NCBI GenBank assembly: GCA_965213685.1
Contig: CBDBZY010000003.1
Location: 64,001 to 128,000, forward strand
From: a bacterium
GTDB lineage: Bacteria > UBA8248
Direction: 5' to 3'
Length of the DNA stretch: 64,000 bases
Part shown: piece by piece, positions 1-64,000 of the stretch
Layout: every line of letters begins with the position of its first letter
Numbering within the stretch: position 1 is the first letter of the stretch
Made by a program: the position numbers and the translations under genes
Notes under the pieces: generated by a model
Told to the model about the DNA's origin: nothing
Seen by the model: the letters and a program-made list of their open reading frames with translations, nothing else
Databases searched by the model: none

Positions 1-13
1 GCAGGGGAAGGCG

Positions 14-1000
14 ATGAGTGGGGGAGCCTTTCTTCGGCTTCGGGGACTGGATGGAAGGCGCCGGTGTTTTCTGCCGCTCGCCTTGGCCGCCTCGCTGCTG
101 TTTCCCGCGGCGGCGCGCCCCGATCCGGCCGCGCGCGCACCGCTCGCCATCCGCTCTCTCCTGCTCGACGGCGCCTCCGTCGGCGCCCGGCTGGTGGTGG
201 TGGGCGAGCGCGGCCACGTGCTGGTCTCCACCGATGCGGGCGCGAGCTGGAAACAGGCCCGGGTGCCCACCCGCGCCCTGCTCACGGCGGTGCACATGCA
301 CGATGCGCGCACGGGCTGGGCGGTGGGGCACGACGCGGTGATTCTGCGCACCGACGACGGCGGCATGACCTGGCGGATGGTGCATCACGCGCCCCGGGAG
401 GAGCGCCCCCTGCTCGACGTCTGGTTTCGCGACGCGCGCACCGGCTTCGCGGTGGGGGCGTACGGCTATTTTCTGGCCACCGGGGACGGCGGCCGCACCT
501 GGACGCCGCGGATGATTGGCGAGGAGGATTTCCATTTCAACGTGTTGGCCCCCGCCGGGTCGGGTCGGCTGTTTCTCGCCGGGGAGTCGGGCGCCGTCTA
601 CCGCACCGACGACGGCGGGGACACCTGGCGCAAGTTGTCCTCCCCCTACGTCGGTTCGTGGTTCGGCGCGCTCGCACTGGACGCGAACCGGCTGCTGCTG
701 CTGGGGCTGCGGGGCCGCCTGTTTCGCTCCGAGGACGGGGGCGAGAGCTGGGCGCCGGTGCCCACCGCGACGAAGGCGACGCTGACCGGGGCGGTGCGCA
801 TGAAATCCGGCTTGCTGCTTGTCACCGGTCTTGAAGGCACCCTGCTCGTCAGTCGCGACGGCGGGCGCAGCGTTTCGGTCGACGCCGCGTTCGGGACGCC
901 GCCCTCCCGCCAGGGAATCTCGACGGCCATCGCGCTTGCCGACGGCGGCGCGCTGCTGCTGGGAGAATTCGGCGTCAAGCGCTTGTCCCGGACTCGGTAG
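14..1000 (+). CDS. YCF48/BNR (Asp-box) repeat beta-propeller protein, secreted; usual partner of MMPL/RND transporters
   Basis: Signal peptide followed by repeated S/TxDGGxT/SW Asp-box motifs and VGERGH / GWAVGHDAVIL; directly upstream of an MMPL gene. Confidence 0.88.
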   Translation: MSGGAFLRLRGLDGRRRCFLPLALAASLLFPAAARPDPAARAPLAIRSLLLDGASVGARLVVVGERGHVLVSTDAGASWKQARVPTRALLTAVHMHDARTGWAVGHDAVILRTDDGGMTWRMVHHAPREERPLLDVWFRDARTGFAVGAYGYFLATGDGGRTWTPRMIGEEDFHFNVLAPAGSGRLFLAGESGAVYRTDDGGDTWRKLSSPYVGSWFGALALDANRLLLLGLRGRLFRSEDGGESWAPVPTATKATLTGAVRMKSGLLLVTGLEGTLLVSRDGGRSVSVDAAFGTPPSRQGISTAIALADGGALLLGEFGVKRLSRTR

Positions 1001-1010
1001 CCTCCCGCCG

Positions 1011-3374
1011 ATGCCGGACGCCTCCCCCTCCTCCCTTTCCTCCGAACCATCCCCCTTGACGGCGCGAATGGAGCGGATGCTGTTCTCGCGCCGCCGCCTC
1101 GTCCTCGCGGCGTTCGTCCTGCTCACGCTGGCGATGGCCTGGCTGGCCACCGGTTTGCGGGTCGACGCCGGCTTCACCAAGCTGGTGCCGCTTCAGCATG
1201 AGTACATGCGCACGTTTCTCAAGCATCGCGCCGAGTTCGCCGGTGCGGACCGCGTGGCGGTGGCGCTCGTGGCGCGACGCGGCGATATTTTTACGCCCGC
1301 GTTCTTCAGCCTGCTTCAGAAGGTGACCGACGCGGTCTTCTTCCTGCCGGGCGTGGATCGCACCCAGGTGTACTCCGTGTTCACGCCGAACGTGCGCTTC
1401 ACCGAGGTGGTGGAGGACGGCATCGCCGGCGGAAACGTGCTGCCGGCGGATTTTCGGCCGACGGAGGCCGGCTTCGCGCGGGTGCGCGAGAACATCGTCA
1501 AGGCGGGCATCGTCGGCCGGCTGGTGGCGAACGACTTCTCCGGCGCGCTCGTCAGCGCCAGGCTGCAGGAGTTTCATCCGAACACCGGCGAGCGGCTCGA
1601 CTATCTGGAGGTCGCGCGCGCCCTGGAGGCCATACGCCGGGAGGCGCAGGCCCACGGCGGCGTGGACGTCCACATCATCGGCTTCGCCAAGGCGGTGGGG
1701 GAGATTGCGTCGGGTGCGGCCGAGGTGCTGATGTTCTTCGGGGTCGCCGTCGCGATCACCGCCCTGTTCGTGTACGCCTACACCCGCTCGGCGCGCCTCG
1801 CCGCGATGCCGCTGGCCTGCTCTCTCGTCGCGGTGGTCTGGCAGCTCGGCGCGCTCGCCGGCCTCGGCTTCGGCGTTGACCCGATGTCCATCCTGGTGCC
1901 GTTTCTGGTGTTCGCCATCGGGGTGAGCCACGGGGTGCAGATGGTGAATTCCGTGCAGGCCGAGGGGGGCGGCCTCCTCGCCGCGCGGAGGAGCTTTCGC
2001 CGCCTGCTGCTGCCGGGGACGGTGGCACTCGCGTCCGACGCCATCGGGTTCGTGGCCATCTACCTCATCGAGGTGCGGGTCATTCAGGAGATCGCCATCA
2101 CCGCCAGCCTGGGCGTGGCGGCGGTCATACTCACGAACCTGGGCCTGCTGCCGGTCGCGCTCTCCTATCTGGAGGGAGGCGCAGGGGCGGAGCGGGGAGG
2201 GCGCACCCGTCTTTTCCGATCCCTCTGGGCGCGCGCCGCAAGGGTGGCCCAGCCGAGGCCCGCCGCCTGGGCGATCGGCGTGGCCGCGCTCCTGCTGCTG
2301 GTCGCTGCGCATTACGCTCCGCAGGTCCGGGTGGGCGATCAGCACCAGGGCGTGCCGGAGTTGCGCGCACACTCCACCTACAACCTCGACAGCGCGGTCA
2401 TCGCCGGCCGCTTCGACATCGGCGTGGACGTGTTGACGGTGATTGCCGAAACCGTGGCGCAAGGGTGCGTCGACCACGGGGTGATGCGCGCCATCGACGC
2501 GTTTGAGTGGCGGATGCGGAACGTGGACGGCGTTCGCTCGGTGGTGGGGCTCGCGGGGGTCGCCCGCAGGCTCAACGCCGGCTGGAACGAGGGGAGTCTC
2601 AAATGGCGCACCCTCCCGCGCAACAGTCAGCTGCTCGCGCAGTCCGTCGCCCTCGTGCCGACGAGCAGCGGGCTGCTCAACGCCGACTGCTCGGCGATGC
2701 CGGTCATGATCTACACCGCCGACCACAAGGCGGAGACCATCCGCCGGGTCGTCTCCGCCGTGAAGGCCTTCCGCGACGGGCGGAACGACGACAGGGTCTC
2801 CTTTCGCCTGGCCGCCGGAAACGTCGGGGTGATGGCGGCGACCAACGAGGAGATCGAGGCCTCCCAGTTCCCGATTCTCGGATACGTGTACGCCTCGGTG
2901 ATCGCGCTGTGCCTGGTCTCGTTCCGTTCGGTGACGGCGACGATCTGCATCATCTTCCCCCTCGCCCTGGTCTCCCTGCTCGCCTACGCGCTGATGGCGT
3001 TCCTGCAGATCGGGCTCAAGGTCTCCACGCTGCCCGTGGTGGCCCTCGGCGTGGGCATCGGGGTGGATTACGGGATATATATCTGCGGACGGCTCCTCGC
3101 CTACCTGGAGGAGGGGCTGGATTTCGCCGCGGCATACGAGCGGACGCTCGCCACTACGGGCGCCGGCGTGGTGCTCACCGGCCTGACGCTGGCGGTCGGA
3201 GTGGCGACGTGGATTCTCGCGCCCCTCAAGCTGCAGGCCGACATGGGCACGGTGCTCTCGTTCATGTTTCTCGTCAACATGGTGGGCGCCATCGTGCTGC
3301 TGCCCGCACTCGGCGCGTTTCTGGTGAGGCCCGGGGCGCGGAAGAACGCCCGACCGGGGCGGGCGGGCGGATGA
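1011..3374 (+). CDS. MMPL/RND-superfamily membrane transporter
   Basis: Two halves, each one TM helix + periplasmic domain + 5 TM; motifs AIGVSHGVQ and GIGVDYGIY; start inferred at ATG 1011 within ORF 819-3374. Confidence 0.9.
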   Translation: MPDASPSSLSSEPSPLTARMERMLFSRRRLVLAAFVLLTLAMAWLATGLRVDAGFTKLVPLQHEYMRTFLKHRAEFAGADRVAVALVARRGDIFTPAFFSLLQKVTDAVFFLPGVDRTQVYSVFTPNVRFTEVVEDGIAGGNVLPADFRPTEAGFARVRENIVKAGIVGRLVANDFSGALVSARLQEFHPNTGERLDYLEVARALEAIRREAQAHGGVDVHIIGFAKAVGEIASGAAEVLMFFGVAVAITALFVYAYTRSARLAAMPLACSLVAVVWQLGALAGLGFGVDPMSILVPFLVFAIGVSHGVQMVNSVQAEGGGLLAARRSFRRLLLPGTVALASDAIGFVAIYLIEVRVIQEIAITASLGVAAVILTNLGLLPVALSYLEGGAGAERGGRTRLFRSLWARAARVAQPRPAAWAIGVAALLLLVAAHYAPQVRVGDQHQGVPELRAHSTYNLDSAVIAGRFDIGVDVLTVIAETVAQGCVDHGVMRAIDAFEWRMRNVDGVRSVVGLAGVARRLNAGWNEGSLKWRTLPRNSQLLAQSVALVPTSSGLLNADCSAMPVMIYTADHKAETIRRVVSAVKAFRDGRNDDRVSFRLAAGNVGVMAATNEEIEASQFPILGYVYASVIALCLVSFRSVTATICIIFPLALVSLLAYALMAFLQIGLKVSTLPVVALGVGIGVDYGIYICGRLLAYLEEGLDFAAAYERTLATTGAGVVLTGLTLAVGVATWILAPLKLQADMGTVLSFMFLVNMVGAIVLLPALGAFLVRPGARKNARPGRAGG

Positions 3375-3498
3375 CGCCCATCCGCACCGGCCGGCATCTG
3401 CGTCCCGCTTTGCCGAGCGGGCAACGCGACTCTACCGGCGGGCTTTTCGCGCTCTCCTCGGGCGTTGGCCGCAAACGCGAGATGAGAGGAGCGTCCCG

Positions 3499-3960
3499 TT
3501 GATGAGGGGTCGCGCCCCCGCCGTTCCGTCCGCCTTGGCCGCGCTCGTCTTGCTCTGCGGATGGGCCGAGGCCCAATCGCCATTCGATAGGGGCGTGGTG
3601 CGCATCACGCAAGACGGGCGCGAGGCGCGCCTCAAAGTCGAGATCGCCCGGAATCGCCGCACCCGCGCGAGGGGGCTCATGGGCCGCGCGCACCTGGCCG
3701 AGAATGCGGGGATGCTCTTTGTTTTTGAGGGGGAGGAGCGCCGGTTTTTCTGGATGAAAAACACGCGGATTCCCCTGTCGCTCGCCTTCATCGGCCCGGA
3801 GGGGCACGTTCTGGAGATCGTCCACCTCCAGCCGCACAAGCCGGGGAGGAGGATTCCCTCCTACACCTCCCGCCGCAAGGTGCGGTGGGTACTGGAGGTG
3901 AACCAGGGCTGGTTCCTGCGCAATGGCTTCGGGCTGGGCGCGCGCGTGCTCATGGAGTGA
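3499..3960 (+). CDS. DUF192 family protein
   Basis: VEIA...RARGLMGR..L....GMLFVF....FWMKNTRIPLSLAFI...VLEVNQGWF signature. Confidence 0.9.
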   Translation: MMRGRAPAVPSALAALVLLCGWAEAQSPFDRGVVRITQDGREARLKVEIARNRRTRARGLMGRAHLAENAGMLFVFEGEERRFFWMKNTRIPLSLAFIGPEGHVLEIVHLQPHKPGRRIPSYTSRRKVRWVLEVNQGWFLRNGFGLGARVLME

Positions 3961-5017
3961 ACCCGCGCGCCGCGTCGGTCGCTTTTCGGCCGAGGGGCAG
4001 AAGCGGCATGACTTCTGCGGCGAAGCGCTCCATCTCCTCGAACATGGGGTGGAACTGGAGCAAAAACAATTCCACCCCCGCCTCGTGAAACGCCATGATG
4101 CGGCGGGCGATGGTTTGCGGGGAGCCGACGAGTCCCGTCGCCGTGCCGCCGTTCGAGCCCACGCCGCCCGCCCGCGCGCTCGTTTTCCTGTGCTGGGCGG
4201 CCCTGTCGACCCCCTGGAGTTTTGGCGCCTCCGTGATGAGCGAGAAAAGACGCCCGAGTTCCGCCTGGGCTTCCGCGTCGCTCTCGCGGCAGACGATGAA
4301 AGAACTCATCCCGTGGCGCACCCGTCTGCCGTGCGCCTCCGCCTCCCGGTTCACGTCGGCCATCAACGCCTGCGCGTCCGCGAGCGGGCGGCCGTTGAAC
4401 AGGAATACGTCCGCCGCCTTGCCGGCCAGCTGCACGGCGGCGGTGGATTCGCCCCCGAAGTAGAACGTGGGCCAGGGCTTTCGCACGGGCCTGGGGGAGG
4501 TGACCCCCTCGGTGATCCGGAAATACCTGCCCTGGAAGCTGAACCGATCCTCCGTCCAGTAGGATTTGAGGATGCGCATCACCTCCTCGGAGAGCGCATA
4601 GCGCTCGTCGTGCGGCGGGAAGGGGATGCCCGCCATCTCGTTCTCCTGCGCCCACCAGCCCGAGACGATGTTGATGGCGAAGCGCCCCCCGCTGATGCGG
4701 TCGATGTTCGCCCCCATCTGGGCGACGAGCGCGGGGTGCCGGTAGGCGCTTTTGGCGGCGACGATGAGTTCGATCTTCTCGGTGACGGGGGCGAGCGCCG
4801 CCGCGGTAATCCAGGCCTCCAGAACGGGCGCGCCCACGCCCTTGATGCTGTTGAGGCTTCTGTCGAGCAGCAGGGTGCTCGCAAAGCCCAGCGCCTCCGC
4901 GCGCTGGACGTAGCGCGCATTGTGCGCGAAGGAGGCCTCCTTCACCGTCTCGGGCCTTTCGACGCGACCGAGAAACGTGCCCCACACGGGCGCCCATACG
5001 CCCATTCTCAACGTCAT
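3950..5017 (-). CDS. LLM-class flavin-dependent monooxygenase (SsuD/SfnG-like)
   Basis: Luciferase-like fold motifs AEALGF, AAALAPVTEKIELIVA, IDRISGGRFAINIVSGW, FGGES, LVGSPQTIA. Confidence 0.88.
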   Translation of the reverse strand: MTLRMGVWAPVWGTFLGRVERPETVKEASFAHNARYVQRAEALGFASTLLLDRSLNSIKGVGAPVLEAWITAAALAPVTEKIELIVAAKSAYRHPALVAQMGANIDRISGGRFAINIVSGWWAQENEMAGIPFPPHDERYALSEEVMRILKSYWTEDRFSFQGRYFRITEGVTSPRPVRKPWPTFYFGGESTAAVQLAGKAADVFLFNGRPLADAQALMADVNREAEAHGRRVRHGMSSFIVCRESDAEAQAELGRLFSLITEAPKLQGVDRAAQHRKTSARAGGVGSNGGTATGLVGSPQTIARRIMAFHEAGVELFLLQFHPMFEEMERFAAEVMPLLPLGRKATDAARGFTP

Positions 5018-5102
5018 GTCCGCTCCCGTCCTCCGCATGGATGAACGAAATCTATCATCCATTCCGCCTGCAAGTCTTGTGGTTCGCGTTCATTTTATTC
5101 GT

Positions 5103-5362
5103 TCAAGGAATCGGGAATGGATACACAGGCTCGTCGCCAGATGTTTTGCCGGTCAACCAAAGGAGGGTCGATTCGAGATGACGGAAACTTCTTGATTGAT
5201 TCCGAAGCCGGTCAAAATCCAATGCTGCGGTGAATTTTGCCTGGTCTCTGGTGGGTTTGTATGATTTCTCCGCTTTCATAGCGCTCGGAGGAGTTGCGGA
5301 ATAGCGGATTGATCGCCCGCGCCCTCCAGTATGAGTGCCGGTTTTCGACAATCTGAAATCAT
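5103..5362 (-). pseudogene. Internally deleted DUF4276-like (Toprim-fold) partner of the AAA ATPase
   Basis: ATG overlaps the ATPase stop (TAATG at 5364-5360) and reads MISDCRKPALILEGAGDQSAIPQLLRAL* (Toprim EGxxD); the C-terminal YKPTRDQAKFTAALDFDRLRNQSRSFRHL is in another frame; the middle of the gene is absent. Confidence 0.68.
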
Positions 5363-6564
5363 TACCCATGGATGCCTTCAATCGACATGAGCTCTCCCAA
5401 AGTGAATAAGCGGTCTCTCGCCGCGTTGAGTTGGGACTTGTGCAGTTCGCCGGCTTTCGTGATCCCGCCGTCGAGTTCGACGGCGATGATTTGCTCGGGC
5501 TGGAATTGATCCAAAAATTCCGGGCTGTGCGTGGTGACGAGAATTTGGGCGGTCCGGGAGACTTCCTTGATGGAGTCTGTAATCAGCCGCAAGGCACCGG
5601 GGTGAACCGTGAGTTCCGGCTCTTCGAGTGCGATGGTGTCCGGCTTCGGGTCCTGGTACAAAGCGACGAGAAGCCCGAGTATGCGGAGGGTGCCGTCCGA
5701 CATCTGGTTCACGTTGAAAGTAGGGGTTTTGTTTTTGTTTTGTTTGCTGATTTGGAATTGCGGCGTCAGATAACCGGCGACGCTTTGCATTTTGACGTTT
5801 TCCAGACCGGGAACTACCTGCTGAAGAGAGTGGATGATCTCGGAAACCGCTTCCGCGCGTTTTCGACCCCTCCTTCTCATATGTTTGAGTATGGACGCCA
5901 GATTTTTTCCTTGTGTTTCCAGGTAAATCTCCTTGCTCTGGTTTTGTGGGGTGCGCAATGTATTCGGAAAAATGGCGTATGATTCAAAATTCCCCAACAT
6001 CTCCCTCAGCCTGGAGAAATCGCTTGCATACCGCGAGTTCAGGAAAAAGTCGTCCGGATCTTCTGTGGGTTCCTTGCTGCTCCCCGAAGGAGGTCGATCT
6101 GCAGAGGGCGTGCTCGAAAGTTGATCGAACAGCGTCGGCTCCTCTGACTCCTCCGCATTGACGTACCGAACGACTGTGTCTTCAGATCGCGTTCTCGAAT
6201 AGCAGTAAGTTTCGGGATGTTTTGCAATTTCCCCGGATTCGCTCCAGATTTCATATCCGTCGCGCAGGGAGCGTAGCGTGAAGGAGAATTCTCCGCGCCA
6301 TCCTTTCCGTGCGGTCTCGAGCTGCAGGGAAACGTCATAGGGCCTCGTAGGAGACCATTGCCGTATCGTCTGAATGCCGTGTCTGTCATTGATCGCCTGG
6401 TCGAGGCCATTTTTCAGGGCGTCGCGGACAAATTTGATCGCGTCTATGATGTTGCTTTTGCCGACCCCGTTCGGACCGACCAGAACATGGACGTCGCCCA
6501 GGTTCAAATCTATGTGTTCGATGCTTCTGTAGTGGCTGATGGAGAGTTTGGTAATCAAAGCCAC
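5362..6564 (-). CDS. AAA_21/AAA_15 ABC-type ATPase (RecF/SMC-like; PARIS/OLD-type defence ATPase)
   Basis: Walker A GPNGVGKSN, signature MSDGTLR, Walker B ALEEPE, H-loop TTHS; visibly lower GC than the flanks. Confidence 0.9.
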   Translation of the reverse strand: MALITKLSISHYRSIEHIDLNLGDVHVLVGPNGVGKSNIIDAIKFVRDALKNGLDQAINDRHGIQTIRQWSPTRPYDVSLQLETARKGWRGEFSFTLRSLRDGYEIWSESGEIAKHPETYCYSRTRSEDTVVRYVNAEESEEPTLFDQLSSTPSADRPPSGSSKEPTEDPDDFFLNSRYASDFSRLREMLGNFESYAIFPNTLRTPQNQSKEIYLETQGKNLASILKHMRRRGRKRAEAVSEIIHSLQQVVPGLENVKMQSVAGYLTPQFQISKQNKNKTPTFNVNQMSDGTLRILGLLVALYQDPKPDTIALEEPELTVHPGALRLITDSIKEVSRTAQILVTTHSPEFLDQFQPEQIIAVELDGGITKAGELHKSQLNAARDRLFTLGELMSIEGIHG

Positions 6565-6731
6565 GCAACCTCATGGACGCGCGGTCCGGATGTATTCAAG
6601 CGGATACGAATGGTAGATTTTTCGGCCCGCGTTTTTCGGGCACGGGCAATCGCTCCCCACCCCCCAAACCCCCCGCCAGGCGTTTGTCCGGGCGGGGATG
6701 GCGCGTGGCGAAGCGCGGGCGGAGGAGAGGG

Positions 6732-8600
<1,869 letters not shown>

Positions 8601-8646
8601 TTATCAACGTGTCGGCGAAAGGGAAACCATCGGAGGTGAAAGACCT

Positions 8647-8722
8647 GTCGCTTCCCTACGCCGGCGCTAACCGGTTCAGGTTCGAAGGGTTTGTTCTCAG
8701 CCTGCAAGGCACCCCCAGCGAA
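8647..8722 (-). promoter_or_regulatory. TPP (THI-box) riboswitch
   Basis: Minus strand reads GGGGTGC..GCTGAGA..ACCCTTCGAACCTGAA CCGG TTAGCG CCGG CGTAGGGAA, matching the TPP aptamer core, upstream of thiC. Confidence 0.95.
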
Positions 8723-8886
8723 CTTTCCATCTCCAAGAGTAGCAGGGGTTGGGCCGGGAGTCAAAAGGGAAATCGAGCGGGAGAGACGATTTGCCCGGCC
8801 TCCGTTTCGTAGTGGCGGGGGGCGCGTTCTGCTATCATGGGACGTTGCGGTTCGGGACGTCCCGGAGCCTGGACGGGGGAGGGCGA

Positions 8887-10791
8887 ATGCCGTTGAGCGT
8901 GAAGCGGAGGTGGGCGTGCGCCGTGGCGGCGGCCGCGTTTTTGGTTTTCTCGGGCGCGTTGTCGAACCCGTTCATGCACGACGACATCGCCATCATCGGA
9001 GAGAACCCCCTCGTGCGCGAGAGCGGCCGCACTCTCGAGGCGTTTCGGCACGACTACTGGGCGGCGGTGGAGACGAGCGAGAAAAGAGACCGCCTCTACC
9101 GGCCCCTCACCATCGCCTCCTTCGCGCTGAACCACGCCCTGGGCGGCATGAACGTGACGGGCTACAGAATCGCCAACGTGTCGCTCCACGCCCTCGCCTG
9201 CGTCATTTTGTTCTGGCTGTCCCTGCGCTTCGGGCTTTCCCCGGGCGCGGCGGGGGCGGTCTCCTTGCTGTTCGCCCTGCATCCGGTTCACACCGAGGCG
9301 GTGAACGCCGTCGTCGCGCGCGCCGACCTGATGGCCGCCGTGGGCGTTTTCGGGGGATTGGGGCTTCTCCTGGGGGTTGCGCTCCCGAGAGCGGAAACGC
9401 GGAGCGCGGAGGGGGGCGGCGGAGGAGGAGAGGAGGGGAGGGACGCCTCGCCGCTTCCGGGCGTTCTCCTGCCGGTTGGCCTCGCCTGCGCGCTCTGTCT
9501 TTTTGCGCTGCTCTCCAAAGAGGCCGGCGTCGCCCTGCTGCTCACCGCCCTCTTGTGGTGGCTCTGGGGACGATATGCGTGGGAGCGTGCGCATCGTCCC
9601 CCTTTCCGGCATACGCTCATCGCCATCTGCGCCTTGGGCCTCGTCCTTCTCGCGTATGTGTGGATGCGGTATGCGGCACTGGGGATGCTGGTGCGCCCCT
9701 ATCCGCCATCCAGGCTGGACAACGTCGCCGCCCTCCTGCCGGCGGGCGGGCGAATCCTCGTCGCCCTCGGCGTCCTGGGCCGCTGCGTCCATCTCCTGGT
9801 TTGGCCGTGGCCGCTGAGCGTGGACTATTCCTTCGCGCAGATTCCGGTGGAGGGGGCGGAAGTCCTCCTCTGGATGGCGGCGGGGGTCTCCTGCCTGGTG
9901 GGGTGGGGCTATGGCGCCTGGCGCCTGCGGAGGGATATGCCGTGGATCGCCTTCGGGCTGGCCCTCTTTGTCGGGGGATATTTTCCCGTCAGCAACTTGG
10001 CGATTCCGGTTGGCACCATCATGGCCGAGCGGGCGCTCTACATTCCCTCGGCCGGTTTTCTGATCGCAGCGGCACCGACGGCGGGCGCGCTGCTCTCCCG
10101 GGGGGGCTGGCGAACTCCCGCAACCGCGCTCGCGGGCGTCTGCCTGCTCTTCGGCGTCTTGACGGCGCAGCGAAACCACGAGTGGGGCGAGACGCTCCGC
10201 TTCTGGCGGCGGACGGCCGAAGTGTCGCCCCGCAGCGCGCGCGCGCAAAGGGTGTATGGGCTGGCGCTGATCGCGCAGAAAAAATTCGGGGAGGCCATCG
10301 CGCCCCTGCGCAAGGCGGTGGAGATTTATCCCGTCTATGATTACGCTTGGGTGGATCTGGGCATCGCGCAGATGCGGATCGGCGAGGAGGCCGGGGCCGA
10401 AATATCCCTCAAGCGCGCCTTGCGGCTCAACGAGAATAACGCGGAGGGACACCTGGCGCTGGGCGCGCTGTATATGGGCGCGAACCGGGGCGACCTGGCG
10501 CGGCCCCGCCTCGAGCGGGCGGTGCGCCTCAAGCCGACGCTGGAGGAGGCGCGTTTCAACCTGGGCACCCTGTATCTGCGGGCGGGGCGGAGGCTTCTGG
10601 CGATAGGGCAGTTCCGGGCGGCGCTGCGGCTCCGGCCGGACCATGGAGGCGCGCACCACAATCTGGCGCTGGCGCTCTTCCTGGAGCGCGACCGGAGAGG
10701 TGCTCGAGAACACGCGAGGGAGGCGGAGAGGCTCGGCGCGCCGCTTCCGGCGGCGTTCATGAGGGAATTATTGGGGCGCGGGCGGCCCTAG
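8887..10791 (+). CDS. TMTC-like membrane protein O-mannosyltransferase (GT-C, DUF1736) with C-terminal TPR repeats
   Basis: FMHDD, YRPLT, HPVHTEAV..V.ARADL, SKE, PWPLSVDY, AERALYIPS motifs; several TPR repeats at the C-terminus. Confidence 0.85.
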   Translation: MPLSVKRRWACAVAAAAFLVFSGALSNPFMHDDIAIIGENPLVRESGRTLEAFRHDYWAAVETSEKRDRLYRPLTIASFALNHALGGMNVTGYRIANVSLHALACVILFWLSLRFGLSPGAAGAVSLLFALHPVHTEAVNAVVARADLMAAVGVFGGLGLLLGVALPRAETRSAEGGGGGGEEGRDASPLPGVLLPVGLACALCLFALLSKEAGVALLLTALLWWLWGRYAWERAHRPPFRHTLIAICALGLVLLAYVWMRYAALGMLVRPYPPSRLDNVAALLPAGGRILVALGVLGRCVHLLVWPWPLSVDYSFAQIPVEGAEVLLWMAAGVSCLVGWGYGAWRLRRDMPWIAFGLALFVGGYFPVSNLAIPVGTIMAERALYIPSAGFLIAAAPTAGALLSRGGWRTPATALAGVCLLFGVLTAQRNHEWGETLRFWRRTAEVSPRSARAQRVYGLALIAQKKFGEAIAPLRKAVEIYPVYDYAWVDLGIAQMRIGEEAGAEISLKRALRLNENNAEGHLALGALYMGANRGDLARPRLERAVRLKPTLEEARFNLGTLYLRAGRRLLAIGQFRAALRLRPDHGGAHHNLALALFLERDRRGAREHAREAERLGAPLPAAFMRELLGRGRP

Positions 10792-11182
10792 CGCCCCGGA
10801 GCGGGGGCCCGCAGCGCTTTTTGTTCTCCCCCTCCACCGGCCGGATACGATCCGTCTCCCGTCCGGTGCGGGGCGATGGCTGCGCGGCCAAAACGGGCGG
10901 GAGCAATGGACGGAAGGAGAAGGATTTTGGAGGGCGCGCCCCTTGCCTCCGGCGGGGTGGCCAAACTTGTTTTCCGCTCCTTGCGCGGTATATTTGTACG
11001 TGCTTGGGGCACGCGCCTGGTTCGGGACTTCTCGTTGCCTCCGCGCCGCCATCCGTTTCGGGGCACTCCCGGCGGACGCCGCGCCGTCCGGTTTGCGGTT
11101 TCCGCGGGCGGTGAAGGATAATCGGCGCGAGTGCCCCAGAGGGGCGTCGTTTCTGAAGGGGCTGTCTTCATATGGGGGTCTT

Positions 11183-13102
11183 ATGATTTCACACGCCATC
11201 CACAAGTCGTCGGCCATCCTGCTGGCGTTCGCCCTCCTGCTCGGTGCTTCCGCCGGATCGGGGCACGCGCAGGGGAACGATTATCGCAGAGCACTCGGGG
11301 TCATCAGCGACAAGCTGCGCCAGCGGTTCCCGCATCTGCGCGGTGCGGTGGTCGCCGTCAAGGGGGGCGACCTCTACCTCAGCCTGGGCGAGAAGGACAA
11401 GGTGGCCAAAGGGGTCAAGCTCCGCGTCTATCGAGCGGGCGCGCCGTTCCGGCATCCGACCACGGGGGTTGTCCTGGGCGCACTCGAGCAGGAGATCGGC
11501 GAGGCCGAAGTCGTCGAGGTGCGCGCGAAATTCTCCATCGCGCGCATGGTCCGACTCACCCCGGGCACGGATTTGGCTCCCCGCGTCGGCGACACCGCGC
11601 GCGTGTCCTCGGAGAAGGTGCGCCTGGCGATACTGCCGTTCGTCAACCAGACGAAAGAGTCCATCAGCATGGAGGTGCTCACGAGAGAGTTGGCCCGCCA
11701 GCTCATCGGAAGCGGGCGCTTCGACGTGTTCGACGTGGATCGGCTGCAGGTCTGGCTGCTGGAGAGCGGCATCGCCAACGACGAGATTCTCCAGGGCGCG
11801 AACCCGATTCGCCTGCGCAACCAGATACGCGCCGACATGGCTCTCGAGAGCGAGGTGCGCGAAGTCCGGGGGAAGAAAATTCTCTCCACCCGTCTTTTGT
11901 CCCTCACCACGAGGAAAGAGATTTTCCGGGCCGTGTCCATCGCCGATGAATTGCCCTTTGAGCAAAGACCGCCCAAGGAGCAGGAACTCAGGCGCGGCGA
12001 TGGCGGCGGACGCGCCGGGGCGGCGAACGCGAGTTTCGTGCTGGATCGCCAGGGCGTTCCCGGTGCGGCCGGCGGCACGCGCAGCTATTTGTTTCACAGC
12101 CTCTCTTTCCGGGGGGTGTCCGTTGCGGACGTGAACAATGACGGGAAAAAAGAAGTTGTCCTCATCACTTCGGGCCAGGTGCTCGTCTATCGCCTCGAAC
12201 AAAACCGGATGCGCGAGATCGCCCGCTTCGACGAGGGGGCGGCGAACGATTTCCGGTGGCTTGACATCGCCGACATGAACGGCGACGGCGCACCCGAGTT
12301 CTACCTCGCCTCGTATCGGTCAAACGAGTTGTTCTCGATGGTGCTGCAGTTGAAGGGCCGGCAGTTCGTGCCCCTCGTCAAAAACGACAGGACGTTGTAT
12401 CGGCTACTGCAGGTCCGGCGGCCGGGGCGGGGCGCGAACGTTCCGGATTCCGAGAAGTATCTGCTCCTGGGCCAGAGGGAGGGGATCGACAAGCCCTTCG
12501 ATGGCCCCATCCGCCGCTATCGCTGGTCGGGGAGAAAGCTCGTGGCCGCCGCTCCCTACGCGCTTCCGCCGAATCTGACGATACTCGGTTTCGGCGTATG
12601 GGACATCGACAGGGATGGTGCCCTGGACGTCATCGAGGTGGGGAATGACAATCGGCTCCGGGTGTTCTCGAGGCGCGGCGAGCAGCTCTCCGCTAGTTCC
12701 GGAACCTACGGCGTGCCCGTCTATCGGTTCCGGTCCGAGGCCAATACCGAGAGCACTTACGACAGCGAGCTCGACGGGGCGGATATCCTCATACGCTCGC
12801 GCGTTCTGGTGGAGGACGTGGACGGAGACGAAGTAGAGGAGGTTTTGGTGATCCGCAACGAGCTCGCCTCCTCCTTCGTGCCGGGCCTGGGGGTTTCCGG
12901 GGGGCAGATCGTGAGCCTGATATGGGACGGGAGCGGGTTGTCCGAAACGTGGCGATCCAAGAAACTGAGTTTCGGAGTCGTGGATTTCGCCCTGGCCGAC
13001 GCTGATAATGACGGACTGCGCGATTTGGTGGTGGTGGCGTCGAACGCGGGCCCGTTCACTAGCGGGAGAAGCCGGGTTTTCTTCTACAAGATCAAAGAAT
13101 AG
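11183..13102 (+). CDS. Secreted FG-GAP/VCBS-repeat beta-propeller protein with N-terminal FlgT-C-like and CsgG/LpoB-like domains
   Basis: Signal peptide; DVNNDGKKEV, DMNGDGAPE, DIDRDGALD, DVDGDEVEE, DADNDGLRDLVV repeats; YRAGAPFRHPTTG.VLG; LAILPF.N. Confidence 0.8.
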   Translation: MISHAIHKSSAILLAFALLLGASAGSGHAQGNDYRRALGVISDKLRQRFPHLRGAVVAVKGGDLYLSLGEKDKVAKGVKLRVYRAGAPFRHPTTGVVLGALEQEIGEAEVVEVRAKFSIARMVRLTPGTDLAPRVGDTARVSSEKVRLAILPFVNQTKESISMEVLTRELARQLIGSGRFDVFDVDRLQVWLLESGIANDEILQGANPIRLRNQIRADMALESEVREVRGKKILSTRLLSLTTRKEIFRAVSIADELPFEQRPPKEQELRRGDGGGRAGAANASFVLDRQGVPGAAGGTRSYLFHSLSFRGVSVADVNNDGKKEVVLITSGQVLVYRLEQNRMREIARFDEGAANDFRWLDIADMNGDGAPEFYLASYRSNELFSMVLQLKGRQFVPLVKNDRTLYRLLQVRRPGRGANVPDSEKYLLLGQREGIDKPFDGPIRRYRWSGRKLVAAAPYALPPNLTILGFGVWDIDRDGALDVIEVGNDNRLRVFSRRGEQLSASSGTYGVPVYRFRSEANTESTYDSELDGADILIRSRVLVEDVDGDEVEEVLVIRNELASSFVPGLGVSGGQIVSLIWDGSGLSETWRSKKLSFGVVDFALADADNDGLRDLVVVASNAGPFTSGRSRVFFYKIKE

Positions 13103-13140
13103 GCTTTCCGTTCCGGAAGCGACGCCTTTTCGGCTCGGCC

Positions 13141-13671
13141 TTACGGCAGGAGTTTTATCAGGGCGACGATCGCTGCCACGATACCGCCGGACAAAACCAG
13201 CGCCCCCTGGTACATCTCCGTGCGCAATTTGGCGATTTCGCCTTTCATGTCGGCCCGCAGCGCAACCCCGGAATTGGCGATTTCGGTCTTTACTTCTGCG
13301 ATTTCGGCGCGCAGCGCGGTGCTGGCTTCTGCGATGTCGGCCTTGGTGGAGTTTCGGAGTTCCGCGATTTCGGTCTTTACTTCTGCAATTTCGGAGCGCA
13401 GTGTGGCGCTGGCTTCTGCGATGTCGGCGCGCAGCGCGGTGCTGGCTTCTGCGATGTCGGCCTTGGTGGAGTTTCGGAGTTCCGCGACTTCGGTCTTTAC
13501 TTCTGCAATTTCGGCGCGCAGTGCGGTGCTGGCTTCCGCGATATCGGCCTTGGTGGCCACGTTCTCCGCGATGGCGTCCCGCACCGTGATGACGACGGCT
13601 TCCGCCTGGGCTTCTTCGAACCCGGATTCTTTAAGCAGCTTCGTCGCCTGGAGCGTGTCGAATGCGGGCAT
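13141..13671 (-). CDS. DUF1640/CCDC90-like membrane-anchored coiled-coil protein (paralog 1)
   Basis: Head FDTL.ATK.LKESGF.EAQAEAVV, neck ATKADI, repetitive stalk, C-terminal TM helix ending LIKLLP. Confidence 0.88.
   Translation of the reverse strand: MPAFDTLQATKLLKESGFEEAQAEAVVITVRDAIAENVATKADIAEASTALRAEIAEVKTEVAELRNSTKADIAEASTALRADIAEASATLRSEIAEVKTEIAELRNSTKADIAEASTALRAEIAEVKTEIANSGVALRADMKGEIAKLRTEMYQGALVLSGGIVAAIVALIKLLP
13260..13560 (-). repeat. Intragenic tandem coiled-coil repeats (KADIAEASTALR / AEIAEVKTE units)
   Basis: Near-identical nucleotide blocks such as gcggtgctggcttctgcgatgtcggccttggtggagtttcggagttccgcga recur. Confidence 0.85.
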
Positions 13672-13701
13672 GGCGTCCTCTCCCGATAGGCGTCGTCCAC
13701 G

Positions 13702-13731
13702 AGTATAGCCCAAGGGCGCTCGCGGGCGCAA
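13702..13731 (-). promoter_or_regulatory. Putative sigma70 promoter of DUF1640 paralog 1
   Basis: Minus strand TTGCGC-N18-TATACT; the same boxes occur upstream of paralog 2. Confidence 0.6.
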
Positions 13732-13975
13732 GTTCTCGCTTTCAGGGTAGGTAGGGGTGGGGTGGTTTCGCGTCATTCGGCAAGAGTCATCCCGACCGGC
13801 CGGGCGCACCGCTCCTGTCCGTACCCTGCGAGGAGCCGCCGGCGGCGAAAATTTGCCGTCTCCCGTCCCGCCCAAGCCTCATGCGGGCGGCGAAACGCCA
13901 GCCAGCTCCAACCCCCGCATTTCCTCCTCCGATCCGTTTTCAGGGCGATTCGCGCGGGGGACGATAATTTTTCCG

Positions 13976-14005
13976 TTGACAAAAAACGGAGTTTTCGTCT
14001 ATTCT
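13976..14005 (+). promoter_or_regulatory. Putative sigma70 promoter of the porin gene
   Basis: TTGACA-N18-TATTCT in an AT-rich patch. Confidence 0.55.
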
Positions 14006-14233
14006 CTCTTGCTATGTAGCATTATGACTCTATGGGGCGTTCCAGGGATGTCTTGGCCGGGAGAGTCTCCGGTCCATTCCCGGAACCTTGTCGCCGGGCA
14101 GGGCGGCCACGCGAGAGGAGGTGATGCAAGAGGAGAGAGGCGATCCCTGCGGTAAAGAGGCAAGTTCGTAACGAGGGAAACACACAGGAATGCGGCAACA
14201 CTTTTTTGAAACCTCTTGCGAGGAGAATCTCTG

Positions 14234-15628
14234 ATGAAGAAATTTCTGCTAGCTTTGTTTGCGCTGGCGCTCGTCGTGGCGTTTACCGCACCGGCGTATG
14301 CGGCGGCCGACTTCCGCTTCTCCGGCTTCTTCCGGATGCGCGGCGTCACCTCGGACAACGAGGATCGCAACGAGGACGCGGGCAGCGGCAAACAGTACTT
14401 CGACGCCTTGACCCGTCCGCGCTTCACGGCCAAGACCAACGGCGGCAAAATCATGGCCCTGTATGAATTGGACTGGACGAGCGCGAACAACGGCTTCGAC
14501 CTCACTGGCCGGCACGCGGTGGGCACGAACCGCTGGGTGGTGGATTTCGTCATTCCGGGAAGCGCGTTCCGCTTCCGCTGGGGTCGGACGGATTACGTCT
14601 CGCCCGACAAGGAAATCTTCGACAGCAGCGGCCGTTCCCGTAACGCGGGCTACGCGGTGTATGGCAAAATCGCCAACAACCTCTCGCTCAGCGCGTTCAA
14701 CACTGTGCGGAGAAACGACAAGACTGATGCGTCCGATGACGCGGACAACTATCTCGTGGCGCTGGGCTGGAAGGCGGCGCCCAACATCACGCTGTCGCCC
14801 TGGATCGCCAACTCCCGCGACAGCAGTGCGAGCGGCTATGACATGTGGTACACTGCCCTGACCGCCAAGGCGAAGGTGGGCATCGTGAGCATCAACGCCA
14901 CGGGCGTCTTCCAGAACGGCGACGTCGCCAAAGACATCGACCTCTCGGCCTGGGGCTTTCTGCTGAGAACCACGTTCGGCCTCGGCAAGCTGAAGCTCAT
15001 GGCGAACGCCACGATGCTCACGGGCGAGGACAGCAACTACGTCCTGCCGGCGGGGACAGAACGAAATGACGTGGGGCACCAGTCCATGCTGGCCGACAAG
15101 GAGCTCAACCGCTTCACGTTCCCGAGTCTCGGCGGGGTAGGCTGGGTATTCGGTCCCCACATCATGACCTCGCGTCGCTGGACGACGACGGGCAACTCCG
15201 TCCGCAACGTGACCTTGAGCGGCAACGGCCGGACCACGCAGCTGAACGGCGCGGCGATGATCGAGGGGCTGTTCGAGTACAAGGTCAGCAAGACGTTCAC
15301 GATCGGCGGCGGCCTGTCCTTCATCCAGTCGGCGGAAGCGGTGTCCAAGGTGTGCTGGGACGGCGTCGCGGCCGGTGACGACATGGAGGGCGTGGCAGTG
15401 GACGGCGATTGCCACGCAAACGAGAAGGTGGACGACGACGACCTCTACGATGACTCCAAGGACTTCGGCACGGAGTTCAACCTTGGCTTCAAGTGGAAGC
15501 TCTACCCGAACCTCGAGCTGCGCACGGTGGCCGCGTACCTGTTCGCGGGCGACTACGGCAAGAAGATGGGTGACAAGGACTTCGACGACACCTGGGTGGT
15601 CGCTTGGACGATGCGTCACACCTTCTAG
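14234..15628 (+). CDS. Outer-membrane beta-barrel porin (probable major outer membrane protein)
   Basis: Sec signal MKKFLLAL...PAYAA, amphipathic beta-strands, DFGTEFNLGFKWKLYPNL, C-terminal Phe; own promoter and terminator. Confidence 0.8.
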   Translation: MKKFLLALFALALVVAFTAPAYAAADFRFSGFFRMRGVTSDNEDRNEDAGSGKQYFDALTRPRFTAKTNGGKIMALYELDWTSANNGFDLTGRHAVGTNRWVVDFVIPGSAFRFRWGRTDYVSPDKEIFDSSGRSRNAGYAVYGKIANNLSLSAFNTVRRNDKTDASDDADNYLVALGWKAAPNITLSPWIANSRDSSASGYDMWYTALTAKAKVGIVSINATGVFQNGDVAKDIDLSAWGFLLRTTFGLGKLKLMANATMLTGEDSNYVLPAGTERNDVGHQSMLADKELNRFTFPSLGGVGWVFGPHIMTSRRWTTTGNSVRNVTLSGNGRTTQLNGAAMIEGLFEYKVSKTFTIGGGLSFIQSAEAVSKVCWDGVAAGDDMEGVAVDGDCHANEKVDDDDLYDDSKDFGTEFNLGFKWKLYPNLELRTVAAYLFAGDYGKKMGDKDFDDTWVVAWTMRHTF

Positions 15629-15671
15629 CGTGAGGCGCATTCGCGTTCCGTCTGCATGAGGCGGACGACGG

Positions 15672-15701
15672 ACCGGGGGGCTTCGGCCCCCCGGTTTTTT
15701 T
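15672..15701 (+). terminator. Rho-independent terminator after the porin
   Basis: ACCGGGGGGC-TTCG-GCCCCCCGGT hairpin followed by a T run. Confidence 0.92.
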
Positions 15702-15889
15702 GTGGCGGACGACGCGGAGGCGCGTGGCGTCGCCGCCGGAGCCAGGTCGCGCCCCCTCTCGTCTATCCGGCCCCCCTCTATCCGCCGCCGGCTCTGCCGG
15801 GCGAAGCGGTGAAAACGCCGTCATCATCCCAGAGAGACGGGGGGAGCCGGAGCTGCAGGGACGCTCTTCGGCGGCCAGTGCGGGGATAA

Positions 15890-15927
15890 TGGCTCCCGCT
15901 CATATGGTTTCGTTATCGCACGGATTT
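15890..15927 (+). repeat. Imperfect direct repeat, copy 1 (flanks DUF1640 paralog 2)
   Basis: tggctcccgctcatatggtttcgttatcgcacggattt; copy 2 at 17022-17058. Confidence 0.8.
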
Positions 15928-15989
15928 TTTCGCTGGGAGGGAGAGGAATCGGGTTTCGAGCGAGTGGGGGGGAGGCGCCGCTTTTGTTC

Positions 15990-16886
15990 CTAGGGCAGCA
16001 GTTTTATCAGGGTGACGGTCAAACTCACGACCAGACTCACGATGCCGGCGGACAGATATAGTGCCCCCCGGTACATGTCCGTGCGCAACCCGGCGATATC
16101 GGTCTTGATCTCTGTGCGCAACTCGGCGATATCGGTCTTGAATTCCGCGCGCAGTTCAGCGATATCGGCTTTGGTTTCACTGCGCAGTTCGGCGAAATCA
16201 TTGCGCAGCCCGGAGAATTCGACCTGGAGTTGGGCGAACTCGCCGCGCAGTTCAGCGATATCGGCCTTGATTTCGTTGCGCAGTTCGGCGAAATCATTGC
16301 GCATCCCGGAGAAGTCGGCCTGGAGTTGGGCGAATTCGCCGCGCAGTTCAGCGATATCGGCCTTGGTTTCATTGCGCAGCTGCGAGAAGTCGGCCTGGAG
16401 TCGGGAGAACTCGCTGCGCAGCTCCGAGAACTCGGCCTGGAGTTGGGCGAACTCGCCGCGCAGCTGCGAGAACTCGGACTGGATTTGGGCGAACTCGCCG
16501 CGCAGCTCCGAGAACTCGGCCTGGAGTTGGGCGAATTCGCCGCGCAGTTCAGCGATATCGGCCTTGGTTTCATTGCGCAGTTCGGCGAAATCATTGCGCA
16601 TCCCGGAGAAGTCGGACTGGAGTCGGGAGAATTCGCCACGCAGCTGCGAGAAGTCGGTCTGGAGTTGGGAGAACTCGCCACGCAGCTCCGAGAAGTCTGT
16701 CTGGATTTGGGCGAATTCGCCGCGCAGCCCGGAGAACTCGCCGCTGAGTTCGGCGAATTCGGTCTTCGTGGCGAGATTCTCGCCGACCGCATCCCGCACC
16801 GTGCTGACGACGGCTTCCGCCTGGGTCTCCTCGAACCCGGATTCCTTGAGCAGCTTCGTCGCCTTGAGGGTATCGAATGCGAACAT
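15990..16886 (-). CDS. DUF1640/CCDC90-like membrane-anchored coiled-coil protein with long stalk (paralog 2)
   Basis: MFAFDTLKATKLLKESGFEETQAEAVV head, LATK neck, many ELRGEFAQLQ.DFS / ELRNETKADIA repeats, TM ending LIKLLP. Confidence 0.88.
   Translation of the reverse strand: MFAFDTLKATKLLKESGFEETQAEAVVSTVRDAVGENLATKTEFAELSGEFSGLRGEFAQIQTDFSELRGEFSQLQTDFSQLRGEFSRLQSDFSGMRNDFAELRNETKADIAELRGEFAQLQAEFSELRGEFAQIQSEFSQLRGEFAQLQAEFSELRSEFSRLQADFSQLRNETKADIAELRGEFAQLQADFSGMRNDFAELRNEIKADIAELRGEFAQLQVEFSGLRNDFAELRSETKADIAELRAEFKTDIAELRTEIKTDIAGLRTDMYRGALYLSAGIVSLVVSLTVTLIKLLP
16080..16760 (-). repeat. Intragenic heptad/hendecad tandem repeats (21-, 33- and 42-bp units)
   Basis: Recurrent gcgcagttcagcgatatcggccttggtttcattgcgcag and tggagttgggcgaactcgccgcgcag blocks. 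Confidence 0.88.
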
Positions 16887-16915
16887 CGGGTTTCCTCCTC
16901 CCGTTGGCGTTGCCC

Positions 16916-16945
16916 AGTATAGCCCCAAAGTTCTCGCCCGCGCAA
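16916..16945 (-). promoter_or_regulatory. Putative sigma70 promoter of DUF1640 paralog 2
   Basis: Minus strand TTGCGC-N18-TATACT, conserved with paralog 1. Confidence 0.6.
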
Positions 16946-17021
16946 ATCGCCGTTTCGGGAGGGGTTGGCCGGGTCGGCGAGACATTCTTTCTGTGGAGGC
17001 GGCGCGCTCCCCCGCGCGGGC

Positions 17022-17058
17022 TGGTTCCGGCTCACATGGTTTCGTTTCGCACGGATTT
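17022..17058 (+). repeat. Imperfect direct repeat, copy 2
   Basis: tggttccggctcacatggtttcgtttcgcacggattt; 3 substitutions and 1 indel relative to copy 1. Confidence 0.8.
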
Positions 17059-17260
17059 GGCAGGCGCGCGACGGGCCTGGGAGTATGGTTGCCGGACCGC
17101 TTTCCGGGTTCCGCTTTTCGGACGAGGTCTGTTGACAGGTTTCCCGGGGAATGGGATATACCATCCGGCGGCTGGCGGATGCGCAGGTTCGCCCCTACGG
17201 GAGGTTGTTCCCCTGCCACTGACTGTGTGAGGGCGAGAGAGGCTGAGGAGAGAACGAACG

Positions 17261-18421
17261 ATGGCGAACAAGCGCCGCCTCATGGCTCCTGGCCCCACGC
17301 CGGTGCCCCACCGGGTGCTCGAGGCCATGGCGCGGCCCCTGATTCACCACCGGACGCGGGAGTTCGAGATGCGTTTCGAGGACGTGCGCCGGGGGCTGGG
17401 CTGGCTTTTCCAGACGAGCGGCGACGTCATCACCCTCGCCGCCTCGGGTTCGGGCGGCATGGAGGCGGCGGTGGCGAACCTGCTCTCCCCCGGCGATTCC
17501 GCCCTCATCGTCGAGGGCGGCAAGTTCGGGGAGCGCTGGACGGAGATTTGCGCGGCCTATGGCGTCGAGGCGGACGTCCTGAAGGTCGAATGGGGTCGCT
17601 CGGTGGATGTCGATGCGTTCGAGGCGCGCCTGGCGCGGGGAGGACACCAGGCCGTCCTCATGCAGGCGAGCGAGACTTCCACCGGCGCGAAGCATGACGC
17701 GCGGGAGATCGGGCGGGTCGTCCGCGAGCGATCTCCGGAGACGCTCGTGGTCGTGGACGCCATCACCGCGTTGGGCGTGTATGACCTCGGAGCCGAGGAA
17801 TGGGGGCTGGACGCCGTGATCACAGGCAGCCAGAAGGCGCTCATGCTGCCGCCGGGGCTGGCCTTCGTGTGGCTGAGCGCGCGCGCGTGGCGGGCGGCCG
17901 CGGCGACCCAATCGCCCCGGTATTATTTCGACCTGGCGCTCGAGCGGAAGAGCCAGAGAAAGAACACCACGGCGTGGACGCCGGCGATTTCCCTGATGGC
18001 GGGACTGGGCGCCGCGCTTGAGATGATGCGCGAGGAGGGGCTCGCGAACATATTCGCGCGTCACGCGCTTCTGGCGGAGGCGACCGGGGCGGCCGTCCAG
18101 GCCCTGGGGCTGGAGATATTTCCCCAGGACCTCAGGAGCGAGGCGCTCACCGCCGTTCGCGTCCCCGAGGGAATCGACGGCAAGGAGATTCCCCGCCGGA
18201 TGGAGGACGCGCACGGGGTGACCATCGCCGGCGGGCAGGGCGGCCTGGGCGGCAGGATTTTCCGGATCGGGCACCTGGGCCATGTGGACTCCTCCGACGT
18301 GCTGGCGGCGGTCGGCGCCCTGGAGTCCACCCTCGCCGACCTGGGATATGCCCTGGAGAAAGGGCGCGGCCTCGCGGCGGCGCAAGAGGTGCTGGCGGCG
18401 CAAGAGGTGCTGGAAAAGTGA
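17261..18421 (+). CDS. Class V PLP aminotransferase (alanine-glyoxylate/serine-pyruvate family; probable phosphoserine aminotransferase given the serA linkage)
   Basis: LMAPGPTPVP, ETSTG, VVDAI, GSQKALMLPPGL, FRIGHLG. Confidence 0.9.
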   Translation: MANKRRLMAPGPTPVPHRVLEAMARPLIHHRTREFEMRFEDVRRGLGWLFQTSGDVITLAASGSGGMEAAVANLLSPGDSALIVEGGKFGERWTEICAAYGVEADVLKVEWGRSVDVDAFEARLARGGHQAVLMQASETSTGAKHDAREIGRVVRERSPETLVVVDAITALGVYDLGAEEWGLDAVITGSQKALMLPPGLAFVWLSARAWRAAAATQSPRYYFDLALERKSQRKNTTAWTPAISLMAGLGAALEMMREEGLANIFARHALLAEATGAAVQALGLEIFPQDLRSEALTAVRVPEGIDGKEIPRRMEDAHGVTIAGGQGGLGGRIFRIGHLGHVDSSDVLAAVGALESTLADLGYALEKGRGLAAAQEVLAAQEVLEK

Positions 18422-20026
18422 GGGAAACGCATCGCGTTCTGATTTGCGAGCCCCTCTCCCCCCGGGCGGAGGAGATACTCGGGGCACGGGACGGCTTCGA
18501 GGTGCGCAGCCGCGTCTTCGAGGCGCGCGCGGAGCTGCTCGACGCCGTCAAAACGGCGGATGCGCTCATCGTGCGGAGCGGCACGCGGGTGGACAAGGAG
18601 CTGCTGGAGGCCGGGGACGCGCTCAAGATTGTCGCGCGCGCGGGCATCGGCGTGGACAACGTGGACCTCGAGGCCGCCAGCGTGCGCGGGGTTCTGGTGG
18701 TGAACGCCCCCGATGGCAACGTCATCACCACGGCGGAGCATACCATCGCCATGATGTTCGCCCTGGCGCGCAAGATTCCCTCCGCCGTCTCCTCGCTCCA
18801 GCAGGGGAGGTGGGAGCGGAGCCGCTTCGTGGGGAGCGAGCTCTCCTCCAAGACCCTGGGCGTCGTGGGCATGGGGCGCGTGGGCTCGCAGACGGCGGCG
18901 TTCGCCCGCAGCCTGGGCATGAACGTCATCGCCCACGATCCCTACATCGCCGAGGAGGTGCTCTCGAAGCGGGGCGTGAGTCCCGTGGGCTTCGGGGAAC
19001 TCCTGGAGAGGGCGGACTACATCACCCTGCACGTGCCGGGAACCGCTGAAACCGGAAATCTCATCGGCGCGGCGGAAATCGCCCGGATGCGCGATGGCGT
19101 TCGCCTCATCAACTGCGCGCGCGGGGGGCTGATAGACGAGGCGGCCCTGGCCGAGGCGCTCGACAGCGGGAAGGTCGCGGGCGCCGCGGTGGACGTGTAC
19201 GCCCAGGAGCCGCCGGGGACGGACGGCCCGCTCATCGGGCGCGACGACGTCGTCTGCACGCCCCACCTGGGCGCGTCGACCACGGAGGCGCAGGAGAACG
19301 TGGCGATCAGCGTGGCGGAGCAGGTGGTGGCGTATCTGACGGAGGGCGCGGTGCGGCACGCCGTGAACCTGCCGGCGCTGGGGCCCGAGGCGCTGGAGCA
19401 AATCGGCCCCCACCTCGAGCTGGCCGACCGCCTGGGCGATTTTCTGGCCCAGCTCGCCGAGGGGGGATTGCAGGCGATAGAGGTGGTCTATGGCGGGGCG
19501 CTCGATATGCCCATGAAGGCGCTGGCCGCAGCGGCGCTCAAGGGGGGTGCTGGGCCATTTCCTGGCGGGCGCGCGCGTGAACATGGTGAACGGCCTCCTG
19601 CTTGCGAAGGAGCGCGGGATCGAGGTGGAGACGACGGTGCGCTCGGAGAACCTCCTCTACACGGACCTGGTCGAGCTGCGCGTGAAAACCGACGCGGGCG
19701 AGCGCTCCGTGGCGGGCACGTTTTTCAGAAAGGACGAGCCGCGGATTGTGCGGATTGACGACTTCTCCGTCGACGTGGCCCTCGCCGGTTATCTCCTCGT
19801 GTTCCGGAACGACGATCGCCCCGGGCTGATCGGCAGAATCGGCACGCTGCTCGGAAGCCACAACATCAACATCGCCGGGATGCAGCTCGGAAGGATGCGG
19901 AAGCACGCCGTCGCCGTCGCCGTCCTGACGCTGGACGATCCCGTGCCCGAGTGCGTCATGAAGGAGGTGCGGGCCATTCCCAACATGTATGACGCCCAGC
20001 TGGTCAAGCTGGTGTCCCCATCATGA
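18418..20026 (+). CDS. serA: D-3-phosphoglycerate dehydrogenase (apparent +1 frameshift in the G6 run at 19542-19547)
   Basis: RAGIGVDNVD, GMGRVG, NCARGG, TPHLGASTTEAQ; ASB/ACT domains (DRPGLIG, NINIAGMQLGR) continue in ORF 19547-20026. Confidence 0.93.
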
Positions 20027-21314
20027 GGCGGACGGCGTCCCTGCGCGCCATTCCGGGCGGGTCGCGCGTGTTCCTCCCCGGCGAGGCGCGACGCAAGAGA
20101 GAGGTGGAGGAGAGGCTCCTCCGCGTATTCGAGCAGTGGGGATTCCGGGAGATGCTCACGCCCGCCTTCGAGTTCTACGCGCCCAGGGCGGGTTCCGGGG
20201 CACTGGACGCACAGACGTATCGGATGGTGGATTTGGAGAGTGGCGGCCTGCTGGCGCTTCGCGCGGACATGACGCCCCAGATCGCGCGGGCGGCCGGAAC
20301 GATTCTGGCCGCGCACCCCCCGGCCCTTGCGGCTCTCCTATTCGACGAACGTCTTTCGCCACGCCCACGTGGCGGGGGGAGCTGCAGCGGGAGTTCTGGC
20401 AGGCGGGCGTGGAGCTGATCGGCCTGGTCTCCTTGGAGGCCGACGCCGAGGTGATAGCCATCGCCGTAGAGTGCCTGCGGGCGAGCGGCGTGGAGAATTT
20501 TCGCATGTCCCTGAGCCATGGCGCATTCCTGCGGGGGATTCTGGACGCCCTGGGCCTGGAGGGTGCCCGGAGGGCGGAGCTGCTCGAGGCGATAGGCCGC
20601 CGGGACGCCGCCGGGGTGGCGAGCCTGCTGAAAGGGTGTCCGCGCGAGAGGACCGACGCCGGGCTCCTCGAGCGCATCCCCGAGTGCTTCGGCGGAGTCG
20701 AGGCGCTCCGGAGGGTGGAGGAGCGGGTGAAGACCCCGGGGGCCAGGCGCGCGGTTCGGGAGCTTTTGCGGGTGTTTCGCATACTGGAGCTGTATGGCCT
20801 CTCGGAGCGCATCCTCTTCGATTTGTGCGATTTCAGGGATTTTGACTATTACACGGGCATGATATTCGAGGGGTTCGTGGAGGGTTCCGGGTATCCCGTA
20901 TGCGGCGGCGGCCGGTATGATCAGCTCTTGGGCCTCTATGGGGACGACGCACTCGGAACGGGGTTCGCCGTCGACCTGAACCAGTTGCTTCCCCTGGCGA
21001 TGGAGGGGGCGGCGAGCGGAAACGGGACGGATTTCCTCGTCATCGACCGCACCCGGGAGAAGCGGACGGGCATCCTCCTCTCCCGCAGGCTCCGCGCGCG
21101 GGGCTGGCGGGTGGCGCGCGACATCATTCGCCGCGATCCGGAAGGCTCCCTCGCATACGCGCGGGCGGCGGGCGTGTCGAAATGCCTCATCATCGAGCGC
21201 GGCGCGGGGAGGGGCGGCAGGGTGCGGCTCCTGGAGCCTGGCGGAGAAGACTTGGGCGCATACCCGGTCGCGGAGATACTCCATCGGGTGGGCGGAAGGG
21301 AAGGCGACAGATGA
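20023..21314 (+). CDS. hisZ: ATP phosphoribosyltransferase regulatory subunit (apparent frameshift in the C6 run at 20316-20321)
   Basis: TPAFE, LRADMTPQIAR, REFWQAGVELIG, DYYTGMIFE, GGGRYDQLL; serA-hisZ-purA synteny. Confidence 0.9.
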
Positions 21315-22633
21315 GCGTCTTGGCGATTCTCGGCGGCCAGTGGGGCGATGAGGGAAAGGGCAAGGTCATCGACTGGCTCGCTGGCCAGGCGGACGTGGTG
21401 GCCCGCTATCAGGGGGGGGCCAACGCGGGCCACACGGTGGTGGTCGAGGGGAGGCAGTATATCCTCCACCTGATGCCGACGGGGATATTGCGCCCGGGGG
21501 TGAAGTGCATCATCGGCTCGGGCGTGGTGGTGGACCCGCTGGCGCTGGTGGAGGAGATCCGCTACCTCCGAGCGGAGGGCATCTACATCGGGGAGAACCT
21601 CGTCGTCGGCAAGCGGGCGCACCTCATCATGCCCTACCACAAGGTGCTGGACTCCCACATGGAGGAGCTGCTGGGGGTGAATCGCATCGGCACGACGGGC
21701 CGCGGCATCGGGCCGGCCTACTCCGACAAGGCGGCGCGGCTGGGGGTGCGCATTTCCGACCTCTTCGACGAGAAAATACTCAGGGAGCGCGTCCGCGTCA
21801 GCCTGGCCATCAAAAAGCGGCTTCTGGGGGACATCGGGCTGAGCGCGGAGGAGGCAAGAGCCCTGGATGCGGCCCACGTCCTGGAGGTCTGCTCCGGGGT
21901 GCGGGAGATACTCGGCCCCCACGTGCGGAACACGGATGCGGAAATCAACGAGGCGTTGAGCAAGAACCGGAAAATCCTCCTCGAGGGCGCGCAGGGAATC
22001 CTGCTGGACCTGGACATGGGCACGTATCCCTATGTGACGTCGAGCAACACCGGCGTGGGCGGGGCGATGAGTGGCCTGGGGCTGCCCTATCATCGCCTGG
22101 GCGCGGTGTTCGGCATCATGAAGGCGTACTGCACCCGGGTGGGCCAGGGCCCGTTTCCCTCCGAGATGGGGGAGGCGGACGCCGGCCGCCTGCGGGAGGA
22201 GGGCGGGGAGTTCGGCGCCACCACCGGCAGGCCCAGGCGATGCGGATGGTTCGACGCCGTGGCGGCGCGCCACTGCGTCCAGGTGGCCGGAATGGACGCG
22301 ATAGCGGTGACGAAGCTCGACGTTCTCGACAACCAGGAGAGGATTCGGGTTTGCGTGGGCTATGAATACGAGGGGGAGCGCCTCACGGTGTTTCCGGCGG
22401 AGACCTCGATTCTGGAGCGATGCCGGCCCGTGTACGCGGAGTTTCCCGGCTGGATGTCCTCCACCGGGGGAGTGCGGGATTACGAGAAACTCCCTCCCCG
22501 GGCGAAGGATTACATCCGGCGGATCGAGGAGTTGACGGGCAGGCCGGTGTGGCTGATTTCCACGGGGCCCCGCCGTGATGATACGATATGCCTCCACAAC
22601 CCCTTCCAGGGGGACGGGGTGCCCGGCGGTTGA
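21311..22633 (+). CDS. purA: Adenylosuccinate synthetase
   Basis: GQWGDEGKGK, QGGANAGHT, GTTGRGIGPAY, EFGATTGRPRRCGW, TKLDVL. Confidence 0.98.
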   Translation: MSVLAILGGQWGDEGKGKVIDWLAGQADVVARYQGGANAGHTVVVEGRQYILHLMPTGILRPGVKCIIGSGVVVDPLALVEEIRYLRAEGIYIGENLVVGKRAHLIMPYHKVLDSHMEELLGVNRIGTTGRGIGPAYSDKAARLGVRISDLFDEKILRERVRVSLAIKKRLLGDIGLSAEEARALDAAHVLEVCSGVREILGPHVRNTDAEINEALSKNRKILLEGAQGILLDLDMGTYPYVTSSNTGVGGAMSGLGLPYHRLGAVFGIMKAYCTRVGQGPFPSEMGEADAGRLREEGGEFGATTGRPRRCGWFDAVAARHCVQVAGMDAIAVTKLDVLDNQERIRVCVGYEYEGERLTVFPAETSILERCRPVYAEFPGWMSSTGGVRDYEKLPPRAKDYIRRIEELTGRPVWLISTGPRRDDTICLHNPFQGDGVPGG

Positions 22634-22717
22634 CTTCGGGACGCTTCCCGGAGATTCTCGCGCGTCTTCTCCGGCCACCCTCTTCCGGCCGCCGGCGATG
22701 AGGAAAGGGGGGAACGC

Positions 22718-23615
22718 ATGGCGCCTGAAAACGTATCCCTCGGGCTGGCTTTCGCGGCGGGGGTGTTGAGTTTCGCCTCCCCGTGCATCCTCCCCCTGGT
22801 TCCGAGCTACCTCTCCTATCTGACGGGCTTGTCCTACGAGGAGATCCGCGAGAGCGGCGAGGGCCGCCCGCGTGCGAAGCGTCATTCTGGCGAATTCCCT
22901 GTTCTTCGTGGCCGGCTTCTCCCTCGTCTTTGTGCTCCTGGGCGCCAGCGTCTCCTTCCTCGGCAACGTCCTGTTCGCATACCAGGACGGCGTCCGGCTG
23001 CTGGGCGGCATCCTGATCACCATGTTCGGCCTCTACGTCGGAGACAGGGCGTTCGACTTCCTTGGCCAGAGGTTCTTCTCCGCGCGGCCTGCGGGCGCGA
23101 GCGGCGCGTTCGCCGCCGTGGTCCTGCTGGCGGGCCTGGCGGGGCTGCGAAAGGGCTATCCCACGCTGGGCGGCGCGCTCACGGCCGCCGCCCTGTATGT
23201 CTTCGCCGCCGTCTTCCTGCCCGCACTCTCCGCCGATAGCCGCGTCATGCTGAAGAGCAAGCCCGCCGGCTGGCTCGGGAGTGCCCTGGTCGGCGTCACC
23301 TTCGCCGCCGGCTGGACGCCCTGCGTCGGCCCCATTCTGGGCAGCATCCTCCTGTTCGCGGGAACGCAGCAAACGGCGGGCCAGGGCGTCCTCCTCCTGG
23401 CGTCCTACTCCGCCGGCCTGGGCGTCCCGTTTCTCCTGAGCGGTCTCGGCGTGGGCTATTTCTTCCGGTTCTACCAGACGTTCCGGCGGTATTTCCGCGG
23501 CGTGGAAATCGCGAGCAGCGCCATGCTTCTGCTCGTGGGCGTTTTGCTGATATCCAACTATCTGAACGCGATTTCCGCCTATCTCATCTTCTGGACGGGA
23601 TTTACGGGCATCTAG
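22718..23615 (+). CDS. ccdA: Cytochrome c biogenesis CcdA/DsbD-family membrane protein (apparent frameshift near 22864)
   Basis: AGVLSFASPCILPLVP in the first frame; GWTPCVGPILGSIL and YSAGLGVPF in the second. Confidence 0.87.
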
Positions 23616-23681
23616 GCGTTGCGGGGCGCGCGCTTCCTCTCCGCGCCCGTTTTTTGCGCCTTCCCGTTCGGCTCCTGTGCG

Positions 23682-24431
23682 TCAGGTCGGCGGTTTTTCC
23701 GATTGCGCGCAGGCGATGGCGTCCGCAAAGGCGCGAAAGGCGGCCCTCGGGTCTCGCGCGTCCCGGATGGGCCTGCCCACCACCAGCAGGCTGGCGCCGT
23801 TTCGCATCGCGTGGGACGGGGTTTGCGCGCGCGCGTGATCGTCATGCGCACCGGCTTGGAGCCGGACGCCTGGCGTGACGATCAGCGCCCCGTCGCCCAG
23901 CAGCCGCCGGAGCGGCGCCACCTCCCCGGGCGAGGCGACCACGCCGTCGAGGCCGGCCTCCCGGCTGAGCCTGCCCATCGCCAGCGCCTGGGGTTCCACC
24001 TCCCGGCAGACGCCGATGGCGCGGAGGGCGCCGTCGTCCAGACTCGTGAGCACCGTGACCGCCAGAACGGCGGGCGGGTTCCGGCATTCCTCGCGGCCCC
24101 GCGCGCAGGCCTCGAGCATGGCGGGGCCGCCCGCGGCGTGAACGGTGAGGAGCGACACCCCCAGCTCGCCCGCGGATTTCACGGCTCTTCGGGCGGTGGC
24201 GGGGATGTCGTGGTATTTCAGGTCGAGGAAAACGCCGGCCCCGCGCGCGCGGACGGCCTCCACCGCCGGCGGACCCTCCCGGCTGAAAAGCTCCATCCCG
24301 ATCTTGAACCAGCGCGCCGCGCCCTCGAGTGCGTCCATCAGGCGCGTCGCCTCGGGGAGGGTGGGCAGGTCCAGTGCGCAGATGATTCTCTCGGCGGGGG
24401 CCAAATCGGCCCGGGGGTCTGGCGCGTCCAA
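23682..24431 (-). CDS. pyrF: Orotidine-5'-phosphate decarboxylase
   Basis: ALD, FKIG, FLDLKYHDIPAT, TPGVR, VVGRPI. Confidence 0.96.
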   Translation of the reverse strand: MDAPDPRADLAPAERIICALDLPTLPEATRLMDALEGAARWFKIGMELFSREGPPAVEAVRARGAGVFLDLKYHDIPATARRAVKSAGELGVSLLTVHAAGGPAMLEACARGREECRNPPAVLAVTVLTSLDDGALRAIGVCREVEPQALAMGRLSREAGLDGVVASPGEVAPLRRLLGDGALIVTPGVRLQAGAHDDHARAQTPSHAMRNGASLLVVGRPIRDARDPRAAFRAFADAIACAQSEKPPT

Positions 24432-24491
24432 TGGCGCCTCCTCCTTCTTCGCGTCCGGCCCCTGTGCCCCGCGCGGGGGGCAGGGGGCCCC

Positions 24492-25247
24492 CTAGTCGGG
24501 GTCGTTCTCCCACTCTTTTTCGCGCTCCTCCTCCCGCCTCTTCTTGCGTCGGAGGATGATGCGCGAGATGAGGACGCTGATCTCGAACAGGACGATGATG
24601 GGCCCCGCCAGAAACACCTGCGTCACCACGTCCGGCGGCGTGAGCAGGGCGGCCATGACGAATGCGCCGACAAAGACGTATCCGCGATTTTTCGACAGGA
24701 AGTCGGGCGTGATGACGCCGATTTGCACGAGCAGAACGGTGATGATGGGCACCTCGAACACCAGTCCGAACGTGAAGATCAGCTTGAAGGCGAAAGAGAT
24801 GTAGAAACCGATGGAAATCTGGGGCGTCAGGGTTTCGGTGGCGAATCCCAGCAGAAAGGCGAGGCCGTAGGGGAGGATGAGGAAATAGCAGAACAGGGCG
24901 CCGCCGATGAAGCTCAGCGTCGAGAAAAACACGAAGGGTATGACGTAGCGCTTCTCCCGGTCCATGAGCCCCGGGGCGCAAAACCGCCAAATCTGGAACA
25001 GGATGATGGGCAGGCTGATGAACACCGCGCCGAAGAAGGAGACCTTGACGTGCGCGAAAAACGCCTCCGTCGGCGCCAGGAAAACGAGCTTCTGCCCGGC
25101 GATGGGGCGCTGCATCAGGTCGAGCAGGTCGGCGGAGAAATAATAGGCGCCCAGGAACACGGCGAGGACGGTGCCGAGGATGTAGAGGATTCTGTTGCGC
25201 AGTTCCGTCAGGTGCCCGGTGAGGGGCATGGAAGCGTCGCCGCTCAC
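24492..25247 (-). CDS. tatC: Twin-arginine translocase subunit TatC
   Basis: MPLTGHLTELRNR, QIWRFCAPGL...EK, FEVP, TPPDVVTQ. Confidence 0.96.
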   Translation of the reverse strand: MSGDASMPLTGHLTELRNRILYILGTVLAVFLGAYYFSADLLDLMQRPIAGQKLVFLAPTEAFFAHVKVSFFGAVFISLPIILFQIWRFCAPGLMDREKRYVIPFVFFSTLSFIGGALFCYFLILPYGLAFLLGFATETLTPQISIGFYISFAFKLIFTFGLVFEVPIITVLLVQIGVITPDFLSKNRGYVFVGAFVMAALLTPPDVVTQVFLAGPIIVLFEISVLISRIILRRKKRREEEREKEWENDPD

Positions 25248-25642
25248 GTCCGGGTGTCATCCTCTTGTGCGGATTTCTCGGCGGCGTCCGCGTGCGCCGC
25301 ATTCTCCGAGGAGGCGCTCCCGGACGTGCTCTCGCCGGCCGCTGCCTGCTCCGCCTCCTCCCCCCTCTCCTCCTCTTCCTCCGAGGCGTCGGCTTCGGGC
25401 GCCTGCTCCTTCTCGGCGGCCTTTTTCTTCTCTCCCCCGGTTTTCGCGTCATCCTCGAGCAGGTCGAGGTCGTAGTCGCTCTCCAGGTTGAAGCTGTCCT
25501 GAAAATCCGACGTCGCGCGCTTGAAGTCGCCCAGCGCCTTCCCGAGCGAGCGGGCGAGTTCCGGCAGGCGCTTGGGTCCGATGACCACCAGGGCGACCAC
25601 CAGTATCACGATCAGCTCCGTCATCCCGATGCTTCCGAACAA
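25244..25642 (-). CDS. tatB: Twin-arginine translocase subunit TatB (TatA/B family)
   Basis: FGSIGMTELIVILVVALVVIGPKRLPELARSLGK; acidic tail; TTG start inferred. Confidence 0.85.
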   Translation of the reverse strand: MFGSIGMTELIVILVVALVVIGPKRLPELARSLGKALGDFKRATSDFQDSFNLESDYDLDLLEDDAKTGGEKKKAAEKEQAPEADASEEEEERGEEAEQAAAGESTSGSASSENAAHADAAEKSAQEDDTRT

Positions 25643-25811
25643 GGCCCCTCTCCTCCCCCGCACCCCGAAGACCGTTCCCTGGGTTTATACCAAAACATGC
25701 GGGCTTGGTGAACGCGCTCCCGGGCGGGCGGCTATGATCGCCCTGCGCCTTGTGCTACATTCGCCGCACGTGGGTTGGCCCGGGCGGGGTGTCCTTACAA
25801 AGCGCAGGCGC

Positions 25812-27683
25812 ATGGATCGGGAACCAGCAGAAGAAAAACGGGTGGCGATTCAGGAGTCCGCCGCGTTTCCATATGTTCGCGGCGCCTTGGGCCTCGAGGA
25901 TGTGGACGATTCCTCGGTGGCGGAGATTCTCGCGCCCCTTCTCCACAGAAGCCCCGGCGGCCTCCTAGGCGCGGATGCGGCCGCCCGGCTGCTCGGCGCG
26001 CCCCATCTCCCCGAAACCACGTTCGCCGTCGTCGACATCGAGACCACGGGCGGGCGTCCCCCCCAGCACCGGATCACGGAGCTGGCCGCCGTGAAGGTGC
26101 GCGCCGGCGAGGTGGTCGAGACGTATGACGCCCTGGTCAACCCGGGTCGGGAGATTCCCTGGAACGTCGTGCGCCTGACCGGAATCACCGACGCCATGGT
26201 GGCGGACAAGCCGGGCTTGATGGATGCGCTGCCGCCGTTCCTCGATTTTATCGAGGGTTGTGTCTTCGTCGCCCACTGCGCGAATTTTGATTTTCATTTT
26301 TTGAGGTACTACGCGGAAGAATTCCTGCGCCGCCGGTTTTCTCCCCCGGTTCTCTGTACGTTCGAGCTGGCGAACCGGCTTCTGCCGGGGCGGAAACGCT
26401 TCAACCTGGGGGAATTGAGCCGCGCGTTGGGGGTTCCCGACCGGGGAGGGGACAGGCACCGCGCACTGGGCGACGCCCGGGCGACGGCGGAGGTCTTCAT
26501 CCGCTTTGCGCGCATGTGCCAGCTGCTGGGTCTGGGGAGCCTCGAATCCTTGCTGGCGTTTCAGGCGCCCGAAGAGGCGGCGCCCGCCCCCCTGGCGGAG
26601 GGGATTCGGCTCGACCCCTCGGAGGTGGAGTCGCTCCCCGTCGCCCGCGGCGTCTATCGCCTGTATGACGAGAGAAAACAGGTTGTGTTCGCGGGCAAGG
26701 CCAACAACATCCAGCGCGCGGTCCGGGATATGTTCTATCCCAGAAACCGCGCCGCCAGCCGGTTCGCCCTCAGGCTGCGGAACGTGCGCCGCGTGGAGGC
26801 GCATCTCCTGCGGAGCGAGCTGGTCATGAACGTCGAGGCGTTCCGGGCGATGCGAAAATCCCGCCTCGTGAACGGGAGCCTCTCCGTGGCGGGTGCGGGC
26901 TTTTTGCGGCTCGCCCCCGATGGCGCGCCCGCCCGGGTGTCCGTCGCCGCCCGCCTCCTTGCGGATGGCGCGCGCTACTATGGCCCGTTCCGGAAAAAGG
27001 CGCAGCTTCTGGATCTGCTGGGCGCCATTTGCGCCGCCTTTCCGCTCGCGTGCGAGGTTCCGGACGGATATCAGGACGTCAAGCGGGGCGGCGGCCCCCC
27101 GCGCGGAGGAAAGGAGCCGCCCCGCCTGTCGGGCGCCGACGGGGCGGCGCTGCTCGGGGTGCTCGGCGACATCCTGGAGGGCCGCGCGCGCAAGGAGGAT
27201 GAGGGGGTCGTCTTCGCCCTTTTGCGAAACGCCTGGAGCGCGGAGGGGGTCTCGGCGGGCAGGCTGCGGCGCCGCCTCGCCCGGCTCCATCATCTGGTGC
27301 GGACATACGCCCTGTCGGGGCCCTCCGTCGAGCGGAGAAGGCTCATCATCGTGGAGCCCGGCCAGACGCGCGAGCACAGATATTGCTATTTCATACGGGA
27401 TGGGCTGCTGGCCCATGAACTCTCGTTCGAGCGCGGCGCGCCGCCCGTCCGCGCCCTGGAGCGCAAGGTGCGCGAGATATTCCGGGACGGGGACTTCCGG
27501 GCGCCGGAGGCGAACCGGGAGCGCATGGATGAGGCGGCGGTGTTCGCCGGCTGGATGCGGCGGGAGCTGATGGACGGGTTCATGCTGAGCCTCCAGGGCG
27601 GCGGCTCCCCGGCCCGGGTGATGGACGCCTTGATGCGCGCCCTCCATGACCCGCAGGCGGCGGGCACGACGATAACGCTGTGA
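25812..27683 (+). CDS. DEDDh 3'-5' exonuclease (DnaQ-like) fused to a degenerate GIY-YIG/UvrC-like domain
   Basis: VVDIETTG, AHCANFD, HRALGDARATA; then GVYRLYD...VVFAGKANNI and YYGPF. Confidence 0.85.
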   Translation: MDREPAEEKRVAIQESAAFPYVRGALGLEDVDDSSVAEILAPLLHRSPGGLLGADAAARLLGAPHLPETTFAVVDIETTGGRPPQHRITELAAVKVRAGEVVETYDALVNPGREIPWNVVRLTGITDAMVADKPGLMDALPPFLDFIEGCVFVAHCANFDFHFLRYYAEEFLRRRFSPPVLCTFELANRLLPGRKRFNLGELSRALGVPDRGGDRHRALGDARATAEVFIRFARMCQLLGLGSLESLLAFQAPEEAAPAPLAEGIRLDPSEVESLPVARGVYRLYDERKQVVFAGKANNIQRAVRDMFYPRNRAASRFALRLRNVRRVEAHLLRSELVMNVEAFRAMRKSRLVNGSLSVAGAGFLRLAPDGAPARVSVAARLLADGARYYGPFRKKAQLLDLLGAICAAFPLACEVPDGYQDVKRGGGPPRGGKEPPRLSGADGAALLGVLGDILEGRARKEDEGVVFALLRNAWSAEGVSAGRLRRRLARLHHLVRTYALSGPSVERRRLIIVEPGQTREHRYCYFIRDGLLAHELSFERGAPPVRALERKVREIFRDGDFRAPEANRERMDEAAVFAGWMRRELMDGFMLSLQGGGSPARVMDALMRALHDPQAAGTTITL

Positions 27684-27890
27684 GTCCCCCGGGAGCACCC
27701 CCCGCGCGGGGCGCGCGCGAAACTCCTCCTCCCCCTCCCCTCCCATGCGGTTTCTTGCGCCCCGCGACGGGGCGTGCTATTTTTCATCTCCTCTGTTCTG
27801 GATTTTCTTCCGGGACTCCAGCCCGCGCACGGGGCGCGGGAGCGGCGTGTTTGCCTGGCGCTTTTTCTCGCATGAAGAGGTTTCGCGGCC

Positions 27891-29225
27891 GTGCCGAGAG
27901 ACGGGGATTTCTGGGATGAGGGCGTCGAGCGCATGGAGAGGGACGCGCTCGCCTCCCTTCAGCTGGAGCGCCTTCGGTGGCAGGTTCGCCGCTGCCACGA
28001 GGGCTCCGCGTTCTATCGGGAGCGGCTCGACGCGGCGGGCGTCGGGCCGGATTCGGTGCGCGCGCTGGACGACCTCCGGAAAATTCCTTTCGTGACGAAA
28101 TCAGAGCTCCGCGATGAGCAGCAAAGGCACCCGCCCTTCGGGCGATACGTCGTCGCTCCCCCCGGGACGTGGGGGGAGCTGCACCCCTCCACGGGCACCA
28201 CGGGCGTTCCCGTCAGCACGATCTGGAGCAGGCGGGACGTGGAGAACATCGCGGATTTCACGGCGCGGACGATGTGGAGCTTCGGGGTGCGGCCGGGCGA
28301 CATCGTCCAGAATGCGTTCAGCTATGGTCTGTGGGTCGCCGGCATGAGCGTGCACTACGCCACCCGGAAGATGGGCTGCTTCGTGATACCCATCGGCGCC
28401 GCCATGACCGACCGCCAGATACTCTATCTCACCACCATCGGCTCGACGGTGCTTCTGAGCACGCCGAGCTACGGCCTGTACATCGGCGAGAAGCTCCTGG
28501 AGCAAGGCGTGGACGCGGGGGAGATTCCCCTGCGCATCGGTTCGTTCGGCGGGGAGGCGGGCGCGCAAAACCCGTCCACGCGCTCCCGAATCGAGGCCGC
28601 TCTCGGAATCGACGCCTACGATTATTATGGGCTGGGCGAGATTGGGCCGACCTTCGCGAGCGAATCGGCAGCGAAGTCGGGCCTCATCTGGGCGGAGGAT
28701 CACCACATCATCGAGGTGGTTGACCCGGAGACGAAAAAACCGGCGCGCGAGGGCGAGGTCGGCATCCTCGTCATCACGCATCTCACGCGCGAGGCCACGC
28801 CCATGCTGCGCTACTGGACGAACGATTTCGCCCGCGTGGAGGCCTCCCCCAGTCCCTGCGGGAGAACGCACCTCCGCTCGCCCGGCGGCATCCTGGGGCG
28901 CGGCGACGACCTCGTCATCTACAAGGGGGCGAAGTTCTACCCCGCCCAGGTGGAGAAGGTGGTGCGAAGTTTCGCGGCTCTCGGCAACGAGTTTCGCGTG
29001 GAGCTGCATCCGGATGCGTCGACGGGGCGGGATCGCTGCGTCGTCGTGGCCGAATGCGCGGCGGGCGCGTCGGATTCCGGCTTGAGCGACGCGTTGCGGA
29101 GCAGCCTCCGGGCCGAGCTCTTCGTGACGCCGGAGGTGCGGGTTTTGCCCGCCGGCTCCCTGGAGAGAACGTCGTTCAAGGCGCGAAGGTTTCTGGACCT
29201 GCGCGAATCGAAGGCGCGGACGTGA
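27891..29225 (+). CDS. Phenylacetate-CoA ligase (PaaK) family protein
   Basis: IPFVTKSELR, STGTTG.P, YGL.EIGP, EATPMLRY.T.D, GRGDDL, CGRTH. Confidence 0.9.
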   Translation: MPRDGDFWDEGVERMERDALASLQLERLRWQVRRCHEGSAFYRERLDAAGVGPDSVRALDDLRKIPFVTKSELRDEQQRHPPFGRYVVAPPGTWGELHPSTGTTGVPVSTIWSRRDVENIADFTARTMWSFGVRPGDIVQNAFSYGLWVAGMSVHYATRKMGCFVIPIGAAMTDRQILYLTTIGSTVLLSTPSYGLYIGEKLLEQGVDAGEIPLRIGSFGGEAGAQNPSTRSRIEAALGIDAYDYYGLGEIGPTFASESAAKSGLIWAEDHHIIEVVDPETKKPAREGEVGILVITHLTREATPMLRYWTNDFARVEASPSPCGRTHLRSPGGILGRGDDLVIYKGAKFYPAQVEKVVRSFAALGNEFRVELHPDASTGRDRCVVVAECAAGASDSGLSDALRSSLRAELFVTPEVRVLPAGSLERTSFKARRFLDLRESKART

Positions 29226-29232
29226 GCGGCGC

Positions 29233-29253
29233 GGGGGGGGGGGGGGGGGGGGG
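29233..29253 (+). repeat. Poly-G tract (21 nt) between the PaaK-like and thiolase genes
   Basis: Read directly from the sequence. Confidence 0.9.
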
Positions 29254-29259
29254 AGCGCG

Positions 29260-30430
29260 TTGCGTGACGTATCCATCATCGGAGCGGGGGTCACGCCCTT
29301 CGGCGTGAGAGCGGAGAGCGTCGTCGCCCTGGGCGCTGCGGCCTGCCGCGACGCGCTCGCCGACGCCGGTCTTGCGCCGGAGCGGGTCGAGGCGTTCTTC
29401 CTGGGAAATTTCGCGGGACAAGCCTTCGTCGGCCAGAACCACCTGGCGCCCCTGGTGGCGCACGCGGCGGGGCTGGGCGCCATACCCTGTACCCGCCTCG
29501 AGGGCGCGTGCGCCTCAGGGGGGCTCGCGATGCGCCAGGGGGTGCTGGCGGTCGCCTCGGGCCAGGCGGATTTCGCCCTCGTCGCGGGCGTCGAGAAGAT
29601 GACGTCCGCGGGGACGGACGAGACGGCCGCCATCCTCGCCGCCGCGGGCGACGTGGCGGTGGAGGGGCGCGTCGGCTCCACGTTTCCCGCCCTGTTTGGC
29701 CTCATCGCCCGCCGCCACATGCATGAACACGGAACGACGCGCGAGGAGATCGCCCAAGTGGCGGTGAAGAACCACGCCCACGGCAGGCTCAACCCGAACG
29801 CGCACATGCGCAAGGAGGTGACGCTGCCCCAGGTGCTGGACGCCAGGCCGGTGGCCGAGCCGCTCGGGCTTTTCGATTGCTCGCTCATCAGCGACGGCGC
29901 GGCGGCCGTCGTGCTGTGCCCCGCGGAGGCGGCGTCCGCGCATCACGAGAAACCCGTCGAGGTCGCGGCGTCGGCGCAGGCGTCGGATTCTCCCGCCCTG
30001 TCGGACAAGCGCGACATCACCTCGTTTCACGCCACCCGGAAGGCGGGGGAGGACGCCTTCGCCCAGGCGGGCCTCGGCCGCGAGGACGTCGACCTCGCCG
30101 AGATTCACGACTGCTTTACCGTGGCCGAGATCATCGCGCTCGAGGATTTGGGATTTTTCGCCAAAGGCGAGGGGGGGCCGCGGCGCGCGCGAGGGGATGA
30201 CGAGGCTCGGCGGCGCGCTGCCGGTGAACACCAGCGGCGGGCTGAAGTCCAAGGGCCATCCGGTGGGGGCGACGGGCGTGGCGCAGATTCACGAGCTGAC
30301 GCTTCAGCTGCGCGATGAGGCGGGGGCGCGCCAGGTTCCGGGCGCCCGCGTGGGGCTGGCCCACAATCTGGGAGGCTCGGGCGCCACGTGCGCCGTCCAC
30401 ATTCTGCGGGCGGCGCGCGGCGCGCGGTGA
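29260..30430 (+). CDS. SCP2-type thiolase-domain protein (apparent frameshift in the G7 run at 30171-30177)
   Basis: [30 protein letters not shown]; [18 protein letters not shown] and AHNLGG in the shifted frame. Confidence 0.9.
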
Positions 30431-30447
30431 GGAGCGGAGGCGGACCC

Positions 30448-30753
30448 GTGGAGATATTCGTTTGCGCGCGATGCGGACGCACCCGCCTGGAGGAGGCGGG
30501 GAGTTGCGGACATTGCGGCGGCGACGCGGAGGCGAGGGAGGTGTCCGGCAGGGGGGAGGTCTACAGCTTCTCGACGGTACACATGGGGCCCCGGGGGATG
30601 CCGACGCCCTACCGAATCGCCCTCGTGGAGTTGCGGGAGGGCGGGCGGGTTCTGGCCCGCCTCGCCGACGGCGAGGGAGACGAGCCGGCGGTGGGCGATC
30701 CGGTGGTTTTCTCCGGCCTCTCGGATGTCGGGCCGGTTTTTCGGAGATGCTGA
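30448..30753 (+). CDS. DUF35 Zn-ribbon/OB-fold protein (thiolase partner)
   Basis: CARCG...CGHCG, G.G.VYSFSTVH, PY.IALVEL.EG. Confidence 0.88.
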   Translation: MEIFVCARCGRTRLEEAGSCGHCGGDAEAREVSGRGEVYSFSTVHMGPRGMPTPYRIALVELREGGRVLARLADGEGDEPAVGDPVVFSGLSDVGPVFRRC

Positions 30754-32148
30754 GTGGTTCTTTTGGCGAACGCAATCGATCAGGAGGCGACGCGCGCCAA
30801 GCTCCTCTTCGTCGGGAGTCTGACGCCGGGCAGGGAGAGCATGCTCGGCGGCCTGCGGAACATCGGGATGGAGGCGCTTCATTTCCCGAATCTTTCCCGG
30901 GGGCGCGGGCGCATGGATTGGTGCGATTTCGTTCTCTACGCGGCGGCCGGTCGCGCCGACATGTCCCCGATGCGGAGGGTCGGCGAGAGGGGCAAGCCGC
31001 TCGCCGCCGTCCTGCGTCCGCAGGACAAGGGGTTCACGCCCCTGAGCATCGAGTCGGGCGCGCGCGCCGTCTTCGTCGACGAAGTGCACCCCGAGGAGGT
31101 TTTGCAGTTCGCCCGGCGACTGAGCGAGGAGGGCTACCTGCAGAGGGAGCTGCGGTGGCTTCGCACGGAGGCGAGAGAGGAGCACGGCGGGTGGCAGTTC
31201 GTGGGAACGAGCGCGGCGGCGCAGAGGCTTCGGCACTCCATCCAGGAGGCGGGCCAGGCGTTCCGCACCATCCTCCTCGAGGGGGAGAAGGGGCTGAATT
31301 TCCATCGCGTCGCCCGCGCCCTGCATTCCCGGCACCCGGGGGTGCGCCACCCGTTTCTTCACTGGGGGCCGAAAATGCGGCGCGCCCAGGAGATGGGCAG
31401 AGCCATCCAGCGAATCGAGGAGGGGCGCGTCGAGGAGGGCGACATCACCCGGAAAGGGGGGACGCTCTTCGTCGAAGACGCCCAGCTCATCGGCAGAGAC
31501 CACCAGAACGCTCTGGCGAAGGCTCTGTGGAAAAAGGGCGTGTCCGGGGAGTTCCGCCTGATTCTGGGCCGCACCCATGACCCGGAGAGACTGATGCAGG
31601 ACGAGATATCCGAGAGTCTGTATCAAGAGGACTCCACCCGCCTCGTCAAAATTCCGCCGCTGCGCGAGAGGAAAAAGGATATTTCTCTCGTGGTCCAGGG
31701 GGTTCTGGATGAATTCTCGCGGCGGATGGAGCAGCCGAGGAGGCGAATCACGCCGGCGGCGATGAAGTGGTTCTGTGAGCAGAAATGGTGGGGCAACGAA
31801 TCCGAACTCGAGGTTTCCGTATGTCGTGCCTGTCTGGTGAGTGCGGGGGACGCCATTTCGCTCGAGGACCTGAGCGCGTCTCCGGCGCGGAGGAGAACCG
31901 CCGGCATCGAGGGTTTCTTCCGGGACAGGCTCTCCTCGGTGGTGGCCGCCCTGGCCGACGGGGGGGAGAGCGACTTCTACGAACACACCATCCGCAGCGT
32001 CGAGAAGCCCCTGCTGGAGCTCGTGCTCCGTGAGACGGGCGGGAACCAGGTGCAGGCGTCGCGCCTGCTGGGCATGAACCGAAACACGCTGAGAAGAAAA
32101 CTCCGGGAGCTGGGAATCGCCCACCCCTCCCGCAGCCGCCGGAGGTAG
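30754..32148 (+). CDS. Degenerate NtrC/sigma54-activator-like regulator with Fis-type HTH
   Basis: AAA-like remnants (EGEKG, GGTLFVED, IPPLRERKKDI, WWGNESEL) and HTH GNQVQASRLLGMNRNTLRRKL; no GAFTGA and no intact Walker A/B. Confidence 0.8.
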   Translation: MVLLANAIDQEATRAKLLFVGSLTPGRESMLGGLRNIGMEALHFPNLSRGRGRMDWCDFVLYAAAGRADMSPMRRVGERGKPLAAVLRPQDKGFTPLSIESGARAVFVDEVHPEEVLQFARRLSEEGYLQRELRWLRTEAREEHGGWQFVGTSAAAQRLRHSIQEAGQAFRTILLEGEKGLNFHRVARALHSRHPGVRHPFLHWGPKMRRAQEMGRAIQRIEEGRVEEGDITRKGGTLFVEDAQLIGRDHQNALAKALWKKGVSGEFRLILGRTHDPERLMQDEISESLYQEDSTRLVKIPPLRERKKDISLVVQGVLDEFSRRMEQPRRRITPAAMKWFCEQKWWGNESELEVSVCRACLVSAGDAISLEDLSASPARRRTAGIEGFFRDRLSSVVAALADGGESDFYEHTIRSVEKPLLELVLRETGGNQVQASRLLGMNRNTLRRKLRELGIAHPSRSRRR

Positions 32149-32153
32149 CGTTC

Positions 32154-32915
32154 GTGCCGTCCCGGGACGCCGGGTTTGCCGCCCTCATCCTCGCCGCCGG
32201 GCAGGGCAGGCGGATGAACTCCCCGCTGGCCAAGGTGCTGCACCCGCTGGGCGGAGAACCCATGATCCGCCATGTCGTGGCGGCCGCGAGGGAGGCGGAC
32301 GCCGCGCCCATCGTCATCGTCGTGGGCCATCAGGCCGCCGCCGTGCGGGGGGCGTTCGCGGACGATGGGAAGGGGCTCATCTTCGCCGTTCAGGAACGGA
32401 GGCTCGGAACGGCCCACGCCGCCGGGGTCGGCCTGTCCGCCTTGCCCATCCGGGAGGGGCATCTTTTTTTGTTGTGCGGCGACGCGCCCCTGATACGCGC
32501 GGCGACGCTGAGGCATCTGGGCCGTCATCACGCCCGCGCGCGCGCGGCCGCCACCATGCTGACGGCCATCGCCGAGGATCCGGCCGGCTACGGCCGCGTG
32601 GTGCGGAAGGGGGCGGAGCTCGCAGGCGTGGTGGAGGAGGCGGATGCGACGGACGCGCAGAGGCGGATTGCGGAGGTCAACACAGGTGCCTATGTCTTCG
32701 ACCTCCCTTTCCTGCGGGCCGCCCTGCCGGGGATTACGCCCGAGAACAGCCAGGGAGAGTTTTATCTGCCCGATGTCCTCGCGGTCGCGCGCACCCGCGG
32801 CCGCCCGGTTCTCGGCGTTCCGCTGGCGACGCCCCGGGAGGGGCTGGGGGTGAACACGCAGGCGGATTTGCGCAAGGCCGAGGAAATCCACAGGCGAAGG
32901 AATTCCCGGGGTTGA
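32154..32915 (+). CDS. Stand-alone GlmU N-terminal domain (GlcNAc-1-P uridyltransferase-like)
   Basis: LAAGQGRRMNS.LAKVLH, Q..RLGTAHA, GDAPLI, GYGRVVR, EVNTG.Y, N.QGEFYLPD; ends before the LbH domain. Confidence 0.88.
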   Translation: MPSRDAGFAALILAAGQGRRMNSPLAKVLHPLGGEPMIRHVVAAAREADAAPIVIVVGHQAAAVRGAFADDGKGLIFAVQERRLGTAHAAGVGLSALPIREGHLFLLCGDAPLIRAATLRHLGRHHARARAAATMLTAIAEDPAGYGRVVRKGAELAGVVEEADATDAQRRIAEVNTGAYVFDLPFLRAALPGITPENSQGEFYLPDVLAVARTRGRPVLGVPLATPREGLGVNTQADLRKAEEIHRRRNSRG

Positions 32916-33039
32916 AGCGTGCAAACCCCCGCCGGGTTTGCTATAATCCTCCAAAGAAAGAGATCGAAACGACACGCCCGAGAACCGCCCCATCCGCCCA
33001 TTTTTGCGTCGCGCCCGACGGGTGTTCAGGAGGTGTCTG

Positions 33040-34248
33040 GTGAAAGCGCTGATCCTGGCGGCCGGCCCCGGGGCCGGTTTGTACCCTTTTACGGATACCC
33101 GGCCGAAGGCCATGTTGCCGGTGGCGGGCGAGACGCTCCTGCACACGACGGTGGGGAAGATGCGGGCCGCCGGCGTGGGGGAGCTTGTCATCGTCGTCGG
33201 CCATCGCGCCGAGAAGATCATGGGCGAGTTCGAGCAGGGTGCGCGCTACGGGATGGCGATTCACTACATCCGGCAGGATGAGCCAACCGGAATCCGCGAC
33301 GCCATCCGGCTGGCCAGGAGGCATTTTGAGGGGGATGAATCATTTTTGCTGGTATATGCCGACGTTCTGTCCTCCGAAAACATGTATCGGCAGGTCATGC
33401 AGACGTTCGGGTCGTTTCAGGAGCCCGTGGCGGCGATTTGTCATACGCCCCAGGCGCAGAACTACGGCGCGGTGTATCTGGGCGAGGACATGCGGATAGA
33501 GCGGATGGTGGAGAAGCCCGCGGATCGGTCGGTGGGCAATTACGTTCTGGCCGGCGTGTTCGTCATGCCGCGCCGGATATTCGACCTGCTGGAAAGCCGC
33601 GAGATGGATGAGTCCCTGAACGTGATATGCGCGGAGGAGGGCCTGCGCTCCTCGATTTGGGAGGGCCCCTGGCTGGACGCCCAGCACCCCTGGGACCTGC
33701 TCCAGGGCAACCGGATGATCATGGACACCTGGAAGGAAGCCCGCGTGGACGGAAGCGTGCAGCTCCGGGGCGCGGTGCAGTTTCGCGGCCCCGTGATGAT
33801 CGAGAAAAACGTGGTGATCGAATCGGGCGCCTCCATATTCGGCCCCTGCTTTATCGGGGAGGGCACGTTTTTGGGGAACGGGGTTTTGGTGCGTCCCTAT
33901 ACGGCCATCGGCGCGCGCTCGATCATCGGGTTCGGCGTGGAGCTGAAAAACTGCATCCTGCTGGACGGCGTGCGGGTGGGGCGCCTCTCCTTCGTGGGGG
34001 ACAGCGTAATCGGCGAGGACGTCGTCCTGGGCTCCGGAACGATAACGCTGGTTCAGAATCTCGACCAGTCCGTCCTCCGGGTGCGCATGCCGGAGGGAGA
34101 CGTGGATTCCGGCCTCGACCAGGTGGGCGCTTTCGTGGGCGACGGGGCGCGGGTGGGCGCCTCGAACACGCTGGCCACGGGCGCCGTCATCGCGCCCGAC
34201 GAAGTGATTCCGCATCATTGCACGTATCCACGGGGCGAGAATTTCTGA
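33040..34248 (+). CDS. Sugar-phosphate nucleotidyltransferase + hexapeptide LbH domain (archaeal-type bifunctional GlmU family)
   Basis: KALILAAG...PFTDTRPKAMLPVAG, VEKP, WLD..HPWDLL, LSFVGDSVIG, GAFVGD. Confidence 0.85.
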   Translation: MKALILAAGPGAGLYPFTDTRPKAMLPVAGETLLHTTVGKMRAAGVGELVIVVGHRAEKIMGEFEQGARYGMAIHYIRQDEPTGIRDAIRLARRHFEGDESFLLVYADVLSSENMYRQVMQTFGSFQEPVAAICHTPQAQNYGAVYLGEDMRIERMVEKPADRSVGNYVLAGVFVMPRRIFDLLESREMDESLNVICAEEGLRSSIWEGPWLDAQHPWDLLQGNRMIMDTWKEARVDGSVQLRGAVQFRGPVMIEKNVVIESGASIFGPCFIGEGTFLGNGVLVRPYTAIGARSIIGFGVELKNCILLDGVRVGRLSFVGDSVIGEDVVLGSGTITLVQNLDQSVLRVRMPEGDVDSGLDQVGAFVGDGARVGASNTLATGAVIAPDEVIPHHCTYPRGENF

Positions 34249-34410
34249 TGGGCGCGACGGCGGAGATGGGAGCGATGCGATGCGGCGCGTCCCGCGCGTG
34301 TTCGCCCACCGGGGAAGAGAGAATTTCTGATGCGCGGCGTCATGGGCATGCAAGCGATGCGCGCGGCGTCCCGTACGTGTTCGCCCACCAGGGAAGCGAG
34401 AATTAAAATG
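34237..34410 (+). repeat. Two ~82-bp imperfect tandem units at the nucleotidyltransferase-glmS junction
   Basis: GAGAATTTCTGATG...GCGTCCCG..CGTGTTCGCCCACC.GGGAAG repeated twice, then GAGAATTAAAATG (glmS start). Confidence 0.85.
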
Positions 34411-36231
34411 TGCGGCATCGCGGGCATGGCGGCGTGCTCCAACATTTCCCAGAAGCTTCTGCGATCGATATTCGCCCTCGAATACCGGGGGTATGACTCC
34501 TGTGGCATGGCCATTCAAAGAAACGGGAGGATCGACATACGCAAAGACGTGGGCACCGTGGAGGCGGTGAACGCCATCAAACGCTTCTCGGACATGAGGG
34601 GACTCGTGGGCATCGCCCATACGCGCTGGGCGACGCATGGCGGGGTGACGCGGGAGAACGCGCATCCGCACTCCGACAACCAGAGCCGTCTGGCCGTGGT
34701 GCACAACGGCATCATTTCCAACTACCGCGCGCTGCGGGAGCGGCTCGAGGCGGGCGGTGCGCGGTTCGAGTCGGAAACCGACACGGAAGTCATCGCGCAC
34801 CTCATGTCGGAGAAGATAGCGGAAAACGCCCAGAACGTGGAGAAGGGTTTCGTGGCGGCACTGCGCGAGATCGAGGGCACCTTCGCGGTGGCGGCACTCT
34901 CCGTGGACGCGCCGGGCGTGATTTATTGCGTGAAGCGCGAGTCGCCCCTCGTCATCGGGTTGGGCGACGACGCCCACTACATCGGGTCGGATTTCAGCGC
35001 CTTCATCGAGTTCACCCGCCAGGCGGTCGTCATGGAGGATGACGAATACGCGATCGTCACCCCCGAGGCCTACGCGGTCAAGAGTCTGCTCACCGGGGAG
35101 AAGGTCGACAAGCAGATCACGGAGATCGAGTGGGACGTCGGGATGGCGCAGCGGGGCGGCTATCCCCACTTCATGCTCAAGGAGATATACGATCAGCCGG
35201 CCACCGTCCAGGCCGCCCTCACAATACCCAGGGTGGACGTCCAGTCCCTCGCCCGGATGATTCATGAATCGCGGCATTGCTTTCTGTGCGGCGTGGGCAC
35301 CACCTACTATACCGCGTCGATGGGCCAGTATTTCTTCAGTCGTTTGGGCGGCAGGTATCTGCCGGTGGTCAGCGCGGATGAATTTCCCCACCTCGCGGAG
35401 GTCGGCCCCGACGACAGCTTTTGCGCCATCAGCCAGTCGGGGGAAACCTACGACACGCTGCGCGCTCTGCGCTACGCGAAATCCCGGGGGGCGCGGACGG
35501 CGGGCATCGTCAACGTGATGGGCTCCACCCTGGTTCGTTCGGTGGACGTTCCGATTCTGCAGGGCGCGGGGCCGGAGAAATGCGTGATCAGCACCAAGGC
35601 GGCGCTGAGCCAGACGGTCATCCTGCTGCTCGCGGCCATCGAGCTGGGCCTTCTCAAAGGGCGCTTGCGCGAGGCGGAGGCGGCGGGGATGAGAGAGGAG
35701 GTCGCCTCCTTGTCGTCCCTGCTCTCCGACGCCTTGAACGAGTGTTCCGGCTTCTTTCACACGGCGGCGCAGGAGCACCAGCACATGAAGAACTGGCTCT
35801 ACCTGGGCCGCGGCGTCTATTACCCCGCGGCGCTCGAATGCGCGCTGAAGATGAAGGAGGTCACCTATCTCCACGCGGAGGGAATGAGCGCGGGCTTCCT
35901 CAAGCACGGCACCATCTCCCTGATAGACGAGAACATGCACACCATCGTCCTGATGCCCACGCCCGAGGAGGCCGAGCTGCATGCGCTCACGCGCGGCAGC
36001 GCGGAGGAGGTGCGCGCGCGCGGCGGGTTCGTCCTGGGCTACCGCTTCGAGGGAGACGATGCGGTGGAGGGGCTGTTCAGCCAGGAAATCGTCCTGCCCC
36101 GGGTGTCCGCGCTCCTCGCGCCCTTCCTGCATCTGGTGTCGGGGCAACTGCTGGCCTACTTCCTCGCGGTGGCCCTCGGTCGGGACGTGGACAGGCCGCG
36201 CGCCCTGGCGAAGTCCGTGACCGTCGCCTAG
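34408..36231 (+). CDS. glmS: Glutamine-fructose-6-phosphate transaminase (isomerizing)
   Basis: MCGI start, LEYRGYDS, HTRWATHG, VHNGII, SETDTEV, SQSGET, LKHG, PRALAKSVTV. Confidence 0.97.
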   Translation: MCGIAGMAACSNISQKLLRSIFALEYRGYDSCGMAIQRNGRIDIRKDVGTVEAVNAIKRFSDMRGLVGIAHTRWATHGGVTRENAHPHSDNQSRLAVVHNGIISNYRALRERLEAGGARFESETDTEVIAHLMSEKIAENAQNVEKGFVAALREIEGTFAVAALSVDAPGVIYCVKRESPLVIGLGDDAHYIGSDFSAFIEFTRQAVVMEDDEYAIVTPEAYAVKSLLTGEKVDKQITEIEWDVGMAQRGGYPHFMLKEIYDQPATVQAALTIPRVDVQSLARMIHESRHCFLCGVGTTYYTASMGQYFFSRLGGRYLPVVSADEFPHLAEVGPDDSFCAISQSGETYDTLRALRYAKSRGARTAGIVNVMGSTLVRSVDVPILQGAGPEKCVISTKAALSQTVILLLAAIELGLLKGRLREAEAAGMREEVASLSSLLSDALNECSGFFHTAAQEHQHMKNWLYLGRGVYYPAALECALKMKEVTYLHAEGMSAGFLKHGTISLIDENMHTIVLMPTPEEAELHALTRGSAEEVRARGGFVLGYRFEGDDAVEGLFSQEIVLPRVSALLAPFLHLVSGQLLAYFLAVALGRDVDRPRALAKSVTVA

Positions 36232-36248
36232 GCGCCCTCCCTCCCCCG

Positions 36249-38186
36249 ATGCCAGTCGTGAAGTTCCAGGGAACGGACGGGGTTCGCGGGCTGGTGGCCG
36301 GCGCGCGCCATCCGGGGGCGGTGGGCGCCGACCCCCGCGCGGCGTTTGCGGAGCATGGGGTCATCACGCCGGAATTCATCGAGCATTACGTTTTCGAGGC
36401 GGGCCGCTGGCTTTTGGAGAGGGCGTCCGAGCGGCTCATCTCGCCCGCCGCGGTGGTGCTGGCCTGGGACCCCCGGGACGAGGGGGGCGCGTTGTCCGGT
36501 GCCTGCGTGAACGCCCTCTTGCGTTCGGGTGCGCACGTTCTCTCCACGGGCGTGATGCCTACGCCGGTGGCCGCCGTCTATCTGGCGGGCGTGGGGGGTG
36601 CCGGCGCGGTGGTGCTCACCGCCTCCCACAATCCGGCGGATCAGAATGGCGTGAAAATCCTCCTGTCCCCCGACTCGGCGAAGCCCCTGCCGGACGAGGA
36701 CGAGGCGCTCAGCGCGCGCGTCTGGGCGAGCGGCCGGGGCGCGGCGGCGCAGCAACATGCGCCCGCGAGCGGCCGCTGCGCGGAGTGTGCGGCGGAGGCC
36801 CGCGCGTTTTACGGCGACTACATCGCCCGGCTGTCCAACTGCTGGCTGCGCGAGGGCGACCTCGCCCGATGGGACGTGGTGGTGGACCCGGCGGGAGGGG
36901 CGTGGAGCGGGGTGGCCGCCCAGGTGCTGGAGGGATTCTCCCCGTTGCGCGTCCGGGAGGTGAACCCGCTGGGCACCGCTCGCGTGAACGAGGGCGGCGG
37001 CGTGGTCGCACTCGAGGGCAGGCGCGCCGTCCCGGGGGCGGACGCCGGCCTGATAGACGCCCATGCGGGCGTGCGCGCCCTTTTCGAGGCGGGGCGTGCG
37101 CGGCGGGACGCGCTCGCGCGCGGGGACGGCGTGGCGGCCGCCTGCGTCTTCGATGCCGACGGCGACAGGGGCTACGCCCTCGTCTACAACCCGTTTCGGG
37201 ACGCGCTTCACATACTGGACGGAGATGACGCACTCCTCCTGCAGGCGCGTTTTTTGCGGTCCGAGCGGGAGCTGCCCGACGGGGGCGTGGCCGCCATCAC
37301 CATGGAGAGTGATTCCGGTGCGGCGGCGGCCCTGTCGCGGACGGGGTTGCGGGTGGTCTTCACCCCCGTGGGGGACAAATGGATTCTGCGCGAGGCCCGC
37401 AGATGGGGGGATCGCTTCGTGATGGGCGGGGAGGAGTCCGGCCATACGGTCGTTCCGGGCCTGCTGGCGAACGCGGCGGGCGAGCCGCGCAGGCTCGCCG
37501 CGGGAGACGGCCTCAAGAGCTTTCTCAACACTTGCGCGGCGGTGCAGGGACTTTTCCGGGCGGAGGGCGCGGAGGCTGCGTATGCGGCCGTCGGCGCTCC
37601 GTTTCCCCGTGGATTCAAGAAGTCCTATTATGCCTACCATGTGGCGCGAAGCCGCCTGGCACCGGGCGCCTGCGCGCGCGAGGCCATCGGCGCGACGCTG
37701 TGGGCGAGTGCGAAACGCGCCTTCTCGGGCGTCGCCCTCCCGCGCTGGGCGCCGTTTGAGGACGCCCCCGACATCATGTATCTCGCCCTGGAGGATGACG
37801 CGGGCGGGCCGCTGGGCGCGGTGTATGTAAGAAACTCGGGCACGGAGAGCAGAACGGGCGTGGTGCTTCGGGGGCCCGGGGAGTGGGAGGCCAGGCTCCG
37901 CGCCGTGGGGGAGGAGGTCTTGCGCGAGATCCTCCGGCACATGAAGGACGGCGACGCCCCCGATGCGCGGGCGGAGTCCCATCTGCTCCAGGGCTTGCGG
38001 GAGCGCGACATGGACGCGGCGTCCCTCGACGCGCTCCTCGCGGCCGGCGCCGAGGCGCGCTTCGGCGCGCCCGTTCGAGCGGATCGGATACGCAAAGAGG
38101 CGCTGCGGGGCGGGCTGGCGCGGGCGGAGGGGAGTGTGTTGCGCATCACGCCGCTGGGCGCGTGGTATCTGGGGTTGCGGAAATGA
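36249..38186 (+). CDS. Phosphohexomutase (phosphoglucosamine mutase GlmM-like)
   Basis: GTDGVRG, TASHNP, DADGDR, GGEESGH, RNSGTE motifs; follows glmS. Confidence 0.85.
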   Translation: MPVVKFQGTDGVRGLVAGARHPGAVGADPRAAFAEHGVITPEFIEHYVFEAGRWLLERASERLISPAAVVLAWDPRDEGGALSGACVNALLRSGAHVLSTGVMPTPVAAVYLAGVGGAGAVVLTASHNPADQNGVKILLSPDSAKPLPDEDEALSARVWASGRGAAAQQHAPASGRCAECAAEARAFYGDYIARLSNCWLREGDLARWDVVVDPAGGAWSGVAAQVLEGFSPLRVREVNPLGTARVNEGGGVVALEGRRAVPGADAGLIDAHAGVRALFEAGRARRDALARGDGVAAACVFDADGDRGYALVYNPFRDALHILDGDDALLLQARFLRSERELPDGGVAAITMESDSGAAAALSRTGLRVVFTPVGDKWILREARRWGDRFVMGGEESGHTVVPGLLANAAGEPRRLAAGDGLKSFLNTCAAVQGLFRAEGAEAAYAAVGAPFPRGFKKSYYAYHVARSRLAPGACAREAIGATLWASAKRAFSGVALPRWAPFEDAPDIMYLALEDDAGGPLGAVYVRNSGTESRTGVVLRGPGEWEARLRAVGEEVLREILRHMKDGDAPDARAESHLLQGLRERDMDAASLDALLAAGAEARFGAPVRADRIRKEALRGGLARAEGSVLRITPLGAWYLGLRK

Positions 38187-38962
38187 GTCGGACGGCCCCG
38201 GAGGTCTATTTCACCAGGCTGGGGGAGTTTCCCCACGCGGCTCTTCTGGAGGGCGCCGCGCACGCCTGGGAGGCGGTCGGCCTTCTGGAGGGCTTCGTCC
38301 GGAAGCTGGTGGATGAGGCGGACGCGCCCCCGCCGGGCGGCGACGCCCTGCGCGCCGAGGGGGACCTGGTGGTGAGCGCGGGTCTGTTCGCCTCGGGGGA
38401 GAGGCTCCGAATCGCCTCGGTCGGCCTGCTCGTGGAGGCGGGCGTCCGCATCGAGCCCGGCGTGGTCATCCGGGGTCCGACGGTGCTTTGCCAGGGCGCG
38501 CAGGTGCGGCACGGGGCGTATCTGAGAGGGGGCTGCCTCATTGGACCCGGCGCCGTCGTCGGACACGCGACGGAGGTGAAGAACAGCGCGTTTCTGAACG
38601 GCGCGCAGGCGGGGCATTTCGCCTACGTGGGAGACAGCATCCTGGGGGCGGACGCGAACCTGGGGGCGGGCGTCAAGCTGGCGAACCTCCGCTTTCGGAC
38701 GGAGGCGGAGAAGAGGACGCGCGACGTGAAAACCATTCGCCTGCGCGTGGATGGCGAGTCCCTCGACACCGGCCTGGCGAAATTCGGCGCCGTGGTGGGC
38801 GATGACGCCGAAATCGGCTGCAACGCGGTAACCTCGCCGGGCGCGATGCTGGGCCCCGGCTGCTGGGTGGCGCCGAACGTAACCGTCCCGAAGGGGACGT
38901 ATCCCGCGCGCACGTTCATCCGCGGGTCGGGCGCGCCGGGCGTCGGCCCGCGCAGGTTCTAG
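38183..38962 (+). CDS. Stand-alone hexapeptide-repeat (LbH) acetyltransferase, GlmU C-terminal-like
   Basis: RHGAYLRG..LIG, GHATEVKNS, HFAYVGDSILG...NLGAG, TGLAKFGAVVGD...IGCN. Confidence 0.85.
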   Translation: MSRTAPEVYFTRLGEFPHAALLEGAAHAWEAVGLLEGFVRKLVDEADAPPPGGDALRAEGDLVVSAGLFASGERLRIASVGLLVEAGVRIEPGVVIRGPTVLCQGAQVRHGAYLRGGCLIGPGAVVGHATEVKNSAFLNGAQAGHFAYVGDSILGADANLGAGVKLANLRFRTEAEKRTRDVKTIRLRVDGESLDTGLAKFGAVVGDDAEIGCNAVTSPGAMLGPGCWVAPNVTVPKGTYPARTFIRGSGAPGVGPRRF

Positions 38963-38979
38963 CCCCGAGAGACACGTCC

Positions 38980-41244
38980 GTGGATTACCTCGACAACCTC
39001 AATCCCCAGCAAAGGAAGGCGGTTCTGGCGCCCCCCGGCGCGAACCTGGTGCTGGCCGGCGCAGGCTCGGGCAAAACGCGGGTGCTCGTCCACCGCGTCC
39101 TGCACCTGCTCGCCGAGGGGGTCGCCCCGGGGCGGATTCTGGCCATCACCTTCACCAACAAGGCGGCGGGCGAGATGCGCGAGCGCCTCTTCGCGGCGCC
39201 GGGGGGAGGGGCGCGAGGGATATGGACGGGAACCTTTCACGCCGTCTGCGCCCGCATCCTGAGAGCCGAGGCGGCCGCTGCGGGGCTCCCGCCCGGCTTC
39301 ACCATATTCTCGCGCTCGGAGTGCCTCTCCCTCGTAAAGCGGTGCATGGCGGAGCAGGGGATCAGCACCGAGCGGTATCCGCCGAAATCGCTGCTGGAGT
39401 GGATCGGACGCCGCAAAACCTCGGAGGAGGCGGACGATGCGGATTCGCCCGCGTTCAGCACCGGCGCGGTCGCCCGAAAGCTGGCGCCCCGCTATGAGCG
39501 CGCGCTGCGCGCGGCGGGCGCGGTGGATTTTGACGATCTGCTGGCGCAGCCCCTCCGCATGTTCCGGAAGCATCCCGACATCCTGAAAACCTACCAGGAG
39601 CGGTTCCTGGAGATACTCGTCGACGAATACCAGGACACCAACCCTGCGCAGGACGCGCTGGTCGCCCTCCTCTCGCGGGGCCACGGGAGGGTGTTCGCCG
39701 TGGGGGATGACGATCAGGGCATCTACAGCTGGCGGGGGGCGCGGGTGGAGAACATCCTGCACTTCGAGCGCAGGTTCCCGGAAGCCAGGGTGTTCCGCCT
39801 GGAGGAGAACTATCGCTCGAGCGGCGGGATACTGCGCGCCGCCTCCGGGATGATGGACGAGGCCCGGGCGCGCCGGCCCAAGCGCCTCTTCACGCGGAAT
39901 CAGGCGGGGGAGGCGGTTTGCTATCTGGAGGCGCAGGACGCGGACGCGGAGGCGGAATCCCTCATCGGCCGGCTCGTCCGGGAGGGGGCGGGCGGACGGA
40001 TTCCCTGGAGGGACGCCGCCGTCTTCTACCGGGTCAACACGCAATCGCGCCCGCTGGAGGAGGTGGCGCGGAGGCGGGGCATCCCCTACCGGGTCGTGAA
40101 GGGCCAGCGTTTTTTCGATCGCGCGGAGGTGCAGGATCTGGCCGCCTATCTGCGGGTGATCCACAGGCCGGAGGACGGAGTCGCTTTCTCCCGCATCGTG
40201 AACCGCCCGCCCCGGGGGCTGGGGCCGGAGCGGCTCAAGGCGATTGCACCGGAAGCATCCGCGAGCGTCACGCCCGCAGACGCGCGCGCCGCCCTGTCCG
40301 CCGGCCGGCTCAGAGGGGCGGCCGCGAGGAATCTCGGTGCGTTGCTGGAAACGCGCGATGCGCTCGCCTCGCGCGGCCTGGGTCCCGCGCGCCTGCTCGA
40401 GGAGGTGCTGGAGCGGACGGGATATCGCGCCTGGCTGGAGGGGATCGCACGCGGGAGCGTCTCGCCCGAGCGGCGTCGCGCGGCGGAGCGGGGGCTTGAG
40501 GGCGCCCGGGAGTTCGTGAACGCGGCGGTGGCGTTCGAGGCGCGGATGCGCGCGGAGGGGCGCGTCGCGTCCGATTCTCCCGAGGCGAGCACCCTGTTCC
40601 TGGAGGAGTTGGCGTTGATGGGCGAGGCCGATGAACTCTCCGGCGAGAGCGGCGCCCTCTCGCTGATGACGCTGCACGCGGCAAAGGGTCTCGAGTTCGC
40701 CGCTGTGGGCATCGTCGGCGTGCAGGAGGGGCTGATTCCGCACGGTCGTTCTCAGGACGCGCCGGCGTCCCTGGAGGAGGAGCGCAGGCTCCTGTATGTG
40801 GGGATGACGCGGGCGAAGGAGGTGCTGTGTCTCTCCTGGGCGCGGGAGAGGAAGTCCGAGTGGGGGCGCAAGAGTTGGGCGGCGAAGCCGAGCCGGTTCC
40901 TGGAGGGGTTGGGCGCGAAGCTCCTGAAGCGGGTGGGCGACCGCCTTCCGGCGGGCAAGGGGCCTCCGCGCACCTCTTCCGGCGCGCCGGCCTCCCGTCC
41001 TCACGGGACGCGGGACGCGCCCGCCGCCCCGCCGCCCGCAGCACTCGGCCCCTACCCGCCGGGTATGCGCGTGCGGCACAAGACATTCGGGCTGGGCGTC
41101 GTCTCCGCGCGCAACGGGGTGGGGGAGCGCGCGGTGGTGACCGTGGAGTTCGAGGAGGTCGGCCGGAAGAAGCTGGTGGTGCAACACGCGCCGATTGCGC
41201 CCGTGGACGGGGGCGTTGACGCGGGCGGGAAACCAAAGGTATAA
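38980..41244 (+). CDS. pcrA: ATP-dependent DNA helicase PcrA/UvrD
   Basis: AGAGSGKT, TFTNKAA, VDEYQD, VGDDDQ.IY.WRGA, ENYRS, TLHAAKGLEF, EERRLLYVGMTRA, C-terminal Tudor-like VRHKTFGLG. Confidence 0.93.
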   Translation: MDYLDNLNPQQRKAVLAPPGANLVLAGAGSGKTRVLVHRVLHLLAEGVAPGRILAITFTNKAAGEMRERLFAAPGGGARGIWTGTFHAVCARILRAEAAAAGLPPGFTIFSRSECLSLVKRCMAEQGISTERYPPKSLLEWIGRRKTSEEADDADSPAFSTGAVARKLAPRYERALRAAGAVDFDDLLAQPLRMFRKHPDILKTYQERFLEILVDEYQDTNPAQDALVALLSRGHGRVFAVGDDDQGIYSWRGARVENILHFERRFPEARVFRLEENYRSSGGILRAASGMMDEARARRPKRLFTRNQAGEAVCYLEAQDADAEAESLIGRLVREGAGGRIPWRDAAVFYRVNTQSRPLEEVARRRGIPYRVVKGQRFFDRAEVQDLAAYLRVIHRPEDGVAFSRIVNRPPRGLGPERLKAIAPEASASVTPADARAALSAGRLRGAAARNLGALLETRDALASRGLGPARLLEEVLERTGYRAWLEGIARGSVSPERRRAAERGLEGAREFVNAAVAFEARMRAEGRVASDSPEASTLFLEELALMGEADELSGESGALSLMTLHAAKGLEFAAVGIVGVQEGLIPHGRSQDAPASLEEERRLLYVGMTRAKEVLCLSWARERKSEWGRKSWAAKPSRFLEGLGAKLLKRVGDRLPAGKGPPRTSSGAPASRPHGTRDAPAAPPPAALGPYPPGMRVRHKTFGLGVVSARNGVGERAVVTVEFEEVGRKKLVVQHAPIAPVDGGVDAGGKPKV

Positions 41245-41263
41245 GAGCGGGAAGGAGGGGGTG

Positions 41264-41548
41264 ATGGCGATTTCGCGCGAAGAGGTGCTCCACGTGTCGA
41301 GGCTGGCGCGGCTCGATCTGCGCGATGCGGAAATCGAGAAATTCACCGGGCAGCTCGGCGCGATTCTCGCGCACGTCTCCAGGCTGAACGAGGTGGACAC
41401 CGAGGGGGTGGAGCCCACCTCGCACGTTCTCGACATCGTGAACGTGTTCCGCGCGGACGCCGTCACCGAAGCCCCGATTGAAAACATGGAAAAGATGGCG
41501 CCTGATTTCGTGCGGGGCCATTTTCGCGTTCCCAAGGTCATCGAGTAG
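41264..41548 (+). CDS. gatC: Asp/Glu-tRNA amidotransferase subunit C
   Basis: ISREEVLHVSRLARL, LNEVDTEGVEPT, F.VPKVIE. Confidence 0.95.
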   Translation: MAISREEVLHVSRLARLDLRDAEIEKFTGQLGAILAHVSRLNEVDTEGVEPTSHVLDIVNVFRADAVTEAPIENMEKMAPDFVRGHFRVPKVIE

Positions 41549-41563
41549 GCTCTCCTCCTCCCG

Positions 41564-43027
41564 ATGGCGTACGCCTCCCTGAGAGAATTCGTTGATGCCC
41601 TCGAGCGCGCGGGAGAGTTGCGCCGCGTCCGGGCACCAGTGGACGTGGAGCTCGAGATTACCGAGATCGCCGACCGTCTGGTGAAGAGCGGCGGTCCCGC
41701 CCTGCTGTTCGAGAACCCCACAGGCCCCGATGGACGCGCGTTCGACATCCCCGTCCTCATCAACGCCTACGCCTCCGATAAGCGGATGCGGCTCGCCCTG
41801 GGGGTGGAGAGCATGGAGGCGGTGGCGGACGAGGTGGCGGAGCTTCTGGAGATCAAGCCGCCCGAGGGCATCATCGAGAAGGTGAAGATGCTGCCCAAGC
41901 TCGCGCGGCTCGCGTCCTTCTCTCCCAAGAAGGTGAGCGCGGCCCCCTGCCAGGAGGTCGTGGAGACGGAGGCGCCGAATCTCCTCTCGCTTCCGGCCAT
42001 CAAGTGCTGGCCCGAGGATGCGGGACGCTACATCACCTTTGGGCACATCTACTCCCGGAACCCGAGAACCGGCCGGAGAAACGTGGGCCTCTACCGCGTG
42101 CAGATTTTCGACGAGCGGACCGCTGGAATGCACATGCACTTGCATCACGACGGGGCGCAGAATTTCCAGGAGAGCTCGCGGATGGGCGAGCGGATGGATA
42201 TGGCGATCGCCCTGGGCGGGGACCCGGTCTACGTCTATGCGGCGAGCGCGCCGCTGCCGCCCGCGATAGACGAGCTGAACCTGGCCGGATTCCTGCGGGG
42301 CAGGAGCGCCGAGTTGGTGAAGTGCAAGACGGTGGACATGGAGGTGCCCGCCGACGCCGACATCGTGGTCGAGGGCTACCTGAACCCGGGCGAGCTCAGG
42401 GAGGAGGGGCCCTTCGGGGATCACACGGGCTGGTATTCCCTGGCGGACGATTATCCCGTCTTTCACGTCACGGCCATCACGCGGAGGCGCGCGGCGGTGT
42501 ATCCCACCACCATCGTGGGCCGACCGCCGATGGAGGATTACTGGCTTGGCGGTGCGACGGGCCGCATCTTCCTGCCCCTGATGAAAATGCAGCTGCCCGA
42601 AATCGTGGACGTGCACATGCCAGCGGAGGGCGTGTTCCACAACATGGTCATCGTCTCCATCCGAAAGGCCTATCCCTACCATGCGAGAAAGGTGATGTAC
42701 GCCCTGTGGGGGATGGGGCAGATGGCGCTCGCGAAGGTCATCGTCATCGTGGACGAGGATGTGGACGTGCACAACATCAGCGAGGTTTCCTGGAAAGTTC
42801 TGGGCAGCATCGACCCGAGGCGCGACCTTGTGTTTGTCGATGGGCCGGTCGACGCGCTCGAGCACGCCGCCCCGCGCCTCCACGTCGGCAGCAAGGTGGG
42901 CGTGGACGGCACCCGAAAGTGGGCGTCGGAGGGCTTCGAGCGGGAATGGCCGCCGGAGATTGTGATGACGGACGAGATCAAGGAGCGCGTCACGAGGCGC
43001 TGGAGGGAGTACGGCCTTGGCGGCTGA
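41564..43027 (+). CDS. UbiD-family decarboxylase (menaquinone futalosine pathway, MqnL-like)
   Basis: LEITEI, WPEDAGRYIT, NVGLYR.Q, EGPFGDHTG.Y, GRPP.ED; linked to ubiA- and ubiE-like genes. Confidence 0.92.
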   Translation: MAYASLREFVDALERAGELRRVRAPVDVELEITEIADRLVKSGGPALLFENPTGPDGRAFDIPVLINAYASDKRMRLALGVESMEAVADEVAELLEIKPPEGIIEKVKMLPKLARLASFSPKKVSAAPCQEVVETEAPNLLSLPAIKCWPEDAGRYITFGHIYSRNPRTGRRNVGLYRVQIFDERTAGMHMHLHHDGAQNFQESSRMGERMDMAIALGGDPVYVYAASAPLPPAIDELNLAGFLRGRSAELVKCKTVDMEVPADADIVVEGYLNPGELREEGPFGDHTGWYSLADDYPVFHVTAITRRRAAVYPTTIVGRPPMEDYWLGGATGRIFLPLMKMQLPEIVDVHMPAEGVFHNMVIVSIRKAYPYHARKVMYALWGMGQMALAKVIVIVDEDVDVHNISEVSWKVLGSIDPRRDLVFVDGPVDALEHAAPRLHVGSKVGVDGTRKWASEGFEREWPPEIVMTDEIKERVTRRWREYGLGG

Positions 43028-43895
43028 GGCGCCGACCTCCCGGAGCTTCCGCCAGTTCCTGCGGATGGTGAAGTTCGAGCACACCATCTTCGGCCTGCCC
43101 TTCGTGTTGATGGGCGGGGTGATGGCTGCGGGCGGCCTTCCCTCCGCGCGCTCCCTTTTCTGGATGGTGATGGCGGCGGCCGCCGCGCGGAACTTCGCCA
43201 TGACCCTCAATCGTTTCGCCGACAGGGACATCGACCCCAGAAACCCGAGAACGAAAGACCGCGCCGAGTTCCAGGGGCTGCTCCGCTCCAGGCGCATTCC
43301 GGCGATGCTCGCGGGGTTTCTGGGCGTCTTCCTCCTCTCGGCCTGGATGCTGAACCCGCTGGCCTTCGCCCTCTCCTTCGCGGTGGCCGCCTGCATCGTC
43401 CTCTATTCCTACTCCAAGCGCTTCACCTCCTGGACGCACCTGTTTCTGGGCGTCGTTCTGGGCTGCGCGCCCGCGGGCGCCTGGGTGGCCGTGCGCGGCG
43501 ACCTGGGCGTGGTGAGCGTTTTCCTGTTCCTGGGCGTCGCTCTCTGGGTGGCCGGCTTCGACCTGATTTACGCTTCCGTGGACGTGGATTTCGACCGCCG
43601 GGAGAATCTCCATTCCCTCCCCCGTCTGCTGGGCGTCCGGGGCGCGCTCATCGTCTCCGCACTCGCCCACCTGGGGGCGGTGGCCTGTTTTTACGGGGCG
43701 GGCCGGGCGTATGGCCTGGGACTCGCCTACTGGCTGGCGCTGGCGGCGGCGGGGTGTCTGCTGTTCTGGGAGCACTGGATCGTGCGGCCGGATGATTTGA
43801 GCCGCGTGGACGTGTCGTTTTTCAACCTCAACGCCTGGGTCTCCGTGGTCGTGTCGGCCGGTGCAATGGCCGATGTGCTCATCGGCCCGGGCTGA
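43017..43895 (+). CDS. UbiA-family polyprenyltransferase (MqnP-like)
   Basis: KFEHTIF.LPF, NRFADRDIDPRNPRT, YSYSKRFT, GFDLIYA..D..FD. Confidence 0.92.
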   Translation: MAAEAPTSRSFRQFLRMVKFEHTIFGLPFVLMGGVMAAGGLPSARSLFWMVMAAAAARNFAMTLNRFADRDIDPRNPRTKDRAEFQGLLRSRRIPAMLAGFLGVFLLSAWMLNPLAFALSFAVAACIVLYSYSKRFTSWTHLFLGVVLGCAPAGAWVAVRGDLGVVSVFLFLGVALWVAGFDLIYASVDVDFDRRENLHSLPRLLGVRGALIVSALAHLGAVACFYGAGRAYGLGLAYWLALAAAGCLLFWEHWIVRPDDLSRVDVSFFNLNAWVSVVVSAGAMADVLIGPG

Positions 43896-43903
43896 TCGCC
43901 TTC

Positions 43904-44659
43904 GTGCCGACCCGAATCGAGAGCGGCGAGGTGCGCGAGATGTTCTCGGACATCGCGCCCACCTACGATCTCCTGAACCGGGCGCTGAGCTTTGGCGTGG
44001 ACCGCCTCTGGCGGAGGCGGGCGGTCGCGAGTCTGTTGAGCGGATTCGCGGAGCCGGGAGAGGGCCGGTTTCTCGACCTGGCCACGGGCACGGCGGACGT
44101 CGCACTCGAAATCTGCCGGCGCGCCGCGCCCGCTGCGCGCGTCGTCGGGGCGGATTTCGCCCTCCCCATGCTCGCGCGCGGGAGGAGAAAGGCGGCGGTG
44201 CGCACCGCAACCCTCGCGCTGGTGCAGGCCGACGGGATGCGGCTGCCCTTCCGGGACGGCGCGTTCGACGGGGTGATCATCGCCTTCGGCCTGCGCAATT
44301 TCGAGAGACGCGAGGCGGGCCTGGGCGAGATGGGGCGCGTGACGCGGGCGGGCGGCAGGCTCGTCGTTCTGGAATTCGGCCACCCCAAAGGTTTCTTTGG
44401 ACTTTTGTATGCGCTGTATTCTCGCCTCCTTCTCCCCCTCATGGGGCGGATCGTCTCCGGCCATCCGACGGCGTATCGTTATCTCCCCCGCACGGTGCGT
44501 GAATTTCCGGAGGCTGGCAGGCTTTGCGAGATGATGCGGGAGGCGGGCTTTCGGGAGGTGAGCCATCGCCCGATGACGGGCGGCATCGCCGCGCTGCACG
44601 TGGGGGTGCGCGCATCGTCCCGAAGTCCCGCGGCGCCCCCGGGCGAGGGAGGCGAGTGA
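43904..44659 (+). CDS. ubiE: Demethylmenaquinone methyltransferase (UbiE/MenG)
   Basis: MFSDIAPTYDLLN..LSFG.D..WR, LDLATGTAD, AFGLRN, LEF, AYRYL. Confidence 0.92.
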   Translation: MPTRIESGEVREMFSDIAPTYDLLNRALSFGVDRLWRRRAVASLLSGFAEPGEGRFLDLATGTADVALEICRRAAPAARVVGADFALPMLARGRRKAAVRTATLALVQADGMRLPFRDGAFDGVIIAFGLRNFERREAGLGEMGRVTRAGGRLVVLEFGHPKGFFGLLYALYSRLLLPLMGRIVSGHPTAYRYLPRTVREFPEAGRLCEMMREAGFREVSHRPMTGGIAALHVGVRASSRSPAAPPGEGGE

Positions 44660-44708
44660 ATCCTCCGCCCCCGGGCCGCCGCCCGAGGGGAGGCCTGCGC
44701 GGAGTTTT

Positions 44709-45905
44709 CTAGTTCTTGCTGAGGATGAACACGCTGGAGACGGCGCCCGGGCCGCCCAGGGTATGGCCGAGGGCGCGCCTGGCGCCCTTCACCTGGCGCG
44801 CGCCGCAGCGACCGAGGAGTTGATGCGTGAGGTCCCCCACCACCCGGGCGCCCGTCGCGCCGATGGGGTGGCCGCAACTCTTGAGGCCGCCCGAGGTGTT
44901 CACCGGAAGCTCGCCGCCGAGGCTGCTCGCCCCGCTCCTGACGAAGTCAGGCCCCTCGCCCTTCTCCACGAAGCCCAGGTCCTCATAGTTCAGAATCTCC
45001 GTGATCGTAAAGCAATCGTGCACTTCCGCAACGTCTATCTCCTCGCGCGGGTTGCGGACGCCGGCCTGCGCGTAGGCCTGGCGCGAGGCCTCCTTGGTGG
45101 CGTCGAAGCCGACGAAGCTGAACTTCGGGTTGAAGGCCGTGGTGATGTAGCCCGTGGCACAGGAAAGTCCCATCCCGTCGATGAGCACATAGTCCGTTTT
45201 GCCGAAGCGCGCCTCGGCCAGATCCGCCCGGCAAAGGACGATGGCGGCGGCCCCGTCCGTCGTGGGGCAGCAGTCGTACAGTCCCAGGGGTTCCGTCACC
45301 GGCGGTGCCTTGAGGACCTGCTCCCTGGTGATCTCCTTGCGGAAGTGCGCGCGGGGGTTGAGGCTCCCGTGGCGGTGGTTTTTCACCGCCACCTCGGCCA
45401 AATCCTCCTTGCCCGCGCCGAATTCCTCAAAATACCTCCTCGCCAGGACGGCGAAGCTGCCCGGTGCCGTGCGGCCCTTGGAATACATCGGGTGCAGCTT
45501 CTCGACGTGCTGTGCCACCAGGCTGCCCCGGGGAGGGACCTCGCGCATCTTCTCCGCCCCGACGGCCAGGACGACGTCGTGCATGCCGGAGGCCACGGCC
45601 ATCGCCGCCATGCGGACGGCCTCCATGCCCGTGGTGCAGTAGTTCGACACCCGGGACACGGGTTTCGGGTAGAGGTTCAGGGCTTCGGCGAGCGAGGGGC
45701 CGCCCGTTCCGTCAAACCCCCAGCCGAGCGGCAGATAGGTGCCGAGCCATGCGGCCTCGACGTCCTCTCCGCTCACGCCCGCGTCCTGGTAGGCCTCGAA
45801 GGCGGCTTCCACCACGAGATCGTTATAGCTTTGCTCGAACAGCTCACCGAATTTCGTGATGCCGACGCCGATGATGGCGACTTTTCCAGCGATGGTTCCG
45901 CTCAT
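44709..45905 (-). CDS. SCP2/archaeal-type thiolase
   Basis: [48 protein letters not shown]. Confidence 0.92.
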   Translation of the reverse strand: MSGTIAGKVAIIGVGITKFGELFEQSYNDLVVEAAFEAYQDAGVSGEDVEAAWLGTYLPLGWGFDGTGGPSLAEALNLYPKPVSRVSNYCTTGMEAVRMAAMAVASGMHDVVLAVGAEKMREVPPRGSLVAQHVEKLHPMYSKGRTAPGSFAVLARRYFEEFGAGKEDLAEVAVKNHRHGSLNPRAHFRKEITREQVLKAPPVTEPLGLYDCCPTTDGAAAIVLCRADLAEARFGKTDYVLIDGMGLSCATGYITTAFNPKFSFVGFDATKEASRQAYAQAGVRNPREEIDVAEVHDCFTITEILNYEDLGFVEKGEGPDFVRSGASSLGGELPVNTSGGLKSCGHPIGATGARVVGDLTHQLLGRCGARQVKGARRALGHTLGGPGAVSSVFILSKN

Positions 45906-45952
45906 GTCGAGCTCCTCGAAGAAGGATGTTCCTCCCGGCGGAGATGCTGTCC

Positions 45953-47356
45953 CTATTCCGCGGGACGCAGCTTCCAGTAGTAATTATAGTAGCCATTCCC
46001 CTGGTGGAGAAGCCGGAAGGTGAACTCGCACGCCATTCCGATGCGCACGTCGTCTTTCGCGTGGTTCGTCATCTGGCCATAGAACCGTCCGCCGCCCTCC
46101 ATCTCCGCCGTGGCCATCGTGATGAAGCCCTCCGGCGACGGGGGCAGATAGTCGTGCACGAAGGTGAATATCCTTCCCCGTCGGCCCAGCTTGCGCTCCT
46201 CCCACGCATCCCTCGTCCCGCAGGAGTTGCAGACCCGCTGCCGGGGGTACTGCAGCGCTCCGCAGGAGCGGCAAACCCCCGCCATGAGGCGCATGGTCGC
46301 CCTGCTTTCCTTCCAAAGGATGCTGGGCGAGGAGAAGGGCCGTATCTCCTCCTCGGGAGACATTCCGCGGAACCGGAGCCATTGGCCGTAGCGGGGGATG
46401 GGGCGCGCGCGATCCAGGTGCCAGCGCAGCCCCCGCTGCGTCCTGAGCGCGCCCACCTTGTCCGTCGCACGGAGCAGCATCGCCTCGCCCCCGCTTCCGT
46501 GGCCCGCGACGATGATGTGCTCGCCCGGCGCCGCGTTCTGAAGCGCGTCGACGAGACAGAGCAGAGGGGCGGCCGCCCCGGCGTCCCCTAGGCGCGCGAC
46601 GAGGGGCTCCCGGGGATAGGCGGCTTCGGGAAAGCCCAGCCTTCTGGCGATGAGCGCATGGGTGCGGGGGTCGGGGGCGTAGAGCAGCACGCGCGCGATG
46701 TCTTCTCTCGTGGCGCCCGTCCGTCGGAGCAGCCCCTCCACGGTGGCGACGCTCTGGCGCGCGTAGCCGTAGTCTTGAATGAATTTGGCGTCCCCGGCGG
46801 AAATCGCGTCCTCCCCCGGCAGTCGCCAGCGGTCGATGAAATCCTCGGACCAGGAATACGTCGCCTCGATCTCGGCGGCGACGTCCTCTCCCTTGCCGAG
46901 CAGCAGCGCGGCGGCGCCGTCGCAGAGGCCGAGCTCATCGGAGCTGCCCGGCGGCGCGGGCCTTTTCTCGGACGCCACCACGGCCGCCGTGCGGGAGGAG
47001 CCCGCGTCTATGGCGTCGCACGCGGCCCGGAGCGCGGAGGTGCCCGCGCGCACGGAGCCGCCCGCATCCAGGGTAAAGAGCGTCTCCGGCAAATCCGCCG
47101 CGGCGGCGAGGACGCCGGCGTTCGACTTCTCGGCGTAGGGGTGGGACGTGGAGGCGAAATACAGCGCATCCACCTCGGCGCCGCCCCAGCCCGCGGCGTT
47201 GACGAGCGCCTCCACCCCCATGGTGATGGCGTCCTCGTCAAAGCCGGCCACCGGGCGCGACGCCTTCGGGTTGCCCGTCCCCCATACGGCTCTTACGGTT
47301 TCCCCCCCCAGCCGATGAAAGGGGATGTAGGCTCCCACGCGGATGATGCCAGCCAT
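45953..47356 (-). CDS. HMG-CoA synthase-like (PhlA-like) domain fused to a DUF35 Zn-ribbon/OB-fold
   Basis: GAYIP..RL, DEDAITM.VEA, DGAAA, G.GSG; C-terminal CRSCG...CNSCG and NYYWK. Confidence 0.88.
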   Translation of the reverse strand: MAGIIRVGAYIPFHRLGGETVRAVWGTGNPKASRPVAGFDEDAITMGVEALVNAAGWGGAEVDALYFASTSHPYAEKSNAGVLAAAADLPETLFTLDAGGSVRAGTSALRAACDAIDAGSSRTAAVVASEKRPAPPGSSDELGLCDGAAALLLGKGEDVAAEIEATYSWSEDFIDRWRLPGEDAISAGDAKFIQDYGYARQSVATVEGLLRRTGATREDIARVLLYAPDPRTHALIARRLGFPEAAYPREPLVARLGDAGAAAPLLCLVDALQNAAPGEHIIVAGHGSGGEAMLLRATDKVGALRTQRGLRWHLDRARPIPRYGQWLRFRGMSPEEEIRPFSSPSILWKESRATMRLMAGVCRSCGALQYPRQRVCNSCGTRDAWEERKLGRRGRIFTFVHDYLPPSPEGFITMATAEMEGGGRFYGQMTNHAKDDVRIGMACEFTFRLLHQGNGYYNYYWKLRPAE

Positions 47357-47570
47357 CTCTTCTCCTTAGGACTTTCTCGGGAAACGGGGCAGATTTTCCC
47401 CCCGCGCCGGCGAATGCGTCAAGCTGCGCGGGGATTTTGCGACATGTCCCGGGGGCGGCGAACGTCCGGTTTTCGGGCGGGTCGGCCCCCCGCCCTTCTC
47501 CTCGCGCCACGGTTCCTTTATGATGCGGGCGTTCGCCGACGATTCTCGTTGTTCCTGCGGGAGGGGATGG

Positions 47571-47813
47571 ATGAAGCTTCACGTGGAGTATTGCCAGAAG
47601 TGAAACTATGGACCTCGGTATGAGCAGTTGGCTCATGCATTGAAAAAACGCTTCCCGGGCCTGCAAGTCGCCGGAAACGAGAACGGGAAATTCCGCATCG
47701 GCGCCTTCGAGCTCGTGCTCGATGGCCAGTGCCTGTGGTCCAAGCTGGACTCGGGCGCCTTTCCCACGGAGGCCGAAGCGGTCGGCCTCGTCGAGGAGCA
47801 TATGAAGCCATGA
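47571..47813 (+). CDS. SelW/SelT/SelH (Rdx family) selenoprotein with CxxU motif
   Basis: GGAGGGG RBS; MKLHVEYCQK-TGA(47601)-NYGPRY continues in frame into ...GAFELVLDGQCLWSKLDSGAFP; hairpin downstream of the UGA. Confidence 0.87.
47618..47638 (+). promoter_or_regulatory. Candidate bacterial SECIS element
   Basis: GTATGAGC-AGTTG-GCTCATGC stem-loop starting ~15 nt after the UGA, with G in the apical loop. Confidence 0.65.
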
Positions 47814-48280
47814 CGTTCGAGGGAGAGGTCGTCTCGGTGCACATCGCCCCGGTGGCCGGCGAGCCGATGGTGGAGGTCGCCCAAGCGCAAACGCTTGCGG
47901 GAAGGGGCCTGGCGGGAGATCGCTACGCCGAGGGGGTGGGCACGTATTCGAGGAAGCAGGGGCCGGATCGGGAGGTGACGCTCATCGAGATAGAGGCCGT
48001 CGAGGCGCTTGCGCGGGATTGCGGCATCCACCTGGACGCAGGCCAGAGCAGGAGAAACATCGTGACGCGCGGCGTTCCGCTCAATCACCTGGTGGATGCG
48101 GATTTTCGGGTGGGCGACGTGAGGATGCGCGGCGTTCGCCTGAACGAGCCGTGCAGATATTTTGAGAATTTGCTGGGGATTGAAGGATTGTTCCACGCGC
48201 TTTGGAACCGCTCGGGACTGAACGCGCGGATTCTGAGCGAAGGCGCCATTCGGGCGGGCGATGTCATCCGGCGCATCTGA
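47810..48280 (+). CDS. MOSC domain protein (YiiM-like)
   Basis: GLAGDRY, REVTLIE.E, RRNIVT.G, EPC, GL.ARIL..G.IRAGD; ATGA overlap with the selenoprotein stop. Confidence 0.88.
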   Translation: MTFEGEVVSVHIAPVAGEPMVEVAQAQTLAGRGLAGDRYAEGVGTYSRKQGPDREVTLIEIEAVEALARDCGIHLDAGQSRRNIVTRGVPLNHLVDADFRVGDVRMRGVRLNEPCRYFENLLGIEGLFHALWNRSGLNARILSEGAIRAGDVIRRI

Positions 48281-48308
48281 CCCGTCATCTTCCGCGAGAA
48301 AGCCCCCC

Positions 48309-49097
48309 ATGTCGTTTCCCCTCTTCCAGGTGGATGCGTTCACCGACACTCCTTTTTCGGGCAATCCGGCCGCCGTCTGTCTCTTGCCGTCGCCAGTGGA
48401 CGCGCGATGGATGCAGCGCGTGGCGGGGGAGATGAACCTCTCCGAAACCGCGTTTGTGGCGAAAGGGGACGACGGCTACTCCCTGCGCTGGTTCACGCCC
48501 GTGAGCGAGGTGGACCTGTGCGGCCACGCGACGCTCGCGAGTGCCCACGTTCTTTGGGAGGAGGGGCGTCTCGGCCCGGATGAGACGGCCATATTCCACA
48601 CCAAAAGCGGGGTTTTGACCTGTGAGCGCAAAGAGGAATGGATAGAGATGAACTTTCCGGCCCTGCCGGATTCCCCCGCGCCGCCGCCCGAAGCCCTGGC
48701 CGAGAGTCTCGGATTCACGCCCCGCTACGCGGGGAAGAATGAATGCGACTATCTGCTGGAGGCCGACTCCGAGGCGACGCTCCGGGGCTTGACGCCCGAT
48801 TTTCGCCTGCTCGGCACGGTTCCCGTGCGGGGCTGCATGGTTACGGCGCGGGCGGATGCTCCGGCATACGATTTCGTCTCCCGTTTCTTCGCACCGGCAT
48901 ACGGGGTCGACGAGGACCCGGTGACCGGCTCCGCCCACTGTTGCCTGGGGCCATTCTGGGCGAGGCGCCTCCGGAAGGAAGAACTCACCGGCTATCAGGC
49001 GTCCGCGCGGGGCGGCGTGGTGCGCGTCCGGATTCTGGGCGCCCGGGTCGTCCTGGGCGGCAAGGCCGTGACCGTCATGCGGGGGGATTTGCTCTAG
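48309..49097 (+). CDS. PhzF family isomerase/epimerase
   Basis: QVDAFT..PFSGNPAAV, EMNLSETAF, EVDLCGHATLA, EDPVTGSAHC. Confidence 0.93.
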   Translation: MSFPLFQVDAFTDTPFSGNPAAVCLLPSPVDARWMQRVAGEMNLSETAFVAKGDDGYSLRWFTPVSEVDLCGHATLASAHVLWEEGRLGPDETAIFHTKSGVLTCERKEEWIEMNFPALPDSPAPPPEALAESLGFTPRYAGKNECDYLLEADSEATLRGLTPDFRLLGTVPVRGCMVTARADAPAYDFVSRFFAPAYGVDEDPVTGSAHCCLGPFWARRLRKEELTGYQASARGGVVRVRILGARVVLGGKAVTVMRGDLL

Positions 49098-49302
49098 AGA
49101 CGCCGGGGGGCGTTCGGGCACATCCCGCTTCCGCTCCCTTGCCCGGCCCGATCCGCTCGGGTTCGGGAAAGGAGAAAACGGCTGGTTGACGCCGCGCAAG
49201 ACCGGAGGCGGCAGCCCTCTTGCGCCCCGGAGGCACAGCGGCTATAACGGGCGCCTTCAATCGCAGGATTCGGCGTTCTCTCGAACCGAAGGAGATGACG
49301 AG

Positions 49303-50502
49303 ATGGTTGCCGCTTTTGACGCCGGGGCCGCCGGCGCGGCGCGCCTCGAGGAGATTCCCTTCTCGGGCATTCGCAAGGTCTTCGACGCCGTGGCGAAGCT
49401 GGAGGACGCGGGGCGCGACGTCATCCACTGGCAAATCGGCCGCACGGATTTTGATACGCCCGGGCACATCAAGCAGGGCGCCGCCGAGTCCCTCGCCCGA
49501 GGCGACGTGCACTACGCTCCGAGCACGGGGGTTCCCGCCCTGCGCAAGGGCATCGCCTACAGAACGGAAATCGACACCGGAGTGGAGGTGAACCCGGATA
49601 CGCAGGTGATCGTGATGGCGGGGGCGAACGAGGGGATCATGGTTTCCATGCTGGCGCTCGTCGACCCCGGCGACGAGGTGATCATCGCGCAGCCGAACTG
49701 GCATCATTACAAGTCCTGCACGGCGTTGGCGGGCGGCGTGGCCATCGAGGTGGAGACGAAGGAGGAGAACGATTTCGCGTTGCGCGCCGAGGACATCGAG
49801 GCGGTTCTGACGCCTAGGACAAAACTCGTTTGCCTCACCTCGCCCGGCAACCCCACGGGTTGCACGATTCCCGGGGAGGAGCTCCGGAGGATCGCCGAGC
49901 TGGCCGTGCGGCGCAATCTCCTGGTGCTGAGCGACGAGATATACGCGCGCATATACTATGGCGACGCGCCGTGTGCCCCGAGCATTTTTTCACAGCCCGG
50001 CATGGCGGAGCGCACGGTGATCATCAACGGGTTTTCCAAGTTCTACAGCATGGATGGCTGGCGCCTCGGCTGGACGGTGGCGAGCCCCGAGGTGACCCGC
50101 CATCTGCTCAAGATTCGCCAGTACACGACCGTGTGCGTCAACACGTTCATCCAGCATGGCGCGGCGCGCGGCGCCCTGGAGGATCAGGCGCCGATGGAGG
50201 CGATGACGCGGGAGTTTGCCAAGCGCCGCCGCGTGATAGCCGACGGACTGCGCGCCATAGAGGGCGTCACCCTGGCGGAGCCCACGGGGGCGTTTTACGC
50301 CTTCCCGAACGTGCGGGCCTTCGGGGAAACCTCGGGCGATGTGGCGGACTATCTGCTGCAGGAGCACGCCATCGCGACGGTGAACGGCGCCGTTTTTGGC
50401 GGCGAGGGGTATCTCCGAATCGCGTATTCCTGCGCGACGGAAGAATGCGAGCGCGGCGTGGAGCGTCTGGCCGGCGCACTGGAGCAGCTGCGCCGGGGCT
50501 AG
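49303..50502 (+). CDS. Class I/II PLP-dependent aminotransferase (AspC-like)
   Basis: SPGNPTG, SDEIY, NGFSKFYSMDGWRLG, GAFYAFP, YLRIAY. Confidence 0.92.
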   Translation: MVAAFDAGAAGAARLEEIPFSGIRKVFDAVAKLEDAGRDVIHWQIGRTDFDTPGHIKQGAAESLARGDVHYAPSTGVPALRKGIAYRTEIDTGVEVNPDTQVIVMAGANEGIMVSMLALVDPGDEVIIAQPNWHHYKSCTALAGGVAIEVETKEENDFALRAEDIEAVLTPRTKLVCLTSPGNPTGCTIPGEELRRIAELAVRRNLLVLSDEIYARIYYGDAPCAPSIFSQPGMAERTVIINGFSKFYSMDGWRLGWTVASPEVTRHLLKIRQYTTVCVNTFIQHGAARGALEDQAPMEAMTREFAKRRRVIADGLRAIEGVTLAEPTGAFYAFPNVRAFGETSGDVADYLLQEHAIATVNGAVFGGEGYLRIAYSCATEECERGVERLAGALEQLRRG

Positions 50503-50519
50503 TAGGGAGAAAAGGCTAG

Positions 50520-51540
50520 ATTCCGGAGTCGCCCCTTATCCCGCCCTGCGCAGAGAAGCCGCCCGAGCCGCGCGGCTATTTCCGCAAAGCCTGGCAGATG
50601 GCGGTTCGCACGGCGCGCCTCGCGCGTCTGCTGCACCGCGAGCGGCCCGACCGGGTGCTCTCTTTTTCGGAGGCCGCGAACTTCTGCGCCATTCTCGCCG
50701 TCGCCCTGGCGGGTCGCCTGGGCTGCCTGTCCGTCAGCGTGCGGGCGAACGTTGCGGCCCAGCTGCCCCTCTACCAACGCCTGATTCCCCTGTTCTACCG
50801 GTTTCCGGGCCGCGTCATCGCCCTCTCCGAAGGGGTGAAGCGGGGGCCTGGAAGCCCTGGGGCTTCCGGGCGAGAAAATATCGGTCATCCACAATCCGGT
50901 CGACTTCTAGGAAGCGCGGGACGCCGGGCCCGGGCCGGCGTCTCCCCTGCGCGGTGCTTACGTCCTGGGGGCGGGCCGGCTGGACCCGCTGAAAGGTTTC
51001 GATCGGCTGCTGCGGGCGTTCCGGCTCCTCGACCGGCCGGACTTGCGGCTGGCTATCGTCGGCGAGGGACCGGAGCGGGAGAGCCTGCTCCGCCTGGCGG
51101 GCGAACTCGGGGTGGAGGACAGGGTGCATCTGCCCGGGCGCGCCGTCGATATGACGCCCTGGTATCGGCACGCGGAGTGCTTCGTGCTGAGCTCGCGCCA
51201 TGAGGGCTGGGCGAACGTGCTGGTCGAAGCCATGGCGAACGGGTGTCCGGTCGTCAGCTTCGACTGCGACTATAGCCCCTCGGAGATTATCGAAGAGGAG
51301 AAGACAGGGCTGCTCGTGCCGGAAGGGGACGTCGAAGGCCTGGCGTCGGCGATTGCCCGCCTCCTGGACGAGGAGGCCCTGCGGCAAACCCTGGCGGCGG
51401 CGGGACGCGAACGGGTGCGGCCTTTCGCCATCGAGAAAATCGCCCCCCCTCTGGCTGTGAGGTGCGAACGAAGGCGACTCCCGCCGGACGGGTGCGCCTG
51501 GGTGCGGGCAGCGGTTCCGGGTTCGGGGAGTCTCAGGCTC
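50520..51540 (+). pseudogene. Disrupted GT4 glycosyltransferase
   Basis: Fragments ERPDRVLSF, VIALSEGV, VIHNPVD, GAGRLDPLKGFD.L, SSRHEGWANVLVEAMA.G.PVV spread over frames; in-frame TAG near 50908; N-terminus missing. Confidence 0.72.
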
Positions 51541-51883
51541 TCCCGTAGTCATCCTCGCGCCGCTCGATGTCGTCCTCCCCGAAGTAGGCACCGGTTTGCA
51601 CCTCGATGAAAACGAAGGGCGCGTCCCCTTCGTTCTGTATCCGGTGCCACGCGTTCGGGGGAATGTCCACGCTCCCGCCGGAGAGGAGGGGCAGCTCCTC
51701 CTCCTCCCGGATGACGACCGCCTGGCCGGATATGGCGTGCCAGTGCTCCGCGCGGCGCATGTGCCGCTGGAGGCTGAGGCGGTGTCCCGGATGAATGACC
51801 ACCCGCTTGACCTTGTGGTCCGGCGCCTCGGCGAGGACGGTGTAGTATCCCCACGGCTGATGCGCCGTCTTACCGGCGGACAT
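51533..51883 (-). CDS. Phosphomannose isomerase type II C-terminal cupin domain protein
   Basis: PWG.Y, KVKR..I.PG.RLSLQRH..RAEHW, IEVQTG.YFGEDDIER.EDDYGR. Confidence 0.92.
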   Translation of the reverse strand: MSAGKTAHQPWGYYTVLAEAPDHKVKRVVIHPGHRLSLQRHMRRAEHWHAISGQAVVIREEEELPLLSGGSVDIPPNAWHRIQNEGDAPFVFIEVQTGAYFGEDDIERREDDYGRA

Positions 51884-51961
51884 CCGGCGCCTCGGGGGGA
51901 AAGCCGTCGCGCCGCGAGAGAGGACGCCGCCGCCCGGGCGGCGTTGCGTCGCGCCAGTCCG

Positions 51962-52159
51962 CTAGTGGCACGGGAGGGCGAATGCGTGGCGGACGTCGTG
52001 GGCGGTGTCGTGCAGAAGCTGCGGCTGCGCGAAGCCCACGCCGTAGAGGATGATTGCGCCGAGGGCGAACGCCCATATGGCCGGCTTGACGGCCTCCATG
52101 CGCCGGATGAGTCCGCCGGACAGAACCTGTTGATGCGTTGCGCTCTCGTGCAAGGCCAT
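51962..52159 (-). CDS. cbtB: CbtB-like small cobalt transporter subunit
   Basis: One TM helix, then GFAQ...LHDTAHDVRHAFALPCH. Confidence 0.85.
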   Translation of the reverse strand: MALHESATHQQVLSGGLIRRMEAVKPAIWAFALGAIILYGVGFAQPQLLHDTAHDVRHAFALPCH

Positions 52160-52292
52160 TGCCTCACCCCCTCCCATGTTTCGTTTTCGTCCCCCCCGTC
52201 TGAGGGGGAAGATGCTACCATATTTTCCGGCGGAAAGGCACCGCCTCCTCCCGCCGCGGCCCGCCGGGCTCTCTTTGGCGGGCGCGTCCGGC

Positions 52293-53069
52293 CTAATCCT
52301 CCACGATGGCCACCGCCCGGCACCATGCGCCGCTCGCGCGCTCTATCTTGACGGGCAGCATGGAGACGGTGAAGCCGAACTCGGGAATTTTGTCGAGATT
52401 CGCGAGTTTCTCCGCGTGGATGTACTCTTTCCTGCGGCCTAGGTAATGGCTGCCGAAAAAATCTTTCGCGTTCCCCCGGCGCCTGAGCTCCGCCATCCTG
52501 GAGACGGGGATGTCAAAGCCCCAGGCGTCTATCCCCATCACCTTGATGCCCTGGTCCACGAGCCATTCCGTGGCGTCCACGCTCATGCCGGGGTGGGTTT
52601 GCTCGAAATCGGGGGAATACAGATATTTCGTGGTGTGGTCGGTGCGAATGAGGACGATGTCCATGGGCTTGAGGGAATAGCCCTTCTCCTCGAGGGCCGC
52701 CACCTTCCGCCGCGTCTCCTCCGCCGTGATGTTGTGCCCGCGCTCGGCGTCGTGAAAATCCAGGACGACCCCGTCGCCCACGCACCATTCCAGGGGAACG
52801 CGGTCGATGGTCCTGGAGGGTTTCCCCTCGCATTCGGGGCCATAGTGATAGGGGGAGTCGAGGTGCGTGCCGCTGTGCGTGCTGATGGCGCTGATGTTTT
52901 CCGTCGCGCAGTGCATGTTGTCCGGGAAATAGCTGGTGTCCGGAAACTTGTATGACTTGGTTCGCGCGCGCGCCAGCTCGACGTGATCCACATACTGGAT
53001 GACGGCCGGGTTGTTCTCCATCGGCGCGTTCTGCAGGGGAATGCTCAAATCGACGACTCTGCGACCCAT
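52293..53069 (-). CDS. Cyclase family (kynurenine formamidase-like) metallohydrolase
   Basis: HSGTHLDSPYH, DIVLIRT, HPGMS, GID, EKLANL. Confidence 0.9.
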   Translation of the reverse strand: MGRRVVDLSIPLQNAPMENNPAVIQYVDHVELARARTKSYKFPDTSYFPDNMHCATENISAISTHSGTHLDSPYHYGPECEGKPSRTIDRVPLEWCVGDGVVLDFHDAERGHNITAEETRRKVAALEEKGYSLKPMDIVLIRTDHTTKYLYSPDFEQTHPGMSVDATEWLVDQGIKVMGIDAWGFDIPVSRMAELRRRGNAKDFFGSHYLGRRKEYIHAEKLANLDKIPEFGFTVSMLPVKIERASGAWCRAVAIVED

Positions 53070-53095
53070 GGAAACGGACTCCTCGCGAAATGGAT

Positions 53096-53572
53096 TCAGG
53101 CCTTGCCCGCCGGCCGGTGCCTGGCGGGTGGCGCTTCTGCGGACTTCAGCCCCGGCGGGGGTGCTGCTGCCTTCTCTCCGCGCTTGAGCAGGGGAAAGAC
53201 ATCGTTCGCGGCGATTCGGGCCGCTTGCAGCATGTAGGGCATGCCGCAGTAGGTGGCCATCTGAATGATGACTTCCATGATCTCCCGCTTCGTGGCCCCG
53301 CAGTTCCACGCGGCCTGGATGTGGGTGCGCAGCTGCGGATGCGCGTTGGCCATGACGCATGCGGCCACGGCGCACAGCTCGCGCGTCTTGTGGGACAGGA
53401 CGTTGCGGTCATACAGCCCGCCGTAGCAGAAGTTCATGAACAGCTCCATGAATTCCTTGTCCGCCCACTCGGCCATGTCGTGGCCGATGCGCTCGGTGAA
53501 TTCCCTGGTCCACAGGTGCGCGCCGCGCTTGAGCGCCCGGGCGGGAATTTCGGGTTTTTCTTTCGGGGGCAT
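53096..53572 (-). CDS. Carboxymuconolactone decarboxylase (AhpD-like) family protein
   Basis: YG.LY.R..L..KTREL..VA, QLRTHI..A...G.T..EI.E, YCGMP. Confidence 0.88.
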   Translation of the reverse strand: MPPKEKPEIPARALKRGAHLWTREFTERIGHDMAEWADKEFMELFMNFCYGGLYDRNVLSHKTRELCAVAACVMANAHPQLRTHIQAAWNCGATKREIMEVIIQMATYCGMPYMLQAARIAANDVFPLLKRGEKAAAPPPGLKSAEAPPARHRPAGKA

Positions 53573-53822
53573 CGTCTCTCCTTCAGGGTGTACTTGTCTC
53601 TCGGAAGGGACTTGCGCAAAGGGGATGCGGCCGGGTTTCCCAAACTGCTAACACGCCCCGGGCCAACTGTCAAACCCAAGGCCGGTGGGCGTTATTTAAC
53701 GTCTGGGTAACTCACCGAAACGACGCCGAAATGTTGACCTAATACAAGACGAAAGACGGAGGATGTGCTGGGGGTGCCATGCGGTTGTTCCAGGCAACTG
53801 GGAAAGAATGGGAGGGGGGAGT

Positions 53823-55216
53823 ATGAAAAAAAAAAGAACTCTGTATGACGGCGGCGCTGGTTTTTGTGGTGGGGGTTTTGTCTTTTGCGGCCAGCGGCTG
53901 GGCACAGGACGTCAAGGCCATGGCCAAGAACCTGGCGGATTTGAAGGTCGCGGCGGACACCGTCTGGGTGATGGTGGCCGGATTTTTGGTGTTCTGGATG
54001 CACGCGGGCTTTGCCATGCTCGAATCCGGGCTTTGCCGCGCGAAGAATACCGTCGCCATCCTCTACAAGAATTTTGGCGTTGTCGCCGTCTCCTCACTGG
54101 CGTTCTGGATGTTGGGCTTCGCCCTCATGTTCGGCGACGGCGGCCCCATCCTCGGGGCCAATGGTTTTTTGCTGTCGGGGGCGGACAACAGCCCGGCCAC
54201 GGACGACCTCTACAAGGGCGTTTTCTCCTCTCTAGGCTGGACGGGCGTGCCGCTATACGCGAAGTTTTTCTTTCAGCTCGTGTTCGCGGCGACGGCGGCG
54301 ACCATCGTCTCGGGGTGCGTGGCCGAGCGCATCAAGTTCTCCTCGTTCATGCTCTTCAGTTTTGTGCTCGTCGCCGTCATCTACCCCATCGGGGGCCATT
54401 GGATTTGGGGCGGCGGCTGGCTGGGCGGAATGGGCTTTCTCGACTTCGCCGGCTCGACCGTGGTCCACTCCGTGGGCGGCTGGGCGGGACTCGCCGGAAT
54501 CATCGTCCTCGGCCCCCGTCTCGGGAAATATGCACCTGACGGCCGGATGCAGCCGATGCCCGGCCACAACATGCCGCTCGTCACGCTGGGCGGGTTTGTC
54601 CTGTGGCTCGGATGGTTCGGCTTCAACCCGGGCAGCACGATGGCCGCCGACGCGGGGGCCATCGCGCGCATCGCCGTGACGACAAACCTCGCCGCCTCGG
54701 CGGGCGTCGTGGCTTCGAGCGTCACCTCGCGGGCGATGTTCGGCAAGGCGGACCTTTCCATGAGCGTGAACGGCGCGCTCGCCGGGCTGGTGGCCATCAC
54801 CGCCCCGTGCGCCAACGTCACCCCCGATGGGGGCGGTGCTCATCGGTCTGGCCGCGGGCGTCATCGTCTGCCTCTCGGTTCCGTTCCTCGACAAGATCAG
54901 GATAGACGATCCCGTTGGCGCCGTTTCGGTTCACCTGGTGTGCGGCGTCTTCGGCACGCTCGCACTCGGCTTGTTCGCCGCGCCATCCATCGACGAAGGC
55001 GTCGTCGGCCTGTTCTACGGCGGGGGCGCAGGCCTTCTCATCAAGCAGCTCACGGGCGTCGTAGCGGTCGGCGCGTTCGCCTTCGTCTCCTCCCTCATCC
55101 TTTGGCATGGCGTGCGGACCGTCATCGGCGTGCGCGTTTCCGCCGAGGAGGAATCGACCGGTCTCGACCTCTCGGAGCACGGGATGGAGGCCTACGCGGG
55201 GCAGAAGCTCGTGTAG
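53823..55216 (+). CDS. amtB: Ammonium transporter (apparent +1 insertions in A10 at 53826-53835 and C5 at 54821-54825)
   Basis: GFAMLESG..R.KN, FQLVFAA, DFAGSTVVH, WFGFNPGS, GLVAIT, IDDPVGAVSVH, GLDLSEHG. Confidence 0.95.
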
Positions 55217-55311
55217 CGCGGGGGATCGGGATCGGGAGAACGGGGGGCGCGTCGCGCGGATAGTAGATAGTAGCGGGTGGGATCGCCCGCCATTTCAGAG
55301 AGGAATGAACA

Positions 55312-55650
55312 ATGCGTTTGATCACGGCGATCATCAAGCCATTCAAGCTGGAAAGTGTGAAGGAGGCGCTGGGGGATGTCAGCGTGACGGGCATGACGGT
55401 GAGCGAGGTGAAGGGATTTGGCCGCCAGAAGGGCCACACCGAGCTGTATCGCGGCAGTGAGTACGTGGTCGATTTCTTGCCGAAAATCAAGGTGGAAATC
55501 CTCACGGAGGAAGCAAAGGTCGAAGCCATCGTCACGGCGGTGTGCAAGGCGGCGAACTCGGGCCAGATAGGAGACGGCAAGATATTCGTCCAGGAGTTGG
55601 AGGATTGCGTACGCATACGCACCGGGGAGAGGGGCGTTGACGCGATCTGA
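55312..55650 (+). CDS. glnK: Nitrogen regulatory protein P-II
   Basis: IIKPFKL, GFGRQKGHTELYRGSEY, GDGKIF, RIRTGE; linked to amtB. Confidence 0.95.
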   Translation: MRLITAIIKPFKLESVKEALGDVSVTGMTVSEVKGFGRQKGHTELYRGSEYVVDFLPKIKVEILTEEAKVEAIVTAVCKAANSGQIGDGKIFVQELEDCVRIRTGERGVDAI

Positions 55651-55720
55651 GCGACCGTCCCGCGCGGCGGGTCGGGGTTTGTCGCTTGCGGATGCAAGAA
55701 ATAACTAGGGTTTCCGCATG

Positions 55721-55756
55721 AAAAACCGGCCCTGCTTCAGGGGGCCGGTTTTTTTT
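55721..55756 (+). terminator. Rho-independent (possibly bidirectional) terminator after glnK
   Basis: AAAAACCGGCCC...GGGCCGGTTTTTTTT. Confidence 0.88.
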
Positions 55757-55965
55757 GCGCGCGCGTTCCCGTAAGAGGAGCATGATTCGAGGCGGCGAGG
55801 CCCTGGGGCGAATGCGCGTCAATCCGTGCCCGTCTCGGGCAAAATCCATGGACGCCCGGGATGCGGCGCGAGGTTCCGCGGGAGGTGCGCGGCGGGATTG
55901 CCTTTTCCCTGTCCTCCATGGGGGGCAGCCGGGATGATTGTTTCCATGCGGAGCGCCTCCTGAAA

Positions 55966-55981
55966 TTTAGACGTGTCTAAA
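55966..55981. promoter_or_regulatory. Palindromic operator, DtxR/MntR/SirR-like box
   Basis: TTTAGAC-GT-GTCTAAA with perfect 7-bp arms in an AT-rich patch, 18 bp upstream of a -35 box. Confidence 0.65.
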
Positions 55982-55999
55982 AATATATTGAAGAAGAGG

Positions 56000-56029
56000 T
56001 TGACTTTGTTTTTCATGCTCATCTAAAAT
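56000..56029 (+). promoter_or_regulatory. Putative sigma70 promoter of the cytochrome-PhnDCE operon
   Basis: TTGACT-N18-TAAAAT. Confidence 0.65.
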
Positions 56030-56071
56030 TTCCTGTCTGATGGGGCGTACAGGAGATGGAGCAATGGAAAC

Positions 56072-58042
56072 ATGAGACGGGGCGGCGACAAAAAACATCA
56101 TCCACGGGCGGGCGTTCGCCCCGTCGGGAGCAACCTTCCGGCGAGGCTGGTGCGCATCCTCGCCGCCGGCCTGCTCGCGACGGGTCTCGGCACGGCGTCG
56201 GCCCACGTCGTCCCTCCCGAGGAGTTGCACCCGGTTGCGGAAAGCTACCGCCGCGCCCATTTCATCCTGAACCTGAACCCGGTGCACTGGCCGCAGGTCT
56301 GGTCCGACATGGAGCGCGTCGGGCGCGCCCTCCGGGACGTGAATCCTCCCGCCGCCGGGCGGTTCTCCAGGGAGCTGGCCGCCGCGCGGCGCGCGGCCCA
56401 GCCCCGGCCGGGGAGGGATGGGGCACCGGACGCCGTCGCCGCGCGCGAGAGGGGCAGGCGCCTGGCGTTTTCCCTGGCGACCAGGGGCGTCTCCGCGCTG
56501 CTCGTCTCCCGCCTCGACCTGATCCGGCAAGGCGCCGTGCGCACCGGGGTGAAGCGGCACCTGAACGAGGCGCGAAGAATCTTTCGCGCCTTTGAGGAGA
56601 CCTTGCCGCATCTGGACCCGAAGGCGTGGCGGGAGATGCAAATCCGCTGGCTGGAGGCGAGTTCCCGCCTCGGGGCGGCCGGCGTGATGGGGCTGGGCGC
56701 AAGGCCCATGGACCTGCAAGAAATTCGCGCCAGCGTCTCTTTCATCCGCCGGTATTTCCACTCGAATTTCTCGGACTTTCGGGCCGGGAGAGAGCGTCGC
56801 CTGCTCCCGCGGCCCAAGGCGAGCGCGACCTACCTCCAAACGGCGCGGGTGCCGCTACGCCTGCCGCCCGGCTCCAACGTCAACAAGCAACTGCCGCGTC
56901 CCAGGCAAATTCTCGGAATGGCCGAGCGCGGGGCGAACGAGGCGGAGACTTTTCTCATCGCCCTGGGCGACATGGCCTTCGACAGCCCCGAGATATTCGG
57001 CGAGCCGGCGCGCAGCCTGGGGATCAGCTGCAACACCTGCCACAACAAGGGGGTGACGAATCCCGCGTTGTTCATCCCGGGCCTCTCCGGGGAGAAGGGC
57101 GGCGTGGACGTGTCGAACAGTTTTTTCGCCGGCCACGCGAACAACGGCTTGCATGATCCGCTGGACACGCCCGACCTGAGGGGAATCCGCTTCACGGCCC
57201 CCTACGGGAGGAACGGGCGCTTCGGCTCGCTCCGGGAATTCGTGCGCAACGTCATCGTGAACGAGTTCAACGGGCCGGAGCCCGATCCGATGCTCATGGA
57301 CGGCATGATCGCCTACATGAACGAGTTTGAATTCCTGCCGAACCCGAAGCTGCAAAAAAGCGGCAGGCTCCACCCCGGGCGGGTCTCCCGGGCGGCGTTG
57401 CGGGGCGAGCGGATATTCCACCGGAAATTCCCCGGGATGATGGGCGGCATGAGCTGCGCGGACTGCCACATCCCCCACGCGAATTTTCTGGACCACAGGC
57501 GCCACGACATCGGCTCTGCGGGCACGGGGCGGCAGCCCTTCCGCGCGGGGGGGCTGGACACGCCCACCCTGCTCTCCTCGCGCTTCACGGCGCCCTATTT
57601 CCACGATGGCAGCCTGCCCACCCTGCGGGCGGTGAGCGAATGGTTCAACGCCTCCTTCGGGCTGGGGCTGGGAGGGGGGGAGGTCGACGACCTCACCGCC
57701 TACCTCGAAGCGGTGGGGGATGGCGTGCAGGGGATGGAGGATACGATCTACACGCTGGAGTCCGAGTTGGAGGAGTTCCGCTTTTTCCTCTCCACCTACG
57801 AGCGCCTGAAGCGGAGAGGGAAAGGGGCGCTGATCGCCATCTTGCTGAAGACCGTGGTGCGCGAGGTGCAGGCCCACAAGTGGGACGTGCGGGAGAAGGG
57901 GAACCTGCCGATTCTCGACGCGATGGAGAATGCGCTGCGAGAGGCCCTGAGCGCGCATCTGGCGGGGGATGCGCGGCGGACCGACGAGAAAATCGCCGCC
58001 TACCAAGGGCTGTATGAGAAAAACAGGGAGAAACTGAAATGA
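56072..58042 (+). CDS. Secreted di-heme cytochrome c (bCcP/MauG superfamily-like) with extra helical N- and C-terminal domains
   Basis: Signal peptide ending TASA-H; CNTCH and CADCH; duplicated DTP.L...FTAPY motifs. Confidence 0.83.
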   Translation: MRRGGDKKHHPRAGVRPVGSNLPARLVRILAAGLLATGLGTASAHVVPPEELHPVAESYRRAHFILNLNPVHWPQVWSDMERVGRALRDVNPPAAGRFSRELAAARRAAQPRPGRDGAPDAVAARERGRRLAFSLATRGVSALLVSRLDLIRQGAVRTGVKRHLNEARRIFRAFEETLPHLDPKAWREMQIRWLEASSRLGAAGVMGLGARPMDLQEIRASVSFIRRYFHSNFSDFRAGRERRLLPRPKASATYLQTARVPLRLPPGSNVNKQLPRPRQILGMAERGANEAETFLIALGDMAFDSPEIFGEPARSLGISCNTCHNKGVTNPALFIPGLSGEKGGVDVSNSFFAGHANNGLHDPLDTPDLRGIRFTAPYGRNGRFGSLREFVRNVIVNEFNGPEPDPMLMDGMIAYMNEFEFLPNPKLQKSGRLHPGRVSRAALRGERIFHRKFPGMMGGMSCADCHIPHANFLDHRRHDIGSAGTGRQPFRAGGLDTPTLLSSRFTAPYFHDGSLPTLRAVSEWFNASFGLGLGGGEVDDLTAYLEAVGDGVQGMEDTIYTLESELEEFRFFLSTYERLKRRGKGALIAILLKTVVREVQAHKWDVREKGNLPILDAMENALREALSAHLAGDARRTDEKIAAYQGLYEKNREKLK

Positions 58043-58974
58043 GGCGCGCCGCGCGTTTTGCCCCAAGGCCGTTTTTCGGCGCAACCGACGCGGGGGCGCT
58101 GCTCCTCCTCGCCCTCTCCGCATTCCTGCTCGTTTTCGGGGCGCCCCATGCGGTCGGAACCGCCCATGCGGACGACGGGGAACTGCGGGTCGCGTTCGTT
58201 CCGCAGGAGAATCCCGAAAAGCTCATCGGCAGCGTGAAGCCCGCCATGGACTTCCTGGAAAGGGAAATGGGGCGGAAGATTCGTTATTTCATCACCCTGA
58301 ACTACTCGGCCGCCGTGGAGGCCATGATCGCGAAAAAGGCGGACGTCAGCTTCATGCCTCCCCTGCCCTACGTCCTGGCCCACAAGTATTCCGGGGTCGA
58401 GGCGGTTCTGGGCGAGGTATACGAGGGGAGGCCCTATTACCATTCCCGGATTTTCGTGCGCAAGGACAGCGGCATCAAGAAACTGTCCGACCTCAAGGGG
58501 AAGACCATCGCGTATGTGGACCCCATTTCGAGTTCCGGCTTCATGTATCCCCACGACGTTTTCGCGCGCGCCGGCCTGGTGAGGGGGGGGCTGGAGAAGC
58601 CGGAGGGCGGCTTTTTTCGGCGGGTGTATTTCGCGGGCGGGGATCAGCAGGCGATCGGTTCGGTCGTCGGCGGTTTCGTGGACGCCGCCGGCGTCAGCCA
58701 ATACGCCGTCAACCTTCTGCGCGGCGATCAGCGGGACAAGATTGCCGCCATCGCGCAGTCCGCCAGGATTCCCAGCCACAACGTGGTGGTGCGCAAAGGC
58801 TTGCACCCCGAGGTCAGGCAGAGGCTCGTTTCGGCGATGATGAAGATGAACCGGCCGGAGAATCGCGCGTTGCGGCGGGTTCTGTATGGGACGGACGGCT
58901 ACGTCCGGGTCGACCACAGCCACTATCAACCGGTGGCCGAGATGGCCCGGAAGTATGGTTTTCTGAGGGAATAG
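58039..58974 (+). CDS. PhnD/PtxB-like ABC transporter substrate-binding protein
   Basis: LRVAFVPQE, NYSAAVEAM, Y.SRIFVRKDSGI..L.DLKGK, DPISSSGF.YP, IPSH. Confidence 0.88.
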   Translation: MRRAARFAPRPFFGATDAGALLLLALSAFLLVFGAPHAVGTAHADDGELRVAFVPQENPEKLIGSVKPAMDFLEREMGRKIRYFITLNYSAAVEAMIAKKADVSFMPPLPYVLAHKYSGVEAVLGEVYEGRPYYHSRIFVRKDSGIKKLSDLKGKTIAYVDPISSSGFMYPHDVFARAGLVRGGLEKPEGGFFRRVYFAGGDQQAIGSVVGGFVDAAGVSQYAVNLLRGDQRDKIAAIAQSARIPSHNVVVRKGLHPEVRQRLVSAMMKMNRPENRALRRVLYGTDGYVRVDHSHYQPVAEMARKYGFLRE

Positions 58975-58978
58975 GGAC

Positions 58979-59824
58979 ATGGCGAAAGAAGCGGTCATCC
59001 ACATCGAAGACGCGCGGCTGGAGATGGGGGGGCGGACGATACTCTCCATCGACCGCTTCGACGTCTCCGGCGGAGAGCGGGTGGCCATCATCGGCAACAG
59101 CGGCTCCGGCAAGACGACCCTCATGCGGATGCTGAAGGGCTACGTGCCCTGTGCGGAGGGCAAGGTGGTCGTGATGGGGGACGCCTTTCCCATCAGGGAG
59201 ACGCAAAAGAGGAAAGCCCACCACCGGCACATCGGCATGATCCACCAGCACTTCGACCTGATAGGCCGCGAGACTGTCTGGCAGAACGTCTACCATGGGC
59301 GGCTGGGCTATGTGTCTTTGCTCAAAAGCGTTCTGGGAATCTGCTCCGAGCGCGACCTGCGAATCTGCGAGCAGGCCATTCACGAGGTGCGCCTCGACGA
59401 CAAGCGGCGCCGCTTTGCCCGCACCCTCTCCGGCGGGGAGCAGCAGCGCGTCGCCATCGCCCGGGCGTTGGCGCAGGAGCCGACGATCCTGCTCGCCGAC
59501 GAGCCCGTGTCGAGCCTGGACCCCGCGCTGGCCGAGGATATTCTCGACCTTATCGTATCGGTGTGCGACGCCTATGGGCTCACCCTCCTGATGAGCCTCC
59601 ACCTCCCGGAGCTGGCGCGAAAGTATGCGGACCGGATCGTCGCGATGCGAGGCGGAAAAATTATATGGGACGGTTCTGCGGATTCCCTCTCCAGTGATAA
59701 GATACGGGAAATATACGGGTTCATCGGAACGAACGGAGTCGCGCATGGGAGCGGAACGCGGGCGAGCCGAAGCGCTTTCACCTGGTCGTATGGCTACGAG
59801 AGCCAGCCTCTTCCTGGCGGTTAG
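58979..59824 (+). CDS. PhnC-like ABC ATP-binding protein
   Basis: GNSGSGKTT, NVYHGRLG, LSGGEQQRVAIARAL, LADEPVSSLDP, SLH. Confidence 0.9.
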   Translation: MAKEAVIHIEDARLEMGGRTILSIDRFDVSGGERVAIIGNSGSGKTTLMRMLKGYVPCAEGKVVVMGDAFPIRETQKRKAHHRHIGMIHQHFDLIGRETVWQNVYHGRLGYVSLLKSVLGICSERDLRICEQAIHEVRLDDKRRRFARTLSGGEQQRVAIARALAQEPTILLADEPVSSLDPALAEDILDLIVSVCDAYGLTLLMSLHLPELARKYADRIVAMRGGKIIWDGSADSLSSDKIREIYGFIGTNGVAHGSGTRASRSAFTWSYGYESQPLPGG

Positions 59825-60537
59825 CGCGCTCCTGTTCTGGTCGTTCCGGGGCTCCGAGTTTTCATTCCAGCAATTCTGGCGCGGTGCACCCCAGCTGTTT
59901 CACTTCTTCGGCCGGATGAGCCCGCCGGACTGGTCGGTCGGGGACGTGGTGCTGGCCTCGGCCGCCGAGACGCTGCAAACCACCGTCGCGGGCACCTTCC
60001 TGGGCGCCTTGTTCGCCTATCCGCTGGGCGTGCTCGCGGCGTCGAACTGGACGCCGGTCTGGGTGCATCTGCCCGTGAAGGCGTTCATGGCCTTTGTCCG
60101 CTCCATCCCCCTGCTGCTGCTCGCCCTGCTGTTCGTGTCCGCCGTGGGTCTGGGCCCCTTCCCCGGCGCCCTCGCTCTGGCGGTGCACTCCGTCGGCGTG
60201 CTCGGCCGGTTCGTGGCGGAGGAGATCGAGGCTACGGACCCGCGGCCCCTGCTCGCGCTGCAGGGGACGGGAGCGTCGTCCGTCCAGGTCATTCAGCATG
60301 GCCTCATCCCCCAGGTGCTGCCACAGATGGTCGCGCACCTGGCCATACGCTTCGAGATGAACCTGCGCGACTCCACGATTTTGGGCCTCGTCGGCGCGGG
60401 GGGGGCTGGGTTTTTACGTGTTCTTGTATGTGAAGCAGTTTCAATGGGAGAAGTCGGGCGTCCTCGTGCTGGCCATCATCGCGCTGGTTTTCGCGGGAGA
60501 GTTCGTCGCGTGGCAGGTCAGAAAACGCCTGATGTAG
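59745..60537 (+). CDS. PhnE-like ABC permease (apparent extra G in the run at 60398-60405)
   Basis: ETL, RSIP, AVGLGPFPG.LA, FEMNLR.STILGLVGAGG; corrected frame gives GAGGLGFY...VRKRLM*. Confidence 0.88.
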
Positions 60538-60620
60538 CCGGAGCGCCCCGCCGGGCGGAGTGACGGAAAACCTCGTTCGGCCCGCCGCCATCCCGAGAGC
60601 GGGCGCGGGAGGAAGCGCGC

Positions 60621-62302
60621 ATGGATACCCTGATTGGCCTGTTGGATGAAGCCAGGGCGAAATTTCCCGACGCGATCGCCTTGGAAGGCGATGTGGACGG
60701 GCGGGGACGGGTGACGCTCACGCGGGCGCAGCTCGCCGAGAGGGCGGCCGCCCTGGCCCGCGAACTGACGGATGCGGGGGTGAAGCCGGGCGACCTCGTC
60801 GCCCTGCTGGGGCCGAATCAACCGGAATGGGCGGTGGGTTATTTCGGGGCGCTGCTCGCCGGGGGCGTCCTCGTGCCGCTGGACGTGAGCCTGAAGGAGG
60901 GGGAACTCGCGAACATTCTGGCGAAGGCGCAGCCCGTTTGCCTCGTGGCGGACGCCCGGGAGCGGGAGCGGGCCCGCGCGCTGGCGCGGGACGTGTCGCC
61001 CGCCTGCCGGGTGCTGCGCTTCGATGAGGGGCGGGGCGGGGCCGGCGTAGCGCCGCCGCTGGACGCTCTGCCGGGCGCCCGGCGCGGGCCGGACGATCTC
61101 GCGCTGATATCGTTCTCGTCCGGAACGACGGGAGCGCCCAAGGGGGTGATGCTCTCTCACGGGAACATCGCGTCCAACGTGCGCGCCGTGCTCGGGCCAT
61201 TCCAGGCCGGGGCGGACGACGTCTTCCTCTCGATTCTGCCCCTTCACCACATGTTCGAGAGCACGGGCGGCCTCCTGATACCGCTGATGGCCGGCGCGAG
61301 GGTGCATTACCTCTCCTCCCTGAACCCGCGCCTCATCGCGGACGCCATGCAAAACGAGGGGGTCACCATCTGCCTGATGGTGCCGGCACTCGCGCGCCTC
61401 ATCCACAAGCGCATCATGTCGACCGTGGAGTCGCTGAGGGGGGCGAGGAAGATCATTTTCAGCGCCCTGTTCGGCCTCTCCGGCGTCTGCCTGTCCCTGG
61501 GCTGGCGCGTCGGCCGGTTTCTGTTTCCCCCGGGTGAGAAAAAACCTGGGGGAGAATTTGCGCTACTTCGCGAGCGGCGGCGCCGCCCTCGACCCGATGG
61601 TCGCTCGGGATTTGCTCGTTCTGGGAGTCGAGGTGATTCAGGGATACGGGTTGACGGAAACGTCGCCCATCACCCATGCGAATCCGCCGGGAGCGCCCAA
61701 CAGAATCGGAACCGTGGGCCCGCCGATTCCAGGGGTGGAGGCGCGCATCGAGCCTGTGGAGGGTGCGGATGCGGGCGAGGGGGAAATCCTGATACGCGGG
61801 CCGAACGTGATGCAGGGCTATTTCGGGAGCCCGGCGATGACGGCGGAAGTCCTGCGGGACGGCTGGTTTCATACCGGAGACATCGGCCGCGAGGACGCCG
61901 AGGGCTACCTCACGATATGCGGCCGCTCCAAGAACGTCATCGTCTCGGAATCGGGGAAAAACATCTACCCCGAAGAGGTGGAGGAGCACCTCCTGAAGAG
62001 CGAACTGTTTCAGGAGGTGTGCGTGCTCGGCAAGAAAACGCCGCACGGCGGGGAGGAGGCGTTCGCCGTCGTCGTGCTCGACCCGGAGGCCGACTTGCCG
62101 GAAGACGACAAGGCGCGCGCAGCCCGGGCCGAAGCCGAGCTGAGGCGCTGGAGTGCCCAGCTGGCGGATTACAAGAGGGCCGCCGGCTTTTTTTCTGTGG
62201 CCCGGTGAGGAGCTGCCCAGAACCACGACGCGAAAGCACAAGCGCGAGGACATCAAGGCGACCTTGCGGGAGCGGCCAGAGTTTTCCGCGAGTGATTTCT
62301 GA
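60621..62302 (+). CDS. Long-chain fatty acid-CoA ligase (AMP-binding); apparent frameshifts at C5 61527-61531 and T7 62188-62194
   Basis: FSSGTTGAPKGVMLSH, LPLHH, SGGA, QGYGLTETSP, GWFHTGD, GKNIYPEEVE, LPRTTTRK. Confidence 0.88.
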
Positions 62303-62376
62303 CCCCCCCTCGGGCGGGGGGAGATGTGTTGTCTCGTCCGCGCCGGCGGATGGACGAAATCAATGGAGGGGATCCG

Positions 62377-63589
62377 ATGGATATGTCCCAGGCGATACGG
62401 GACGCCTCCCAGGCGCTCCGGCCCTGGCTCTCCGAGGCGAGGCGCGGGATGCACATGAACCCCGAACTCGGCTACGAGGAGCGCGAGACGGCGCGGCGCG
62501 TCGCGGAGACGCTCCGGGGGCTGGGCCTCCGGGTGGACGCCGGCGTCGCGGAGACGGGGGTGGTCGGCCTCCTCGAGACCGGACGCCCGGGCCCCACCAT
62601 CGGCATCCGCGCCGACATGGACGCCCTCCCCATCGAGGAGTCCAACGACGTGCCCTACAGGAGCCGGCGCCCGGGGAAGATGCACGCCTGCGGCCATGAC
62701 GCCCACGTGAGCATGCTGCTGGGCGCGGCGCGCCTCCTCGCCGAGAACGAAGCGTGGGCTCGACGGCCTGGACGGCAACGTCAAATTCATCTTTCAGCCC
62801 GCCGAGGAGGGGAAGGCCGGCGGCAAGCGGATGGTGGAGGAGGGGATTCTGGAAGCCCCCCGGGTGGATATGCTCATTGCCGCCCACGTCTGGCCGGACA
62901 TGCCGGCGGGCCGCATCAGCACGCGCCCGGGGCCCGTGCTGGCGGCGTCGGACAAACTCCTCTTCCGCGTCTGCGGGCAGAGTGCTCACGCGGCGTATCC
63001 CCATCAGTCCAGAGACGCCCTGGTGGCCGCCTCGCACCTTGTGGCCGCACTCCAATCCGTCGTGAGCAGAAACGTCGGCCCGTTCGAGGCCGCCGTTTTG
63101 TCCGTCACGGGGTTCGAGTCCGGCGTCGCGATCAACGTCGTGCCACGGGAGGCCAGGCTGCAGGGAACCATCCGCACGCACGATCCGAGCGTCCGGGAGA
63201 GGATGAAGGAGCGCGTGCGGGCGGTGGCGCGCGGGGTGGCGGAGGCGTTCGGCGTCCGGATCGACCTCGAGGTCACGCCCGGCTATCCCGCCCTGGTGAA
63301 CCACGAGGCGGCCGTCGCGCTGGTGGAAAGCGCCGGTGCGCAGGTTCTCGGGGCGGAGAGCGTGGGCGAGATGCCGCTTTCGATGGGGGCTGAGGATTTC
63401 GCCTACATGGCGGCGCAGCGGCCCGGCGCCTTGTTCCGCGTGGGCGTGCGGAACGAGGAGAGGGGCATTGTGCACGGGCTACACTCGGACCGATTCGACC
63501 TGGACGAGGACGCGCTGCCGGTAGGCGTCTGTGTCTTCGCCCAGGCGGCGGTGGAGTTCCTGGGAAATCCGGAAAAGTATCTCGCATAG
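62377..63589 (+). CDS. M20D family amidohydrolase (apparent frameshift near 62757)
   Basis: HMNPELGYEE, RADMDALPI, MHACGHDAH, FQPAEE, EDF, LHSDRFDLDE. Confidence 0.9.
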
Positions 63590-63659
63590 ATTTTCCCGGC
63601 GACCCCCGGGAAAGACATGCCGCATCCTTGCCCGTCCGGCGGAGAGGCGCGCCTTGGTG

Positions 63660-64000
63660 ATGGAGCCATTCTTCTTGTTTGCCCTGGGGTCGGCGATGTG
63701 CTTCACCTGCGCGGATTTCTTTGCGCGCAAGGGGCTACAGCACGCGAACCACTTCGCGGGCGCCGCCATCACGCTGGTGGGGGAGCTGGCGTTTTTTGTT
63801 CCGCTGGTCTTTCTTCTCGATTCCCCGTTTCCAGAAGCGGGCGCGCACTATCTATGGGTGATGCTCGGCGGAATGTGCAACCCGGGGTTTTTCCTCGTCT
63901 TCTTCCTGATCGGCATTCACCGGATCGGCGTGGCGCGCGCCGCGCCGATCAAGGGGATGTCCCCGATTTTCGCCGCCTTCTTGGGGCTCGTCGTGCTGGG
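63660..64000 (+). CDS. DMT/EamA family transporter, truncated by the window end
   Basis: Open frame MEPFFLFALGSAMCF...IGIHRIGVARAAPIKGMSPIFAAFLGLVVL runs off the end. Confidence 0.8.
   Translation, partial: MEPFFLFALGSAMCFTCADFFARKGLQHANHFAGAAITLVGELAFFVPLVFLLDSPFPEAGAHYLWVMLGGMCNPGFFLVFFLIGIHRIGVARAAPIKGMSPIFAAFLGLVVL

Follow-up and report, generated by a model that had tools for sequence, protein, structure and literature searches.

Gene content, conservation and distribution of the cassette

The window, that is the whole 64,000-nucleotide stretch of bacterial DNA analysed here, possesses four co-directional genes which by ORF reading code for a cytochrome followed by PhnD-, PhnC- and PhnE-like proteins (Table 1). 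The tight coupling claimed for these genes in the first-pass annotation is visible in the sequence itself: an ATGA overlap of the cytochrome and PhnD-like genes was read directly at 58039-58042, and the PhnD-like and PhnC-like genes are separated by a 4-bp gap (58975-58978). The end coordinate given earlier, 60537, is the true stop of phnE. A G8 run at 60398-60405 contains one extra G in the window and breaks the phnE frame. The relative L009 has G7 at the matching run, and the PhnE tails of L009, L012, L014 and L026 are in frame throughout. One G fewer was also found at this run in contigs from 4/4 public runs, all from one study, of which three are near-identical and are possibly the source of the window DNA. 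Judged from these sequence comparisons, the apparent frameshift in phnE stems from an error in the assembly. On the upstream side, the unit is bounded by a hairpin and T-run behind glnK, where the pattern scan also reported a terminator-like site on the minus strand at the same positions (55722..55757); the GGGCCGGTTTTTT element of this hairpin is aligned among close relatives. An Rfam search of 55600-56200 gave nothing over the gathering score and no Mn riboswitch, and its hits fell at the glnK terminator.

Table 1. Positions of the genes and putative regulatory features of the unit in the window.
Feature	Position	Strand	Remarks
Hairpin followed by T-run, 3' of glnK	55722..55757	+	Upstream boundary of the unit
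Weaker promoter-like site CTGAAA-N18-TATATT	55960..55989	+	9/12 positions, pattern match only; palindrome in spacer
Perfect 7+7 palindrome TTTAGAC-GT-GTCTAAA	55966..55981		Candidate MntR-type operator
Promoter-like site TTGACT-N18-TAAAAT	56000..56029	+	10/12 positions matched
Di-heme cytochrome	56072..58042	+	656 aa, ORF
PhnD/PtxB-fold periplasmic binding protein	58039..58974	+	ORF, homology
PhnC-like ABC ATPase	58979..59824	+	ORF, TIGR02315 228.4 bits
PhnE-like permease	59745..60537	+	Start 59745 (GGAG ~8 nt 5') or 59790

To the cytochrome family belong 802 proteins at E<=0.001 among 8000 candidates scored, and the 120 matches listed are 614-674 aa long with at least 50% identity. The conserved synteny expected by the first-pass annotation was found, as cytochrome, phnD, phnC and phnE were collinear on one strand in 71 of the 79 genome loci, and 7 of the remaining 8 loci were cut by contig ends. 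The 79 loci are labelled Nitrospinota, Planctomycetota, Acidobacteriota, Hydrogenedentota, Sumerlaeota, Verrucomicrobia/Opitutales, Oligoflexia and Lentisphaeria, and the carriers of the cassette represent at least eight phyla. Six further metagenome loci, all long-form cassettes, showed the same gene order. The single true short-form cytochrome locus, L098 from one metagenome scan, had no PhnD, PhnC or PhnE match in its 5998 nt, a sample too small to relate the short form to the loss of the binding protein. A PF13557-like outer-membrane barrel is present beside the cassette in 18 loci, and 4/4 tested barrels match the family.

The absence of C-P lyase near the genes, observed in the first reading, extends to the assembly, which is 94% complete and in which no PhnJ (PF06007) match was found. 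Nramp was found in 0/5 complete same-genus genomes and was also absent from the window assembly; it is likewise missing from 6/14 control genomes, so that its absence is common. The sole ZnuA-family (PF01297) protein of the genome, which lies away from the cassette, is marked by a long loop rich in His and by a neighbour of the Fur family. From these features, the only ZnuA-type system of the genus looks zinc-specific.

Binding-protein pocket, cytochrome domains and their predicted complex

The binding protein matched PF12974 (199.2 bits against a cut-off of 27) and NMT1 as its only Pfam families, with no PF01297 (ZnuA/PsaA) match. It scored over the cut-off of the TIGR01098 subfamily (185.5 vs 112.05) and below that of the PhnD equivalog TIGR03431 (175.3 vs 261.1). 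Similarly, the ATPase stayed under the PhnC equivalog cut-off (266.1 for TIGR02315), and the permease passed that of the PhnE equivalog TIGR01097 (225.1 bits, over 216.7) despite its broken frame. Among solved structures, PtxB is the best relative of the binding protein (1.9e-29), followed by ArrX, HtxB and AioX.

Residues Y89, Y134, S166, D202 and H247 of the binding protein are invariant. In PhnD/PtxB binders the oxyanion is held by an STS-H motif and a capping Tyr, according to the available text of PMC5700983. This combination is not found here. D202 takes the place of the STS-H His and H247 that of the capping Tyr, each in 73/73 binding proteins, while S166 (73/73), the full S-S-S (59/73) and both oxyanion-binding Tyr are retained. 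By its sequence, the PhnD-fold pocket is remodelled to a Tyr/Tyr/Asp/His site. Since S166, S-S-S and both Tyr are kept and the best solved relatives bind phosphite or arsenate, the cargo may still be an oxyanion, alone or together with a metal. An ordinary importer for reduced phosphorus or another oxyanion (phosphite, phosphonate, arsenite or selenite), whose cytochrome oxidises the anion, would explain the PF12974 and TIGR01098 scores, the ranking of PtxB, ArrX, HtxB and AioX, and the retained Ser motif and two Tyr. It is nevertheless very unlikely in view of the two substitutions present in every binding protein, the PhnD and PhnC scores below the equivalog cut-offs, the failure to find PhnJ in the assembly, and the metal regulators and MntR-box-like sites which accompany the cassette.

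The cytochrome is composed of a signal peptide (~1-44), a family-specific helical N-domain (~45-262), a CCP/MauG-like core and a C-terminal four-helix bundle (556-656). Its two heme motifs, CNTCH at 320-324 (nt 57029-57043) and CADCH at 462-466 (nt 57455-57469), are invariant as CxxCH in 24/24 sequences. The core scored 42.8 against the PF03150 gathering score of 25.6, with a match covering only profile positions 7-76 of 149, and remained far below the cut-offs of the MauG model TIGR03791 (29.3 vs 443.85) and the MbnH model TIGR04039 (41.2 vs 362.85). The best Foldseek rows of this low-confidence core were hydrazine synthase gamma and BccP (E 0.015-0.03, probability 0.99-1.0, TMt 0.35-0.44). 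The heme core is modelled at pLDDT <50 over residues 323-384 and 471-516, and owing to this poor fold the model is silent on the chemistry of the cytochrome.

The N-domain was modelled with high quality (pLDDT 94.8) and gave no Foldseek match at E<=0.001. Its best-probability rows include EfeM (7q1g, probability 0.54, E 0.67) and EfeO, which are not significant. The best VIA-align Z, 7.9, was to vinculin-like helical proteins, and a PDB profile search returned streptococcal metal-binding lipoproteins at chance level (E 0.07-0.085). The C-terminal bundle resembles cytochrome b562 fusion partners and other four-helix bundles with Z ~12-13, a common range for helical bundles.

In the predicted complex, the N-domain of the cytochrome is docked on the cleft of the binding protein with a score of 0.80, the best of 3 controls being 0.00. 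This score was reached by 116/157 solved complexes and 2/215 mismatched pairs, counts which calibrate it only roughly, since the alignments were our own and small molecules were included in the modelling. At least 86% of contacts are common to the runs, and the partner has a pLDDT of at least 86. The interface is formed by residues 46-50, 187-211 and 600-609 of the cytochrome and 87-90, 161-163 and 196-204 of the binding protein. The evidence for a direct functional link between the two proteins is this predicted complex, which suggests rather than establishes it.

MauG uses a surface Trp to relay oxidising equivalents to its partner protein, and W193 and W604, both invariant, are placed within the predicted interface or next to it. 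Together with the weak but real CCP/MauG homology and the complex score of 0.80 against a best control of 0.00, this would suit a MauG/MbnH-like maturase, in which the cytochrome generates the ligand site by oxidising a Tyr, Trp or His of the binding protein and leaves the transported solute alone. Such a role is distinctly unlikely, as both family models are missed by a wide margin and a maturase that acts only once would have no need of an operon coupled as strictly 1:1 as that in 71/79 loci; the residue to be modified, moreover, cannot be inferred from sequence. A cytochrome c peroxidase which detoxifies peroxide and merely shares an operon with the transporter, as the Pfam name of the core domain would have it, is barely credible for a gene order kept over at least eight phyla and for a cytochrome with two family-specific extra domains, one of them predicted to dock on the binding protein.

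Upstream palindrome and DtxR/MntR-family regulators

The region has two promoter-like sites, where shuffled sequences lead one to expect 0.1. Both the promoter and the perfect palindrome described in the first-pass annotation were recovered by sequence reading and promoter scan. TTGACT and ATAAAAT are aligned in most close relatives. Within the high-GC contigs of the assembly (3.07 Mb), TTTAG-N6-CTAAA has a single site, the one at the operon, and only 2 further sites match this pattern with at most one mismatch. Each of 5 complete same-genus genomes also contains one TTTAG-N6-CTAAA site, always upstream of the cytochrome gene, against 1-16 sites per genome for the reversed control pattern. As anticipated, the palindrome recurs upstream of homologs: TTAG-N6-CTAA occupies the same position in 15/16 close loci, and L003 among these 16 carries a one-mismatch version. 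For the shorter TAG-N6-CTA, the cassette promoter windows (24,873 nt) gave 26 sites and the remaining 900,582 nt gave 27, which is ~35-fold enrichment.

The DtxR/IdeR box is 19 bp long and the palindrome is unlike it; in this respect the earlier assignment to a general DtxR-family Mn/Fe operator did not stand. Its likeness to an MntR box did, as the spacing of TAG-N6-CTA is the same as that of the E. coli MntR box (consensus AACATAGCnnnnGCTATGTT; PMC1698941). The palindrome is positioned upstream of the best -35 match, a placement which suits an activator, and falls within the spacer of only the weaker promoter match. Among the 24 loci with an adjacent regulator gene, TAG-N6-CTA was found immediately 5' of the regulator or cytochrome gene in 7 and was absent near the cassette in 17, which counts against the MntR reading.

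A DtxR-family gene is situated within 2 kb of the cassette in 24/79 loci, and PF01325 together with PF02742 was detected in 4/4 tested adjacent regulators. Across 25 adjacent regulators, the position of BsMntR Glu99 and DtxR Cys102 is Glu in 22 and Cys in 3, and the Asp8/Met10 position is Asp in 16, Asn in 6, Gln in 3 and Met in none. The available text of PMC4805248 gives the metal meaning of these residues and names Asp8, Glu99, Glu102 and His103 as the Mn ligands of BsMntR. The regulator residues thus point to Mn; the metal signal proposed earlier is retained, and its generic Mn/Fe form is not. The regulator of locus L027 has E. coli MntR as its best solved match (2h09, 7.9e-36).

The window genome contains two DtxR-family genes, as the first reading had called for. 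Such genes are also present in 12/14 control genomes and their presence is for this reason not discriminating; the adjacency in 24/79 loci, which belong to other phyla, is the stronger evidence. One of the two, on contig C34, possesses Asp and Glu-x-x-Glu-His and best matches the Deinococcus Mn sensor DR2539 (8pvt, 7e-39). The other is a Cys-type DtxR paralogue on contig C36, away from the cassette. In the clade of the window no regulator gene adjoins the cassette (0/16 close loci), and the link to the C34 protein is therefore made by analogy, mainly with L014. On that analogy, the Mn-type C34 protein is a candidate regulator of the window operon.

Iron uptake following EfeUOB logic is a further reading of the same genes. 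In it the cytochrome would oxidise periplasmic Fe2+ and the Tyr/Tyr/Asp/His protein would take up Fe3+, perhaps with a synergistic anion at the Ser motif. The invariant Y89, Y134, D202 and H247 appear to resemble the transferrin/FbpA ligand set, 3/25 adjacent regulators have Cys at the DtxR Cys102 position, and EfeM (7q1g) and EfeO appear among the best-probability Foldseek rows of the N-domain. We consider iron unlikely as the cargo, however, because the Mn-type Glu is present in 22/25 regulators and Met in none, Mn sensors are the nearest solved structures to the regulators, the Cys-type DtxR paralogue is encoded elsewhere (contig C36), and the EfeM match is not significant, with no VIA-align Z of 8 or above.

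A putative manganese-uptake module and its relation to known systems

The idea that a phosphonate-type ABC scaffold was repurposed for a metal came through every check of it that was run. From the gene order, the adjacency of regulators, the conservation and uniqueness of the operator and the pocket substitutions, we read the cassette, with moderate confidence, as a conserved periplasmic module for metal uptake, manganese being the most likely metal, which is under the control of an MntR/DtxR-family regulator and in which the cytochrome serves a redox or loading step. With enough metal present, binding of the regulator to the TTTAG-N6-CTAAA palindrome would switch the operon off, so that repression rather than activation is presumed. 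The secreted di-heme cytochrome would dock via its N-terminal helical domain and mature N-terminus onto the cleft of the binding protein, which would offer, next to the Ser motif that it retains, a Tyr/Tyr/Asp/His site of hard ligands. As for its chemistry, the cytochrome would either change the redox state of the metal or load the metal onto the binding protein, and the cargo would then be imported through the PhnC/PhnE-type ABC transporter. In other phyla the module also includes an outer-membrane channel (PF13557 or OprB). A tentative extension, which we regard as doubtful, is a redox-gated Mn(III) "bacterial transferrin", where the cytochrome would oxidise Mn(II) to Mn(III) or trap environmental Mn(III) and pass it via its conserved N-terminal His-x4-Glu-x2-His peptide to the Tyr/Tyr/Asp/His binding protein, from which it would reach the PhnCE-type ABC transporter.

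The cassette shares with PtxABC and PhnCDE the folds and order of the three transporter genes, PF12974, the PhnE equivalog, TIGR01098 and PtxB as nearest solved structure. It differs from them by Asp for the STS-H His and His for the capping Tyr (73/73), by scores below the PhnD and PhnC equivalog cut-offs, by the lack of C-P lyase, and by a di-heme cytochrome gene which always precedes the transporter, with metal regulators nearby. With MntH and MntABC/PsaBCA/SitABCD it has in common an MntR-type regulator, an MntR-box-like palindrome and an ABC importer with a periplasmic binding protein; in contrast to MntABC/PsaBCA/SitABCD, the binding protein has the PhnD fold instead of the ZnuA/PsaA fold and is accompanied by a cytochrome partner. 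EfeUOB and related systems of redox-assisted iron uptake also combine a periplasmic heme enzyme, a periplasmic metal-binding protein and a membrane importer, a likeness of possible working only, as the cassette has no EfeU, EfeO or DyP homologue, its heme protein is a c-type di-heme protein, its importer is of ABC type, and the match of the N-domain to EfeM is not significant. The pairs MauG-preMADH and MbnH-MbnP resemble it in CCP/MauG core homology and in the predicted docking on an adjacently encoded periplasmic partner. Here, however, the scores are far under the family cut-offs, the partner is an ABC binding protein, and docking is predicted through an extra helical domain which MauG and MbnH are not known to possess.

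The first-pass annotation knew of no described system of this composition, and no published description was found within the coverage of our search, which lay outside subscription journals. Literature queries pairing phnD with MntR, DtxR-family names or manganese found no account of the cassette. A different, phosphate-linked TonB cluster of acidophiles is described in the available text of PMC2631029. The available text of a 2022 review of Mn uptake (PMC9334652) lists no PhnD-type system beside NRAMP, PsaBCA-type ABC, ZIP, outer-membrane porins and T6SS-linked uptake.

If the manganese reading is true, lineages without MntH and Mn-type ZnuA-family systems would have an identified metal importer, and a new pairing would be added, in which a c-type di-heme enzyme with two new domains is docked, by prediction, on an ABC binding protein. 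The Mn(III) route, if true, would make the cassette the first dedicated Mn(III) importer, with a wide distribution in marine Nitrospinota, Planctomycetota, Acidobacteriota and others. Since the cassette, whose annotation reads "cytochrome c peroxidase plus phosphonate transporter", looks like Mn-regulated metal uptake, its "phnD" genes are probably no sign of phosphonate use, and caution would be needed before the phnD, phnC and phnE genes of this clade, where they occur in marine and symbiont genomes, are read as showing that phosphonate or phosphite is used.

Gene content and integrity of the cassette

The cassette comprises genes for a di-heme cytochrome and for PhnD-, PhnC- and PhnE-like proteins. 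The first-pass annotation had described the ORFs with an ATGA overlap and a 4-bp gap, behind a promoter and a palindrome; all of these were found again and its coordinates and motifs were correct. The 3' end of glnK, upstream of the cassette, carries a hairpin and a T-run.

Features of the cassette and its upstream region (window positions)
Feature	Position	Strand	Basis or remark
Weaker promoter-like CTGAAA-N18-TATATT	55960-55989		spacer would hold the palindrome
Perfect palindrome TTTAGAC-GT-GTCTAAA	55966-55981		sequence read
Promoter-like TTGACT-N18-TAAAAT	56000-56029	+	best promoter match
ORF 1, cytochrome, 656 aa	56072-58042	+	ORF scan
ORF 2, PhnD-like, 311 aa	58039-58974	+	ATGA overlap with ORF 1
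ORF 3, PhnC-like, 281 aa	58979-59824	+	4-bp gap before ORF 3
ORF 4, PhnE-like	frame open from 59625; likely start 59745 or 59790	+	GGAG about 8 nt upstream of 59745

The cytochrome possesses a signal peptide and two CxxCH motifs (residues 320-324 and 462-466). With PF03150, the model of the di-heme CCP/MauG family, it gave a weak match that is above the cut-off (42.8 bits, over profile positions 7-76 of 149), while its scores with the MauG, MbnH and hydrazine-synthase models were far under the cut-offs. The second protein has the PhnD fold (PF12974, 199 bits) and falls within subfamily TIGR01098, with a score of 175.3 against the PhnD equivalog cut-off of 261.1. Similarly, the third protein is PhnC-like but scored below the PhnC model cut-off (228.4 versus 266.1). 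The fourth is PhnE-like (225.1, cut-off 216.7), and its match ends at profile position 215 of 252.

The rest of the PhnE tail was found in the next frame with its stop at 60537, and the shift was located in a run of eight G residues (60398-60405). Locus L009 has seven G at this position, and the PhnE tails of loci L009, L012, L014 and L026 are in frame. Contigs from all four public runs, which belong to one study, also have one G fewer than the window; three of them do not differ over 801 bases and could be where this DNA came from, and the fourth shows 10 differences. On these grounds the frameshift is read as an assembly error and the operon as intact. More homopolymer errors of this kind are likely in the neighbourhood. 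Partial Pfam matches were seen in the ORFs at 53845-55263 (Ammonium_transp, 1-274 of 399), 60621-62699 (AMP-binding, 2-272 of 384) and 62831-63589 (Peptidase_M20, from position 79). The AMP-binding gene has an orthologue in L001 that encodes 558 aa and covers the full profile.

Distribution of the cassette and adjacent genes

Scoring of 8000 candidates gave 802 cytochrome relatives at E<=0.001, and the 120 matches listed were of 614-674 aa, with at least 50% identity and at least 93% of the query covered. Among 1.84 billion cluster representatives 1757 matches were found, some of them shorter and with the heme core only. One such heme-core form (L098:2859-4067) matches residues 264-553, and no PhnD-, PhnC- or PhnE-like gene was found beside it within its 6-kb contig. 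If this pattern is general, the N-terminal domain would act as the adaptor that links the cytochrome to the binding protein.

When one genome of each species was scanned, 79 loci were found, labelled as Nitrospinota, Planctomycetota, Acidobacteriota, Hydrogenedentota, Sumerlaeota, Verrucomicrobia/Opitutales, Oligoflexia and Lentisphaeria. The four genes are consecutive on one strand in 71 loci, including L032, where 1.5 kb separates the cytochrome and binding-protein genes. Of the remaining eight, seven stop at a contig edge; in L052 the cytochrome gene is directly followed by a regulator gene, and after a further 757 nt the contig ends. The cytochrome gene is present in all 22 other genomes of the genus. 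Among L001-L020, most close loci have upstream ORFs of 463-482 aa and 112 aa at the places of amtB and glnK of the window (53845-55650), and a downstream 558-aa ORF, the counterpart of 60621-62699; the L001 copy, the only one tested with Pfam, matches AMP-binding.

Clustering of the flanking ORFs of more distant loci gave two recurrent families. A PF13557 outer-membrane barrel adjoins the cassette in 18 loci (all four members tested match), and a DtxR-family gene lies within 2 kb in 24 of the 79, often as the first gene on the same strand or divergent. All four DtxR-family neighbours tested contain PF01325 and PF02742, and two of them a FeoA domain. In Opitutales, the flanking ORFs of L027, L031 and L033 cluster together, the ORF tested from L027 being an OprB porin. 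L033 possesses two DtxR-family genes, one on either side of the cassette. None of the 16 close loci (at least 70% identity) has an adjacent DtxR-family gene, and this lack in the window's own clade speaks against the reading as an MntR-controlled manganese uptake module.

The metal type of these regulators was judged from diagnostic residues. PMC4805248 gives Met10, Cys102, Glu105 and His106 as the iron site of Corynebacterium diphtheriae DtxR, and Asp8, Glu99, Glu102 and His103 as the manganese site of Bacillus subtilis MntR. Among 25 adjacent regulators, the first position (Asp8/Met10) is Asp in 16, Asn in six, Gln in three and Met in none, and the second (Glu99/Cys102) is Glu in 22 and Cys in three (L038, L039 and L052). 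The L027 regulator retains Asp8, Glu11, Glu99, Glu102 and His103 in alignment to B. subtilis MntR, and its best solved match is Escherichia coli MntR (2h09, 7.9e-36); solved structures thus agree with the residues in suggesting the metal type. A less likely rival, iron uptake in the EfeUOB manner, is disfavoured by this residue pattern and favoured by the three Cys-type regulators. The window's genome contains two DtxR-family genes. That on contig C34 has manganese-type residues and matches best the Deinococcus manganese sensor DR2539 (8pvt, 7e-39), followed by the manganese sensors SloR and ScaR, while that on C36 (G000:C36:22665-26256, L081) has His and Cys at the two positions. The N-termini of the ORFs just after the C36 gene resemble, by eye, an iron(III)-type ABC permease.

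The palindrome and other transport systems

Fifteen of the 16 close loci have TTAG-N6-CTAA at an equal distance from the gene, and L003 has it with one mismatch; the -35 and -10 boxes flanking it likewise align. The stretches directly before the cytochrome gene in the 71 complete loci (24,873 nt in total) contain 26 copies of TAG-N6-CTA, and the rest of these loci (900,582 nt) contains 27, several of them just upstream of an adjacent regulator or barrel gene. The strict pattern, TTTAG-N6-CTAAA, is single-copy in the high-GC contigs of the assembly. Five single-contig genomes of the genus have it exactly once each, every time before the cassette operon, while a reversed control pattern occurred 1 to 16 times. 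The palindrome therefore behaves as a putative operator. With respect to the best promoter match it is placed as would be expected for an activator site, a point against the manganese reading. TAG-N6-CTA stands directly before the regulator or cytochrome gene in seven of the 24 regulator-bearing loci; none was found near the cassette in the other 17, so other operators must exist there. The two-domain MntR group (L021, L030) has GTAGC-N4-GCTAC and the Sumerlaeota loci have TGTAGCCTAGGCTACA, and these sites are built like the enterobacterial MntR box, AACATAGCnnnnGCTATGTT (PMC1698941).

The assembly looks mixed, with 49 contigs (3.07 Mb) of window-like GC content (about 65%) and 22 (4.9 Mb) of 43-54% GC against genome sizes of 2.9-4.6 Mb in the genus, and therefore genome-wide absences are to be read with caution. 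Neither Nramp nor PhnJ was found in it, and the only strong PF12974 gene is that of the cassette. Its single ZnuA-family protein (G000:C12:56943-60285, L083) has a His/Asp/Glu-rich loop of about 60 residues. The gene is divergent from a Fur-family gene and ZnuC/ZnuB-like genes, with TGTAATGTTATAATATAACG in an AT-rich intergenic region, and is read as a probable Zur-controlled zinc system. Five complete genomes of the genus also have no Nramp and one or two ZnuA-family genes each. As Nramp is missing and the ZnuA-family system is read as zinc, the cassette is the sole candidate found for a dedicated manganese importer, a weak argument since Nramp is also missing in 6 of 14 control genomes.

Binding pocket, predicted complex and possible function

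The best solved relatives of the binding protein are PtxB (1.9e-29), ArrX, Te_PtxB, HtxB, AioX and PhnD. PMC5700983 describes a conserved STS-H motif, two tyrosines binding phosphite oxygens and a capping tyrosine. These positions were mapped through alignments to solved relatives in 73 cassette binding proteins. Both oxygen-binding tyrosines (Y89, Y134) and the last serine (S166) are retained in all, and the whole Ser-Ser-Ser in 59. The His of STS-H is replaced by Asp (D202) and the capping Tyr by His (H247) in 73/73. The pocket thus appears rebuilt, the anion-binding His now a carboxylate with a new His opposite, which puts a Tyr/Tyr/Asp/His set next to an anion site that is partly retained. 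The partial retention speaks against the manganese reading and in favour of a true oxyanion importer, an unlikely rival against which the two invariant replacements count. In transferrin and FbpA, the ligand sets hold a trivalent metal with a synergistic anion, and by analogy the Tyr/Tyr/Asp/His set would resemble them. The 14 binding proteins without the whole Ser-Ser-Ser have Asp-Met-Ser at 164-166, with co-varying changes elsewhere (e.g. L125, W139, S244), and may represent a second specificity class.

The full-length cytochrome model was mediocre (pLDDT 68.7) with a poor heme core, and the resemblance of this low-confidence core to di-heme peroxidases, MauG and hydrazine synthase gamma was only weak. 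The N-terminal domain folded alone reached pLDDT 94.8, and no solved fold stood out for it in structure searches. The last 100 residues are predicted to form a generic four-helix bundle. Both extra domains have invariant acidic, His and Trp residues, and the mature N-terminus, His-x-x-Pro-Pro-Glu-x-x-His-Pro, is at least 90% conserved. For a complex prediction, the mature binding protein was paired with the mature cytochrome, and two hemes and one Mn were included. The complex scored 0.80 in three runs, with at least 86% contact agreement and partner pLDDT of at least 86, while the best of three controls scored 0.00; this mark was attained by 116 of 157 solved complexes and 2 of 215 mismatched pairs, counts that are only a rough guide since own alignments and small molecules were used here. 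In the model, residues 46-50, 187-211 and 600-609 of the cytochrome contact residues 87-90, 161-163 and 196-204 of the binding protein; the latter lie along the edge of the ligand cleft and include Y89, D161 and D202. We are not aware of any solved structure of such a complex. A further, unlikely rival explanation is that the cytochrome matures the binding protein in a MauG-like manner; the weak MauG resemblance of the core counts for it, and the far sub-threshold score with the MauG model against it.

The available part of a 2022 review of bacterial manganese homeostasis lists NRAMP, PsaBCA-type ABC, ZIP, porins and T6SS-linked uptake; a PhnD-type system is not among them (PMC9334652). No description of the cassette was found in full-text literature on phnD or phosphonate ABC transporters with MntR, DtxR, manganese or cytochrome c peroxidase. 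On balance, the sequence comparisons and models favour, with some reserve, a manganese uptake module on a PhnDCE scaffold. Its expression would be controlled by an MntR-type regulator, and the cytochrome would dock on the PhnD-fold binding protein and there either load it or alter the redox state of the metal.
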